IMG/VR virus record: IMGVR_UViG_3300038321_000208
Span: 1 to 36,575 of that record
Reading direction: 5' to 3' (one strand)
Length of the DNA: 36,575 nucleotides
Origin: a virus
Lineage: Duplodnaviria; Caudoviricetes
Shown here: positions 1-36,575 of the stretch, in pieces
How positions within the stretch are numbered: the first letter of the stretch is position 1
Layout: every line of letters starts with the position of its first letter
Position numbers and translations under genes: made by a program
Notes under the pieces: model-generated
Databases searched by the model: none
Told to the model about the DNA's origin: nothing
The model's input: the letters and a program-made list of their open reading frames with translations, nothing else

Positions 1-301
1 CATCGAATATGCTCTGTCTTTTTACTCTTTTTTCAAAGCTCTATTCTCTGCACCCCAACATTTATTATAGAGCCTTCATTTTTAAGTAGGCGTTTTGGTA
101 GGCGTTGTAGGCGCTTGATTTTATGGTACACATAAAATCCCCCGCCAGCCTCAGCCAGCGGGGAAAATCGTATTAATTTTTAATCAACAAACAGGCTATC
201 TTCCATTTTTCTGATTTTTGTTCTGACGTTGTCAACATTTACAGTAATTCTGTCCCCTCCTTTTGGGATTGCTTCACGCGGAATATTAACAAATTTTTTT
301 T

Positions 302-327
302 GAACTCCCGGCACAGCCGGGAGTTTT
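302..327. terminator. Intrinsic terminator-like hairpin
   Basis: AACTCCCGGC-ACA-GCCGGGAGTT inverted repeat with flanking T runs. Confidence 0.55.
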
Positions 328-476
328 CGTTCTACAATAAAAGAGAGCTAACTGATCGGTTAAAATCAGTTAGCTCTTTTTATGAATCTTGGAATCAGTG
401 TTGCCAAAACGTTGCCATCGGGAACCTTGATAAAACGCCGACCCGCATAACTACTGGGTTCAATGGCCTTTTTAAA

Positions 477-491
477 TCATTCCCACTCGAC
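477..491 (-). other. Putative prophage att site (duplicated 3' end of guaA)
   Basis: Minus strand reads GTC GAG TGG GAA TGA (V-E-W-E-stop), resembling the conserved GuaA C-terminus (..IEWE*), with no guaA body upstream. It lies just beyond the last prophage gene, next to a TGTATCACG direct repeat (591-610). Confidence 0.6.
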
Positions 492-628
492 ATAACATGG
501 GCACATTTACATTTGTATAGTCCAACTATACCCGGATTTCATCTGTACTTTTCATATTTTGCGTATTGTTTTCTGGCTTCAATCCGGGAATGTATCACGA
601 CTGTATCACGGCCCTATATTCCCCCTGC

Positions 629-877
629 TCACTCCTTTCCCTTATCGCCTAACCGCGTTTTAGCTGTTTTAATCTTGTTCGGAACGTACTCTATTATTTC
701 TGATAAATCGCAGTTCAGCGCCTCACAAATCTTGCTTAATTGGTCAAGGCTTACCCTATCGGTCACTTCATTATAGAGTGCGTTGATGGTGGCCGCCCGG
801 ATGCCGGTGGCACGCGCGAGGTCGGCCTGTGTCCAGCGAAGCTCGCCCAGCTTGCGGGACAGTAAAATTTTAATCAT
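629..877 (-). CDS. XRE/Cro-C1 family HTH transcriptional regulator
   Basis: 82 aa; HTH signature TQADLARATGIRAATINALY followed by LSKICEALNCDLSEII; GAAGGAG RBS. Confidence 0.88.
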   Translation of the reverse strand: MIKILLSRKLGELRWTQADLARATGIRAATINALYNEVTDRVSLDQLSKICEALNCDLSEIIEYVPNKIKTAKTRLGDKGKE

Positions 878-878
878 G

Positions 879-962
879 ATGCTCTTACTCCTTCGAGTAA
901 GAGCATATAAAAAGATCGATATAAAAATCTCGTTTTCGGAAGATTATTACCGATATGGTAAT
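879..962 (-). promoter_or_regulatory. XRE gene promoter/operator region
   Basis: ATTAC-N7-GTAAT palindrome (946-962), GATATAAAAATCTCG block (918-932), -10-like TATGCT (902-907), and a 12-bp perfect inverted repeat (879-906) over the RBS. The same layout recurs upstream of avd. Confidence 0.6.
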
Positions 963-972
963 CTGTTCAGGC

Positions 973-1407
973 TTATACCTTCCTCTGAACGGGAGGCGTC
1001 TGGCCGTGCGGCAAATTGAGGTAGTCGAGCAGGGCTGTTTCCAAAATACGTGAATAGTTCACTCCCTTTTGCTCGGCAGCTTCTTTGAGCCATGCCGGCA
1101 AGGTGATATTTGTCTTTACTCGCCTATTGTCCATTTCGTCCCGCACCATATCCGGGTACACGGTGACAGGCGAAACAAAATAACCGGATGCTGTATCAGG
1201 ATCGACCGTTGGCACTTTCGACGGCGCCGGAATCGGATCTCCATCCTGCTCCATACCATAAATGTGCAGACCCAGTGCGTCAGCGGCTTCCCGCTGAGCT
1301 TCTTCAAAGGTTTTTCCATAGCTGATGCACCCGGGGAGATCCGGAAAATAGACACCGTATCCGTCCTTGCTGGGCTCAAAAACAGCCAGATATGATAATT
1401 TACGCAT
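973..1407 (-). CDS. hicB: HicB family antitoxin
   Basis: YLAVFEP..GYGVYFPDLPGCISYGKTFEEA N-domain and C-terminal RHH-like KTNITLPAWL..A...GVNYS. The second ATG (1407) has the better RBS spacing. Confidence 0.92.
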   Translation of the reverse strand: MRKLSYLAVFEPSKDGYGVYFPDLPGCISYGKTFEEAQREAADALGLHIYGMEQDGDPIPAPSKVPTVDPDTASGYFVSPVTVYPDMVRDEMDNRRVKTNITLPAWLKEAAEQKGVNYSRILETALLDYLNLPHGQTPPVQRKV

Positions 1408-1440
1408 CCACATAACCTCCTTCTCGCCGCAGGCGGGGCT

Positions 1441-1629
1441 TTATTTAAGCCCTGCCTGTTTTTTTATGCTGCGTAACGTGCCGAGGGGAAGATCGCCTGA
1501 ATGGCTCGGGACGGTGACTTTGCCGGGTTTCGTCGGATGCTTCAGCTGTATGTGCGAGCCCTTCGTTCTGCCCCGCACTTCCTGCCAACCGTCGTTGTGA
1601 AGTATCTTCAGAACTTCCCGAACTGTCAT
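1441..1629 (-). CDS. hicA: HicA family toxin (RNase)
   Basis: 62 aa with GW.EVR..KGSH.QLKHP.KPGKVTVP.H..DLP.GTL.SI.KQAGL; directly upstream of hicB. Confidence 0.95.
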   Translation of the reverse strand: MTVREVLKILHNDGWQEVRGRTKGSHIQLKHPTKPGKVTVPSHSGDLPLGTLRSIKKQAGLK

Positions 1630-1654
1630 TGTCCTTCCCTTCCTTTCAAAATAT

Positions 1655-1708
1655 ATTATACGCCTATTTTATACGCATGTCAACGATTTGTACGTATTTT
1701 TTATACGC
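1655..1708 (-). promoter_or_regulatory. hicAB sigma-A promoter with operator-like repeats
   Basis: TTGACA (1678-1683)-17 nt-TATAAT (1655-1660) on the minus strand; TRTACGY repeats at 1657, 1670, 1689 and 1702. Confidence 0.8.
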
Positions 1709-1918
1709 CTATATTTTCGTCCCGTCTGCAAAATCGAAGGAAGCGGTGTAAACAGCCCCGAGGGTTTTCGCGATCCTTTCCAATTCAGCGGTCGAGAATT
1801 TGTCCGTCTTCATCCGCTGATTGAACGCAGAGGGTGACGTTCCTATCTGGCGCGCAAGCTCGGCCTCGCTCATATTTTTATATGCTAATGCCATTCGTAT
1901 TCTTTGTGCGTTTGTCAC
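1709..1918 (-). CDS. Small XRE family HTH regulator
   Basis: IRMALAYKNMSEAELARQIGTSPSAFNQRM..DKFSTAELERIA; probable GTG start at 1918 after GGAGG. Confidence 0.82.
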   Translation of the reverse strand: MTNAQRIRMALAYKNMSEAELARQIGTSPSAFNQRMKTDKFSTAELERIAKTLGAVYTASFDFADGTKI

Positions 1919-1937
1919 ATTATCGCCTCCTGCCATC

Positions 1938-2035
1938 AGTATACAGGATATTCTATACGTTGTCAAATATTTTTGAAAATTATTTAGAAAAATCTTTAGA
2001 AATTGCTTGACATTGTCAAGGAAATCCTTTATAAT
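1938..2035. promoter_or_regulatory. Divergent sigma-A promoters
   Basis: Minus: TTGACA (1961-1966)-17-TATACT (1938-1943). Plus: TTGACA (2007-2012)-17-TATAAT (2030-2035). Palindrome CTTGACA-T-TGTCAAG (2006-2020) covers the plus-strand -35. Confidence 0.82.
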
Positions 2036-2064
2036 ATACTCATAGAAAAGAAAAAGGAGCGATG

Positions 2065-2214
2065 ATGATGTACGACTTCTGGAAAAGGTTTTTTAGCGAG
2101 AAACGTGCCGAAAAATTTGCCGCAGAGCTTGAATCTGCAGGTCACAATCCGGAGTTTTCATCCGAGCGTGACCACGTAAATAGATGCACCGTCTGGTCTG
2201 TACGTTGGAATTAA
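2065..2214 (+). CDS. Small hypothetical protein (~49 aa), not in ORF track
   Basis: AAGGAG RBS (2054-2059), then ATG ATG TAC GAC... open to TAA 2212-2214 (MMYDFWKRFFSEKRAEKFAAELES...VRWN); first gene after the consensus promoter. Exact start among three tandem ATGs is uncertain. Confidence 0.65.
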   Translation: MMYDFWKRFFSEKRAEKFAAELESAGHNPEFSSERDHVNRCTVWSVRWN

Positions 2215-2272
2215 AAAACGTAATCGGTACACCGAGCCGGGCGGTTAATCCCGGCAGAGAGGATGGACGAAT

Positions 2273-2635
2273 ATGACAAACACAAACTTTGAAGGTAATG
2301 AGTTCGCGTTGCAGGTAATCACAAAGGGGGCGTTCGTAGATAATAGCGTTGGAGATAGTTCGTTCCTTGTGGAGGTCACCACGATTCGCCTGAATCCTGC
2401 CGCGATGAATGCGTGGATTCTTTCGGATATGATGGACGTGCGGGAATGCTTTGAAAGTGGCCCTGCGGGCGACGCCCAGTGGGAGGCTCACAAAGTCGAG
2501 TATGCCGAGCGGCGTAGAGTCTGGAACGCTCAGGTGGTCGAAATCTTGGACATTGATCCCAATGCGGGGAGCGTCTGCATCACGCAGGCACAGACAGAAG
2601 TCTTCACGGTGGTTTTTATTCGGGAAATCGTCTAA
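2273..2635 (+). CDS. Hypothetical protein
   Basis: 120 aa ORF with AGAGAGG RBS in the small-gene operon. Confidence 0.6.
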   Translation: MTNTNFEGNEFALQVITKGAFVDNSVGDSSFLVEVTTIRLNPAAMNAWILSDMMDVRECFESGPAGDAQWEAHKVEYAERRRVWNAQVVEILDIDPNAGSVCITQAQTEVFTVVFIREIV

Positions 2636-2690
2636 GGTCAAAAAACAAACCGCCCGCCCCGGAGGTCACGAAGGCAGAAAGGAAAACGGT

Positions 2691-3035
2691 ATGGATAACG
2701 GACTCGGTACGCTTACCTCAAACGTTTGCGAATTTCTCAGCGGCGGGGCGTTCGCAGCCCCGACAGTAGGCTCCGGGGCGACGCTGGTTATGTGGTCGGA
2801 TACCCACGCTTATACGGTTTCCAGAGTGAGCGCCAGCGGAAAGAGCTTCTGGATGAAACGGGACAATGCGGAGCGCGTCGATCACAACGGCATGAGCGAC
2901 AGCCAGGATTATAGGTACACCCCGCAACCGGACGCGCCTGAGGAACACGTAAGGATGACGAAGCGGGGCTGGATGTGCCGCGGGCAGCTCGTCCGCGTCG
3001 GCTATCGCCGCGAGTATTACGATTATACATTCTGA
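2691..3035 (+). CDS. Hypothetical phage protein
   Basis: MDNGLG... start after GAAAGGA RBS; VGSGAT..WSD.HAYTV..VS...RREYYDYTF pattern recalled from small phage proteins. Confidence 0.7.
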   Translation: MDNGLGTLTSNVCEFLSGGAFAAPTVGSGATLVMWSDTHAYTVSRVSASGKSFWMKRDNAERVDHNGMSDSQDYRYTPQPDAPEEHVRMTKRGWMCRGQLVRVGYRREYYDYTF

Positions 3036-3082
3036 CAATGTGCGGACCGTGCCGGGCAGTTCCCGGCAGAGAGGGTACTATC

Positions 3083-3211
3083 ATGACTCTTGAACAAAAG
3101 CGCATCGACCGGCTCTATATCCTACTCCACCAGATCGAGCACAAAGACCCGGATACGGCGGCGGTGCTCCGCTGGGCAATATTTGAGTTGGAACGCGTTT
3201 ACCCCGCCTGA
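3083..3211 (+). CDS. Small hypothetical protein (42 aa)
   Basis: MTLEQKRIDRLY... after GAGAGGG RBS; its stop codon lies inside the hammerhead core. Confidence 0.6.
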   Translation: MTLEQKRIDRLYILLHQIEHKDPDTAAVLRWAIFELERVYPA

Positions 3212-3271
3212 TGATGGCCCGGAGGGACCGGGCCGAAACGTCCGCGCAGCCAGCGCGGGGAGCGTCGCGGG
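3203..3271 (+). ncRNA. Type I hammerhead ribozyme
   Basis: Stem I CCCGC/GCGGG; core CTGATGA (3208-3214) plus an extra T; stem II GGCCCGG/CCGGGCC; GAAAC; stem III ACGT/GCGT with a CCGCGC/GCGCGG extension; GTC cleavage triplet at 3264-3266. Confidence 0.8.
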
Positions 3272-3364
3272 AACCTGCCGGCTCAGGGGATCATATGCCG
3301 CCCCTTTTATCGTATAAATCGTTCCTTGAAAAGAGAACAACATTAAAATTCGGGAGGTACTATC

Positions 3365-3577
3365 ATGGAAAAATTGACCTTAACCCACATAGGCCGCGAC
3401 AGCTGGGGCCGGCCGGTCTATAAATGCGGTGAACACCTTTATGTTGACGTTGATCCGCGCAAGGACCGGAGCCCTGAAATTTGCACCAAGCAAGGTAATG
3501 AATTCGACGGGGAGCCGCTCTCCCCTATTGCCGACAATACGAAAGTGGAATTTGTCCCATGCCGGGATACATGGTAG
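3365..3577 (+). CDS. Hypothetical protein
   Basis: 70 aa, GGGAGG RBS, G.DSW.RPVY...FDGEP pattern. Confidence 0.7.
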   Translation: MEKLTLTHIGRDSWGRPVYKCGEHLYVDVDPRKDRSPEICTKQGNEFDGEPLSPIADNTKVEFVPCRDTW

Positions 3578-3583
3578 GAAGGC

Positions 3584-3630
3584 AAAAAAAATAAGCCCTC
3601 CCAGCTGCAAAGCAGCCGAGAGAGCTTATT
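3584..3630. terminator. Terminator-like hairpin between convergent genes
   Basis: AATAAGC..CTC...GAG..GCTTATT imperfect inverted repeat next to an A8 tract. Confidence 0.55.
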
Positions 3631-3647
3631 GATTTTATGTAGGGGGA

Positions 3648-4211
3648 CTATTGCGCGTCCGTGGTGCCGGGCGCGACCGCCCCGCTTTCAGTCTGTGTGG
3701 GCGCCTGAGCGGCCGTATCTACCTGCGCAGTAGTAGTGCTGCCGGCATCGTTATCGCTTCCCTGTGTTACGCTGGACAAAGCTGAATTCTGCTTCACTGA
3801 GGCGGCCTCGACCGCTCCGGTGGACGCTCCTTCTGGGAGCTCTGAGTTAATCGTACCTATTACCGGTGCTCTGTCCGGCGTTGTCGCCGTGTTCCCTGCG
3901 GATGTACTTCCGCCCGTTCCGGTCGCGGATTCAATTGCCGTGATCGTCGATTTCACGCTGTCATAGGCACCGTTGGACGAAAACGCCACAATCACGGCGT
4001 TGAAGAAAAGCATCACGCCGGTCGAAGCGTTCAAACCACCCGTGAAATAGGTCGCCAGAAACAGAATGATGAGGGCAACGCCGTAGCTGACGGCCTGACT
4101 GTTCAATTTGGAAAACAAAGAGAACTTTTTCAAAAACTGAACAATATAGGCTGTTGCCGCTGTCGCTCCAGCTATGGTTGCAAGAGTCTCCCATGTAAAA
4201 AACGCTGACAT
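3648..4211 (-). CDS. Holin-like membrane protein with low-complexity C-terminal tail
   Basis: Three hydrophobic N-terminal segments (FFTWETLATIAGA...NAVIVAFSSNGAYD); A/T/S/G-rich tail; located in the lysis module. Confidence 0.65.
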   Translation of the reverse strand: MSAFFTWETLATIAGATAATAYIVQFLKKFSLFSKLNSQAVSYGVALIILFLATYFTGGLNASTGVMLFFNAVIVAFSSNGAYDSVKSTITAIESATGTGGSTSAGNTATTPDRAPVIGTINSELPEGASTGAVEAASVKQNSALSSVTQGSDNDAGSTTTAQVDTAAQAPTQTESGAVAPGTTDAQ

Positions 4212-4244
4212 ATGTGCCTTCTTTCCTGCCCTGCGAAGGGCAAA

Positions 4245-4457
4245 TCAATTCGAGGCGTGGTTCACGATCTCATACTCGCCCTCGGCGAACTGGATCGAAT
4301 CGGCCCCACAGGCCGTTTTGTAGGTGCCGGTGTAGAGTATTTTGCCGTCCAGCACCTGGATGGACTCGACGTTCACCGTCGCACCATCCCCGACGCATCC
4401 GGAGTCCACGCCTGTTTTGTGGACCGTCACCGAGTCGCCGATGTTCAACCGATTCAT
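4245..4457 (-). CDS. Hypothetical protein
   Basis: 70 aa with a good RBS, in operon order. Confidence 0.55.
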   Translation of the reverse strand: MNRLNIGDSVTVHKTGVDSGCVGDGATVNVESIQVLDGKILYTGTYKTACGADSIQFAEGEYEIVNHASN

Positions 4458-4479
4458 AGGAACCCCCTTCCTGCCGGGT

Positions 4480-4905
4480 CTACCCGGCCATGTTATGATT
4501 CACGCCCTCTGCGGGCATATCTTCCGCTGACGGTGCCGATGATGGATCCGCATAGGTTGCAGGCTGGGCCTGTTCCGTCATGGCCTGCATCTGCTTTTCG
4601 GATTCATAGGCGCTGATCGCGTTCTGGACCCCGGCCGCCGGGTCGCCGCTGCTCAGACCGGAAGCAATACCAGCGACCAGAGGTGTCGCCCATTTTGAGT
4701 GCTCAAACCCGGCCTTCCCTGCGTACTGCACACTGTTTGCCACGACGACCATCGCCGCGCAATTCATCATGCCCACAGCGTTTTCAAGGCCGCGAAACCA
4801 TCCGATCATTACCACGATAATGAAGGCCGCACAGCCGAGGTAAACAAGCGTGGTGACGATCTTGTGGGTGCTGGTGTTCTTCAGCCAGCCATGGAACCAT
4901 TTCAT
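4480..4905 (-). CDS. Putative membrane protein (holin-like)
   Basis: MKWFHGWL start overlaps the endolysin stop (ATGA); two hydrophobic segments. Confidence 0.6.
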   Translation of the reverse strand: MKWFHGWLKNTSTHKIVTTLVYLGCAAFIIVVMIGWFRGLENAVGMMNCAAMVVVANSVQYAGKAGFEHSKWATPLVAGIASGLSSGDPAAGVQNAISAYESEKQMQAMTEQAQPATYADPSSAPSAEDMPAEGVNHNMAG

Positions 4906-5894
4906 ACGACCGTCCCCACGCATACCCGAGTGCTGCCGCAGTAGAATCCAGCGGATCCTCTGCCGACCGCTTTGAATGTGGTGAGCAGAAACCTCCCGAA
5001 CTTTTCGGCCGGTTTGGTCTGCCTAAACACTGAACCTGTGCCGCAAACAACAGGAAAATCTGTCTTGAAGCAGTACGTTTCTCCGAGTTTTTTCACAAAT
5101 GGTCTTGTTGTATCGCTGTAAGGCCGCTTGACGGCAGCAATGCAGACGCGCTTGCCGTTGGCGTAAAAGCCAACGCCGGACGTCAGCGTGGCTGCTTTGA
5201 ACTTTGTGTAGTGGTACCCATCTTGGCCAATGACGGCGGAGAGCCGTGTGAATGCGCTGCTCGCGCAGGTGATAGGCGAGCCGGTTTTGAACTGATATTC
5301 CTGGCCAGGGCAAACCGTCAGTGAGCCGGTATCGCAGAAATTTGGATCCACTTTCGGCGCACCGATCATCGTACCGTAAGACGGCAAGGCGAACGGTCTC
5401 CCTGCTATGCAGTTGGAAACAGCCGTCTTAAATGCCGCCCACGCGTCCGGATGGTCGACATAATATTTTGGGCAGTGCTTGCCCGTCACGTCGTAATGGC
5501 GGATGATGCCTCCGCTCAGCGGATTCAGGCCATACCGCTTGCATATCTGCGCGGCGAGCTTCACCAGCGAAGTTTCCGCCGCCTGCGAGAACTTCCCGGT
5601 AGTGTCGGCGTGACACGTTTCGATCGAGATCGTGTCCTTGTTCCGCTGGTTCGTGCAGTATGACCACTCGGACTCGGGGATCAGTTGAATCACTTCTCCC
5701 TGCATCCCTACGGCATAGTGACACGATGCATATCGTTTGGCCCGGATGCAGGTGCCGTTGAAATAATCCCGCATGTTCTGGGCGCTGGCGCCCGGATCAC
5801 CGGCATAATGTACGGCGACGGCGTTGACCTTCCGCATCCTGATCTGCGGCCGAGTGTACTCGTTAGGAGTAATGAATTCCTGCTTAATGTTCAT
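4902..5894 (-). CDS. Endolysin, N-acetylmuramoyl-L-alanine amidase (Amidase_2) with two C-terminal repeats
   Basis: VAVHY, ASCHY.VG..GEVIQLIP, ISIETC and IIRHYDVTGK.CP motifs. Confidence 0.92.
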   Translation of the reverse strand: MNIKQEFITPNEYTRPQIRMRKVNAVAVHYAGDPGASAQNMRDYFNGTCIRAKRYASCHYAVGMQGEVIQLIPESEWSYCTNQRNKDTISIETCHADTTGKFSQAAETSLVKLAAQICKRYGLNPLSGGIIRHYDVTGKHCPKYYVDHPDAWAAFKTAVSNCIAGRPFALPSYGTMIGAPKVDPNFCDTGSLTVCPGQEYQFKTGSPITCASSAFTRLSAVIGQDGYHYTKFKAATLTSGVGFYANGKRVCIAAVKRPYSDTTRPFVKKLGETYCFKTDFPVVCGTGSVFRQTKPAEKFGRFLLTTFKAVGRGSAGFYCGSTRVCVGTVV

Positions 5895-5909
5895 AAGAAT
5901 TCTCCTTTC

Positions 5910-6224
5910 TTAATCCCCGTGGTTCCTTTCAGCATTCTGTTGCAGAAGATAGGCATTTAGCTCATCTGTGAACCCTTGGTAATAGGTGAATGCCTTCTCC
6001 ATTTTTCCGTCCGGTTCCCCACCCTTTTGAGCGATCGCGGTTGCCTCCGAAAGATGCCCTATCGCCTGCAACCCGCGAAAAATCAGGATGCTTTCCTTTT
6101 TGCGTGATTCTTCGCGGGTGTCTTCTTTCCGGTCCATTTTATTGATCTTCTTCAGCACTAACCCGCCAATGACTGTTCCCATCCCTAAGGCGCTGATTAC
6201 GATTGTTATGATCTGTGCTACCAT
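5910..6224 (-). CDS. Phage membrane protein upstream of endolysin (holin-like)
   Basis: Single N-terminal TM helix followed by a charged helical region; typical position. Confidence 0.65.
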   Translation of the reverse strand: MVAQIITIVISALGMGTVIGGLVLKKINKMDRKEDTREESRKKESILIFRGLQAIGHLSEATAIAQKGGEPDGKMEKAFTYYQGFTDELNAYLLQQNAERNHGD

Positions 6225-6332
6225 CCATGAACACCTGCTTTTGAATAATTTATCCGCTCCAATTTGAGCGAATGCACAGTCCCGTTATTTGTCCTTAGGC
6301 CAAAAAAATTGACGTGATTCTCTCACCCCCAA

Positions 6333-6404
6333 AAATAAAAAAAGCCCTCGTGTGAGGACCTTGCAATTATATAAAAAAGAGAGCGGCTATTCGTCGCTCT
6401 CTTT
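6333..6404 (-). terminator. Two tandem intrinsic terminators after the DGR RT
   Basis: AAAGAGAGCGAC-GAATA-GCCGCTCTCTTTTTT (6373-6404, overlapping the RT stop) and GGTCCTC-ACAC-GAGGGCTTTTTTT (~6337-6360). Confidence 0.7.
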
Positions 6405-7733
6405 GATAGCACTATTCCGTTGTAGGGAAAACCAGCCTTCCGTCCATTCCGTATCGGTGTATTCTCCGAAGATTTTTTTCCGAAGCGAATAGCTGTTGCA
6501 GTGTGAAAGCAGAGCGTCATAGGCGCTGAGAGTCTTCTTTGCCCGCTCCAATGAAATTTCACCATCTCGATAATCTTCCATCAAGGCCCGCAACCTTCTC
6601 CGCATTCTAAGGGCTGTGCTTTTCCGAAGTTTCAAATGGTTAGACCACAATCGGAAGCCGCAGAACTCGATTCCAAGGCTGATGGGACGAATGCAGACCT
6701 TGTCGTTCAGATCCAGCTGCAACCGGTCGTTGATGAAATTCTCCAGCATATCCTGCCAATCTTTCAGCTGCTGTTTGCTGTCCGAAAGGATTATAACATC
6801 ATCGTTATACCGGACATAATATTTGATACGGAGCTCTCTCTTTGCGTACTGATCGAGCGGATTAAGGTTCAGATTTGCAAGCATTTGAGATGATAGGGAT
6901 CCCACCGGGAGCCCCCGGTCCGGGATGCGCTCAGCCCTCGGAACTTCTTCCGGACGCTTTCCTGACGGCAGCCCGAAGTTCTGATTATTATCGCAAACAG
7001 TCGCTCTCATCCACGCCTGAACCTGCTTATCGCTGACCTTTCGATTAAACTCTCGAAGCACAACAGCATGTGAAATACGATAGAAATATTTCGATATGTC
7101 TAATTTTAGATAATACCATTTATGGCCTTCAGGAGCATCTTGGAATTCGATTTTTGATTTCCTCGATATGGCCTGCAGGTCATTGATTGATATTTTTTCG
7201 GAAGTTTGGTTTATGGAAATCTCACGGAAACCCTCGTGCGTCCAAACAGCCAGCTTCCCATTATTCCGAACGTTCTGCCAACCGGCTTCAGAAAGAACTC
7301 GTAAAACCGTACTGACCGGATAACAAGGTACATTGTTCTGCCAATCGACCAGCCGAAGCCAGTAATACAGTCGTTCTACCGCCGCAATCTGTCCTCTATC
7401 CTTAATGCTCGCAAAAGTATCTTTTATGTATCCACGGACAAATCGAGGATTCAGCACCCGGTAAAATGCCCACTGTATTACTCGGTCTTCAAATGGCTGC
7501 TTCATAATAAGGCGGCATTTGGGTTCATAAATATAAGATTCATGATACGGGCCTGGGTGGAAATCTCCAGCGAGTAGCCGCTTCTGAATGTGGCATAAAT
7601 TATCAATGAGATGGGCCGAAAACTTGAGAACTTCAGAACGATACCGTTTATCTCGCCGGGCTTTCAAATACGCCCGGTGGATGTTTTCAAACCTCGTGAT
7701 CTCAGGAAATACATTTTTTATCGTTTTTGGCAT
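6387..7733 (-). CDS. DGR reverse transcriptase with HicA-like insertion
   Basis: YEPK.RLI, F.DRVIQ, LKLDISKYF, GLPVGSLSSQ (DGR-type SQ), YVRYNDD and GIEFCGF motifs; no group II intron En domain. Confidence 0.95.
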   Translation of the reverse strand: MPKTIKNVFPEITRFENIHRAYLKARRDKRYRSEVLKFSAHLIDNLCHIQKRLLAGDFHPGPYHESYIYEPKCRLIMKQPFEDRVIQWAFYRVLNPRFVRGYIKDTFASIKDRGQIAAVERLYYWLRLVDWQNNVPCYPVSTVLRVLSEAGWQNVRNNGKLAVWTHEGFREISINQTSEKISINDLQAISRKSKIEFQDAPEGHKWYYLKLDISKYFYRISHAVVLREFNRKVSDKQVQAWMRATVCDNNQNFGLPSGKRPEEVPRAERIPDRGLPVGSLSSQMLANLNLNPLDQYAKRELRIKYYVRYNDDVIILSDSKQQLKDWQDMLENFINDRLQLDLNDKVCIRPISLGIEFCGFRLWSNHLKLRKSTALRMRRRLRALMEDYRDGEISLERAKKTLSAYDALLSHCNSYSLRKKIFGEYTDTEWTEGWFSLQRNSAIKESDE

Positions 7734-7887
7734 CTAAGACCTCAGGAAAACGCAAAAGGCGGCTTTCACTTTCGCTACTTGCAGCCTTCGCAAAATTCAT
7801 TTTTTTGCCAAACTGGCACGGAAACGAATTCCTTTATCCTCAGACTCCGTGCGGCGTCCATGGACGCGCGCCCCTGGTATGAGGTAG

Positions 7888-7999
7888 AGCGGCGCGGAAA
7901 CCCACGCTCCCCGAAGTATACGAGCGCGGATTATTGATGTTGAGGGCGAACACGCCAGCGGAAGCACCATTGGAATAATTACCACCGCGAAAAGGCAAA
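7888..7999 (-). ncRNA. DGR template repeat TR-a (RT-proximal)
   Basis: 112-bp homolog of VR (LPFRGGNYSNGASAGVFALNINNPRSYTSGSVGFRAA). The 3' half differs from VR at 5 nt, 4 of them template A. Confidence 0.92.
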
Positions 8000-8160
8000 A
8001 ATAAATTCGTTCCCATGTTTGCATCGGAGCGATTTTCGCAGATGTGCTACTCACGGCTCCTTAACGTTTCATTTTTTTACTGTAATCAGTACGGAAGCAG
8101 TTCCCTTTATCCTCGGGCTCTGTGCGCTGTCCATAAACATACGTCTCTGGCGCGAGGTAG

Positions 8161-8272
8161 AGCGGCGCGGAAACCCACATTGGTCCCGGAATTGGCACGA
8201 GGGTTATTCAGATTGAGGGCGAACACGCCAGCGGAAGCAGAATCATTCCAATCACCACCGCGAAAAGGCAAA
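8161..8272 (-). ncRNA. DGR template repeat TR-b (middle)
   Basis: 112-bp homolog of VR (LPFRGGDWNDSASAGVFALNLNNPRANSGTNVGFRAA). The 5' half differs from VR at only 2 nt, both template A. Confidence 0.92.
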
Positions 8273-8449
8273 ACATGAACTACTCCCAAATTCATCAAAT
8301 TAAGCTATGTTTTGCGAGGTTTGCATTTGCTACTACCAGCATCCATAGCTAATTCATTTTTTTGCCGAAATGTTAAGCATGGAAACAGGCTCCTTTAATC
8401 TCGTGTTCTGTTCATATATCCTTAGATATATGCCTCCGACAGGAGATAG

Positions 8450-8561
8450 AGCGGCGCGGAAACCCACATCGCTATTGGAGTACGAGCGGGTATAATTGAT
8501 ATAGAGGGCGAACACGCCAGCGGAAGCACCGTTACCGTATTCACCACCGCGAAAAGGCAAA
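8450..8561 (-). ncRNA. DGR template repeat TR-c (avd-proximal)
   Basis: 112-bp homolog (LPFRGGEYGNGASAGVFALYINYTRSYSNSDVGFRAA) with the same invariant blocks and flanking structure; no matching VR segment in the window. Confidence 0.82.
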
Positions 8562-8579
8562 ATACAGCCTGTTCCCGAA

Positions 8580-9098
8580 TTATTTTTTAGAAATTTTCTT
8601 TTGGCATGCGTAGCATAAAGATCTACCGAAGTGTGCAGTAGAATAGTCGTTGATTCTCTTTGTTATTACAGCACCGCAAACCGAGCATATATATTCTTTT
8701 CCTTCTGAATCGATTGTTCCGGACTTTTCACGCTCAGATTTTAACCACCCCCCTACCATCTGCCCGACCTCGACAATGCATTTTGAAATGTTTTCAAACT
8801 GGGGATCCTTCAGATAACCCAAATCGTTTGCCCACTGAATATCCATCTTGAACGCCCCGATCTCGGTATCAAGTTGACGAAGCGTGTCCTTTTTAGTGTA
8901 TTTTTTGTTCGCAACAAAGATCAGCTTTTTTATTGAATTGAATTCCTGCATCAGCGTTTGGACGATTACAAAGCGCTGCTCCTTATTCATTTTCCCGAGC
9001 ACCGGCCATAAGTACAGACCGAGGTCATACACCTTTTGCTGGATAAAAAGTTGCTCGTAGGCTTTTCCAAAGTGTCTATGATCGTTCTTTTCAGACAT
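8580..9098 (-). CDS. avd: DGR accessory variability determinant with C-terminal zinc ribbon
   Basis: L.I.QK.YD...Y....L, K.QRF, ANKK..KK.TL..LD.E and EVG.MVGGW.K four-helix-bundle motifs; located directly upstream of the TRs; CxxC-x20-CxxC tail. Confidence 0.9.
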   Translation of the reverse strand: MSEKNDHRHFGKAYEQLFIQQKVYDLGLYLWPVLGKMNKEQRFVIVQTLMQEFNSIKKLIFVANKKYTKKDTLRQLDTEIGAFKMDIQWANDLGYLKDPQFENISKCIVEVGQMVGGWLKSEREKSGTIDSEGKEYICSVCGAVITKRINDYSTAHFGRSLCYACQKKISKK

Positions 9099-9121
9099 AG
9101 AAGCTCCATATTATCAAAAAC

Positions 9122-9199
9122 TTTACCTATTCTGTAATAGTATAATGAGTTTCTGATATAAAAATCTCGCTTTTGGAATGAAATTACAATCTTCGTAAT
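9122..9199 (-). promoter_or_regulatory. avd-TR-RT operon promoter/operator
   Basis: -10 TATACT (9139-9144); ATTAC-N7-GTAAT (9183-9199); TTAC-N7-GTAA (9123-9137); 15-bp block identical to 918-932. Confidence 0.65.
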
Positions 9200-9216
9200 T
9201 TTTCGACAGGAAAATC

Positions 9217-9251
9217 AAAATGGGGATAGCCCTCAAACCTATCCCCATTTT
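9217..9251. terminator. Terminator-like hairpin separating tail genes from avd
   Basis: AAAATGGGGATAG-N9-CTATCCCCATTTT perfect 13-bp inverted repeat. Confidence 0.7.
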
Positions 9252-9264
9252 CCAATTTTTCGCG

Positions 9265-9308
9265 ACCCGCTTACGCGGGTGTAGATAAAAGTGGCGCTAC
9301 CGCGCCAC
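9265..9308 (-). promoter_or_regulatory. DGR target-recognition hairpins downstream of VR
   Basis: Minus strand: GTGGCGC-GGTA-GCGCCAC (9291-9308, GRNA loop) and ACCCGC-GTAA-GCGGGT (9265-9280). Confidence 0.75.
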
Positions 9309-9333
9309 AGCAGATATTCTTAAAACGCAAAAA

Positions 9334-10710
9334 TCACGATACGCAAAAAGCGGCGCGGAAACCCACGCTCCCCGAAGTCGACGAGCGCGGATTATCGATG
9401 CCGAGGGCGAACACGCCAGCGGAAGCAGAATCACGCCAATCACCACCGCGAAAAGGCAAACACTCAGTATTTGCACTTGTACCTTGGTACTGATAATCAT
9501 TCCCAAATTCGGCCAATCCGGAACTATCGCAATCCCCCATAACAGCGTGCTTCGCAAGTTTAGGATCCGTGTTGAGTTCCGTAACATCTTCGCTACTGCT
9601 TGACCAATTTGTCGGGAATTGTAAGCCCGTATCCGCTTCATCAACATATAAATAGCCGGTCCCTGCACTCCCTACTTTCAACTTCAAGCCGGCAGTCCAC
9701 TCCCAGACGTTACCATTGAGGTCATAGACACCATTGACCCTTCCCGTATGGCTCGTAAGATTCTGACCTGTCTTCCACCCTGATTTAATACCAGTGCCGG
9801 TCAATGCACGGCTGGAAACCGTAGGATCTGCCGTAAACGTGATTCCAGCGTCGTCAGTATCTTTCAAGCTGCTATTGTTTTCATAAGGTCCCCAACGGTT
9901 ACTTCCAAAACGGTCCGGGCCAAGGAGCATCGAATAAATGCCCAGTGCAACCCATTCTTCATCGCGTATAAGGCGTACTCCGATGTCTTTTCCATTCGTC
10001 GCATCGCTGGTCGCACAGGCGATCAAAGCATTGTCATATGTAATGGTCGTCCACGGGATTACACCGCTCTTTGAGACAGCGACCGTACTGCTACCGCCTG
10101 TGGAGGCCGTCGCATCGGCTTTGGATGCTTGAAATTTGAAAGCATAAAAGGGATGGAAAAGAACGACATTGTAATCCACACCCTCCGTCCCGGTTGGCCT
10201 ATGCCGAACAAAAAAGCCTTTTGGCCTACTGGCGTAACCGCAGGCAGATGGATTAATAACCTGAAATGCCCTAAAACCGGGCTGATAGACCCATGCGTTT
10301 GATCCCAGGTTAAAATCGTGAACTTCCAGACTGGAATCACAAAACTCTACTGCTGTTCCATCAGCATAGCCGCCAGAAGGCGCTTCCGGGTAAATGGTAA
10401 TCGGAACTTTGTTCCCTGCCGCCGTTCCACCGGTCGCGACAAGATGATAATTTCCGCCGATTTTTATCATGGCGGTTTTGTTGATATTTCCCGTCAGTGT
10501 GCCGCTTGCCGAATATACATTAACGCTCTGACTTCCCTCGGCGACAGTTTCGACCATAAGCCCCGTTGACGGATTGAGAGTATTTGATACATCTTTCCAG
10601 TGTTCCCGCTGCCATAAGGCGGAAAACACTTCCACGTCGTCTGAATTTAATGAAAAGTTTTCTGCCGGAGGTTCCGGTTGCACCTTTTTCTGCGCACCAA
10701 AGATAATCAT
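9334..10710 (-). CDS. DGR target: tail/receptor-binding protein with C-terminal FGE-type C-type lectin (Mtd-like) domain
   Basis: PW.TI...A..AC, LI...EW, GVYDLNGNVWEW and RGG.W......G........R.....GFR motifs; last gene of the tail module. Confidence 0.9.
   Translation of the reverse strand: MIIFGAQKKVQPEPPAENFSLNSDDVEVFSALWQREHWKDVSNTLNPSTGLMVETVAEGSQSVNVYSASGTLTGNINKTAMIKIGGNYHLVATGGTAAGNKVPITIYPEAPSGGYADGTAVEFCDSSLEVHDFNLGSNAWVYQPGFRAFQVINPSACGYASRPKGFFVRHRPTGTEGVDYNVVLFHPFYAFKFQASKADATASTGGSSTVAVSKSGVIPWTTITYDNALIACATSDATNGKDIGVRLIRDEEWVALGIYSMLLGPDRFGSNRWGPYENNSSLKDTDDAGITFTADPTVSSRALTGTGIKSGWKTGQNLTSHTGRVNGVYDLNGNVWEWTAGLKLKVGSAGTGYLYVDEADTGLQFPTNWSSSSEDVTELNTDPKLAKHAVMGDCDSSGLAEFGNDYQYQGTSANTECLPFRGGDWRDSASAGVFALGIDNPRSSTSGSVGFRAAFCVS
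9349..9460 (-). repeat. DGR variable repeat (VR)
   Basis: LPFRGGDWRDSASAGVFALGIDNPRSSTSGSVGFRAA at the extreme 3' end of the target; colinear with all three TRs. Confidence 0.95.
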
Positions 10711-11024
10711 GCTTTCACCGCTTTCAATACCTGAATATTCTCTTTACCATCCTCGATTTTAACGGCACACGCCCAGTATTTCTCCCCATTGGGGAATTTG
10801 GTCAGCGAAGCACCGCCTGTTTCATCGGTATCCGGGGCAAACGCGTAACCGTCAGGAGTAAGATAGACAGTTCCATCCTTCAGATCAAACTCCGCAGCTT
10901 CAAGCTGATACTGCACGTTACAGACCTCCACGCTTGCCTGAGGCATCTCCAGTTTTCCATTGGCAGCAGTGGGAGATATGTCCCAGGCAATATCCGGGTA
11001 AGTACCTGATACAGTGCTAATCAA
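10707..11024 (-). CDS. Hypothetical tail-associated protein
   Basis: 105 aa; stop overlaps the target gene start. Confidence 0.7.
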   Translation of the reverse strand: MISTVSGTYPDIAWDISPTAANGKLEMPQASVEVCNVQYQLEAAEFDLKDGTVYLTPDGYAFAPDTDETGGASLTKFPNGEKYWACAVKIEDGKENIQVLKAVKA

Positions 11025-11037
11025 TATTCAGCCCCCC

Positions 11038-11529
11038 CTATACCCTGTAATATTTTACGGCGGTCAAGCAGAAATTCCCATCATGGGTATCTGCGTCGTT
11101 GCTTCCCAACCTGCGAATTTTAATGCGCAAAGTGTGTGCATCCCCCGTTGGGATAGCCGTAGCCGGGATAGCGGAAGTAAGTGAGATCTGATGAGATAGT
11201 TTGTCGGACGGTGCTGTGACAGTTTCTGCGTCAAGCCAAGCAAACGACGCACCGTCGAAGCTATAACCGAGCTGTAAGCACAGAGCTTTTGCCGCTTCTT
11301 CGGTGTCCATAAAATATTCGAGGGACACCGGAATATCAGCCCTTTTCGCCCAGTCAGTCTCCAGGACCAAATACCGATCTGTCCCATGAGGAAACGCTGC
11401 TGCCGGGATTCCATCGTCATTGCTGACCTGCGTTGGTGCGCTGTCCTCGTCAGAATTAAATCCGTAAACCGAAAATTTATTCTGGCTCTGCGCATCAACA
11501 TAAGGTTTTGTTGCCAATATCGCTTCCAT
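11038..11529 (-). CDS. Hypothetical tail-associated protein
   Basis: 163 aa, beta-rich; ATKPYVD N-terminal motif resembles tail-fibre linkers. Confidence 0.7.
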   Translation of the reverse strand: MEAILATKPYVDAQSQNKFSVYGFNSDEDSAPTQVSNDDGIPAAAFPHGTDRYLVLETDWAKRADIPVSLEYFMDTEEAAKALCLQLGYSFDGASFAWLDAETVTAPSDKLSHQISLTSAIPATAIPTGDAHTLRIKIRRLGSNDADTHDGNFCLTAVKYYRV

Positions 11530-11544
11530 TTATAATTCCCCCTT

Positions 11545-12330
11545 TTATAATACTTCTCTCGCAATGAATTCCAACTTCCTGCCGATTTGCTCTAATGAAA
11601 TAATACCGGTGCCGCTGCTGTCGTCCGTCGCTATTACTTCATCGTTGTCATTAAATTTGATTGGCAATTCGATGGCCGCAGCCACGTTGTCTTCTTCAAT
11701 CGTAATGGGAACCGCGCCGGTTCCGCCGACTTTGCTTTTATTGATTGCGAGCGTTCCGTCTTCATTCAGCACGAGATCCTGGGACAACTTTATCACCCCC
11801 GCTATATCGGTACTTGCTTTCGGAAGCTCTGACGCCGATACCACGCCATTCTCAAGATCAGCTTTTTTCGCCAGATCATCCTTGGTAGCATACACAAGGC
11901 TGCCGTTAATAACTGCCGAAATAGTTGCCGAGTCCGCGATCACAAGGTTGATGGAAAAGACAAACTCTGTCGGCGCAACACTATATTGAGGAATACTATC
12001 GGGCGTTGCTCCAGCGTTGCCATAAGCGTACAGTATTTCATTCCCATCATCGTCTTTTGCATACAGCGCCATTTCTCTTAAAAAAAAAGCTTCCTGCATA
12101 TCCGCATTTGAGAATAAAACTTTAACCGTGGCAATATTCTGATCTCTGCTTAATGAGGAAATACTAAGGTCCAGAACCTTATGAACAATATCGGTAAGCT
12201 GTTCCGGGTCCTGGCCATCAAGTTCCCCATCTCCCACCGCTGCCCTGGTAAAAGTGATTTTCTCCCCGGTCTGCGATTCCGCCAACAAGGCTTTTCCGGA
12301 ATCCGTGACGACAAAATTTTCGAGAGCCAT
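11545..12330 (-). CDS. Tail fibre/tail-collar protein (baseplate-anchoring N-domain)
   Basis: VTDSGKALLA....G.KITFTRAAVGDG, F.LREMALYAKD...EILYAY and LVYATK motifs. Confidence 0.82.
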   Translation of the reverse strand: MALENFVVTDSGKALLAESQTGEKITFTRAAVGDGELDGQDPEQLTDIVHKVLDLSISSLSRDQNIATVKVLFSNADMQEAFFLREMALYAKDDDGNEILYAYGNAGATPDSIPQYSVAPTEFVFSINLVIADSATISAVINGSLVYATKDDLAKKADLENGVVSASELPKASTDIAGVIKLSQDLVLNEDGTLAINKSKVGGTGAVPITIEEDNVAAAIELPIKFNDNDEVIATDDSSGTGIISLEQIGRKLEFIAREVL

Positions 12331-12331
12331 T

Positions 12332-12898
12332 TTAATTCACCTGGTTCAAAGTTATTTTTTTGCAGACCTGCGCTAACCATCCCACATAAAGGCTGACGTG
12401 ATCGCTCTGCTCAAAATTGACCTGGTAATTGAGATGCGCCGGCTTCATGGATCCAACTGTCGCATATACCATACCGACGTTTGCCGGGGCACGGTTCGAA
12501 TCGATGCAGATAGTGAACTTATTCTTGCCTGTACGCTCTTTGATCGTGCAGGGGCGGCCTGTAATAGACGACAGGATATGTTCAAGCCTATAAGGATTAA
12601 GCGGCCCTCTGGTCCTCAGGACGTTCAGGACGGGCTGGCGGCGCTCTTCGATTGAAAGGTTCGCGTTACGTCCGACGCCATAGGTATCTTCCCAATATGG
12701 AATCAGCCAGGTGGCCGTCTGCGGCACGACCTGAAGGAGCATTTCGTCCGAATATTTCCCAAGGTCGTCCCATTCTCTGCCCAGGATCTCAAAAATCCAG
12801 AGGGCTGTATAAGCTTCTCCATACACCGGAGATAATCGCTGCACAATAGCCTTTGCTTCCGGGCTTTTCAGAATTTTCAGCATCAGGTCTGTTGTCAT
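12332..12898 (-). CDS. Baseplate protein (XkdU/YmfQ-like)
   Basis: PQTATW....WE..YG....LSIEERR and KPAHL motifs. Confidence 0.85.
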   Translation of the reverse strand: MTTDLMLKILKSPEAKAIVQRLSPVYGEAYTALWIFEILGREWDDLGKYSDEMLLQVVPQTATWLIPYWEDTYGVGRNANLSIEERRQPVLNVLRTRGPLNPYRLEHILSSITGRPCTIKERTGKNKFTICIDSNRAPANVGMVYATVGSMKPAHLNYQVNFEQSDHVSLYVGWLAQVCKKITLNQVN

Positions 12899-12902
12899 TA
12901 TG

Positions 12903-14045
12903 CTATACCTCCCCGGCCGTCAAAGAAACGGAGTCCAGAACCGGAAACTGAGATTTTGACAACGATATATTTGCCGTGGCACCGTTCACCTTTAGATCTC
13001 GGAAATCGTCGCAACCGGCCACCGACGAAAGTAGAGCGGAAACCTGGGTGTATTTAACCTCGGCAGTTTCTTGAGCATCGTCAGAACGGATGGAAGTAAA
13101 GTAATTTTTCAAACTGTCCTGAAACCCTAAACTAACCGTTTCTATCGTCGCGGCATCCGTCAGCTTGATGATGGCTGACACCGTTATATGCACCATTTCA
13201 GGTGGAGAAACGACGAGATAAGCATTGATTGGAGCCAGCCGGAGATCGGGGTTGTCCGGCTGCATGATGTAGTTATAGACCGCATTGCATAGATCAGTAG
13301 TAGCAGGAGCCCCGTTGGAATCCGTGAGGATGATCGTCACGAGCCCGGAATCGTCCTGCGAGGAGATGATCGTCGCGGTCCCCGTCCCCGCGACGGACAG
13401 AGCCCATCGTTTATAGTCGGATGGGCTGCCGACAAAAGATCGAATCTGGTTTTTGTTGTAATAGGCGATTCTGGCGCGCAGACTGTCATCACTTTCTTCA
13501 TCTGTCCCACCCGCGCATGCGGCCTGATTGGTAACAGCGGTTATTCCGGACGCAGTATCGCTGCCTTTTAAGATGATCGTGCCGGCCTGAACATTCCCGT
13601 TTGCGCCGGCCGATGTGCATGTTACCTCAATGTCTACCGTCCCGGCTTCCGGAATCGTCGCATCCGAAGTAGTCGCGAAATCTAAAGACTGCGTATCGTT
13701 CGCACTGGCTGTCGAAAATATCGTCCCTGCGGGGATAAAAGTCCCCTCCGCCCCCGTTACCGTTACGCTGCCAACGGCCGGGACTGCGGCTTTCCGCACA
13801 AGCCCAACATTTTCTGCGTGATAATCGAGCCATTCGCCATCGGAAAATTGCGGCAATATCTGCTTAATCGCCTGAACAAGCGTAAATTGCTTGAACCGTG
13901 ATTCCTCTGAGGCGATTGGCCGAATAGTATCTCCCGCAAAACTTCCATCCGATGTATCAATGTCAGGCGGAAAAGACTCCTGTATGCGCTTCGAAATTGT
14001 ATCTTGGTCCTCGGTTAAGAAATCAGGGGCCACAAAGTCATCCAT
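12903..14045 (-). CDS. Baseplate J-like protein (XkdT-like)
   Basis: GEWLD.HA...GL.RK.A..A.G.V, G.DEESD..LR.R and GS..DY..WA.SV.G motifs. Confidence 0.92.
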   Translation of the reverse strand: MDDFVAPDFLTEDQDTISKRIQESFPPDIDTSDGSFAGDTIRPIASEESRFKQFTLVQAIKQILPQFSDGEWLDYHAENVGLVRKAAVPAVGSVTVTGAEGTFIPAGTIFSTASANDTQSLDFATTSDATIPEAGTVDIEVTCTSAGANGNVQAGTIILKGSDTASGITAVTNQAACAGGTDEESDDSLRARIAYYNKNQIRSFVGSPSDYKRWALSVAGTGTATIISSQDDSGLVTIILTDSNGAPATTDLCNAVYNYIMQPDNPDLRLAPINAYLVVSPPEMVHITVSAIIKLTDAATIETVSLGFQDSLKNYFTSIRSDDAQETAEVKYTQVSALLSSVAGCDDFRDLKVNGATANISLSKSQFPVLDSVSLTAGEV

Positions 14046-14495
14046 TTATGTCACCCCCTGTGAAACGGTTATTATTTCGGTGCTGCCGTCTATCCCAACG
14101 GCCGCCACTACAACGTCAAGCGATGTGTCGCTCCATGAACATTCGATGCTCTCAATATGATCCAGCCGGCCGTATGTATCCGATTTCAGCGTATCTGTGA
14201 TCTCGCGGGAAACGATATTCTCCGCGAGATCACGGTCGCCGCATGAAAGCACGCGCCGCCAATCGACACCATACCAATCAGGATAATAGGGACTCGCACC
14301 CTTTTGAGTTTTCAAGCACTTTTCGCACCACTGTCCCCAGGCGGTGGCCCCGTTTGCCATAACGACACGATGGGCACCGTCCCGGCTAAAATCTTTCCCG
14401 TCAAAATAGGGCGCCGATTTATATCCGGTAAACTCTTCTGCCGTCGATTCATCCTCGGAATCTTCGACAACCGCATCTGGAAATAGGTCCGGCAT
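14046..14495 (-). CDS. Baseplate wedge protein (XkdS-like)
   Basis: AW.QW..K.L.T...Y...YG motif; position in the module; probable start MPDLFP. Confidence 0.78.
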   Translation of the reverse strand: MPDLFPDAVVEDSEDESTAEEFTGYKSAPYFDGKDFSRDGAHRVVMANGATAWGQWCEKCLKTQKGASPYYPDWYGVDWRRVLSCGDRDLAENIVSREITDTLKSDTYGRLDHIESIECSWSDTSLDVVVAAVGIDGSTEIITVSQGVT

Positions 14496-14496
14496 G

Positions 14497-14844
14497 CTAT
14501 CCCTCCTCCACAATGTCCACCACGACGACCTCCGGACTCTCCTTACTTCCAGTCATGACGACCAAAACGCGGTCGCCGATCTGCAGCGGCCGCAGCGTTT
14601 CCGGCAGCTTAACGGGCTCGGAATTGCTTGCAACCACTGTCCATTTGTCTGTCGGCTGGCACAGCGAACGGCAAACCAGATAGGATCCGTGAGGAATAAC
14701 GGCTGGGTATACGTCCAGCTTCAAGCCGTCCGAAACGATTGTCCCTAAAAAATCGTGATTTTGGTTGTGGAACGCGGCCACCTTATGTGACCTCGACTCC
14801 AGCACTCTGCCTAATCTGGTGATTCCGTTTTTCTCGTCGTTCAT
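14497..14844 (-). CDS. Baseplate spike-associated protein (XkdR-like)
   Basis: L.IGDRVLV motif; synteny. Confidence 0.7.
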   Translation of the reverse strand: MNDEKNGITRLGRVLESRSHKVAAFHNQNHDFLGTIVSDGLKLDVYPAVIPHGSYLVCRSLCQPTDKWTVVASNSEPVKLPETLRPLQIGDRVLVVMTGSKESPEVVVVDIVEEG

Positions 14845-15833
14845 GTTTCAAGCTCCAAAGACATCGTATTTTTAATCAGGTCGTGTGTCACGGAAGCGAC
14901 CACGACCTTGACCTGTCCCCCATTCGCGCCGGTGTAGTTGTAGATCAGGTCGCCCTTACGCAGGAACGGGCAATCGACAGCATCCACCATAAACGTCTGT
15001 TTGGGAAGACGGTTATCCCACAGCAGCTGTGTCGCTGTGGCTTTGGCTGCCGCCAATGTGGTGTTCGAGTCACGCGACTGGACTTTCTGGAGTGTCCCGT
15101 ATCGGTAACCGTATTGGCCGTCCAGCGTGGCTTCCACCGGAGCGTTACCATTTTTATCTTCTTTCCCGGTAATCAACACCCGGGTGACGACATTCTCCAT
15201 TGACCGGCCGAAAGAGGCGGCGGTGGCATTTTCGCCTGAACACAGTTTGTAAATTATGGAATTATTGCCGCGATAGGCAACATCGATCGCATTATTTTCA
15301 TATCGCATTCGATACGCTTTTCCGGTTTTCTTCTTTGTTTCTTTGAGCAGTTCGAGAAACATATCCGATATTTGATTCCCCATCCATGCTTTTTTTCCGT
15401 GCGAAATGCTGGTATAGGTGTAATGCAGAGGGATTTTCCACCGGGAACAAATCGTCTGAAAAATGCTCTGTGTGGTTTTGCCGGCTGGAAAGAAGAGAGC
15501 GTCTTGGCTGTTTTGCATGTAGATCAGCGGATCATAGCAGGTAATTGCCAGAGATTGCGAGTCATGCCGGTATTCCTGCGTCCATATCGGGCCGTGGAAC
15601 AGTTCGCCTTTCCGATCACCGTCGTCACAGGATAGGTGGAGGATGTCGCCGGGGTCGATGGCGGAGCCGATATATGTGCCAGCCGCCCGCATATTCGCGA
15701 GCTCTATGGAAAGAGATTCCGCCAGTTGCCCATCCTGTTCTTCCAGGATGCACTTTGAGCAGGCACCCCGCATCTGATACCGTTTTCCTCCCTTATCGCA
15801 CCACAGGGTGAATGAAGCGGGTAACATGGCCAT
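14841..15833 (-). CDS. Baseplate hub protein (XkdQ-like)
   Basis: ITCYD.L.Y...SQD and YGTLQKV motifs; synteny. Confidence 0.82.
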   Translation of the reverse strand: MAMLPASFTLWCDKGGKRYQMRGACSKCILEEQDGQLAESLSIELANMRAAGTYIGSAIDPGDILHLSCDDGDRKGELFHGPIWTQEYRHDSQSLAITCYDPLIYMQNSQDALFFPAGKTTQSIFQTICSRWKIPLHYTYTSISHGKKAWMGNQISDMFLELLKETKKKTGKAYRMRYENNAIDVAYRGNNSIIYKLCSGENATAASFGRSMENVVTRVLITGKEDKNGNAPVEATLDGQYGYRYGTLQKVQSRDSNTTLAAAKATATQLLWDNRLPKQTFMVDAVDCPFLRKGDLIYNYTGANGGQVKVVVASVTHDLIKNTMSLELET

Positions 15834-15848
15834 GCGTCGCCTCCCTTC

Positions 15849-16826
15849 TCATGGGACTATCAGCTTCTCTCCCGGATAGACATATTTGCCGTTCTGAGAG
15901 CTGCTTTGGCCGTGTTTCTTCGCCGCTGCCTCGATTGTCGATTTATTTGCGCTATATAACGACGTCCATTTGCTCCCGTCGCGGTACATTTTTACGGCGA
16001 TGCTCCACAGGGTGTCGGATGTCGTAATGGTATACGTTTTTTTCGCTGACACAGCGGCCGCCTGGCTTTTTGCTCCGAAGCCGTGAATATCAATCAGGCA
16101 CAGAAAAACCGGCTTTGCGCTGCCGTTGATATACACGCCCGTGCATGTCCCTAAGCCGCCTTTCGCGTTGCAGCTATAATACCAGCTGCTCCCGTTCCGC
16201 TTTGTGAGGGAGATATCCACCACGCCGCCTGTGCCGGCGACGACGTTCGGCCGGCCGGCCGAACAGTAGACAAGCGCCGTATATTTCCCGCCAGGAGCGA
16301 TTTTCACAGTCGTATGAGTGTCACAGGTAAAGCTGGTTCCGTTTGCAACCAGATCCTTGGGTATCGTGCCGGCAGACGTGAGATACAGGACGCCAATCGT
16401 AGGATTTAGCGCCTCCTTGAACTCAATGCTGTAGCTGATATCGCCAAACGCGCCGGAATTGGCAGGACGGAATGAAGAAATATAGACATCGTAATTAATG
16501 GCGGTTTCTGTGACGTTAATCTGAAGCCGCTGGTGGTTTGCTCTCCATTTGATAAACAGGGCGCGGAGGGTTTCGGGATCCTGCCACTCCCGCATGAGTG
16601 CAGACGGATAATTTTTCCTGGCGGCTCCGTAAAACACCGAATCCCATGATATGGAGATTAGGTCGGTTCCACCCGGCAAAATCATTTCGCCTTGTCCCAT
16701 GACATCGAAGGACAGAAATCCCGCGCTCGTGTCCATTGAGATTTTCGCGGGAAGTGTCGGTAAGCGGATCCGGCTCCCGCTTGCGGTCGCCGGATCCCCG
16801 CTCATTTCAGTCAAATAGATGTCCAT
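15849..16826 (-). CDS. XkdP-like tail protein with C-terminal LysM
   Basis: RLP.LP.KI N-domain, GDI.YSIEFKE, LysM TYTI...DTLWSIA...Y..GSKW..LY.AN...YPGEKL. Confidence 0.87.
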   Translation of the reverse strand: MDIYLTEMSGDPATASGSRIRLPTLPAKISMDTSAGFLSFDVMGQGEMILPGGTDLISISWDSVFYGAARKNYPSALMREWQDPETLRALFIKWRANHQRLQINVTETAINYDVYISSFRPANSGAFGDISYSIEFKEALNPTIGVLYLTSAGTIPKDLVANGTSFTCDTHTTVKIAPGGKYTALVYCSAGRPNVVAGTGGVVDISLTKRNGSSWYYSCNAKGGLGTCTGVYINGSAKPVFLCLIDIHGFGAKSQAAAVSAKKTYTITTSDTLWSIAVKMYRDGSKWTSLYSANKSTIEAAAKKHGQSSSQNGKYVYPGEKLIVP

Positions 16827-19800
16827 TATGCGCTTTCCTCCAGCGGCGTGTTGTCGTGATCCTTTTCAATCCCCTCGGCAATCGCATCGCTGACAATGTT
16901 CGCTATTTCATCCTTGTGGTCTTTAATTTGCTGTACCACATCCCCATTTCCTCCTTCTACAACAATTTTGATGGACTGAATGATGACCTGGGGCTTACCG
17001 CCGCCAGCGCCTCCGGCCGCAGCGGGCGCCGGACGCGGATGCGGATTCGGAGTATCAGCCTCCGAAGGACTCGACGGGAATTGAATGACATCCCCACCGA
17101 AACCGCCGTTGGCTTTGGCGTCAATGCTCTGGCCGAGCGCGCTCCCGGTCTGCCGCCAGAGCTGCACACCACGATCATGCCTCCGGCTGCTCAGTGGGAT
17201 CACCATTTCAGGCGTTCCCTCTTCACCGAGAAGCGTCACTGTCGGCCGGGATATAAGGCCGCCGGCCGCCTTGTGCGCGCTTTGAGTGGATCCGCTTGTC
17301 GCAGCGCTGTAACCTGCGCTGAAATTGTGAGTAATCGTTCCCCATATGTCTTTGAAGAAGTTCGGCAGGGTATTAGTGAAGAATCCCTTGATGCTATTCC
17401 AAATGGTGGTTCCGAGCTCCGGGAGGGTATTTGTAAAAAACGTATTTACCGAACCCCATAGGCTGGAGAAGAATCCGGGGATCGTTTTCGTAAAGAACGG
17501 AGTGATGTTGTTATTCCAGACGTTCGACGCCCACGTCGGAAGTGTGGAGGTGAAGAACGTCGAAATCCCATTCCAGAGGGTTCCGAAGAAATTCGGGATG
17601 CTCTGCGTAAAGAACGGGACGATGTGGCCATTCCAGACGTTTGACACCCACGTCGGAAGTGTGGAGGTGAAGAACGTCGAAATCCCATTCCAGAGGGTTC
17701 CGAAGAAATTCGGGATGCTCTGCGTAAAGAACGGGACGATGTGGCCATTCCAGACGTTTGACACCCACGTTGGAAGCGTGGAGGTAAAGAACGTCGAGAT
17801 CCCGTTCCAGAGGGTTCCGAAGAAATTCGGGATGCTTTGCGTAAAGAACGGGACGATGTGGCCGTTCCAAACATTTGACGCCCACGTCGGAAGTGTGGAG
17901 GTAAAGAACGTCGAGATCCCATTCCACAGGTTCCCAAAAAAGTTTGGTAGATCTTGGGTGAAGAATATTTGCGCTTTTCCGGTTGCATAACCTATGGCAA
18001 AGGGCAACTGCTGTGTAAAAAAGTTTGGAAGTGTACTCGTGAAGAACGTACCGATGCCGGTCCCCACCGTTTGCACGGCCTGTGGGATCATCTGCGTAAA
18101 GAACGTGCCGAGGCCGGCTCCCATCGTCTGAAAGGCACCGGGAATCTTATTTGTGAAGACATCCCCGATGGCCTTCCCCGCGCCGGAAACCGTTGGAGCG
18201 ACTTTTGTGCTTACAAAAGTCCCGATCCCGGTGCCAATCTTTCCTGCGGTGTCCGGAACCGTCTTTGCGAAAAAGCCTCCGACCGCTTTGCCGGCGTTGT
18301 TCAGGGCGCCGCCCTTATTCGTGGATTTTGCGAGTGCCGAGCCGGCTTTGTTGCCGCCAATCAGGGCACTTGCACCGCCTACACCGGCGCCGACCAGCGC
18401 GCCCACAGCTGTACCAACCCCAGGCACGACAGATCCTATCAACGCGCCGGCGCCGATCATTCCAAGCTTTGTCCCACCCTGGAACTGCTTTTCTCGCTTG
18501 GCTTGCCCGGCCGGCATCTTACTCGCATTATAGAGATCCTTGCCGGCGCTGGCCACGCCGACTCCGGCTGTAATCGCGCCGGCAGTTGCGGCGGAACCGG
18601 CCAACGCCGCACCGCCTGCGGTCGCGGCACCGGAACCGAGCTTTGTCCCAATTTTTCCAAACAGGCTTCCTGCCTTAGACGCGCCGAATTTCTGCAACAG
18701 ACTGCCGCCTGCGGCCGCCTCGCCGGATTCCAGCAGCGGTTTTTCTCCGGAAGGAAGCGCCGGTGCCCCGCTGGACCGTGAGCCGGTCGCCGGGACGCTG
18801 GGCACGCCGACAAAAGATTTTCCGACCAGGTTCACCACGTTCGCCAGCACGTTCATAGTGCCGATGGTAGAAGCGTTCGGCATGTTCATCCCGGAACCGC
18901 CGCTTCCGCTGTTGCTTTTACCCTTTCCGAAAATGCCGCTCAGGGCACCCGTGATCGTTTTGCTCGTGGTGATTGCATTGGAAAGGCCCTTCACGAAACT
19001 TGTGCCGAATTTAAGCCCGATCGCGACCATAAGCACCTTGTGCGTTTCGGCGAAATTCTGAAACGCGCTTACGATCTTTTTGCCGTCGAAGCCCTTCAAA
19101 AACCCAGAGCAGAAGCTTGAGCCAAGATTGGCTCCCTGCTGCCGCGCATCCCCATCGCTGAATCCGAGGAGCGCCGTGATGCCGCCTGTTATCCCGGAAC
19201 CGAGGCTTTCCCCGATCCCGGACAATTTCTTTGCGATTTTTCTTTTTCCTGTGCTGTCCCACCAATCGGCAAATGGTTTTGAAATAACCTCGTCCCACGC
19301 AATTTTGATTTTCCCGCCGATGGATGCGTTTTTGAAGCGGTCCGAGTTGAAAACCTTGGTCATGCGGTCCTCGATGTGGCCCAGCACATCAAATACTTTC
19401 GTGCTTAACGCAGCGCCGAAATCTTCGAGGCTCGACCCGGCCTTGTTCAGCGTCGGACCAATATCCGCGAGGAATTTATTGAACCGCGAAAGGCCCTTAA
19501 TCGCACCGGTCTGGAGGCCGTGCCCCCATTTTGAGATAATTCCGACATCGAATGTATCTTTGATCTGCGATAGAAGCCCTGATGCAGTACGGTTAGCCGT
19601 CTTGTCCATCATGCCATTGAATTCACCCATGCCTTTTACGATGGCGTCAATGGCTTTATCCGCTGGAATTAATCCCTTTTCGGCCATCTTCTGGATCTCC
19701 GGAACCGTCTTCCCCATCGACTGGGCAACATATTTCCAGGCGTTGATGCTATTGTCGGTCAGCTGCAGCATCTCGGAAGAGGACAGTTTGCCTTTCATCC

Positions 19801-20545
19801 TCATCTGGCCTAAGGCGACGATCACGCGCTGGATGCCCTCTGAGCCGCCGCCCAAGGCCGCCTCGGCGTTACCGATGGCGTTCAGCGTAGGGATGATCTG
19901 CTTCGCGCTGAAGCCGTAAGCAAGCATTTGCTGGCTGTCCTGTACCAGATCCTGTGTGCCGAAAGGCGTTTCAATCGCAAATTTTTGAATATCCGATATC
20001 ATCTGCTGAGCCTTCGACGCTGAACCAAGCATCGTCTCAAAGCCAACGGACGCAGTGGAGAGGTTATCTGCCAATTGGAGCGGGACCCCTATGAGTTCTT
20101 TCACCGCCGCGCCGGTCGCTATGCCGGCGATCAACGTTTTCACAGACAGAATATGGTCCACGATTGACCGAAGCGGAGCTGTGACCTTGTCGGCAACCTT
20201 CAGCGTGGCCGTGAAAACAGAGCTGGCGAACGATTTGCAGCTCCCGTGAATCAGGTCGACCGTCTTGGTCGCCTTGTCCGTCGCGCTCAATGTCGCGGTG
20301 AACGCGCGCCGGGCAAAGGATTGGCCGCTGCTGGTCGCATCACGAATCTTGGAGGTTGCCTTATCGTTGACATCAATGAGCGGCCGGGCTCTGGTAGAAC
20401 CGAATTTGGCGGTATCCTTCTGTGCCCGCTCGACCGTCGCATCGAATTTTGAAACATTTTGGGTTTCCTGCTGAACCCCTTTGGACATCTCGTCCTTTAA
20501 TTTCGCCACAACGTCGATTACGACTTCGCTATTCCCACCATCCAC
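16826..20545 (-). CDS. Tail tape measure protein
   Basis: 1239 aa; FETMLGSA..A.......FA..TPF tape-measure domain; Trp/Phe repeats; C-terminal A.GG....PT...GE.G.E.VIPL. Confidence 0.95.
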   Translation of the reverse strand: MDGGNSEVVIDVVAKLKDEMSKGVQQETQNVSKFDATVERAQKDTAKFGSTRARPLIDVNDKATSKIRDATSSGQSFARRAFTATLSATDKATKTVDLIHGSCKSFASSVFTATLKVADKVTAPLRSIVDHILSVKTLIAGIATGAAVKELIGVPLQLADNLSTASVGFETMLGSASKAQQMISDIQKFAIETPFGTQDLVQDSQQMLAYGFSAKQIIPTLNAIGNAEAALGGGSEGIQRVIVALGQMRMKGKLSSSEMLQLTDNSINAWKYVAQSMGKTVPEIQKMAEKGLIPADKAIDAIVKGMGEFNGMMDKTANRTASGLLSQIKDTFDVGIISKWGHGLQTGAIKGLSRFNKFLADIGPTLNKAGSSLEDFGAALSTKVFDVLGHIEDRMTKVFNSDRFKNASIGGKIKIAWDEVISKPFADWWDSTGKRKIAKKLSGIGESLGSGITGGITALLGFSDGDARQQGANLGSSFCSGFLKGFDGKKIVSAFQNFAETHKVLMVAIGLKFGTSFVKGLSNAITTSKTITGALSGIFGKGKSNSGSGGSGMNMPNASTIGTMNVLANVVNLVGKSFVGVPSVPATGSRSSGAPALPSGEKPLLESGEAAAGGSLLQKFGASKAGSLFGKIGTKLGSGAATAGGAALAGSAATAGAITAGVGVASAGKDLYNASKMPAGQAKREKQFQGGTKLGMIGAGALIGSVVPGVGTAVGALVGAGVGGASALIGGNKAGSALAKSTNKGGALNNAGKAVGGFFAKTVPDTAGKIGTGIGTFVSTKVAPTVSGAGKAIGDVFTNKIPGAFQTMGAGLGTFFTQMIPQAVQTVGTGIGTFFTSTLPNFFTQQLPFAIGYATGKAQIFFTQDLPNFFGNLWNGISTFFTSTLPTWASNVWNGHIVPFFTQSIPNFFGTLWNGISTFFTSTLPTWVSNVWNGHIVPFFTQSIPNFFGTLWNGISTFFTSTLPTWVSNVWNGHIVPFFTQSIPNFFGTLWNGISTFFTSTLPTWASNVWNNNITPFFTKTIPGFFSSLWGSVNTFFTNTLPELGTTIWNSIKGFFTNTLPNFFKDIWGTITHNFSAGYSAATSGSTQSAHKAAGGLISRPTVTLLGEEGTPEMVIPLSSRRHDRGVQLWRQTGSALGQSIDAKANGGFGGDVIQFPSSPSEADTPNPHPRPAPAAAGGAGGGKPQVIIQSIKIVVEGGNGDVVQQIKDHKDEIANIVSDAIAEGIEKDHDNTPLEESA
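17498..17965 (-). repeat. 117-bp (39 aa) tandem repeat, 4 copies, inside tape measure gene
   Basis: GTRAAGAA anchor recurs at 17490, 17607, 17724, 17841 and 17958. Confidence 0.9.
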
Positions 20546-20567
20546 CCACCATCGCCTCCAAATCTCG

Positions 20568-20756
20568 TTATGGTTTTTCTTTGTGTGGTAAATCCTGAAT
20601 TGTCAGCGGAGTTTCCCCTTCTTCAAGGGCAACATCCACCGAGGCCAGCGCAAAAGCCCGCTGATTTTCGTTCCACGACATTACCTCCTGCGCCGGATGA
20701 CCGGTGTAGAGAAATATGTAATGGAGCTTTTTCGCGAGCGGGCTGGCGTGTATCAG
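20568..20756 (-). CDS. -1 frameshift extension of tail assembly chaperone
   Basis: A AAA AAC slippery heptamer (20756-20762) before TGA; the -1 frame is open for 62 codons (LIHASPLAKKLHYIF...QRAFALASV...KEKP*). Confidence 0.8.
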   Translation of the reverse strand: MIHASPLAKKLHYIFLYTGHPAQEVMSWNENQRAFALASVDVALEEGETPLTIQDLPHKEKP

Positions 20757-21295
20757 TTTTTTGCGTATTCCTCCGGCGTCACCTTGGCAGTGTCGTCAGG
20801 ATAGCTGAGGGCCTGAATTTGCTCGACAATGGCCTCTTTTTCGCCGATGGTGAGGACCGCGTCGATCACCTGCACCCCTGTGGCGATTTCCGGGTATTTC
20901 GCCTGAAGGGCACTGATGACTTTCGGGTTGTCCCACGTTTTCGGGCGGTCCTCCGCCACCGTGGCGGTATAGATGATATAGCTGTCGTTCAGTGACCCGT
21001 CTGTGGCTTTTTCGATCTTGGGTAGGCGGGGATTCGTGGGATTGGCCATGTACGTCGTGGCCGATTTATGCGCCTGGAACGCCTCTTTCTCGGAGATCGG
21101 GCGCACGCGGAACGTCGGAAGGACCTGCTTGCCGGCGCGCTTCAGCGTGATGGGGCGAAACAGCGATTCGTCGGTCCTGTACCCCGCCGCAGAAAGGAAC
21201 ATAGAAACGACGTCGGTTTCGGCTTCCGGAGAGGCAATCGCAGCGGCATCAACGCCGGTTTCCTCGACCGGCTTATTCTGAATTGATTTATCCAT
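20753..21295 (-). CDS. Tail assembly chaperone (XkdN-like)
   Basis: FRVRPISE.E, IY.ATV, W.N and ID.VL..GEK motifs; lies between tube and tape measure. Confidence 0.85.
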   Translation of the reverse strand: MDKSIQNKPVEETGVDAAAIASPEAETDVVSMFLSAAGYRTDESLFRPITLKRAGKQVLPTFRVRPISEKEAFQAHKSATTYMANPTNPRLPKIEKATDGSLNDSYIIYTATVAEDRPKTWDNPKVISALQAKYPEIATGVQVIDAVLTIGEKEAIVEQIQALSYPDDTAKVTPEEYAKN

Positions 21296-21310
21296 TTGCT
21301 TTTTTCCTCC

Positions 21311-21784
21311 TTACGAAAACAGGGACTGGTATTTCGGGATCGAATTGCAGCGGAATTTCCACTCGCGCGTTACAATATCTCCGGGGCTCAGCGACATCAG
21401 GTCGATGTCCCCGTCCGGGATACAGTAGTTGGCGATAACCCGCTCTTCCTGCCCGTCATACGGCCGGGTGTACTTGCCCTGGAAGTCGTACCACGGGATC
21501 TGCCCCGCGAGAAGCGCATCCAAAAGCGGCTGGATCATCAGATCATCCCTAATGACGATTTCCGTCATAGAAAGCGCCACCGTAACCCCGGTGGGAATGC
21601 CATAGGAAAGGATGCTGCCCACCGGCTGAAGATCCGTGTTGTTGAAGCTCGGAGTGATCTTGAACGTGTTGCAGTTGGCCAGCGGGATAGGCGTGTTGTC
21701 GCCGACCCCGACGAGAAGCAGCCCGTCTTTGCCGGTAATGACCTTACGGGGGTCAAGACCTTCCGGAATGATAGCCTGACTCAT
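21311..21784 (-). CDS. Tail tube protein (XkdM-like)
   Basis: D.R.VI.GKDG.L, FQG and PDGDIDL....G....EW.F motifs; follows the sheath gene. Confidence 0.85.
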   Translation of the reverse strand: MSQAIIPEGLDPRKVITGKDGLLLVGVGDNTPIPLANCNTFKITPSFNNTDLQPVGSILSYGIPTGVTVALSMTEIVIRDDLMIQPLLDALLAGQIPWYDFQGKYTRPYDGQEERVIANYCIPDGDIDLMSLSPGDIVTREWKFRCNSIPKYQSLFS

Positions 21785-21801
21785 GTGTTCTGTTCCTCCT
21801 T

Positions 21802-23238
21802 TTATGCCGTAGCACTGAAGCGGAAACGATAATGCAGATAGACCTTTTCCAGGCTATCGATATCGTCTTCGTCAATGATGAAGTAGGCGCTGTCCACCTT
21901 AGCCGGCTTATCCGGATCAACGTAGAAGCTGGCGCCGTCTGCGAGCTTTTTCTCTCCGACCATCGCGTCGAGGACCTTTTGAGCGGCCTGAATGGCAATG
22001 GCGATTCCGTCCTTGTCGCAGTTTACCTTCCCGACCAGCGGGGAAAGGGCGCGGTCGACGCGGTCCATGCTTTCATTGCGGGTTACAAGGCGGCGGATAT
22101 GCTTCCACCCGTCATCATCGTTTTCTCCGGGAGTGATAAGCGTGGTTACGCCGGCATCCAGCTGCACCGTGTCCGACGCATCCATGGAAATTGCCAGCAT
22201 GCCGTGCGTGATGGCGTCCTCGTAATCGGTGTTGCTAAGGTTTTCAATCAGTGACACCGCACCGGGGATTGCCGAGTGTACGACGCTCTGGTTGGCCGGC
22301 GTGGACGAGATCAAGCCGCAGACGCGGCATACCGCCCGGTATCCGTCCACCGGCCCATCGCTGTCATTCCAGCCGCCGCCGACGTAGATGACCAGCTTGT
22401 CGTTGCACTGGGCGGCCCGGGCAAGGCGGTTCGCCCAGCCGACCGATGTGGGATCCCCCATGACGGCGTAGCTCCATTTCCCGGTCTGGTAGATACGGTC
22501 GATATATTCCTGCAGCAAAGACTTCACATCATCTTCGCAGCTGTCGATTGTAATGGCGTTCCAGCGGTAGGCCTCAAACGCATTGAACGCATTGGAATAG
22601 TCGCTGTTGACGACCTCGGGATCTGCACCACCGACGAGGGCGACATTCGAGACAGCGGCGATTTCGCCGTTCCCGCCCTCCGCGACCTTCGTAAGCTTGA
22701 CATACTGGCTGCCGGCTTCCGCAACATTGGAAATCAGCGTGTCAATCTCGGAGGTAGATTCTTCTTTCACCGCAAAGTCGAACGTTTCAAGGATTTTCGT
22801 ACCGTCCGTGATGAGAAGTTCTTTCTGCGTTGCGTCGGTAAGCTTTTCCCGGACCGTAACGGAAAGGGAACGCTGGCCGGGGTACAGCGCGGTCACCGTA
22901 AGGACATCGGCAGGCGTATCCACCGCCGTATCCTTCAGGGTGACGCTGCCTGCTGTGCCTCCTGTGCCAAGGCGATAGACATAGACCTTGGACGCACCGC
23001 CCGCAAAAAGCTCCAGCGCCGCGTCGACCGTCCCGGATGTGCCATACATAGCCTTCAGCTTGTCGATCTCAGACGCTGTAAAGAGATTCACCTTTTCAAG
23101 CGGTCCCCAGCTGGCGTGAATCGGAACCGCGACAATGCCATAGACCGCGCCGGTATTGTTCGTTGTTCCGCGATTGGAATAGCGGTTATATACGCCAGGG
23201 CGGATTTTTTCCTCATTTTCGAGGTAAAACTGTCCCAT
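21802..23238 (-). CDS. Tail sheath protein (XkdK-like)
   Basis: E.K.RPGVY, A.WGP, YRLG.GG and D.DSLEK.Y motifs. Confidence 0.92.
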   Translation of the reverse strand: MGQFYLENEEKIRPGVYNRYSNRGTTNNTGAVYGIVAVPIHASWGPLEKVNLFTASEIDKLKAMYGTSGTVDAALELFAGGASKVYVYRLGTGGTAGSVTLKDTAVDTPADVLTVTALYPGQRSLSVTVREKLTDATQKELLITDGTKILETFDFAVKEESTSEIDTLISNVAEAGSQYVKLTKVAEGGNGEIAAVSNVALVGGADPEVVNSDYSNAFNAFEAYRWNAITIDSCEDDVKSLLQEYIDRIYQTGKWSYAVMGDPTSVGWANRLARAAQCNDKLVIYVGGGWNDSDGPVDGYRAVCRVCGLISSTPANQSVVHSAIPGAVSLIENLSNTDYEDAITHGMLAISMDASDTVQLDAGVTTLITPGENDDDGWKHIRRLVTRNESMDRVDRALSPLVGKVNCDKDGIAIAIQAAQKVLDAMVGEKKLADGASFYVDPDKPAKVDSAYFIIDEDDIDSLEKVYLHYRFRFSATA

Positions 23239-23486
23239 TACGCTTTAACCTCCTTCTTTTTGTACTTTTCGATGATCATTTTGGCGTCATTTTTGGTGTA
23301 CGCCGTCTTGCCAGCCGTGCGAAGCGCGGCCCGGACCACGTCCGGCGTCGCACCCATCGTCTTGGAAGCCGCCGCGAATTCGTCGATGGAATATGTGCTC
23401 GCTTTCGGGACGGAATTTGCTGCCGGCTTGGCCGGGGCGTTTACGGCGGCGGCTTTAGGGGCTGCCGTGCTGTTTCCGCTTGCCAT
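23238..23486 (-). CDS. Hypothetical phage protein
   Basis: 82 aa, translationally coupled to the sheath gene. Confidence 0.7.
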   Translation of the reverse strand: MASGNSTAAPKAAAVNAPAKPAANSVPKASTYSIDEFAAASKTMGATPDVVRAALRTAGKTAYTKNDAKMIIEKYKKKEVKA

Positions 23487-23498
23487 TTTTCAAGCCTC

Positions 23499-24383
23499 CT
23501 AACTGATTTTGATGATTTTAAGCGGCGTTCCCCCGCCGACCTGGGCCTGAAGAACGCCATATGAACCAATGACCGTGATCTGGCCGTCCCGGAGCGGATC
23601 CGCGCCATTGTCGATACGCATGCTGCGAATGGTCAGCGGGGAGCCGTCCGCGAACAAAAGCCGCTGCCCTTGACATATCACTTGTCCGAGCCGCTTTACG
23701 ATGCTGTTGCGGCGCGTCTGCGAAGGAGCGAATACATGCCCCTGCATCGTTACCTGGAGCCACGCGACGGCCCAGCTGTCATAGTTTGACATGGCCGGAT
23801 CGCTCCGAACGTCGGAAGATCGCCAGTAGATTGCCGGGGCCGCGTCTGTCGGAGCCCAAGCGTTGTCCAGAGTGTCCACCCCGATGACCTTCGCGTCTGG
23901 GGACTGTTTTTTGGTTCCGGTGTTTATCACCGCCACCGGGTCCATGCTGTCTTCGACGTTCTGCACCGGGAACGCATAAAGGTCATAGGTGTGGGTGCAG
24001 CCGAAGACGCTGTGGCTTTCGTCGGTTGTGAAATTGTCAGACCTCAGCCACCGCGCCGCGACCGCGTTTCCATCATCGGACGAAAAAAAATAGCCGTCGA
24101 TGGCGGCTTTCAGGACGGGCGAGATGGCGTCGAACTGGGTGCTTGAATCCGTGCTCTCAACATCGATCCGCAGGGTCCCGGTCGTTTTCCGCGCCGGCGA
24201 CGCCTCCGTGTCGATGTCATAGATGATCCGGCTGAACTGCTTCCCGCTCCAGTTTTTATCCTTGTCGCCCGGAGCGGTCTGCTCGAATATCGCTGGCTTG
24301 CCGTTATATGTCGCCAGCATGGGGCCGAGCGTCTTGTCGGCGATCAGGTGAGACAGCAGCTGGCTTTCAATCACTTCGCCCAC
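23499..24383 (-). CDS. Putative tail completion/terminator protein
   Basis: 294 aa; position between neck and sheath. Confidence 0.6.
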   Translation of the reverse strand: MGEVIESQLLSHLIADKTLGPMLATYNGKPAIFEQTAPGDKDKNWSGKQFSRIIYDIDTEASPARKTTGTLRIDVESTDSSTQFDAISPVLKAAIDGYFFSSDDGNAVAARWLRSDNFTTDESHSVFGCTHTYDLYAFPVQNVEDSMDPVAVINTGTKKQSPDAKVIGVDTLDNAWAPTDAAPAIYWRSSDVRSDPAMSNYDSWAVAWLQVTMQGHVFAPSQTRRNSIVKRLGQVICQGQRLLFADGSPLTIRSMRIDNGADPLRDGQITVIGSYGVLQAQVGGGTPLKIIKIS

Positions 24384-24392
24384 CTCCTGCCG

Positions 24393-24842
24393 CTAAAAAT
24401 ACGGGCGGCTATAAATATGGTCGATCTGCTTTTGTGACTTTTCACGCACTAGCTTCATATAGGGCCGAGGCTTCATTTTTCCTTTTGGCGTACCATCTTC
24501 AAGCATACGGCCAAGGACACGGCCACCAACTTTATAGGTGCTGATCGCGTTTGAATGCACTTCGATATTATCTCCGACGCCCTCCGTATGGGTTTCCGGC
24601 CGCCACGACGCCCGGAAGATGCCGGTTCTGTTGGCCGGTGGCTCCCCGGGTACCGATGCGGTATAGTGCCGCTTGGTGTTCGGGATCAGATAGGTGCGGC
24701 CGCTGCGCCGGCCACGAAGCACGAGCTGCGTGTTATTATAAAGGACGGTGGCCGCCGAAAAGCCGCGAGCGATCATCTGATTTTCGATATGCATCTTAAT
24801 GCCGCTGCGAATTTCCTCAATCTTTGCCGCCGCATCATCCAT
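24393..24842 (-). CDS. Neck protein (HK97 gp10-like)
   Basis: AS.PGEPPA.RTG and LEDGT..M.PRPY motifs. Confidence 0.8.
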   Translation of the reverse strand: MDDAAAKIEEIRSGIKMHIENQMIARGFSAATVLYNNTQLVLRGRRSGRTYLIPNTKRHYTASVPGEPPANRTGIFRASWRPETHTEGVGDNIEVHSNAISTYKVGGRVLGRMLEDGTPKGKMKPRPYMKLVREKSQKQIDHIYSRPYF

Positions 24843-25191
24843 CTAACCCATCCCTTTCCTGACAGAAATAGATCACGTACTGATATAGATCCCCAGGATT
24901 TTTGACCCCCTGCACGTAGAAGTAACGTGTTTTCATGCCCGATCCCTCTATGGTGAGGACATCTTCCGCCTCCGCCACGGTGTCAGGGTCTTCCTGCACA
25001 ATCTTACAGGTAATCGGGTGGTCGATCTGCTTCCAGGCCTGTATCTCCTGGGGGGTCGCGTCGGAGAGAATACCTTCGAGCGTCCCGCAAGGCGTCAGGC
25101 CCGAACTCTTTGGGCGCCCGCCAGGCGTTGTATCGCTCTGCTTTGAATAGCACTTGAACTCCTGCCACCCATCGCCAGGCCGCAAAAACAT
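24835..25191 (-). CDS. Head closure / head-tail joining protein
   Basis: W.Q..HPIT..IVQ and R.FYVQGV.NPG motifs; synteny. Confidence 0.7.
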   Translation of the reverse strand: MFLRPGDGWQEFKCYSKQSDTTPGGRPKSSGLTPCGTLEGILSDATPQEIQAWKQIDHPITCKIVQEDPDTVAEAEDVLTIEGSGMKTRYFYVQGVKNPGDLYQYVIYFCQERDGLDG

Positions 25192-25198
25192 GGGGATA

Positions 25199-25636
25199 TC
25201 ACCCCTTCCAGTTGTTGGCGAGCATGTTCGGGTAGAAATAGGCCGGGCCGCTCAGGGCGTCAGCGTTTCCGCTGGGGATTCCTCCCGCAAGCTGGCTTTT
25301 CAGCTTGTCACGCATCTGGAGCCAGCGGTCGGCGCGGGCCGAAAGAGAGTAAGAAAGCCCGCCGACCGAGGTATCAACCTCATAGGCGAGCTTCATCACG
25401 ATTGCTTCCAGGCAGGCCAGCTTTGCGAGGTTCCATGACGCTTTGCCTGTTATCATGGCGTTGTACTCTTCATCGCACAGCGCCGAGGTCCGGGCATTCC
25501 CGTGGACATCCGTATCGCCAAGCTCAAAGCGCATCTGGTTGATGCCCTTGTCCTGGCATTTGGACGGGGTATAGGAATATGTCACCCCTGCCTCGTCCGG
25601 AAGGGCGCTATTTTGTACTTCCTGCATCTTCTCCAC
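25199..25636 (-). CDS. Head-tail connector/adaptor protein
   Basis: MRFELGDT.V and L.DEEY motifs; start codon uncertain. Confidence 0.7.
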   Translation of the reverse strand: MEKMQEVQNSALPDEAGVTYSYTPSKCQDKGINQMRFELGDTDVHGNARTSALCDEEYNAMITGKASWNLAKLACLEAIVMKLAYEVDTSVGGLSYSLSARADRWLQMRDKLKSQLAGGIPSGNADALSGPAYFYPNMLANNWKG

Positions 25637-25982
25637 CGCCGTTCGCTGGCGTATTGAACGCTTCCTGCACCGCCTTGCGGCCGTCGATGAGCTTCAGGTA
25701 ATCCAACAGCGGCTGCGAGGTGATCGCCGGGACAGACTTTGCCGCATTCGCCGGGGTCTGCTGCAGAAAAACCAGCGCCGCCTTGACATCTGCCGGTTCG
25801 AGGTCGACGGTCGAAATACTCCCGTCACTCCCGAGAATCGGCGCGGGCACGGCCTTGCTGGGGATCCGCTTTATAAACCCGGTGGCTTCCAGACGGTGCG
25901 AAGTAACGCAATCGTCCGGAATTTCGTCATTGATGCGGTAGTCATGGCCGGCAATACGCACGGGGCGCAATGCGATATACAT
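25608..25982 (-). CDS. Hypothetical head-associated protein
   Basis: MYIALRPVRIAG..Y...DEIP; ATG overlaps the capsid stop. Confidence 0.65.
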   Translation of the reverse strand: MYIALRPVRIAGHDYRINDEIPDDCVTSHRLEATGFIKRIPSKAVPAPILGSDGSISTVDLEPADVKAALVFLQQTPANAAKSVPAITSQPLLDYLKLIDGRKAVQEAFNTPANGGGEDAGSTK

Positions 25983-27010
25983 TACACACACCCCTTCAGG
26001 AAGATACCGAGATCGTCAGCAGTCTTTTTGGTGGAAACGCCCATGAGGCCCTCAATGAACTCCGAGTGCGTGCCGTTTTCACCGGGATACTGAAGAACCG
26101 GCATATAATTGCCGTCGCCGAGCATGTCCCAGGTGAACATATAGCCGGCAGAGGGTTCGTCGACCGCAGGGGCATCCGTCGCGTAAACCAGCAGCGCGGA
26201 AGCCGGATCGCAGATGAATTCCATGTCTTCCGGCGCCCCGAATTTCGCCGCATTGTAGGTAGAGCCGAAAACGGCAACCTTCTGAAGCCCGAACATTTCC
26301 GCCAGAACATTTTCATTGACGATGGCCGGGTTGGCGGTGCTCCCGCCATATTTCACGTGGTCGAGGATGATCGGGTTTTCCTTGAGGGCGTTGAATGCGT
26401 CCTCACCGAGCCCCAGCTTGTTAGGCGCGCGGCGGCCTTTCTTTTTCATGCGGGTCCGGAGATCGTCGAACAGCTTGATGGGGTCGCAATTGGCGTCGGA
26501 GAATTTGATGAATGCATGGCTGTCCGGAGTGTAAGCCGCGCCGCCAGTCCATTCGTCGGTCCAGGCGCCGGCCTTGAAAAAGCCGTTTGCAAATACAATA
26601 TCCTGATGGATATTCATCTGCTCCGCAATCGTGCGGGTCTTGGCCTTGCGCGGGTCGCTGGCGCCGGGAACGGGCTGCCGCTGGATATTGGTCTGTGCGA
26701 TCTGGTCGATCCCGAGGATGATCTGGTCGATTGCGACGGAATACGTCTCCAGATGGTTGCTGATGACGGTGGGCGCCACCCTGCCGAGAGCAGGCTTGCG
26801 GCGGACATTGTCGCGGGCGAGATCCGCACGCTCAAAAACATAATAGGCCGCCGTGGAAAGCTGGACGGGCAGGATCGGGAAAAGCTGCTTGGCCACATAG
26901 GCGTCCAACGCCTGATAGTAGGCCATGGTCATGTTGGTCAGAACGACGTTGGGATGAAAAAGGCCCTTGGCGATCTGATTCTGAATGGAACTTGCAGTTA
27001 CTTCATTCAT
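25982..27010 (-). CDS. Major capsid protein
   Basis: 342 aa; P...LTN...AY.Q....YVA..LFP..PV motif of XkdG/gpE-like capsids; GGAGG RBS. Confidence 0.88.
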   Translation of the reverse strand: MNEVTASSIQNQIAKGLFHPNVVLTNMTMAYYQALDAYVAKQLFPILPVQLSTAAYYVFERADLARDNVRRKPALGRVAPTVISNHLETYSVAIDQIILGIDQIAQTNIQRQPVPGASDPRKAKTRTIAEQMNIHQDIVFANGFFKAGAWTDEWTGGAAYTPDSHAFIKFSDANCDPIKLFDDLRTRMKKKGRRAPNKLGLGEDAFNALKENPIILDHVKYGGSTANPAIVNENVLAEMFGLQKVAVFGSTYNAAKFGAPEDMEFICDPASALLVYATDAPAVDEPSAGYMFTWDMLGDGNYMPVLQYPGENGTHSEFIEGLMGVSTKKTADDLGIFLKGCV

Positions 27011-27024
27011 TGATGATTACCTCC

Positions 27025-27450
27025 TTAGGCGATTGTGACGTGGTATTTGGTGATCTGGACGAACACGAACGCTCCGGACGCTGCGGACTCCAGGGCGGTG
27101 GCTACGACATAACCGGTAGCTGCGGCCGGAATAAGGTTCCCGGTGGCGTCGGTCGTAAGCTGCGCGCCGGCCGTGATGGCGGCGCCGGCCTTGCCGTAAC
27201 CCATTTCTTTCACCTGAATGTCGACGTCCTCACCGGCCTTGACCGCACCATCGGTGCCGTCCATCGTGTTGCTTGCCCCGGCCGTGAGCAGCCCGATGCC
27301 GATGATCGGTTTCGTGACATCGGACGCGACAACGGCGTTGCCGTTGCTGTCGAGGGCGATGGCACGGCCGCGCACATCAGCGATATCGGCCGCTGCCGGC
27401 TTCGTGATCGTGACGCTCTCCTGAATGCCGGAAGTTGTATAGGTAGCCAT
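27025..27450 (-). CDS. Capsid decoration/cement protein
   Basis: Ala/Gly-rich; AG.AI.AG..L..DA.G and ALE.A motifs; precedes the MCP. Confidence 0.75.
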   Translation of the reverse strand: MATYTTSGIQESVTITKPAAADIADVRGRAIALDSNGNAVVASDVTKPIIGIGLLTAGASNTMDGTDGAVKAGEDVDIQVKEMGYGKAGAAITAGAQLTTDATGNLIPAAATGYVVATALESAASGAFVFVQITKYHVTIA

Positions 27451-28598
27451 TATGCTTTGCCTCCTTCATAGTCCTTTTCATAGGCGGCTTCGAGCTCCGG
27501 ATGGAGTTCAAAGGCTTTTGCCATGGCCTGCTGCTGCGTCATCTTCGGATCCTTTTCCCGGATGGATTTTGCAATTTCCTCGGCCTTCTGGACAGAGCCG
27601 GTCGCCGCTTCGTAGTGGTGGTTCGATTTGCCGATCTCGCCGAACAGGCCGGAATCGCTCTTCTGAACTGCGTCAAGTGCTTTGTCGAGCGCGCCGACAT
27701 AAGCGTCATAGGCCGCCTGTCCCGACGCCTTCATCGTGCAGAGCGTCTTGGCGAGATCTTCCGGCTTTTCGCCGAGTGGCGCGTATTTTTTGGCGACGTC
27801 CTGCATTTCTTTTTCTTCCTGTTGCTGCAGGTTTTTCTCAAGCCGTTCGGACAGCGCGTTCATCCGGCTGATGGCTTTCTGGACGGCCGGGTCTTTGGAA
27901 ACGGGGTCCTTATCATCTGCCGGAGCAGCTGCCGAGGAAGTTCCCGGGGCCGGTTCGGAAGCGGCAGGAGCGGCGGGATCGGTCGCGGGCGCCGGGTCTA
28001 TTTCGTCAGGCTTGGCGTCGGCGGACTTTTTCGCGGGTGCCGGCTTCGGGTCGCTGTCTTTCTGGGCGGCAGCGGGTTTCTTTGCGGCGGGCTTCACTTT
28101 CCCGAGCAGCCCTTTAAAGGTTTTCTGGTCCTCTGCCGACAGCGCGGAGAGGTCGAAAGTCGATTCATCCATGTCATTGTCTCCTTTTTTTGTTTTATTG
28201 AAATTTTCATCAGCGGGGGTGAACAAAGTTCCAATCCAGTCGGTCATGGCATCGTTGAACTCGGAGAGGCTCTGAAGCAGAAGGTCGCGCTTTGTGGAAT
28301 CATCCTGTTCTCCGTCCTCCAAAATGCTCTGAATACTGGAATAAAACGCATCCTGGTACTGATAGAAGGTCCTGCGCGTTTCTTGTGTGCCTTCCACGTT
28401 GTCGAACGTCTGCGCATCCTTCCGCACTCCGGATAAGGTATCTTTTATCCGTGACCACGCCCTGCTGACCGGCGAAGGGGTCGGTTCTGCGTCGGCGCTT
28501 TTGTATAGCGTGATTTTTGCGTCAGGATTTGCTCCCTGCTGACAAAGATCAACGCTTGTGAGATGGATATTCTTGAGCTTGGTTTTAGCCACGTTCAT
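27450..28598 (-). CDS. Capsid scaffold-like protein
   Basis: V.L...GANP.A.I.L.K N-terminus, Pro/Ala-rich linker, coiled-coil, F.EIGKS motif. Confidence 0.7.
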   Translation of the reverse strand: MNVAKTKLKNIHLTSVDLCQQGANPDAKITLYKSADAEPTPSPVSRAWSRIKDTLSGVRKDAQTFDNVEGTQETRRTFYQYQDAFYSSIQSILEDGEQDDSTKRDLLLQSLSEFNDAMTDWIGTLFTPADENFNKTKKGDNDMDESTFDLSALSAEDQKTFKGLLGKVKPAAKKPAAAQKDSDPKPAPAKKSADAKPDEIDPAPATDPAAPAASEPAPGTSSAAAPADDKDPVSKDPAVQKAISRMNALSERLEKNLQQQEEKEMQDVAKKYAPLGEKPEDLAKTLCTMKASGQAAYDAYVGALDKALDAVQKSDSGLFGEIGKSNHHYEAATGSVQKAEEIAKSIREKDPKMTQQQAMAKAFELHPELEAAYEKDYEGGKA

Positions 28599-29077
28599 TC
28601 ACCTCCTTCCTCGCCCGAATCGTCTTCAGACGCGGGAACGCGGGACCCTTGCCCCTCGATGCTGAACATGCGATAGGTGCCGTCCTTGATTTTTTCCCAC
28701 GCATCATCGTCATCGACATAAAATCCAATCCACCAGCCGAGCGGCACGGCATCAGAGTCGAGGCCCATCGCCGTGAGTTTATCGGGGGTAAAGACGCAGC
28801 TCTCGACAAGCCTGGCGATCTGCCTGCGGGCCGGATCGTGCTCCTCCCCGCCGTCGCGGAAGTCGAGCACGTATTCATAGACGGCACTCTCGAGCTCGTC
28901 CGGGTCGATCATATCCTGTTGCAGATCGACTATCTGCTCCCCATCCGTGCGCACGGCGACATTGGCCCAGCCAAACACAAGGCGTTTATCATCATCCGTT
29001 TTGAGGATTTGAAACGCTCCAGGAGCATTCTTCTGCGCTTTCAGAATTTCTTTGAAGGTCTTTCCAAATGCGCCCAT
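28595..29077 (-). CDS. Prohead serine protease-like protein (XkdF-like)
   Basis: K.DD.KRLVFGWA, D.Q.D.I, GWWIGF and G.Y.MFSIEG motifs; start MGAFGK after GAGGTG. Confidence 0.85.
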   Translation of the reverse strand: MGAFGKTFKEILKAQKNAPGAFQILKTDDDKRLVFGWANVAVRTDGEQIVDLQQDMIDPDELESAVYEYVLDFRDGGEEHDPARRQIARLVESCVFTPDKLTAMGLDSDAVPLGWWIGFYVDDDDAWEKIKDGTYRMFSIEGQGSRVPASEDDSGEEGGE

Positions 29078-29099
29078 TTTGACACCTCGCTTATAAAAT

Positions 29100-30017
29100 T
29101 TACGCCACACCTTCTGATGGCTCTTCGACTTCCTCATAAAGCGTGGTGCAGCGGCAGTGCGGATGCGCCGGGGGAACCCGCGTTGTGCCGTGGGATTTCG
29201 GAAGCTTCGTCGAAAATTCAAAATCTTCGTCCATCTCGATGCTTTTTCCATCAAGAGCGCCACAGATCTCACAAGTGCGTTCGTCATCTGCCGTACACCA
29301 TACCTTATTGACACGGCCCATGTATCCTTTCGCCTGCGCCTGCCGGATCGTTTCATACTCGGCGTGATTGTAAGCCATCGCAGATTCCGTCCGGGCTATC
29401 ATCTGCGCCCGGTATCGGTGCTGCTGTTCAGCATACTTGATTGACCGCTGCGCGGCTTTTTCAGGCTTCATCCCGTTTTCCAACAGGCGGTTATAATAAT
29501 TCTGGTTTGCAACTACCTGCGGGCGCGTAAGGCCTACCATGGGGCGGATAACCTTCGCCAGCTCGTCCACCCCGATATCCTCATGGTAAACCGAGTGCCT
29601 CAGTGCCGCCCGAATTCCGGCCTTTGTTTCTTTGGAACAGCCGGTAACGAAATCGGCCGCCCTGTTTTCCGTCCATTTTCGGACGGCCTGGGCGGCCGGA
29701 TCGAACTGAAAGCCGGGGCGCTTCGCGCTCACCTGCTCGGAAGCAACCTCGAAGGCCTCGTCCCACACTGGCTGAAGCGCGTCGGCGACGAACATAGCAT
29801 AGGTCTGCTGCCATTGGAGAAATACCTGCTTAGGGATTTTCCCGCTCAATAAGGCCTCCCGTATGTCCTTGTAGGATATGTTACTATCGTCACGGCCGCC
29901 AACGATAAACCGCTTTAGATCCGGCTCCCAGCTGTCCATGAACTTCCGCAGACGATTCAGCGCTTCACTGCGCGGATCGAGCACGTCTTTCCGCAGTGTT
30001 CCGAAAAGTAGTATCAT
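29100..30017 (-). CDS. Minor head/morphogenesis protein (Mu gpF/SPP1 gp7-like)
   Basis: RA.MIARTE, K.W.TA.DERTC..C..L.G and PPAHP.CRC motifs. Confidence 0.88.
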   Translation of the reverse strand: MILLFGTLRKDVLDPRSEALNRLRKFMDSWEPDLKRFIVGGRDDSNISYKDIREALLSGKIPKQVFLQWQQTYAMFVADALQPVWDEAFEVASEQVSAKRPGFQFDPAAQAVRKWTENRAADFVTGCSKETKAGIRAALRHSVYHEDIGVDELAKVIRPMVGLTRPQVVANQNYYNRLLENGMKPEKAAQRSIKYAEQQHRYRAQMIARTESAMAYNHAEYETIRQAQAKGYMGRVNKVWCTADDERTCEICGALDGKSIEMDEDFEFSTKLPKSHGTTRVPPAHPHCRCTTLYEEVEEPSEGVA

Positions 30018-31375
30018 GCTTCTTCACCATCCACCCCGGATTCATCCTCCAGCTGGTCGGAATCGTTGCTCACATCGCGGGCTTCTGGCTCGGTTTCGGG
30101 CGTGGTTTCGTCTACCGGGGGCGTATTGGTCGGATAGTCATCCGTGCGATCCGGCAAATGAGCCGCCTGACGTAGATAATCCTCAAGGCCTCCATCAGGC
30201 GTCAGGGCACCGCATCCGACCATCTGATTCACAAACGAGCCGAGCGCTTTCAGGTCCACGTTTTCGACATCGCCGTGCGTCATGGTTGGGTAGTCGGAAA
30301 AGCCGTCGAAGTGGTCCGCATTCAGGTCGATCAGGCGCGGAATCGCCTGGGTATTGAACACATCGCAGATGATATCCAGATATGTTCCCATCGCCGTGCC
30401 GAAAAGCTCCGTTTTATCGGAGGAAAGGGCAAAGCTCCCGGTACTTTGCTGCCCAAGGAGGATGAAATCGGCGAGGGTTGTCATGGCGATGCGCTTGTCG
30501 TATCGCTCAATGATCTTACCGGTATCAAAATTTCGCTTGCCACCGGCAGAAAGCAATTCCAGCTTCCAGCCTTCCGGCACGACCAGACCTTCCCGTGTAT
30601 CACGGCGAATGGACGTAACAATTGTTTCAGCATTGTGAAGTTTTTTCTGCGCTTCTTCGGATCCGCCCCAGATATCAGCGTCAGGCGGCGCGGTCATAAT
30701 CGGGAAGCCGGCGAGGTCGCGTTCGACGCCAATGCCCTCAATTTCCTGAATGCGTTTCTTGAAATACCACGAGCGGTAAGCCCCACGCAGGATTGACCGA
30801 CCTTCAGGGTTTTCTTTATTCGACCGCGTGCGGAAGTGCAGCGCCTTTTCAATCGGGATCATCACTTCCGTATAGGTGGGCGGCGCGGTCTGCACCATTC
30901 CCTGCAATTCGTCCGTTACCGGATCGTATTGCCACCGTGAAAGCGTGTCCTGCGCGCGGATTGGGAGCTTGCGCCACCCTATCAGACCATCGTCGTACTT
31001 GCTGGAGTATCGAGGATCTTTTGATCGCCCGCCACGGCGTTTATAAACAATCTCGTGATATGACCAACCATATGTAAGAAAGGAGAGGATCTCGGAAAGC
31101 GTGTCCTGCCATGTGTACTGCATGTCATTGAGGCACGAATCCACGAAATCCGCCGCGTCCTTATCGACGCCTTTGCTGCTGGCAGGCTCCACATTGAACT
31201 TCGTCTGCCGGAGCAGCATTTCGATGGCATACAGCATGGCGAATATGATTTCGTCGTTGTTTGCCATCTCCTTGTAGGTCTCAATGCCGCGCGTCCCCGA
31301 CAGCTCCGGCAGAAATTCCTCATAAAAGATGCCGGCGTATTTCTTTTGACCGACACGTCCAATTTCCTGTGGCGT
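30014..31375 (-). CDS. Portal protein
   Basis: Follows terL; YGWSYHEIVYK and NPEGRSILR.AYRSWYFK motifs. The frame extends 36 codons upstream of the ORF-track ATG to an ACG codon after AGGTG. Confidence 0.85.
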   Translation of the reverse strand, partial: TPQEIGRVGQKKYAGIFYEEFLPELSGTRGIETYKEMANNDEIIFAMLYAIEMLLRQTKFNVEPASSKGVDKDAADFVDSCLNDMQYTWQDTLSEILSFLTYGWSYHEIVYKRRGGRSKDPRYSSKYDDGLIGWRKLPIRAQDTLSRWQYDPVTDELQGMVQTAPPTYTEVMIPIEKALHFRTRSNKENPEGRSILRGAYRSWYFKKRIQEIEGIGVERDLAGFPIMTAPPDADIWGGSEEAQKKLHNAETIVTSIRRDTREGLVVPEGWKLELLSAGGKRNFDTGKIIERYDKRIAMTTLADFILLGQQSTGSFALSSDKTELFGTAMGTYLDIICDVFNTQAIPRLIDLNADHFDGFSDYPTMTHGDVENVDLKALGSFVNQMVGCGALTPDGGLEDYLRQAAHLPDRTDDYPTNTPPVDETTPETEPEARDVSNDSDQLEDESGVDGEEA

Positions 31376-31379
31376 AATA

Positions 31380-32789
31380 TCACCTGCCTATCCAATAGCT
31401 TGATTTTGTATTCCCTAAGTTCTGCGGCGGTGGACCGCCTGTATAACCGTTCTGCAGCTCCGCGAACCCATCAGAGGAAGCATCGACCTGGTCCTTAAAT
31501 TTGCCTTCAGGAAAGCCCTCCAGCTCGTTCAGATAATCTTCATTCCAAGGTCCGAGGACAACATCGACATTTCCGTGCTGCCATTGCGCGGCGAATGGTT
31601 CCGCTCGTGCTTCTTTCGAGCCAGTCTCACGCTCTGTGACAACAGAAAAACCAGACAGGAACTTAATAAAGTTCTCTGCCTGGTCCTTCCCGGCCTGCCC
31701 CGGGTCCTGTGGGAGCCTTATCTTGACATGCCTATATGTTTTCTTATCTATACGGGCGGTCGCTAAAATATGGTCTCTGGCCTTACCGGCGCTCAAACGT
31801 GCGCGGGTTACGTCGCCAATAACATATCGCCCACAGCGGCGTTTACCAATTAGGACACCCGCTGTGTAGGCCGGGTCGCCGTTTTCGTCGGTATCCGTGG
31901 CCGCCAAATCCCAGCAGCGCACCCAACGCACAACATCATCCGGTATGGCGTCGAGCCAGCCGTCTGTCGGTACCTGCGACCGTTTAAAGAACAATCCAGC
32001 TGCCGGTTTGATCTTCCAGTTCCCCTTGAGCAACCGTTCCCGGTCAATCAGCGCCATAGCTTTCAGGTTTGCCATATAACCGGGATCGTTGTCCATCAGA
32101 ATTTTGTTGTCTTGGACACTGGATGCGATAAATGTCACGCTTTTACAGTCTTCCGGTTCGCATCTCGTCTTCTCAACCAGTTCGGCAGGCGTATCACCCC
32201 AATGAATAACATCGTTGATTCGTACCATGTAACGGATAACGCCGCTGCGCTCTGGAATTGCATAACCAGTCTTAGGGTTCCACCACCATTGAATAAATTC
32301 TGAAACCCATGAATCCGAGTCCGGATTAGTAGTTGCCCGGAGATAAGGCCTCACACCACATACAGAACGATTTCGAGAAAGCATGTAAAAAAACTGCAGC
32401 CTGCTGAAATGTGTAAGTTCATCGAAACCTATCATAGCAATCTGAGAGCCCTGCCACGATATACGATCCTGATCATATTGCATATGCGCAAATGTCACTT
32501 TTGCTCCAGACGGGAAACGCCATGTGGGCCTTGGAGAAAGCGACGGCCGGCCGTGCGCATATGGATAAATTGACATGGACGTGTCCCAAAGTCCGCCCTC
32601 GTTGGTTATCTGATTAGCGTTGCGCCGGAAAATGACAGCGCCGAAGGACGGATTATCGATATGTCTTAATGGTTCCAGCAGTAACCCATAACTCTTGCCA
32701 CCACCAGCCGCGCCACCATATATCACAATATCCGCTGGGCTTGCAAGAAATCGTTCCTGCGGCCCAGGTTGCGGACCTATTTTAATCAT
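31380..32789 (-). CDS. terL: Terminase large subunit
   Basis: Walker A YGGAAGGGKS, Walker B IGFDELTHF, RATTNP coupling motif, WDLAAT and DQVDA nuclease motifs; start may be up to 30 nt further upstream. Confidence 0.95.
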   Translation of the reverse strand: MIKIGPQPGPQERFLASPADIVIYGGAAGGGKSYGLLLEPLRHIDNPSFGAVIFRRNANQITNEGGLWDTSMSIYPYAHGRPSLSPRPTWRFPSGAKVTFAHMQYDQDRISWQGSQIAMIGFDELTHFSRLQFFYMLSRNRSVCGVRPYLRATTNPDSDSWVSEFIQWWWNPKTGYAIPERSGVIRYMVRINDVIHWGDTPAELVEKTRCEPEDCKSVTFIASSVQDNKILMDNDPGYMANLKAMALIDRERLLKGNWKIKPAAGLFFKRSQVPTDGWLDAIPDDVVRWVRCWDLAATDTDENGDPAYTAGVLIGKRRCGRYVIGDVTRARLSAGKARDHILATARIDKKTYRHVKIRLPQDPGQAGKDQAENFIKFLSGFSVVTERETGSKEARAEPFAAQWQHGNVDVVLGPWNEDYLNELEGFPEGKFKDQVDASSDGFAELQNGYTGGPPPQNLGNTKSSYWIGR

Positions 32790-33570
32790 TTTTATCTCTT
32801 CCATTGTCAGGCAAAACAATCACAACTTTATTTTCATCATTGGTTTTTCCTTGCGAACTCTGCCCGCCGGATTTTTTAGTTTCCCGAATTGCGTTCAACT
32901 GTTCGATACATTTTGCTTTCTGCTTCTGGACGCGGGTAAGCTCGGCCTCGAAGCGGACAATCGTCTCGGTGACGGATATCATTGTGGTATTTAGATGAAT
33001 TCCATGCCCTTTTTTCTTCTCTTCGTCAGAAAGGATATTTTTCATACGGCCAGATTCATCTGGTTTCTCATGCTTCCATTCGCCGCGATTTACCTGGTAA
33101 AGCATCATGCCCATATTGTTGCTCTTGCTGTCTTGTCCAACCCGGCGCATTCGGTTTAGGTCGTTCATCAGACGGTGCTCACGGACGGAAAGCATTGCGA
33201 TCTGTTCCTTAAGCTGCTCTTCCTCGTCGGAAAGGTTCATATTTTCAAGCATGGCCTTTTCCTCGTCTGAAAGGACATCCCAATACACACCGGCATACAG
33301 GCCATGCTTTAGGCTATTATGATTCCGAAGTGGAGCGCCATGCCCTACCGCATTCTGATTTCCTAATTGTGCTTTACTCCTTGCGCTGCGTCCTTTCCGG
33401 TTGCAACTTTTCTTCTTCCCGGTTGCAACTTTTCGCAGCTTCCAGTCGCGGGTGGCCCACGATTTTACCGCGCTCAAGGAAACACCGTATTTTTCGGCAA
33501 TCTCCTTATATTTCATGCCGCTTTTCCAATCTTTGAATGCGTCCTCATACGCGGGATCGTGCTTGTCCAC
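32782..33570 (-). CDS. terS: Terminase small subunit
   Basis: N-terminal HTH (GMKYKEIAEKYGVSLSAVKSW), GN.NAVGHGAP..N.N.LKHGLY. Confidence 0.88.
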   Translation of the reverse strand: MDKHDPAYEDAFKDWKSGMKYKEIAEKYGVSLSAVKSWATRDWKLRKVATGKKKSCNRKGRSARSKAQLGNQNAVGHGAPLRNHNSLKHGLYAGVYWDVLSDEEKAMLENMNLSDEEEQLKEQIAMLSVREHRLMNDLNRMRRVGQDSKSNNMGMMLYQVNRGEWKHEKPDESGRMKNILSDEEKKKGHGIHLNTTMISVTETIVRFEAELTRVQKQKAKCIEQLNAIRETKKSGGQSSQGKTNDENKVVIVLPDNGRDKND

Positions 33571-34063
33571 TACATATCACCACCTCCGCTTTATGTTTGT
33601 CCCACAAAAATTACCGGCGACCGTTATTTTGTATACCGCGTTTTCTGCTTTCTTTGTGAGAATTAAATGCGCTGTTCTGTTTTCTTTCCTTCCAGTACTG
33701 ATCTGCCCGCTTTTCCGCAGCGCCATAAACTCGCCAATTAAAAAGCGGATAATATCGGCAATGCTTCATTGTACCACCCCATTTTAGGGTATAAAAAAGG
33801 ACGGCCAGAAGGTCGTCCCTGAAATATCCAGCTGGCATACTGCGGCGGAATTTTTGCCGGATAAACCGGCTTGTGTCAGCACCCGGTTAACACGCCGATG
33901 TCGATCCTATTGGATCGGCTGTTCTACTGACATATTTATGCGCCGTCCGTGCCGCTCAGACGGCGCACCGAAAGGAGGATAGAAAAAGGGTGCCGCCTTA
34001 GACTCTCGCACCATTGGCGGCATGTAAAAAGCCGCTGTGATTTTGCACACGGCGGCTATCAGC

Positions 34064-34273
34064 TTATCTAAAAAATGCTGTCATTGAAAACTTTTGTGGC
34101 CGCATGTGGTATTTACGGGCCAGTTCACGCGATTTCGTGTTAAATGCGTCCGCATACGGCTTTATCACTGTTTCGGCTTCCTCCCGCGAAATTTCCCCGG
34201 CTAAATATCCAATCTTTGCACACTCGGCTCTTTCCCGAAGCATTCTAATTTCATCCGTCATACTGTATATCAC
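34064..34273 (-). CDS. Hypothetical protein
   Basis: 69 aa; probable start MTDE after GAAGGGTG. Confidence 0.6.
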   Translation of the reverse strand: MIYSMTDEIRMLRERAECAKIGYLAGEISREEAETVIKPYADAFNTKSRELARKYHMRPQKFSMTAFFR

Positions 34274-34335
34274 CCTTCCAATTTTCTCAATATTAATACA
34301 GTAGCGGTTAATTTTCGAGATGGAAATCTCACGAA

Positions 34336-35691
34336 TTATTCCGAATCATTCTGAACCATATTGGCAACTTCCTCATCGTTTATTTCCTTAAGCTCCGGAA
34401 AATGATCTTTTACAGTTTTGGGATTGCCTTTGTAGAAAACCATCACATTCTGATGCGTCCGGACTACCTTTCGCGTTACCATATTCCGGCGTACTCGGCA
34501 TGCTCCTGAGCCAATCTGATTAACCAATATAATGTCGTTATATAGGCCAAGGCCCTTTTGGGCCATCAGCTGTCTCGTCAGCCCGGTAAGATTGCGATAA
34601 AATCCGTAATCTTCCCGCACATCAGAAAGGATTATCACGGCGAACCTGTTTTCCTTCAGCTTTTCAGCCGCCTTACCCATAATACCTGAATACGCTTTGA
34701 CAAATCCGGCATAATCCATGTTGCTGACATCGCGGGGGTCGTCGCTATAAACCTCAAGGTCAAAATACGGCGGGCACGTTAAAATCATGTCCGCTGTTCC
34801 GTCCTTGATATATGTATCCATGTTCAGCGAATCATCCGCAATCCATTTGAGCTTATCCCCAACCGGTATTCCGAGATCCTTCGCGTTCTGAAGGTCGGAA
34901 TCAATCTGTTCCGGTCGTAGGTCTATGCCTACATATGGCATTTTTGAAACATAAGCGACGATTCCACGCACAGAGCCACCCGCAAACGGGTCAAATACCA
35001 TGCCACCTTCTACATTGAACCACCGATACATGATTTCACACAATACCGGGTCAAAAACGCTGGTGCCATTATCATTCTTTCCCATCTGGAGCGATTTTGC
35101 GAATGTGAGATTTTCTCCACGGCCGTCTCCACTTTTCAAGCCAAAATTCAGCCATTGCTTTTTTCGGTCCTGCCAGTATCCCTTGCGGGCGTCCAGCACG
35201 GAAAATGGAGGAATTAAAAACGTGTCTGCCAACGTACCGGCGACATTGTTTTGCAGTTTGTTCATGATTCCATCGGCGTCTTCGGCCATGCTCTCGCTAA
35301 TCTGGTCAATCTCGTCCGGATCGAAGCCAGTCAAAGAAATATCGAAATCCGTATCGTCGCACAATTCGGAAAGAATTTTATCTAATTTGGCCTCGTCCCA
35401 CTCGCCTGAAATTTTGTTTAAGGCAATATTTAGTGCCTTTTCATGGCTTTCGTCCAAATTAACAACGCTCACATCCGCTTCTGTAAGGCCTAAATTTTTC
35501 AGAACCTTCAGCGTCTGATGACCGCCAACAACGTTCCCTGTGCGTTCATTCCATACAATAGTTTGGACGCAACCAAATGTTTCAATTGAATGCTTCAACT
35601 TTTCATACTCTGGATCTCCTGGTCGGAGATCCTTACGTGGGTTGTATGCCGCTGGATTGAGTTTATCAAGCGGCATTTTTTTCACAGCCAT
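34336..35691 (-). CDS. ParB-N-domain / DNA methyltransferase fusion
   Basis: L.PA.YNPR....EYEKL..SI..FG....GGHQ (ParB/Srx), DPFAGG (SAM binding), TCPPY (amino-MTase motif IV); start MAVKK after AAGGAG. Confidence 0.87.
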   Translation of the reverse strand: MAVKKMPLDKLNPAAYNPRKDLRPGDPEYEKLKHSIETFGCVQTIVWNERTGNVVGGHQTLKVLKNLGLTEADVSVVNLDESHEKALNIALNKISGEWDEAKLDKILSELCDDTDFDISLTGFDPDEIDQISESMAEDADGIMNKLQNNVAGTLADTFLIPPFSVLDARKGYWQDRKKQWLNFGLKSGDGRGENLTFAKSLQMGKNDNGTSVFDPVLCEIMYRWFNVEGGMVFDPFAGGSVRGIVAYVSKMPYVGIDLRPEQIDSDLQNAKDLGIPVGDKLKWIADDSLNMDTYIKDGTADMILTCPPYFDLEVYSDDPRDVSNMDYAGFVKAYSGIMGKAAEKLKENRFAVIILSDVREDYGFYRNLTGLTRQLMAQKGLGLYNDIILVNQIGSGACRVRRNMVTRKVVRTHQNVMVFYKGNPKTVKDHFPELKEINDEEVANMVQNDSE

Positions 35692-35864
35692 TTGTGAATA
35701 CTCCTTATGCTGTATTCCTCGCGCACCGGTTGTTTGGCGTAACGTCCGGTACCTCGGTAACTGAGCAGGAAGGAGCAACCTGCTTCGCTTACATTTTCAC
35801 CTCCACACATAAAAATAGGGCCGCCCGAAAGCGACCCCAGCATCTGATAAAATTTTACGCTATC

Positions 35865-35910
35865 AGAATATCACTTTATTCACGGCATGTCAACGACACG
35901 TTTACGACAT
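35865..35910 (-). promoter_or_regulatory. Late operon promoter with phased repeats
   Basis: TTGACA (35888-35893)-17-TATTCT (35865-35870) with a TGn extension; RTGYCGT repeats at 11-bp spacing (35882, 35893, 35904). Confidence 0.7.
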
Positions 35911-35919
35911 CACTCACCT

Positions 35920-36489
35920 TTACTGGCGATTATTCTGCCTTTCAAGGCCGTCGAGCCCGAAAAATAGCGCAGATATTTTTTCTGTAGCGAATTTTATATC
36001 ACGCTGAATCGTGCGTGTATCACAATTCTCCTCTTTTGCAAGCTCAATAAAGGTCTTTTCTGGGTTCTCTATGTACGCGCCGCTGATTACCCTCCAGCGT
36101 CTACGGTCCTCCGGCCGTGGAGACAGCTCACAAAAAGTATGGTACAGTTCCAACATTGACGTGACGTGCTCCATGAGGATATGAGTGCGGGCTACGCTGC
36201 GTTTAATGCTTTCGATCTCAACATCCTCAGTTTTCCATGATTCTGCGCACATGCAATCGAGTATGTCAATGGCAGATTCATCTTCGGGTGTCGGGGTATA
36301 GACCGCCTCTTCGACATAAGCGGCCAACATACGGTAATTGCGTAGGAGTAGCTTTGTATTGTGGAGCCGGCGATCAAAACGGGTCGTTTTTTCCTTTTTG
36401 CGCTCCCTCTCAAGGCGCTCCATGGTGGCTTTACTTGCCGCTTTTGCGGCTATTTTCACGATTTCTTCTTCAGAGAGATTATTATCCAT
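35920..36489 (-). CDS. Late transcriptional activator (ArpU/RinA-like)
   Basis: RLHNTKLLLRNYR and a C-terminal HTH (ELAKEENCDTRTIQRDI); immediately upstream of the packaging operon. Confidence 0.72.
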   Translation of the reverse strand: MDNNLSEEEIVKIAAKAASKATMERLERERKKEKTTRFDRRLHNTKLLLRNYRMLAAYVEEAVYTPTPEDESAIDILDCMCAESWKTEDVEIESIKRSVARTHILMEHVTSMLELYHTFCELSPRPEDRRRWRVISGAYIENPEKTFIELAKEENCDTRTIQRDIKFATEKISALFFGLDGLERQNNRQ

Positions 36490-36575
36490 GTTCTTGCCCT
36501 CTGTAGGTTTGTCAAACATATTGGACAGTATAGGAATGGAGGAATTCAGAAGGAGAGAGCCAGTGAAGAGGGCGC

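Follow-up and report, generated by a model that had tools for sequence, protein, structure and literature searches.

Genomic Setting and Layout of the Locus

The window, that is, the whole stretch of DNA that was analysed, is a 36.6-kb virus record (IMGVR_UViG_3300038321_000208) whose gene content points to a fragment of a tailed prophage. The runs containing this stretch are chiefly fermentation, landfill and bioreactor metagenomes; among the relatives that share the insertion described below, one fragment bears Oscillospiraceae as its source label. The annotated features of the locus all lie on the minus strand, in the order baseplate genes, target gene, avd, three TRs and reverse transcriptase (RT), with hicA and hicB about 5.5 kb beyond.

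The DGR target gene (9334–10710, 458 aa) stands beside baseplate and tail genes. It matches PHROG 2889 (E 5e-27) and the tail family PHROG 5302 (E 1e-5), carries weak lectin-type hints (FGE-sulfatase, E 0.004; PHROG 2889) and ends with the VR (9349–9460). The avd gene (8580–9098) is recognised by Pfam bAvd above the cut-off (E 2e-16) and by NCBIfam Avd slightly below it (77.2 bits against 80). Three templates had been listed in a preliminary description of this DNA, and their number was confirmed: TR1 at 8450–8561, TR2 at 8161–8272 and TR3 at 7888–7999, each followed by a spacer RNA that matches the Rfam family RT-14 above the gathering score (8305–8449, 65.3 bits; 8021–8162, 48.6 bits; and 7750–7889, 57.9 bits, for cassettes 1 to 3). 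The RT gene (6387–7733) encodes an intact protein of 448 aa with the catalytic residues D212 and YNDD (D311, D312) in place, and matches PHROG 1423 with an E value of 3.8e-111. The resident toxin gene hicA (1441–1629; Pfam E 2.8e-22) has its GSH motif intact, and is accompanied by the antitoxin gene hicB (973–1413; Pfam HicB_lk_antitox, E 1e-16).

By each feature open to testing, the locus is a DGR. The best PDB match of the RT is the BPP-1 enzyme bRT (8UB7), both in sequence (E 7.8e-40) and in fold (E 1.3e-22); the VR differs from its templates at template adenines when the comparison is made segment by segment; and a structured spacer, predicted to pair with an upstream segment, lies 3′ of each of the three TRs. 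Sibling phages have VRs that stem from different templates and vary at A positions, an indirect hint at mutagenic retrohoming. The BPP-1 DGR (mtd-avd-TR-Sp-brt, PDB 8UB7 series) shares the gene order target-avd-TR-RT, the adenine bias of the VR differences, and the spacer stem-loop, upstream:spacer duplex and A-run described for cPRT Stop. Unlike BPP-1, the window has a mosaic VR, and its complete TR+spacer cassettes number three.

Several minor features accompany the locus. The YNDD motif (window 6801–6809) occurs in the window RT, P0004, P0005 and P0141, and the other insert-bearing RTs have YMDD or FADD. The Avd protein has a C-terminal CxxC...CxxC extension (window 8580–8700) resembling a zinc ribbon (Zn_Ribbon_TF E 4e-4, below the cut-off; PHROG 13782), which is also present in locus L001. 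A GC-rich hairpin lies directly downstream of the VR (9291–9308, minus strand), and we take it to resemble the target-recognition hairpin of BPP-1, or else to be a terminator. The N-terminal parts of the target gene differ between relatives (L001 3284–4432 compared with window 9334–10710), with the same VR family behind them. The tape-measure gene (17393–17977) contains ordinary 117-nt tandem repeats, and promoter and terminator scans of the window gave results near chance.

An Insertion in the Palm Loop of the Reverse Transcriptase

An extra segment of about 70 aa had been reported after the RT2a region, and it is indeed present: the loop that links the RT2a glycine to the RT3 strand measures 94 aa in the window RT. 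This loop was surveyed in 121 proteins longer than 200 aa, comprising the window RT and 120 homologs among the matches listed. It was 24 aa long in 81 proteins, 37 aa in 22, 27–29 aa in four and 94–97 aa in seven, the value of 97 aa being due to an anchor shift; the remaining seven could not be parsed, and one of these, P0093, is likewise insert-bearing. The excess therefore depends on the reference, amounting to 70 aa relative to typical DGR RTs and to 57 aa, the length of one HicA domain, relative to the sister clade.

The segment of interest (7146–7319, minus strand) corresponds exactly to RT codons 139–196. It is joined to the enzyme by an N-terminal linker (aa 130–138; 7320–7346, minus strand) with the motif NNxPCY and by a C-terminal linker (aa 197–203; 7125–7145, minus strand) with the motif F[QP][DN][AV]P, both kept across the insert clade. 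The site of insertion is the loop at about residues 127–132 of bRT, immediately ahead of the strand that bears the first of the catalytic Asp residues (bRT D138), where bRT has a loop of about six residues in place of the HicA-fold domain predicted in the window RT. Since contigs of four runs from four studies cover the insert wholly or partly, an assembly artefact is ruled out, and eight further loci encode the full insert.

At this site the sister clade P0085–P0123 carries a basic 13-aa extension of its own, for a loop of 37 aa in total, which marks the loop as a hot spot for additions. The RTs with the 37-aa loop offer a ready natural control for the insert-bearing enzymes. The insert also matters for DGR engineering, since it marks a palm loop at which a DGR RT that apparently works tolerates a domain. 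The prototype enzyme has been described as minimal, bRT having "lacked additional subdomains", for example ones that bind RNA, in the passages of its description that treat this point (10.1101/2023.10.23.563531), and in the insert clade a whole domain of a foreign toxin family would have been grafted into the palm.

Likeness of the Insert to HicA

Residues 139–196 had been proposed to be HicA-like, and Pfam, profile and shuffle tests agree on this with AlphaFold2, VIA-align and Foldseek. With the isolated segment, HicA_toxin (PF07927) was the sole family match in Pfam, with an E value of 0.0091 and 16.5 bits, below the 27-bit cut-off; the family was matched by three of seven inserts. PHROG 353, annotated as "toxin", matched the insert with an E value of 5.5e-4. 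When a seven-row insert profile was compared with PDB sequences, the top three matches were all HicA (E 0.025–0.079), and against a profile of six HicAs it reached a probability of 91.5% at 21% identity. Eight of nine inserts outscored all 1000 of their own shuffles against the HicA profile, the exception being the insert of P0009, whose score was reached by 31 of 1000 shuffles. A longer-HicA search yielded three unrelated proteins.

In the AlphaFold2 model of the full RT the insert folds as alpha-beta-beta-beta-alpha, with block pLDDT values of 81–93 and a mean of 89; modelled alone, it adopts the same arrangement again (mean pLDDT 81.7). Through VIA-align searches of 48,161 chains, the closest structures were 1WHZ (Z 9.9), 6G26 (8.9), 4P78 (8.8) and 5YRZ (8.3), with rmsd values of 1.5–2.2 Å over 56–66 residues, and the next match scored 5.3. 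The same entries occupied Foldseek ranks 1–6, with E values from 3e-3 to 0.12 and none below 0.001. The title of entry 1WHZ names a hypothetical protein, which has been superimposed on HicA (PMC3969222). Other folds, namely the PI-PfuI middle domain (Z 5.3), CyaY and the RNase H3 N-domain, fell far under the HicA matches. The insert is thus predicted to have the HicA fold, with a weak but specific sequence signal, and it shares with HicA toxins (PF07927; 6G26, 4C26, 4P78, 5YRZ; HicA-like 1WHZ) the alpha-beta-beta-beta-alpha dsRBD-like fold, the GW motif and the hydrophobic core.

Loss of Toxin Features

The replacement of the catalytic GSH histidine by GKL, reported earlier, was confirmed (G159-K160-L161). 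All 13 inserts have Leu or Pro at the catalytic position, and 11 of them retain the Gly just before it. In HicA this His is essential to activity (PMC11594946, PMC3969222). In alignments read by eye, the conserved HicA residues Ser23, His24, Pro39, Pro41, Asp44 and Gly48 (numbering of PMC3969222), which belong to the end that binds substrate and antitoxin, are replaced in the inserts, and the hydrophobic core and the GW are retained. HicA binds RNA through a positively charged fold that resembles a dsRBD (PMC3969222); the net charge of the inserts ranges from 0 to +6, compared with +8 for the resident HicA. The invariant positions are mostly core hydrophobic ones. Basic or polar surface positions are also conserved, including basic residues at 170, 192 and 194 in all 13 inserts across three divergent lineages, and a new motif, [ND]x[TS]...SxNxL, recurs consistently across lineages in the beta3-alpha2 loop.

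By its residues, the insert probably stands outside the HicA toxins and is better regarded as a dsRBD/HicA scaffold devoid of the catalytic His, whose absence would be expected to entail loss of RNase activity and toxicity. It differs from HicA toxins in this missing His, in its less positive charge, in a Pfam score below the cut-off and in having no adjacent hicB. Free HicA is a small protein encoded in an operon with hicB, whereas the insert is internal to another enzyme, the RT, and the hicAB genes of the phage lie about 5.5 kb off. Because the predicted HicA fold, the absent catalytic His and the selective retention of the domain coincide here, "co-opted nuclease-dead HicA", as the domain had been called, is a fair description; the RNA-binding role attached to that name is plausible only, the net charge having fallen.

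Known HicA fusions offer a partial parallel. In the main text of a survey of 14 HicA contexts (10.1101/2023.12.08.570793), classes 11–14 (HicAB/HicBA fusions, SMC-HicA) likewise place HicA within a larger protein; these are terminal fusions and presumed defence modules, whereas the domain in the window is internal, lacks the His and sits in an RT palm loop. The term "reverse transcriptase" has no occurrence in that main text, and no HicA-RT fusion was found in the open literature.

Origin and Selection

In a quick maximum-likelihood tree of 85 rows, built with the inserts removed and supported by SH-aLRT only, the 10 rows with the insert all group together in a single clade (SH-aLRT 98) within a 39-row clade (97); L023, with no ORF parsed, was dropped. 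No insert-free member falls inside the 10-row clade, despite RT identity down to about 60%. In all 13 sequences the segment from PCY to F[QP] is 58 aa long, and the identity of the insert falls to about 30–35% where that of the RT falls to 60%. From this distribution, the domain appears to have been gained once, inside an older multi-template clade, and kept over a long divergence, which would make it a clean case of toxin-domain domestication.

For the insert, pN/pS pooled over six loci was 0.285 (bootstrap 0.21–0.39), compared with 0.10 for the RT core. Over four loci it was 0.32 for the insert, 0.10 for the RT core and 0.12 for the resident hicA. All these values are uncorrected, and the pairs are not independent. 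The insert is accordingly under purifying selection, weaker than that on the enzyme or on the working toxin.

The domain was likely captured from a hicA gene. The resident hicA was considered as a recent donor and rejected, because it has no DNA similarity to the insert (best DNA match E 0.16; profile identity 21%). A profile search across 1.84 billion representatives found the insert nowhere but in this RT cluster, and a word-index search with the insert gave three RTs. Phage GenBank gave no match to the insert and only RTs of less than 60% identity; no match was found among viral contigs searched with the insert alone, or among genome contigs.

Template Arrays, Spacer RNAs and Mosaic Variable Repeats

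The preliminary description had suggested that the domain selects among the three template stems. According to this proposal, it would read cassette-specific stems and bias template use, and several observations agree with it: the cassette duplexes differ in sequence, no segment of the window VR is traceable to TR1, and all five insert loci with enough upstream DNA carry two to four templates. The anticipated co-occurrence with multi-TR arrays was therefore found, and the insert was not found to be common in single-TR RTs. However, the arrays are older than the insert. Among 84 insert-free loci, of which 13 were too short to score and in which plainly wrong script calls of VR and TR were relabelled by spacing, 12 of the 71 informative ones (sister clade included) have two to five templates and 59 have one. 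In the 39-row clade that surrounds the insert clade, 10 of 11 insert-free loci are multi-TR, so that the arrays predate the insert, and the five-of-five count follows from the insert having arisen inside a clade that was already multi-TR.

The composition of the VRs points the same way. With a single template switch allowed, non-A mismatches fell among the insert loci from 7 to 1 in the window, from 9 to 0 in L001 and from 6 to 0 in L006, and among the insert-free loci from 10 to 0 in L022, from 11 to 2 in L023 and from 8 to 0 in L083, each with p 0.0005 by column permutation. A mosaic VR was thus present in six of the eight loci tested, three of the six being without the insert; in the other two, L010 and L021, the VR follows one template (p 1.0). 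Left out of the permutation test were L007, whose VR is identical to a TR, and L057, whose 3′ half is unexplained. Switching occurs mostly within a conserved central block, giving a patchwork of two or three templates per VR. In the window, the 5′ half of the VR comes from TR2 and the 3′ half from TR3; the siblings L002 and L012 match TR2 in that 3′ half (nine A differences and one other), and a single contig of run X4 leaves the VR flank and, after just 18 shared bases, goes on in TR2-type letters (12 letters). Several, differing templates are hence in use across the insert loci, and siblings fill the same half of the VR from different ones. With multi-template arrays and mosaic VRs found both with and without the insert, a choice of template by the domain is not borne out, and we regard such a role as very improbable.

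The patchwork VR in this multi-template clade is independent of the insert and arguably as interesting. Several complete cassettes feeding one patchwork VR would provide combinatorial diversity beyond adenine mutagenesis. The insert-free sister DGRs (L018–L023, L003, L083 and the L028 group) have multi-TR arrays, RT-14 spacers and mosaic VRs as well, and differ in their 24- or 37-aa loop with no HicA domain. No account of a mosaic VR derived from template arrays was found in the open literature, and passages looked up by term in the DGR surveys PMC5758913, PMC8144416, PMC6642488, PMC4159848, PMC11792537, PMC11318856 and 10.64898/2026.07.21.739853 contain none of template arrays feeding one mosaic VR. 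DGRs with two or six TRs and many VRs are described in PMC6642488, whose supplement holds 122 cassette patterns.

In the window, each upstream segment has its most stable predicted duplex with the spacer of its own cassette (−18 to −21 kcal/mol, compared with −6 to −13 for the others), a likeness to the cPRT Stop duplex of BPP-1 as described in passages of 10.1101/2023.10.23.563531. Cassettes 1 and 2 of L006 depart from this cognate pattern, and reshuffling or misassembly is the suggested cause. RT-14 spacers also occur in insert-free relatives, L083 having no match at the gathering score, and no insert-specific feature was seen by eye in 16 aligned spacers. All three spacers of the window match the full RT-14 model (RF02921; RT motifs of PMC5737381) above the gathering score. 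The main text of PMC5737381 does not name RT-14 and only speculates on a role of some RT motifs in DGRs; unlike that prior account, the present analysis places RT-14 as a DGR spacer RNA, with one copy per template.

Possible Roles of the Domain

The reading that we favour, tentatively, is that the domain may act as a non-catalytic accessory surface for RNA contact, which helps to hold the spacer RNA and takes no part in template choice. This reading is proposed because the modelled fold is an RNA-binding one, the RT is wrapped in spacer RNA, and the length, the linkers and three basic residues of the insert are invariant. In BPP-1 the spacer RNA nearly envelops bRT, touching its palm and thumb (10.1101/2023.10.23.563531), and the location of the insert in the palm loop was therefore counted in favour of RNA contact. 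In the scheme envisaged, a hicA reading frame would have joined the RT by in-frame recombination at a permissive palm loop, whose length in relatives is 24 to 37 aa, the captured domain would then have lost its toxic residues, and as an accessory surface it may help the RT to grip the spacer RNA. Each TR-spacer cassette would prime its own cDNA, as in BPP-1, and partial homing from different cassettes would produce the patchwork VR. The contact with RNA, the position of the domain relative to it and the route of capture are the parts of this scheme that we infer.

Several observations were counted against RNA contact. Within the same phages, the insert changes at about three times the rate of the RT core and of the resident hicA, which fits a constraint on the fold only; its charge is lower than that of HicA; residues at the substrate end are replaced; no spacer feature is specific to the insert; and sister RTs use the same RNA family and have mosaic VRs without the domain. 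Because of the faster evolution, the lower charge and the working insert-free sisters, a second reading comes close behind and has a real, if lesser, chance of being right. The domain may be a tolerated passenger, born of an accidental in-frame fusion of hicA, then detoxified and kept because a misfolding or frame-breaking deletion would harm the RT. A loop that tolerates 24, 27, 29 and 37 aa is compatible with such an origin, as are a pN/pS three times that of the core, invariant positions that are mostly core hydrophobics, and a donor that can be considered at hand because hicAB lies only 4–7 kb from the RT in the phage group. A passenger does not readily explain why no loss or change of length is seen in 13 of 13 sequences over about 40% RT divergence, why linkers and basic or polar surface positions are conserved, or why 507 contigs are listed for one insert-bearing protein.

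The motif in the beta3-alpha2 loop, being consistent across lineages, could instead indicate a domain that docks onto Avd or a host factor, or a rewired nuclease that cuts the multi-cassette transcript through other residues. The absence of His at the catalytic place, the loss of His166 in P0009 and the existence of insert-free arrays that need no such processing make this quite unlikely.

A Possible Link to the Toxin-Antitoxin Module

It had also been proposed that the HicB of the prophage could bind the insert and couple DGR activity to the toxin-antitoxin system. In such a switch, the disarmed HicA in the RT would serve as a decoy that binds the phage HicB or competes for RNA, so that antitoxin level or stress would gate the DGR, turnover of the antitoxin would turn on diversification, or the RT would titrate HicB. 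The hicAB pair follows the RT in all six insert loci with enough flank (window, L001, L004, L006, L007 and L009), their hicA genes being 84–100% identical, and flank was too short for scoring in L005 and L008 and in the deeper lineages L010, L011 and P0141. A HicA match was found in one of 43 other virus records searched and in none of 18 insert-free records that are at least 90% complete. However, all six loci belong to one phage group, with RTs at least 80% identical, so that their co-occurrence counts as one observation, and it equally fits a donor gene family nearby.

The residues of the insert argue further against this coupling. The end of HicA that carries the His is covered by HicB (PMC11594946), and it is this end that is altered in the insert; most residues of the antitoxin end are replaced, the insert is only about 21% identical to the resident HicA, and it drifts while HicA and HicB stay conserved. 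On this sequence evidence we consider the coupling unlikely, although less so than docking or nuclease rewiring. If true, it would mean that the phage wires a toxin-antitoxin module to the multi-template patchwork diversification of its tail receptor-binding protein upon stress or induction, and the arrangement in the window makes a possible link between toxin-antitoxin systems and hypermutation directly testable.

Rearrangements and Array Variants in Relatives

Further observations concern the arrays themselves. The RT-14 spacers of the window (7750–7889, 8021–8162 and 8305–8449) share a conserved AGTA...GAA internal loop, which we take to resemble a loop-E motif. Compact arrays were seen in L021 (4430–4973), L022 (4298–4982) and L023 (4430–4972), with three or four TRs spaced 27–38 nt apart, a near-identical upstream segment before each TR and a single shared RT-14 spacer at the end. 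In these arrays one primer RNA would pair with alternative templates, and the VRs there do use upstream TRs.

In a sibling phage (L002 at about 3980 and L012 at about 5010, corresponding to window 6772–8975), a deletion of about 2.2 kb at a short shared GCAGC has removed all of the templates together with most of avd and the 5′ portion of the RT gene, the insert included. This sibling probably represents a DGR that is locked off, with its VR fixed.

Follow-up and report, generated by a model that had tools for sequence, protein, structure and literature searches.

Organization of the three-template locus

The 36,575-bp contig analysed here (hereafter the window) has genes for terminase, major head, tail sheath, tape measure, baseplate and amidase, by which we assign it to a contractile-tailed phage or prophage. 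For the target gene product, the named homologues are proteins of Faecalispora (70%) and Clostridium merdae (62%), which suggests that the host belongs to the Clostridia. On its minus strand the window carries a DGR in the order target gene, avd, three repeats and reverse transcriptase (RT) gene (Table 1). The contig holds a single VR, and the three other copies, lying between avd and the RT gene, carry spacers; a multi-target DGR was thereby ruled out. Sequencing-run contigs cover the array without differences, in overlapping pieces none of which spans it whole. A scan for promoters and terminators stayed at chance level (promoters, 3 vs 2.6; terminators, 3 vs 1.9). Elsewhere in the window, the tape-measure gene contains a coding repeat of 117 bp in four copies (positions 17393-17977), an ordinary feature, and a HicB-like antitoxin gene is present (973-1413, minus strand).

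Table 1. Features of the DGR locus, in window coordinates.
Feature	Position	Strand	Context
Target gene, 458 aa, FGE-type C-type-lectin (CLec) fold	9334-10710	-	End of tail/baseplate module
VR, 112 bp, mosaic of TRb and TRc	9349-9460	-	3' end of ORF 9334-10710
VR loop 1, TRb except at 2 adenine positions	9428-9441	-	
25-nt adenine-free block common to VR and all templates; TRb/TRc junction in it or in the two adjoining bases	9403-9427	-	
VR loop 2, TRc except at 4 adenine positions and one T-to-G	9367-9402	-	
Two GC-rich hairpins 3' of VR (9291-9308, 9265-9280)	9265-9308	-	
avd with C-terminal CxxC...CxxC extension	8580-9098	-	PF22296
Template unit a: leader 8566-8576, TRa 8450-8561, RT-14 spacer 8305-8449, partner strand 8381-8391	8305-8576	-	
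Template unit b: leader 8277-8287, TRb 8161-8272, RT-14 spacer 8021-8162, partner strand 8093-8103	8021-8287	-	
Template unit c: leader 8004-8014, TRc 7888-7999, RT-14 spacer 7750-7889, partner strand 7820-7830	7750-8014	-	
DGR reverse transcriptase, 448 aa, YNDD, ~57-aa insertion (within 7128-7346)	6387-7733	-	PF00078

The AlphaFold model of the target (mean pLDDT 85.7) has TaqVP (5vf4) as its best Foldseek match (E 1e-15) and also matches Mtd and TvpA, and a PHROG search identified a tail protein (E 1e-5). As in other DGRs, whose targets have a CLec or Ig fold, the VR lies at the C-terminus of a CLec-fold target, spanning about its last 38 codons, and is followed by downstream hairpins. The latter, two GC-rich structures found after the VR and absent after the templates, form a candidate target-recognition hairpin by analogy with Guo 2011. 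Given its fold, its location behind the tail genes and the precedent of BPP-1, the target is predicted to be a receptor-binding protein with a role in host recognition. Targets 64-70% identical to that of the window (L281, L284 and L285; L numbers designate related loci) include some on single-template cassettes (contigs of L147 and L149), and an RT 81% identical to that of the window, in L001, accompanies a different target protein. The cassette thus seems to move between tail genes.

Both a DGR-type RT beside the repeats and an accessory Avd are present. The RT matches PF00078 (E 4e-15) and phrog_1423 (E 4e-111) and groups in a tree with RTs that have TR/VR pairs; Avd matches PF22296 (E 2e-16) and phrog_3206 (E 1e-24). 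Among deposited phages the nearest RT is that of Clostridium phage Saumur (44%), and none of the deposited phage RTs reaches 60% identity. The catalytic motif of the window RT is YNDD, found in 2 of 199 distinct RTs (the window and L204, which are 94% identical) with both aspartates kept, vs YMDD in 169 of 199 and YQDD in L141, L142 and L247. With this motif, present-day activity of the RT is putative, and YNDD is a point against the retrohoming model proposed below. An insertion of ~57 aa, shared by four of the 159 RTs that were aligned (window, L001, L206 and L211), gave a weak HicA-family match (E 0.007, under the Pfam cut-off) that is absent in L001, and an Atlas search with it returned no usable match; it could be an added RNA-binding module.

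Structure and conservation of the template units

The three 112-bp repeats lie between avd and the RT gene at the positions given by an earlier, sequence-only reading of this DNA, spaced by 289 and 273 bp, and share the three invariant blocks devoid of template-strand adenine that it described, which measure 19, 25 and 18 nt (columns 1-19, 34-58 and 95-112). The strong divergence that it reported among the templates (TRa, TRb and TRc), also at non-adenine positions, is likewise borne out: 23-27 of 112 positions differ in pairwise comparisons, 17-22 of them at non-adenine bases of the first template, and the peptides GNYSNG, GDWNDS and GEYGNG had been read correctly. Each repeat belongs to a unit of about 270-290 bp that also comprises a leader and a structured 3' spacer. 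Matches to Rfam RT-14 follow all three templates, scoring 65.3 bits (a), 48.6 bits (b, barely over the curated cut-off of 48.1 bits) and 57.9 bits (c). In the passages of Weinberg 2017 (PMC5737381) that treat RT motifs, these are RNAs near RT genes, for some of which a DGR role is speculated, and RT-14 goes without mention in the main-text passages.

Within each unit, the 11-nt leader is predicted to pair best with its own spacer (-20.5, -18.3 and -15.7 kcal/mol, vs -4.4 to -9.2 kcal/mol with the spacers of neighbouring units). Across 24 arrays the own partner was strictly the best in 50 of 69 units, the misses including misassembled or duplicated units and motif-finder failures, and an alignment of 30 spacers revealed two-sided change in 8 of 18 predicted pairs. 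For BPP-1, passages of Handa et al. (bioRxiv 10.1101/2023.10.23.563531) report that cDNA synthesis needs an 11-bp upstream:spacer duplex, then a stem-loop and adenines (cPRT Stop), and that a cPRT Stop is predicted in 207 of 278 DGRs. The leader-spacer helix is already known; what is new here is the private version of it kept by each unit.

Spacers b and c share 77% and 83-89% identity with their positional counterparts in L001 and L206, spacer a has no clear counterpart in these two loci (66-68%), and the window's own spacers are 62-66% identical among themselves. The loops, compared with those of their L001 and L206 counterparts, mostly reach 52-67%, the exception being template c against L206 unit 4 (78%). 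Because spacers b and c are conserved across phages while the loops diverge, the three-slot scaffold seems to be older than its loop contents.

Throughout the multi-template arrays, the templates vary within the loops only (0.36-0.38, against 0.028 elsewhere), and 78 of 81 keep the reading frame and lack stops. Templates in arrays vary in length from 111 to 117 nt and hold a mean of 16.9 adenines (n=81), vs 21.9 for single templates (n=76). The idea that templates diverged from one another solely at adenines was rejected, as 729 of 1,396 template-template differences are without any A; in the same comparison, loop columns are equally variable whether A-rich or not. Adenine-depleted templates were also observed at L196:4547-4663 and at L227:3205-3317; the latter, 113 nt long and almost the same as its VR, carries a stop and a frameshift.

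The VR as a mosaic of two templates

Compared singly with the VR, TRa, TRb and TRc show 16, 16 and 7 mismatches at non-adenine template bases, such that no single template explains it; the assertion that this architecture is not the canonical BPP-1-type one is therefore upheld. By comparison, among single-template pairs (n=109), 71, 25 and 8 have 0, 1 and 2 non-adenine mismatches, respectively, and five have 3-8. Joining TRb loop 1 to TRc loop 2 leaves six adenine changes and one other (binomial P 4e-5 for 6 of 7 changes at A, given the mosaic), the exception being a T-to-G beside a changed adenine in loop 2. The junction falls in the 25-nt adenine-free block or its two adjoining bases, adenine-specific changes occur in both halves of the VR, and the VR retains its own flanks. 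The pattern that characterizes DGRs, in which TR/VR differences lie nearly all at template adenines, is thus obtained in the window only when two templates are allowed. In the possible source run, no single contig joins VR loop 1 to loop 2 (gap 9379-9403).

These observations recast an earlier proposal that a template library feeds one target and switches it between three scaffolds. The library part stands, in that several templates appear to be used and the VR has the non-adenine markers of two of them; the switched unit, however, is the loop, giving up to 3 x 3 pairings rather than three scaffolds. A larger theoretical library was rejected as the array's gain, the mixed space being about 2e10 vs about 7e13 for one 23-A template. 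Instead, we take the gain to be change at positions beyond the reach of adenine mutagenesis.

Other loop combinations were found on what is otherwise the same cassette and among close protein variants of the target. From run X4, which belongs to a different study than the possible source run, one contig matches positions 8216-9366 with no substitutions and one 3-nt gap, and continues past the VR 3' block into TRb loop 2; this evidence consists of 12 letters at the contig's end, six of them diagnostic against TRc. The 90% cluster of the target has eight members, known from their proteins and not their arrays, in which loops assigned at the protein level combine as b+c (P0001, P0127), b+b (P0122), c+c (P0125) and c then a (P0124); two others (P0123, P0126) run into the spacer of TRa and are likely misassembled or deleted, and P0121 is truncated. 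Direct use of TRa rests on P0124, one protein variant known without its own array. The b+c peptide of the window recurs in P0127, which is encoded on a second contig of 21 kb. Similarly, in a 15-member cluster tied to the templates of L206, the four two-template loop pairings have 3, 7, 3 and 2 members, with about 9 of 15 mixed (both counted by eye). Close relatives lacking the array and parts of avd and RT, in which a deletion joins avd to RT, were identified at L002:3972-3997 and L205:4901-4926, and the VR left in each is TRb-like in both loops.

Close repeats can misassemble, and L206, L207, L232, P0123 and P0126 show signs of this, such that the mosaic might be an assembly artefact, or two of the copies decayed duplicates, as the sequence-only reading had envisaged as its own refutation. 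At the sequence level, no such decay was found. Both halves of the VR have adenine changes of their own and the VR its own flanks, the b+c peptide recurs on the second contig, template variation is loop-confined with reading frames kept, and spacers b and c are conserved in other phages beyond what is seen in most loops. We therefore regard decay or artefact as very improbable.

Multi-template arrays among related DGRs

After dereplication, searches of viral, genome and metagenome contigs left 29 loci that combine a VR with 2-5 templates. As clade motifs served as seeds and one of the scans extended over 18 of 64 parts, the counts given here are not natural frequencies. An exact DNA pattern search of viral contigs gave no match. 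A tree built from 159 RTs contains a clade (39 tips, FastTree support 0.97) with at least 26 multi-template tips, a number that under-calls some truncated loci, vs 4 of 120 tips outside it. A survey of homologous RT loci for template number, as had been suggested, thus found arrays of 2-5 templates concentrated in, and in this tree marking, one RT clade of Clostridia phages. Those carriers that are named belong to the Oscillospiraceae and Lachnospiraceae, and include the genome of an Enterocloster aldenensis isolate with five templates. A zinc-ribbon-like CxxC...CxxC tail of Avd is found in 31 of 32 avd-bearing tips inside the multi-template clade and 0 of 95 outside; in the window, this C-terminal extension occupies the end of avd (8580-8700, minus strand).

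One-switch mosaics account for nine of the 29 VRs (window, L001, L024, L142, L203, L206, L229, L240 and L243). In these, 5-10 non-adenine mismatches with one template fall to 0-2 with two, and the switch interval includes the central block in 8 of 9. As a control, template sets from other loci gave two or fewer non-adenine mismatches in 0 of 448 trials (minimum 7). A further 14 VRs fit one template with 0-1 non-adenine mismatch, among them L207 and L233, which are identical to a template and may reflect assembly collapse, and the truncated L237. Of the others, one has three mismatches, two (L050 and L063) are unexplained by their own arrays, and three (L188, L235 and L256) are uninformative owing to N or truncation. 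Within one gut-phage group, six loci with a near-identical five-template array have VRs derived from TR1, TR2, TR2, TR3, TR3>TR5 and TR4>TR2. Taken together, these results argue that several templates are almost certainly used on one target in this lineage.

The three cassettes, which are silent, in frame and flanked by common blocks, could, together with the few VRs identical to a template (L207, L233), also be read as DNA-level gene conversion from silent cassettes, as in antigenic variation, with the RT a bystander. The nine mosaics, pooled, nevertheless contain 49 changes at template adenines and three elsewhere (49 of 52 at A), which is the signature of an RT and not the letter-for-letter copying that gene conversion would produce; the two identical cases may be assembly collapse, and all cassettes of the window keep an RNA structure for which gene conversion has no need. 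This explanation is accordingly highly unlikely.

A model for the origin of mosaic VRs

We propose that the mosaics arise by successive, partial mutagenic retrohoming from different units, a reading to which we assign a probability of roughly 0.7. Each unit would fold into its own RT-Avd substrate and prime cDNA across its own template, the private 11-bp helix preventing neighbouring units from mispairing. The VR 3' end would be the entry point of the cDNA, whose 5' side would resolve wherever homology allows. As the loops differ between templates, only the 25-nt central and 19-nt 5' blocks offer good homology, such that one event would replace either loop 2 alone or both loops. For BPP-1, passages of Guo 2011 (PMC3240598) describe a fixed 3' boundary and 5' integration through at least 8 bp of homology, better with at least 19 bp, against which the shared blocks of 25 and 19 nt may be set. 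Over repeated events, as many as nine loop pairings would arise, all of them varied further at adenines. Two loci, L050 and L063, speak against a strict 3'-first order, since in both a resident template fits loop 1 and none matches loop 2.

Alternatively, all templates could be used and the mosaics formed within one event, the RT switching templates at the central block on a multi-unit RNA. The clustering of switch points in the shared block would agree with this, as would the array at L142:4400-5110, where four leader-template units, 140-149 nt apart, share one common distal RT-14 spacer with which all four leaders can pair, and where a template without a spacer supplied the mutated VR loop 1. 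The same template argues against treating each unit as self-contained in general. In the window, conversely, the private helix of each unit favours separate folding; furthermore, 14 of 29 VRs derive from a single template, and partial replacement requires no new activity of the RT. We consider template switching by the RT unlikely.

Another rival holds that whole VRs are retrohomed from one template and that later DNA recombination generates the mosaics, either between sibling VRs or between templates, in which case a chimeric template was used and then lost. Templates do exchange loops, as 11 of 80 distinct loop-1 sequences have two or more loop-2 partners and 5 of 87 do so in the reverse comparison, and VR loop 2 of L050 matches a template of another locus, differing at six A positions only. 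Deletions between repeats also exist: at L003:2642-4160 (the same contig in L035 and L220) the target is fused to a template unit, its VR continuing into the template spacer, and avd is absent, as if the DNA had been deleted between the VR and a template. Nine clean mosaics of still-present templates among 29 loci, together with the mixed members of the L206-linked cluster, are nevertheless much to attribute to a secondary process, and several active templates are required even so. Later recombination is therefore an improbable source of the mosaics, and successive partial retrohoming is the reading that we prefer.

Given that variation is confined to the loops, that nearly all templates are in frame and stop-free and that they are poor in adenine, the template set fits a library of workable loop scaffolds selected through use. 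Such a library would be expected to give non-adenine positions and loop-length variants (111-117 nt) and not a larger random space. More tentatively, the array may be a heritable, evolving library of pre-selected loops that the RT mixes and mutates, with templates rewritten and exchanged between phages, a possibility that we hold to be rather doubtful. Rewriting would proceed by retrohoming into templates or by capture of successful VR alleles. Hints in this direction are the adenine-poor, in-frame templates, the persistence of scaffolds whose loops turn over, templates that resemble adenine-mutated versions of others (L196 unit 2, at 7 A; L227 unit 2, close to its VR; L199 vs L003), and the likeness of VR loop 2 in L050 to a template from another locus. 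Back-capture of VR alleles finds weak support, as 4 of 47 close template pairs differ one-directionally at A only, and two of these four involve the fused VR of L003.

Comparison with known systems

Judged by its sequence, the multi-template DGR of the window looks intact; it belongs to the DGR family but departs from the single-template plan. In the usual description of a DGR, the sequence space within reach is set by the adenines of one invariant template. Loop swapping would also allow the target of the window to change at non-adenine positions and in loop length, by which phage receptor evolution would gain a combinatorial layer. The natural non-adenine markers make it possible to test by sequencing how and where cDNA integrates. 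For engineered DGR mutagenesis, giving each of several multiplexed templates a private leader-spacer helix is a design rule that the window suggests; multiple engineered TRs are stated as a future aim in a passage of bioRxiv 10.64898/2026.07.21.739853. Pipelines that demand adenine-only TR/VR differences, filters of a type found in passages of Yan 2019 (PMC6642488), PMC11792537 and DiGReF (PMC3521204), would tend to overlook or misread such elements.

A description of tandem templates feeding one mosaic VR was not found in those parts of the full-text literature outside subscription journals that were covered; the supplements of Wu 2018, Yan 2019 and Roux 2021 may list such cases. It is absent from the relevant passages of Benler 2021, Roux 2021, PMC10907252, PMC11792537 and PMC12629997, as well as from those of DiGReF (PMC3521204), PMC12875486 and bioRxiv 10.1101/2024.11.15.621889. 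DGRs published as multi-target or multi-TR (Wu 2018, PMC5758913; Yan 2019, PMC6642488; Nimkulrat 2016, PMC4891356) likewise depart from the one-TR/one-VR plan, through several targets per template, more than one TR, or between-strain TR variants. In contrast to the window, the extra element in the passages concerned is a target, a set of TRs with their own VRs, or a TR variant across strains. For example, a passage of Yan 2019 gives one TR in 216 of 271 multi-VR DGRs, such that some have more, and describes these as TRs with corresponding VRs.

The BPP-1 DGR (mtd-avd-TR-Sp-brt) resembles that of the window in the order target-avd-template-RT, the CLec-fold target with a C-terminal VR, the adenine-specific changes, the hairpin after the VR, and the 11-bp upstream:spacer duplex, after which come a stem-loop and adenines. 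It differs in having one template and one spacer, where the window has three full units, whose loops differ and each of which has a private helix, and where the VR derives from two templates. Single-template DGRs of Bacillota phages (such as L054 and L151) share the CLec VR motif, the RT-14 spacer and leader-spacer pairing; unlike the window, they have one A-rich template (mean 21.9 A) that explains the VR in 104 of 109 pairs (0-2 non-adenine mismatches), and an Avd without the zinc-ribbon-like tail.

In silent-cassette antigenic variation and V(D)J-like assembly, a small library of silent segments is recombined into one expressed site via shared flanks. If the tentative view of the array as an evolving library were true, the system would be an analogue of V(D)J plus hypermutation, with memory. 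What sets the window apart from these systems is that transfer bears the adenine-mutagenesis signature of an RT, and mixing and hypermutation would therefore be one process.

Follow-up and report, generated by a model that had tools for sequence, protein, structure and literature searches.

Three tandem template modules, each with its own closing stem, and a single mosaic variable repeat in a phage DGR

DGRs are usually described as having one invariant template, which is mutated at adenines only. The window analysed here, a 36,575-nucleotide stretch of viral DNA, carries three templates in tandem (TR-a, TR-b and TR-c), and the questions are whether each belongs to a complete RNA module, why the stems that close the modules differ, and which of the templates act as donors. 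The best explanation, held with good confidence, is that this is a phage DGR with three tandem templates, each with its own stem and a full spacer and predicted to fold as a complete RNA unit of the BPP-1 type, and that a shared reverse transcriptase (RT) and Avd likely copy any of them into the single variable repeat (VR) of a likely tail receptor-binding gene.

The virus record is 36.6 kb long, about 60% complete, and carries terminase, major head, tail sheath and baseplate genes. On the minus strand, 3' of the tail module, the order is target gene, avd, three complete template-plus-spacer modules and RT. The genes and the elements on the target side are:

9334..10710, minus strand: target gene of 458 aa that closes the tail module; its C-terminal lectin/FGE-like tip contains the VR
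9349..9459, minus strand: VR, with a 5' block of TR-b type, a 3' block of TR-a type and the crossover in the constant middle block
9291..9308, minus strand: GC-rich inverted repeat (7 bp) whose loop is of GRNA type, located behind the target gene
8580..9098, minus strand: avd gene, 172 aa (Pfam bAvd, E=2e-16; PHROG 3206)
6387..7733, minus strand: reverse transcriptase gene, 448 aa (Pfam RVT_1; PHROG 1423)

The target gene matches a tail protein (PHROG 5302, E=1.2e-5) and PDB 5vf4_A (E=8.3e-12), the Thermus DGR variable protein, and gives a weak match to FGE-sulfatase that lies below the cut-off (E=0.002); it is likely a tail receptor-binding gene. The RT is of DGR type, with clade membership assigned by context. 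By its sequence, the VR sits at the 3' end of a predicted lectin-fold gene with a putative hairpin downstream. A GRNA hairpin consensus behind the VR has been described (PMC3240598), and the inverted repeat at 9291..9308 is likely the target-recognition hairpin; no repeat of this type was seen behind the TRs. A search of the contig for further VRs found only the one at 9349..9459, and no second target was found in the 36.6-kb record, itself some 60% complete. The gene order, the A-to-N pattern and the GC-rich constant blocks are those of the canonical target-avd-TR-RT phage DGR with a CLec-type target, as are the GRNA hairpin behind the VR and a 5' boundary governed by homology (PMC5758913, PMC3240598). 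Flow in canonical DGRs is one-to-one or one-to-many, whereas here it is many-to-one; the TRs here are also poor in AAC codons, unlike those of the canonical phage DGR. In place of a single invariant TR there are three, with cores that turn over between relatives. The template units, in the order in which the minus strand is read, are:

8566..8576, minus strand: 5' strand of the closing (stop) duplex of unit c, 4 nt past the avd stop codon
8447..8560, minus strand: TR-c
8305..8449, minus strand: spacer RNA c (Rfam RT-14, 65.3 bits), with the 3' stop strand at 8381-8391
8277..8287, minus strand: 5' strand of the closing duplex of unit b
8158..8271, minus strand: TR-b
8021..8162, minus strand: spacer RNA b (RT-14, 48.6 bits), with the 3' stop strand at 8093-8103
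8004..8014, minus strand: 5' strand of the closing duplex of unit a
7885..7998, minus strand: TR-a
7750..7889, minus strand: spacer RNA a (RT-14, 57.9 bits), with the 3' stop strand at 7820-7830

A sequence-only reading of this DNA had proposed that each template is closed by an 11-bp stem of its own, and the six 11-mers were indeed found at these minus-strand positions, pairing 11/11 in each unit. The G-U at pair 3 noticed in that reading is present in all three units, and in unit b pair 6 is also a G-U, which it left unmentioned. The cognate duplexes have energies of -17.6, -15.2 and -12.3 kcal/mol, compared with -2.7 to -7.0 for the six cross-pairs, and an equally good 11-mer occurred in 0/300 (c), 0/300 (b) and 5/300 (a) Markov-resampled spacers. 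The TRs themselves are mutually 77-80% identical. The further helices reported after each TR were recovered in all three units, as were the motifs TAAAGG, A-run plus TGAA, and AGTAGC, the A-run being A7 every time. Each unit has the same order, in which the TR end is paired with a strand ending TAAA and is followed by GG, the stop strand, a hairpin, A7 and a distal stem-loop (in spacer RNA c, the short hairpin, A7 run and distal stem-loop come after the stop strand at 8381-8391).

When each unit was folded singly, the cognate stem formed with pair probabilities of 0.93-1.00. In the equilibrium fold of the whole 856-nt array, cognate stem c had a probability of 0.44, stem b 0.98 and stem a 0.06, and the a 5' strand paired with the c 3' strand at 0.20; stem a is lost in this fold because unit a finds competing partners. 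With the transcript ended just past stem a, the three probabilities were 0.97, 1.00 and 0.94. The unit a stem is not robust in a protein-free folding model, and the three modules were not robustly obtained from equilibrium folding of the whole transcript. The proposal of three complete RNA modules with covarying closing stems is supported by the pairing, by covariation among homologues (below) and by the single-unit folds.

The closing stem is already known, corresponding to the cPRT Stop duplex of the BPP-1 DGR. In the solved BPP-1 complex, TR and spacer form a template:primer duplex with a priming A, and two nucleotides further on an 11-bp duplex is formed with the upstream strand; the cPRT Stop comprises this 11-bp duplex together with a short stem-loop and two adenosines in A-minor contact with G-C pairs, and the RNA also has stem-loops that bind Avd and RT (bioRxiv 10.1101/2023.10.23.563531). 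The same source predicts a cPRT Stop in 207 of 278 Avd-containing DGRs, including some from Bacillota. The window units resemble BPP-1 in the 11-bp duplex between spacer and a strand upstream of the TR, beside a template:primer duplex, in a short stem-loop and adenosines that follow the duplex, in the Avd- and RT-binding stem-loops (here by analogy), and in the spacing of two nucleotides between priming A and stop strand. The flank-spacer duplex of about 11-13 bp adjoining the predicted priming site, the short stem-loop followed by adenosines, and the distal G-C pairs that mark a cPRT Stop were all found. The differences are that BPP-1 has one module rather than three with differing stems, that its upstream strand lies within avd codons whereas here only the first such strand follows avd, just outside the gene, and that its first templated base is G, compared with a predicted C here.

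The spacers also belong to a described RNA family, since all three score above the gathering cut-off of Rfam RF02921 RT-14 (65.3, 57.9 and 48.6 bits against 48.1). The RF02921 model differs from the units described here in being limited to the 3' flank, with no partner for the stop strand. Weinberg et al. 2017 (PMC5737381) speculate that some RT motifs act in DGRs, and the portions of that paper available describe neither tandem copies of RT-14 nor a DGR role for it.

The BPP-1 structure suggests how such a unit would work, and the priming site, protein contacts and stop role are all taken from it. The 3' end of the TR would pair with the spacer strand ending TAAA to form the template:primer duplex, which includes the CCTCA/TGAGG helix of the earlier reading, and the last A of TAAA would prime cDNA synthesis in cis; BPP-1 geometry places the predicted priming A at 8394 in unit c, 8106 in unit b and 7833 in unit a. 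The middle hairpin would bind Avd and the distal stem-loop RT, while the 11-bp stem, short hairpin and A-run would together act as the cPRT Stop, ending the cDNA at the 5' edge of that template, with the invariant G-C, G-C and near-invariant G-U end of the stem as the A-minor receptor. The cDNA would then integrate from the 3' end of the VR, often stopping in the constant middle block, and such stops in successive rounds from different templates would generate two-block mosaics. The stems would differ mainly because the slots have existed for long and compensatory changes can accumulate freely in pairs 4-11. Both the requirement of the stem for cDNA synthesis and its role in termination are putative. 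Disruption and restoration of the stem, which the sequence-only reading had offered as a refuting experiment, is an unsafe test, because compensatory restoration of the BPP-1 stop duplex failed to restore cDNA synthesis (bioRxiv 10.1101/2023.10.23.563531). Processing into unit-length RNAs may be unnecessary if the analogy holds, since BPP-1 priming has been proposed to occur via an internal 2'-OH (bioRxiv 10.1101/2023.10.23.563531).

Evidence that the stems are maintained came from a set of 163 homologous loci (here numbered L001 onward), made up in part of the 80 best among 500 genome hits and the 80 best among 565 viral hits, which contained 187 template units with a spacer anchor. The stem was paired at 11/11 positions in 146 of these units, at 10 in 30 and at 9 in 2; the fraction with 10-11 pairs, 176/187, is inflated by the choice of the 5' register, among GG[GA] starts, by best pairing. 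RT starts are off at many loci, but were unused in stem extraction and served as a loose upper bound for sorting TRs. The 9 units with no more than 8 pairs were left out, and the rest gave 82 distinct stems, in which APC-corrected mutual information was 0.36-0.66 for pairs 4-11 with their cognates and did not exceed 0.04 off the diagonal, so that the covariation previously claimed from three units extends to the homologues. Among 41 disjoint nearest-neighbour stem pairs, 54 of the 59 two-sided changes kept a standard pair; co-change was significant at pairs 4, 5, 7, 10 and 11 (p<=3e-4), weak at pairs 6 and 8, and not significant at pair 9. Pair 1 is G-C in 81/82 stems and pair 2 in 82/82, with the G side fixed by the anchor, and pair 3 is G-U in 76/82. 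The first template:primer pair is U-A in 79/79 distinct contexts, with the A side set by the AAAG anchor; an A-run follows the stem in 76/82 distinct stems, preceded by a hairpin in 69/76. Covarying stems across homologues bear out the earlier suggestion that all three units are under selection. The single-template relatives have the same type of stem, and because ordinary single-template DGRs contribute most of the distinct stems (51 of the 82), the closing stem is a general feature of the clade and not specific to arrays.

Arrays of 2 to 5 units were found in 30 of the 163 fetched loci, or 26 when repeats of one contig are left out. An exact-pattern scan of viral contigs returned 1 locus, and a search of 50,697 GenBank phages returned no array match.

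A second architecture was seen in L006, L007, L008 and L088-L092 (about 5280-5990), three of which are Holdemanella or Eubacterium genomes. Here 2-4 templates lie about 140-150 nt apart, with near-identical 5' stem strands and one spacer at the end. In six of these short-unit loci (L006-L008 and L090-L092) the lone 3' strand pairs with all of the 5' strands, at -11.2 to -13.6 kcal/mol, and the VRs of short-unit arrays contain sequence from spacer-less templates, which suggests template choice by alternative RNA pairing. Mixed or truncated modules, with no spacer or with a stop strand lacking the distal stem-loop, occur in L025 (5129-5835), L012 (5522-5635), L019 (5202-5315) and L087 (5503-5616). 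In two single-template relatives a second VR-like copy lies several kb downstream of the RT (L014, 11003-11115; L085, 12097-12210).

Why, then, do the stems of one array differ? The sequence-only reading had supposed that unit-specific stems prevent cross-pairing within one transcript. Active selection for mutual incompatibility, letting every module of a transcript fold and stop by itself, may have operated, although the balance leans somewhat against it. Neighbouring units of the window lose 10.3 and 11.0 kcal/mol on cross-pairing, which places them at the 94th and 97th percentiles of single-TR pairs matched on distal-spacer identity, and incompatibility is above the median in 6/9 array lineages. 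Furthermore, when pairs were matched on the Avd-hairpin region (>=80% identity), the means of 8 array lineages exceeded 22 disjoint single-TR pairs (p=6e-5), compatibility between adjacent units was lower than under permuted orders (p=0.025 in 6 lineages), and L160 has stems in an A-B-A arrangement that differ at 10/16 variable positions beside spacers that are 87-98% identical. Against this, incompatibility is below the median in the remaining 3/9 lineages (L012, L019, L022), units 2/3 of L035 and units 1/3 of L160 cross-pair as well as they pair with their cognates, and back-pairing comes within 2 kcal/mol of cognate pairing in 5/19 adjacent pairs. Between unrelated single-TR stems the mean difference is already 6.4 kcal/mol, and the same excess would be expected if a shared Avd and RT constrain the hairpins, or from spacer conversion; the distal spacer is less similar than the hairpin in most pairs. 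Moreover, the short-unit arrays seem to rely on their templates cross-pairing to a single shared 3' strand. A general requirement for orthogonality is therefore rejected, given the below-median lineages, the interchangeable stems and the near-cognate back-pairing. What stands of the earlier supposition is the unusual incompatibility of the window neighbours, which is probably of help to this lineage without being a requirement.

The preferred reading of a shared RT and Avd that copy any of three modules into one VR is best examined at the VR itself. Compared with single TRs, the VR has 16 (TR-c), 16 (TR-b) or 7 (TR-a) non-A mismatches; read as a mosaic of TR-b and then TR-a, with the crossover in the constant block, it has one (position 9379). 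The block derived from TR-b differs from it at two adenines only, and the TR-a block has four A-to-N changes, so that the adenine pattern of a TR-VR pair appears only in the two-template mosaic and no single TR fits. Identity between VR and TR stops at the predicted template:primer junction. The orthologous locus L001, with an RT 81% identical, has the reverse mosaic with 0 non-A mismatches. Altogether 17 array loci were tested, with 7 clear two-segment mosaics, 7 single-TR fits, 1 marginal case and 2 unexplained; the VRs of L035 and L071 fit every one of their TRs poorly. Transfer that starts at the 3' side and has its 5' boundary set by homology (PMC5758913) would explain crossovers in the constant block.

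Contigs from other studies (numbered with X; 8 run slots representing 7 distinct runs) were also compared with the window, as single contigs of low depth (2.7-11.3). The 3' block of the VR is TR-b in X4 (12/12 nt) and in X8 (joint 9348->8161, 78 nt), and TR-c in X7 (12/12 nt), and in all three the block joins the VR's own flank. No TR-b or TR-c block was found at the VR in the other 5/8 runs compared; X1 matches the window there and may be the very sample that yielded it, and X6 and X13 are uninformative at the 3' block. A joint to TR-a in X17 was left uncounted, since the 30 nt shared there leave room for an assembly artefact, and records of X7 with 13 and 19 differing letters were set aside as related phage. 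X8 also has a separate depth-2 contig covering the VR 5' block, with 9 unassigned differences from the window. Because TR-b or TR-c sequence occurs in the VR of other contigs, all three templates are apparently used as donors. The VR differs between populations, and RT-dependent mutagenic retrohoming is the putative cause; the block exchange could instead be DNA-level gene conversion.

A related question is whether the templates themselves change. Stems of the window and L001 are 100% identical in slot a, 95% in slot b and 68% in slot c, where 7/22 nt differ and pairing is still 11/11. The proximal spacer of slot a is 91% identical while its core is only 72% identical, less than the 77-80% shared by the three TRs of the window, and TR cores turn over between the two phages while stems stay in their slots. 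One X8 contig has a TR-a-type core within slot c, with 5 differences, of which the 3 displayed all fall at TR-a adenines. Since slots keep their scaffolds while cores change, as in slot c of X8, the templates are likely rewritten. Gene conversion is as plausible a route as retrohoming, because BPP-1 homing needs a hairpin downstream of the VR (PMC3240598) and the TRs are without one of that type. Array TRs are also poor in A (mean 18.5 in 52 cores against 24.3 in 79 single TRs, kinship being ignored). Orthologous scaffolds with non-orthologous cores, the slot c core of X8 and this depletion of A give some support to a speculative and rather doubtful idea, that the array is a rewritable template library in which long-lived, mutually incompatible scaffolds serve as addressable slots whose cores are rewritten from mutagenised cDNA or from VR alleles that have been successful. 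If it were true, the phage would store past binding-loop solutions, recombine them blockwise and mutate them again.

Deletion hybrids, with the 5' strand of one unit on the spacer of the next, were seen in X13 (joint 8157->8447) and L103 (996-1109), and these leave a mismatched stem.

It is unlikely that only the RT-proximal unit is reverse-transcribed, with the others as silent cassettes of DNA brought to the VR through ordinary recombination. The A-poor TRs do resemble stored alleles, the crossovers are located in constant blocks, and repeat-mediated deletion hybrids occur (X13, L103), all of which would suit such cassettes. However, the upstream units retain complete covarying scaffolds, with c-c' stems that have changed yet remain fully paired, all three spacers pass the RT-14 cut-off, and the VR block from TR-b deviates from it only at two adenines. 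A neutral by-product of tandem duplication, in which several templates bring no advantage, is very improbable, for although unit number varies from 2 to 5, with recent identical duplicates (L035) and loss by deletion, the same three slots are found in the same order in a phage with an 81% identical RT, the TR cores are 20-25% divergent yet in frame, and arrays occur in distant lineages and in two architectures.

The stem and spacer being already known, the unusual part of the locus, on the reading of three usable modules, is the arrangement of three complete ones. Tandem template modules with one target are not described in the accessible portions of PMC4891356, PMC6642488, PMC5758913, PMC8144416 and PMC11661182, or of bioRxiv 2024.11.15.621889, 2026.07.21.739853 and 2026.09.22.753630. 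The literature search found no tandem complete modules feeding one VR in main texts, and Handa Table S3 or Wu Supplementary Data 3 may list such loci. Comparable published cases were tallied or excluded, or involve more than one target, and the passages on them mention no mosaic VRs. With several live templates for one target, scaffolds can be switched and blocks shuffled, which opens up sequences that a single template cannot yield through A-to-N mutagenesis; besides mutating its binding loops, the phage likely exchanges and combines entire designs of them. The locus also offers three natural variants of the stem, all of which have to function with a single RT and Avd, and thereby a clean test of cPRT Stop requirements where designed compensatory mutants of BPP-1 failed. 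Multiplexed DGR engineering could take its models from the two natural layouts, a spacer per template and one spacer shared by many.

The named RT relatives are mostly from Bacillota, which suggests a Bacillota host. Near-identical DNA occurs in fermentation, landfill and bioreactor metagenomes, with 8 runs containing at least half of the record's words. Scans for promoters (5 against 2.9+-1.9 expected) and terminators (3 against 2.1+-1.7) were at chance level. The gap between target gene and avd (window 9080-9243) is swapped for 131 other letters in X6, X7 and X13. Avd has a Zn-ribbon-like C-terminal extension (window 8580-8740, minus strand). The RT has an insertion of about 70 aa (window 7125-7352, minus strand), retained by close relatives down to 60% identity, which has a weak HicA-like match below the cut-off (E=0.008) and could be an extra RNA-binding domain; a HicB-like antitoxin gene lies near the end of the record (window 973-1413, minus strand). 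Finally, four 117-nt in-frame repeats (window 17393-17977) lie inside a 1239-aa gene (16826-20545) that is likely the tape-measure gene.

Follow-up and report, generated by a model that had tools for sequence, protein, structure and literature searches.

Three different template cassettes in tandem and a single mosaic VR in a phage DGR

DGR templates are usually taken as single and invariant, and the DGR described here raises the question of how one VR can follow two different templates in its two halves. The window, by which we mean the whole stretch of DNA that was analyzed, is a virus record of 36,575 nt whose minus strand carries head, contractile-tail, and lysis genes, and it is probably a partial phage genome. 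Its DGR lies 3′ of the tail-fiber genes in the order target, avd (the accessory gene of DGRs), three repeats, and RT; it is a phage DGR whose three template cassettes, all different, stand in tandem and whose single VR is a mosaic (Table 1). The relatives of its RT come from Firmicutes genomes and prophages. A promoter scan of positions 7600–9500 gave 5 sites compared with 2.9 expected. A 33-nt, 82% repeat found both at 918–950, downstream of hicB, and at 9155–9187, upstream of avd, may be regulatory or due to chance, and the four 117-nt repeats in the tape-measure gene (17393–17977) are ordinary.

Table 1. Coordinates of the DGR features in the window
Feature	Position	Strand	Basis or remark
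Target gene, 458 aa	9334..10710	-	End of tail module; phrog_2889; phrog_5302 tail protein
VR, mosaic, codons 418-454	9349..9460	-	Position-by-position VR/TR alignment
VR 5′ segment, TR-b-derived, D-W-R-D-S at aa 424-428	9428..9460	-	2 differences, both at A
Crossover window, 27 nt, encoding the constant ASAGVFAL	9401..9427	-	Identical in TR-a and TR-b
VR 3′ segment, TR-a-derived, aa 437-448 variable	9349..9400	-	Constant GC-rich, IMH-like end
7-bp GC hairpin, GGTA loop	9291..9308	-	Downstream of VR; fits GRNA target-recognition consensus
avd, 172 aa	8580..9098	-	bAvd profile match, E 2e-16; Cys-rich (zinc-ribbon-like) C-terminal tail
Template unit c	8290..8576	-	Leader 8567-8576, TR-c 8450-8561, own stop strand in spacer 8381-8390
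Template unit b	8017..8287	-	Leader 8278-8287, TR-b 8161-8272, own stop strand in spacer 8093-8102
Template unit a	7734..8014	-	Leader 8005-8014, TR-a 7888-7999, own stop strand in spacer 7820-7829
DGR reverse transcriptase, 448 aa	6387..7733	-	Intact frame, RVT_1, YNDD motif

The original prediction held that the VR follows TR-b in its 5′ half and TR-a in its 3′ half, and a position-by-position alignment confirmed this pattern and returned every one of its counts exactly. The 5′ part (9428–9459) differs from TR-b at 2 positions, both of them template adenines, compared with 9 positions (6 non-A) for TR-a and 8 (5 non-A) for TR-c. The 3′ part (9350–9402) differs from TR-a at 5 positions, namely four adenines, two of which sit at 9401–9402, and a T>G change at 9379, compared with 23 differences from TR-b, among which the roughly 16 non-A differences counted by hand proved to be exactly 16, and with 19 (11 non-A) from TR-c. 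A 25-nt block at 9403–9427 is identical in all four copies, and it was here that the switch had been placed. That shared block stands, but the AA at 9401–9402 is also common to TR-a and TR-b, so the crossover may lie anywhere in 27 nt, bounded by 9428, the last site specific to TR-b, and 9400, the first one specific to TR-a.

No single template explains the whole VR, as at least seven non-A mismatches remain for the best one, and the single invariant TR of a canonical, BPP-1-type DGR was therefore not found here. Along the mosaic path, 6 of the 7 differences fall at template adenines, so that the adenine pattern holds within each segment and against no single TR, and 6 of the 14 template adenines are changed, compared with 51% in control pairs. 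For these controls, related RT loci supplied 126 distinct two-copy TR/VR pairs, which showed no non-A difference in 100 cases and one in 17 (0–1 in 117 of 126), with a non-A rate of 0.37% per site over the pairs with at most 5. At this rate, seven non-A differences from TR-a alone would have a probability of about 8e-8, compared with about 0.29 for one stray T>G. A fourth template matching the whole VR, which would have undone the original prediction, was found neither by an ungapped scan nor by nhmmer in the 36.6-kb record, which is itself probably partial, and use of TR-c was not seen in the VR sequences of the window lineage.

The VR lies in frame at the C terminus of the target (codons 418–454 of 458). 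The C-terminal domain gave a weak profile match to FGE-sulfatase (E 0.004), and its best solved match was TaqVP (5VF4; Foldseek E 7e-14), with Mtd also matched; it is predicted to adopt an FGE-type C-type lectin fold. In the structure model, which is of moderate confidence (pLDDT 64.6 overall and 84–88 over the VR), the two VR halves would form a loop before the constant ASAGVFAL and a strand plus loop after it, with the D-W-R-D-S segment modeled as a loop. By analogy with known CLec variable proteins, these loops and the strand would form the binding face of the target, which is predicted to be a host-binding protein with a variable tip.

The three templates differ from one another at 23–27 positions over 110 nt, 12–17 of them not involving A, and share constant blocks of 18, 25, and 17 nt. 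Every TR in the window is preceded by a leader starting with GGG and followed by a spacer, and the leader pairs with its own spacer over 10 bp. The cognate duplex is the strongest in all three units: −17.9 versus −8.3 kcal/mol for non-cognate pairs in unit c, −14.4 versus −7.1 and −4.4 in unit b, and −13.4 versus −8.7 and −4.4 in unit a. Over 48 units of 18 loci, 97% of the cells of this stop helix pair and two-sided changes occur at 7 of its 10 pairs; a second helix, between the TR tail and the spacer (the primer duplex), is 91% paired, with energies no better than those of shuffles even for cognate pairs. When the partners were slid by 1–3 columns, pairing of the whole structure fell from 94.5% to 43–65%, a control biased in favor of the structure because the latter was derived from the same sequences. 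In some units of L106, L102, L180, and L181, clean private pairing is absent. Both helices sit where the BPP-1 RNP has its stop and template:primer duplexes. Judged from this private, covarying leader:spacer duplex, each of the three units is likely a self-contained template RNA. The homology between TR and VR stops at 9349, at the IMH/IMH* divergence, and the hairpin lies beyond it; the same hairpin is identical in L002 and L177 and fits the GRNA target-recognition consensus given in the available part of PMC3240598. A different layout is seen in compact arrays (L091:3930–4330, L056, L016, and L110), whose upstream templates lie 28–42 nt apart without a spacer of their own; all leaders there fit the single downstream spacer, yet upstream template sequences appear mutagenized in VRs, which suggests competing leaders or read-through cDNA.

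Contigs from four of the 23 runs listed, none of which was an RNA run, were compared with the window, at the contig level. In run X1, possibly the source sample, independently assembled Logan contigs match the window exactly over 8504–9378 and 9404–9588 at a depth of about 24, and thus a TR-a-type 3′ end and a mutated TR-b-type 5′ part were each recovered by a second assembler. Positions 9379–9403 are bridged by none of the 8 X1 contig pieces listed (of 12), and the X1 assembly has no branch at 9366. In X4, which comes from another study, a contig departs from the window at 9366 with the 3′ sequence of TR-b, while its 5′ part is TR-b-like and differs from the window at 9435, a TR-b adenine. 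Different templates therefore hold the 3′ part in different populations, and the X4 state, with a TR-b-type 3′ end and a TR-b-like 5′ part, is the expected precursor of the window VR. The contigs of X2 and X6 end at 9366, where the template types diverge. In L001, a 94%-related phage, the whole VR is TR-b-like and departs from the TR-b of the window at 4 internal non-A positions. The same phage shows, at L001:3900–3990, avd joined in frame to the C-terminal third of the RT with the whole template array absent, by deletion or misassembly.

When a TR-core profile was run over 249 fetched loci and the window, 45 had at least three copies, and removal of duplicates and of loci without an upstream VR, with L256 added, left 29 multi-template loci. 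Fifteen of their VRs fit one template with 0–1 non-A differences and one fits with 3, while seven are clean mosaics (window, L002, L016, L017 with three templates, L091, L092, and L256), two are ambiguous (L118 and L175), and four find no explanation in their own array (L008, L009, L120, and L151). In the clean mosaics, three of which come from a single phage group, 7–11 non-A differences remain with the best single template, compared with 0–1 along the mosaic path. All eight junctions fall in identical blocks of 11–27 nt, three of which have only 11–13 nt, and the template order is that of the window in five and reversed in three (L002, L017, and L091). The L091 mosaic comes from an isolate assembly whose genome has no further copy with the exact pattern, and that of L002 from a CheckV-complete provirus with only four copies. 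The template used also differs by strain within one phage group (T-1 in L015, T-2 in L176, and T-3 in L056). The claim that at least two templates are used therefore holds, on account of the adenine changes that each half shows against its own template, the TR-b-type 3′ end in X4, and the mosaics in relatives. A FastTree built from 155 RTs places 31 of 35 multi-template rows together in one group of 37 rows (support 92) and puts the window in a 14-row group that is entirely multi-template; the tree, which requires 10 changes, at least 7 of them forced, does not show a single origin of arrays. Searches for further VR alleles gave none for the Enterocloster type in a viral scan, only the four known contigs for the Holdemanella type, 1 of 37 genomes in a genus search, and 3 of 301 in a family search.

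Several relatives bear traces of other kinds of exchange. Three of the 29 loci have VRs nearly unmutated with respect to a template (0/19 adenines changed in L187, 0/11 in L110, whose VR equals its T-2 exactly, and 1/17 in L096), which points to some RT-independent copying or to assembly error. L096 (Enterocloster aldenensis, single contig) and L187 have five-template arrays whose template halves are shuffled between strains. In two metagenomic assemblies, templates appear, from their sequences, to have been overwritten by mutated neighbors: T-3 of L172 (L172:753–864) is a copy of the whole T-2 that is changed at 8 adenine sites and set within the flanks of T-3, and T-3 of L015 (L015:4431–4542) carries an adenine-mutated 5′ half of T-2 inside its own flanks, neither having a hairpin nearby. 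Templates that lack AAY codons and resemble spent VRs (L056 T-4, L102 T-2, L151 T-2, and L110 T-1 to T-3) are a possible archive of past variants. The 3′ part of the L009 VR (L009:2962–3073) fits none of its own three templates and fits a template of L003 at adenines only; the first unit of L009 is shortened, and a lost template or action in trans might be responsible. T-2 of L092 is a deletion hybrid. In L003 (3600–3880), L014, and L194, the target gene runs straight into a template unit and spacer with avd absent or displaced, a VR-TR collapse either in the genome or in assembly.

We think it probable that the window mosaic arose by sequential retrohoming from different templates, the later cDNA resolving at internal homology. 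According to the available text of PMC3240598, integration in BPP-1 starts at the 3′ end, and homology of at least 8 bp completes 5′ integration, with at least 19 bp being more efficient; the homology-set 5′ boundary is generalized in the accessible portion of PMC5758913. Each unit would form a primer duplex and a stop duplex of its own, like those in the BPP-1 RNP, and would yield its own mutagenized cDNA. The cDNA of TR-b might have rewritten the VR first, and a later TR-a cDNA, starting beside the hairpin at the shared 3′ end, would pair with the TR-b-type VR only at the constant blocks. Its resolution within the central block of 27 nt, and not at the 18–20-nt 5′ end, would leave a loop from TR-b upstream and a strand and loop from TR-a downstream. 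Such a system would swap preset loop scaffolds and then mutate them locally. The original prediction of a TR-b-type VR overwritten by TR-a thus survives as the best explanation, with the order of events taken from the analogy to BPP-1. A cDNA that meets a VR made from another template would find homology to it in the constant blocks only; resolution at internal sites should then be frequent, whichever template comes first, and should use short blocks, and the junctions in relatives are as this model expects. The apparent overwriting of L015 and L172 templates without a nearby hairpin counts against it and suggests that homology-only patching can occur; together with the near-unmutated VRs, it indicates that exchanges can occur by other routes.

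Such routes include DNA-level recombination of two VR alleles in the shared block, during co-infection or between a prophage and a phage, and homology-only patching by cDNA without a fixed 3′ start, either of which would give the same sequence. We consider this explanation unlikely, while granting it some weight. The near-unmutated VRs of L187, L110, and L096 and the overwritten templates of L172 and L015 are not tied to hairpins, and in engineered E. coli DGR cDNA is integrated into VR and TR alike by a recombinase, according to the portion of 10.64898/2026.07.21.739853 available to us. On the other hand, 7 of the 22 cleanly explained VRs are mosaic, which is many given the kilobases of identical flank open to crossovers, and no RecT match was found in three related proviruses, where RecT only was searched. 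Three junctions use only 11–13 nt, an identity that is short for RecA. Alternatively, one cDNA may have been copied from two templates, the RT starting on unit a and then switching to unit-b RNA or reading along the array, and the order seen in the window, with the 3′ part from the downstream unit and the 5′ part from the upstream unit, would fit a forward jump. The compact arrays, with their 28–42-nt linkers and leaders that all fit a single spacer, favor this idea too, and read-through or alternative pairing must exist there. Three of the eight junctions have the opposite order, however, and each leader in the window fits only its own spacer; the private stop duplexes make read-through from TR-a into TR-b less likely. 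In BPP-1, the upstream:spacer duplex stops cDNA synthesis and is required for it, and the RT, surrounded by its own spacer RNA, shows low processivity on non-cognate RNA, as stated in the accessible text of 10.1101/2023.10.23.563531. Template switching, which the original prediction had offered as an alternative, is accordingly disfavored, and we regard it as quite improbable.

The mosaic would be an artefact if pure TR-a-derived and pure TR-b-derived VRs coexisted and the assembler crossed between them in the shared block. The record is metagenomic, the block spans 25–27 nt, no listed contig piece bridges the junction, and the contigs of X2 and X6 end at 9366, as mixed populations would cause. 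Nevertheless, a k-mer of 29 or more would span discriminating bases on both sides, the X1 assembly yields the same two halves with no branch at 9366, and the same kind of mosaic occurs in the isolate genome L091, all of which makes an artefact very unlikely; two templates would be in use even then. A fourth or hybrid template (TR-b 5′ and TR-a 3′), located elsewhere or since lost, could have made the whole VR, and the partial record, the deletion hybrid in L092, and the fit of the L009 VR 3′ part to an L003 template leave some room for it. The 36.6-kb record holds no such copy, and the mosaics of L002 and L091 exist without an extra copy in a complete provirus and a genome, respectively. Moreover, in a b/a hybrid the duplex of leader b and spacer a would reach −4.4 kcal/mol instead of −13.4, and such a hybrid is predicted to be non-functional, which is also what the private stop duplexes argue, and we see hardly any likelihood that one existed.

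The RT is a DGR-clade enzyme with a 448-aa open frame, an RVT_1 domain, and a YNDD motif shared with P0001, and the best fold match of its model is bRT (8UB7; E 9e-23). An insertion of about 70 aa (7125–7346, minus strand; residues ~130–203) is predicted to fold as alpha-beta-beta-beta-alpha (pLDDT 83–94) and is possibly an RNA-binding domain; it has a weak Pfam match to HicA (E 0.011, below the cut-off), and the HicA histidine motif is absent by eye. Among 120 relatives listed, only P0001–P0006 carry it. A requirement of this HicA-like insertion for multi-template arrays was considered and rejected, since it is confined to the small RT clade of the window and most multi-TR relatives lack it. 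The phage also encodes a hicAB pair at 973–1629 (minus strand), with a HicB-like gene at 973–1413 by PHROGs and a HicA-like 62-aa ORF at 1441–1629, assigned by eye, that aligns weakly with the RT insertion (14/43; pairwise E 8e-5).

The BPP-1 DGR (mtd-VR, avd, TR, spacer, and brt) resembles that of the window in its target-avd-TR-RT order, CLec target, and bRT-like fold, as well as in adenine-specific changes, a GRNA hairpin, and template:primer and upstream:spacer duplexes at matching places. Unlike BPP-1, the window has three divergent template units that feed one mosaic VR, a private stop duplex per unit, fewer AAY codons per template (3, 5, and 6), and a HicA-like RT insertion. In silent-cassette conversion, as in Borrelia vls, Neisseria pilS/pilE, Treponema tprK, and the mosaic VSG of trypanosomes, arrays of cassettes sharing constant blocks donate segments to form mosaics. 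In the window, too, silent cassettes form an array and share constant blocks, but the donated segments carry RT-type adenine mutations and each cassette would be packaged as a template RNA; the faithful, unmutated copying of such systems was not found, both VR halves having adenine-site changes. In the available parts of PMC11661182 (53 DGRs) and PMC6642488, DGRs that carry at least two TRs likewise have more than one TR near one RT, but they are given as counts or as separate TR-VR pairs, partly removed as overlaps; those parts describe neither a tandem alternative-template array for one VR nor a mosaic VR, and a text search of six PMC11661182 supplements gave no TR-TR patterns. The multi-target DGRs of Treponema and Stenotrophomonas, as covered by the accessible text of PMC5758913, also combine one RT with several repeats and a homology-set 5′ boundary, but there one template serves many targets, the reverse of the many templates that serve one target in the window. 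In the published literature as far as it was accessible, no tandem alternative-template array or mosaic VR was found, and unremarked examples may exist in subscription papers and in most of the supplements, among them the TR-VR alignments of PMC5758913. The window thus belongs to the DGR family, with real features, tandem alternative templates and a mosaic VR, that we did not find described in print.

As read from their sequences, the templates of the window are complementary, each fully randomizing a different subset of positions: aa 424 becomes fully variable only from TR-a, aa 426 only from TR-b, and aa 446 only from TR-c. The protein space is about 1e9 per template, and the nine half-combinations would give at most 1.1e10, about four times the sum. 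The 3x3 combinations originally proposed are therefore a ceiling only, TR-c use not having been seen and relatives having a second junction of 11–13 nt, and the roughly 4-fold gain suggests that the benefit lies in alternative scaffolds rather than in sheer numbers. Array templates (85 distinct) have a mean of 5.5 AAY codons compared with 9.7 in single templates (94 distinct), numbers that are non-independent and clade-confounded, and 6 of the 85 have no AAY codon compared with 0 of the 94. These templates and the T-3 templates of L172 and L015 hint at a two-tier, self-rewriting repertoire in this Firmicutes-phage DGR lineage, in which the loop scaffolds of insulated templates are shuffled at constant blocks, mutagenized copies are written back, and the templates, instead of staying invariant, serve as a heritable archive of past variants, a tentative reading to which we give less than even credence. 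With the same reserve, insulation might be provided in the window by private stop duplexes and in compact arrays by competing leaders with one shared spacer.

Mosaic VRs would be missed, or miscalled as non-canonical, by detection tools that require a single A-biased TR/VR pair, and the private leader:spacer pairs suggest a route to multiplexed templates in DGR-based directed evolution. The integration of cDNA in DGRs is still poorly understood, according to the accessible text of 10.1101/2023.10.23.563531. Distinguishable templates mark every integration event, and the polarity of retrohoming, its tract length, and its homology needs should therefore be readable from population sequences. For the phage, a stitched VR would add loop-shuffling to the usual adenine mutagenesis, and the design, with less mutable templates that offer different preset scaffolds, resembles segment shuffling followed by hypermutation.
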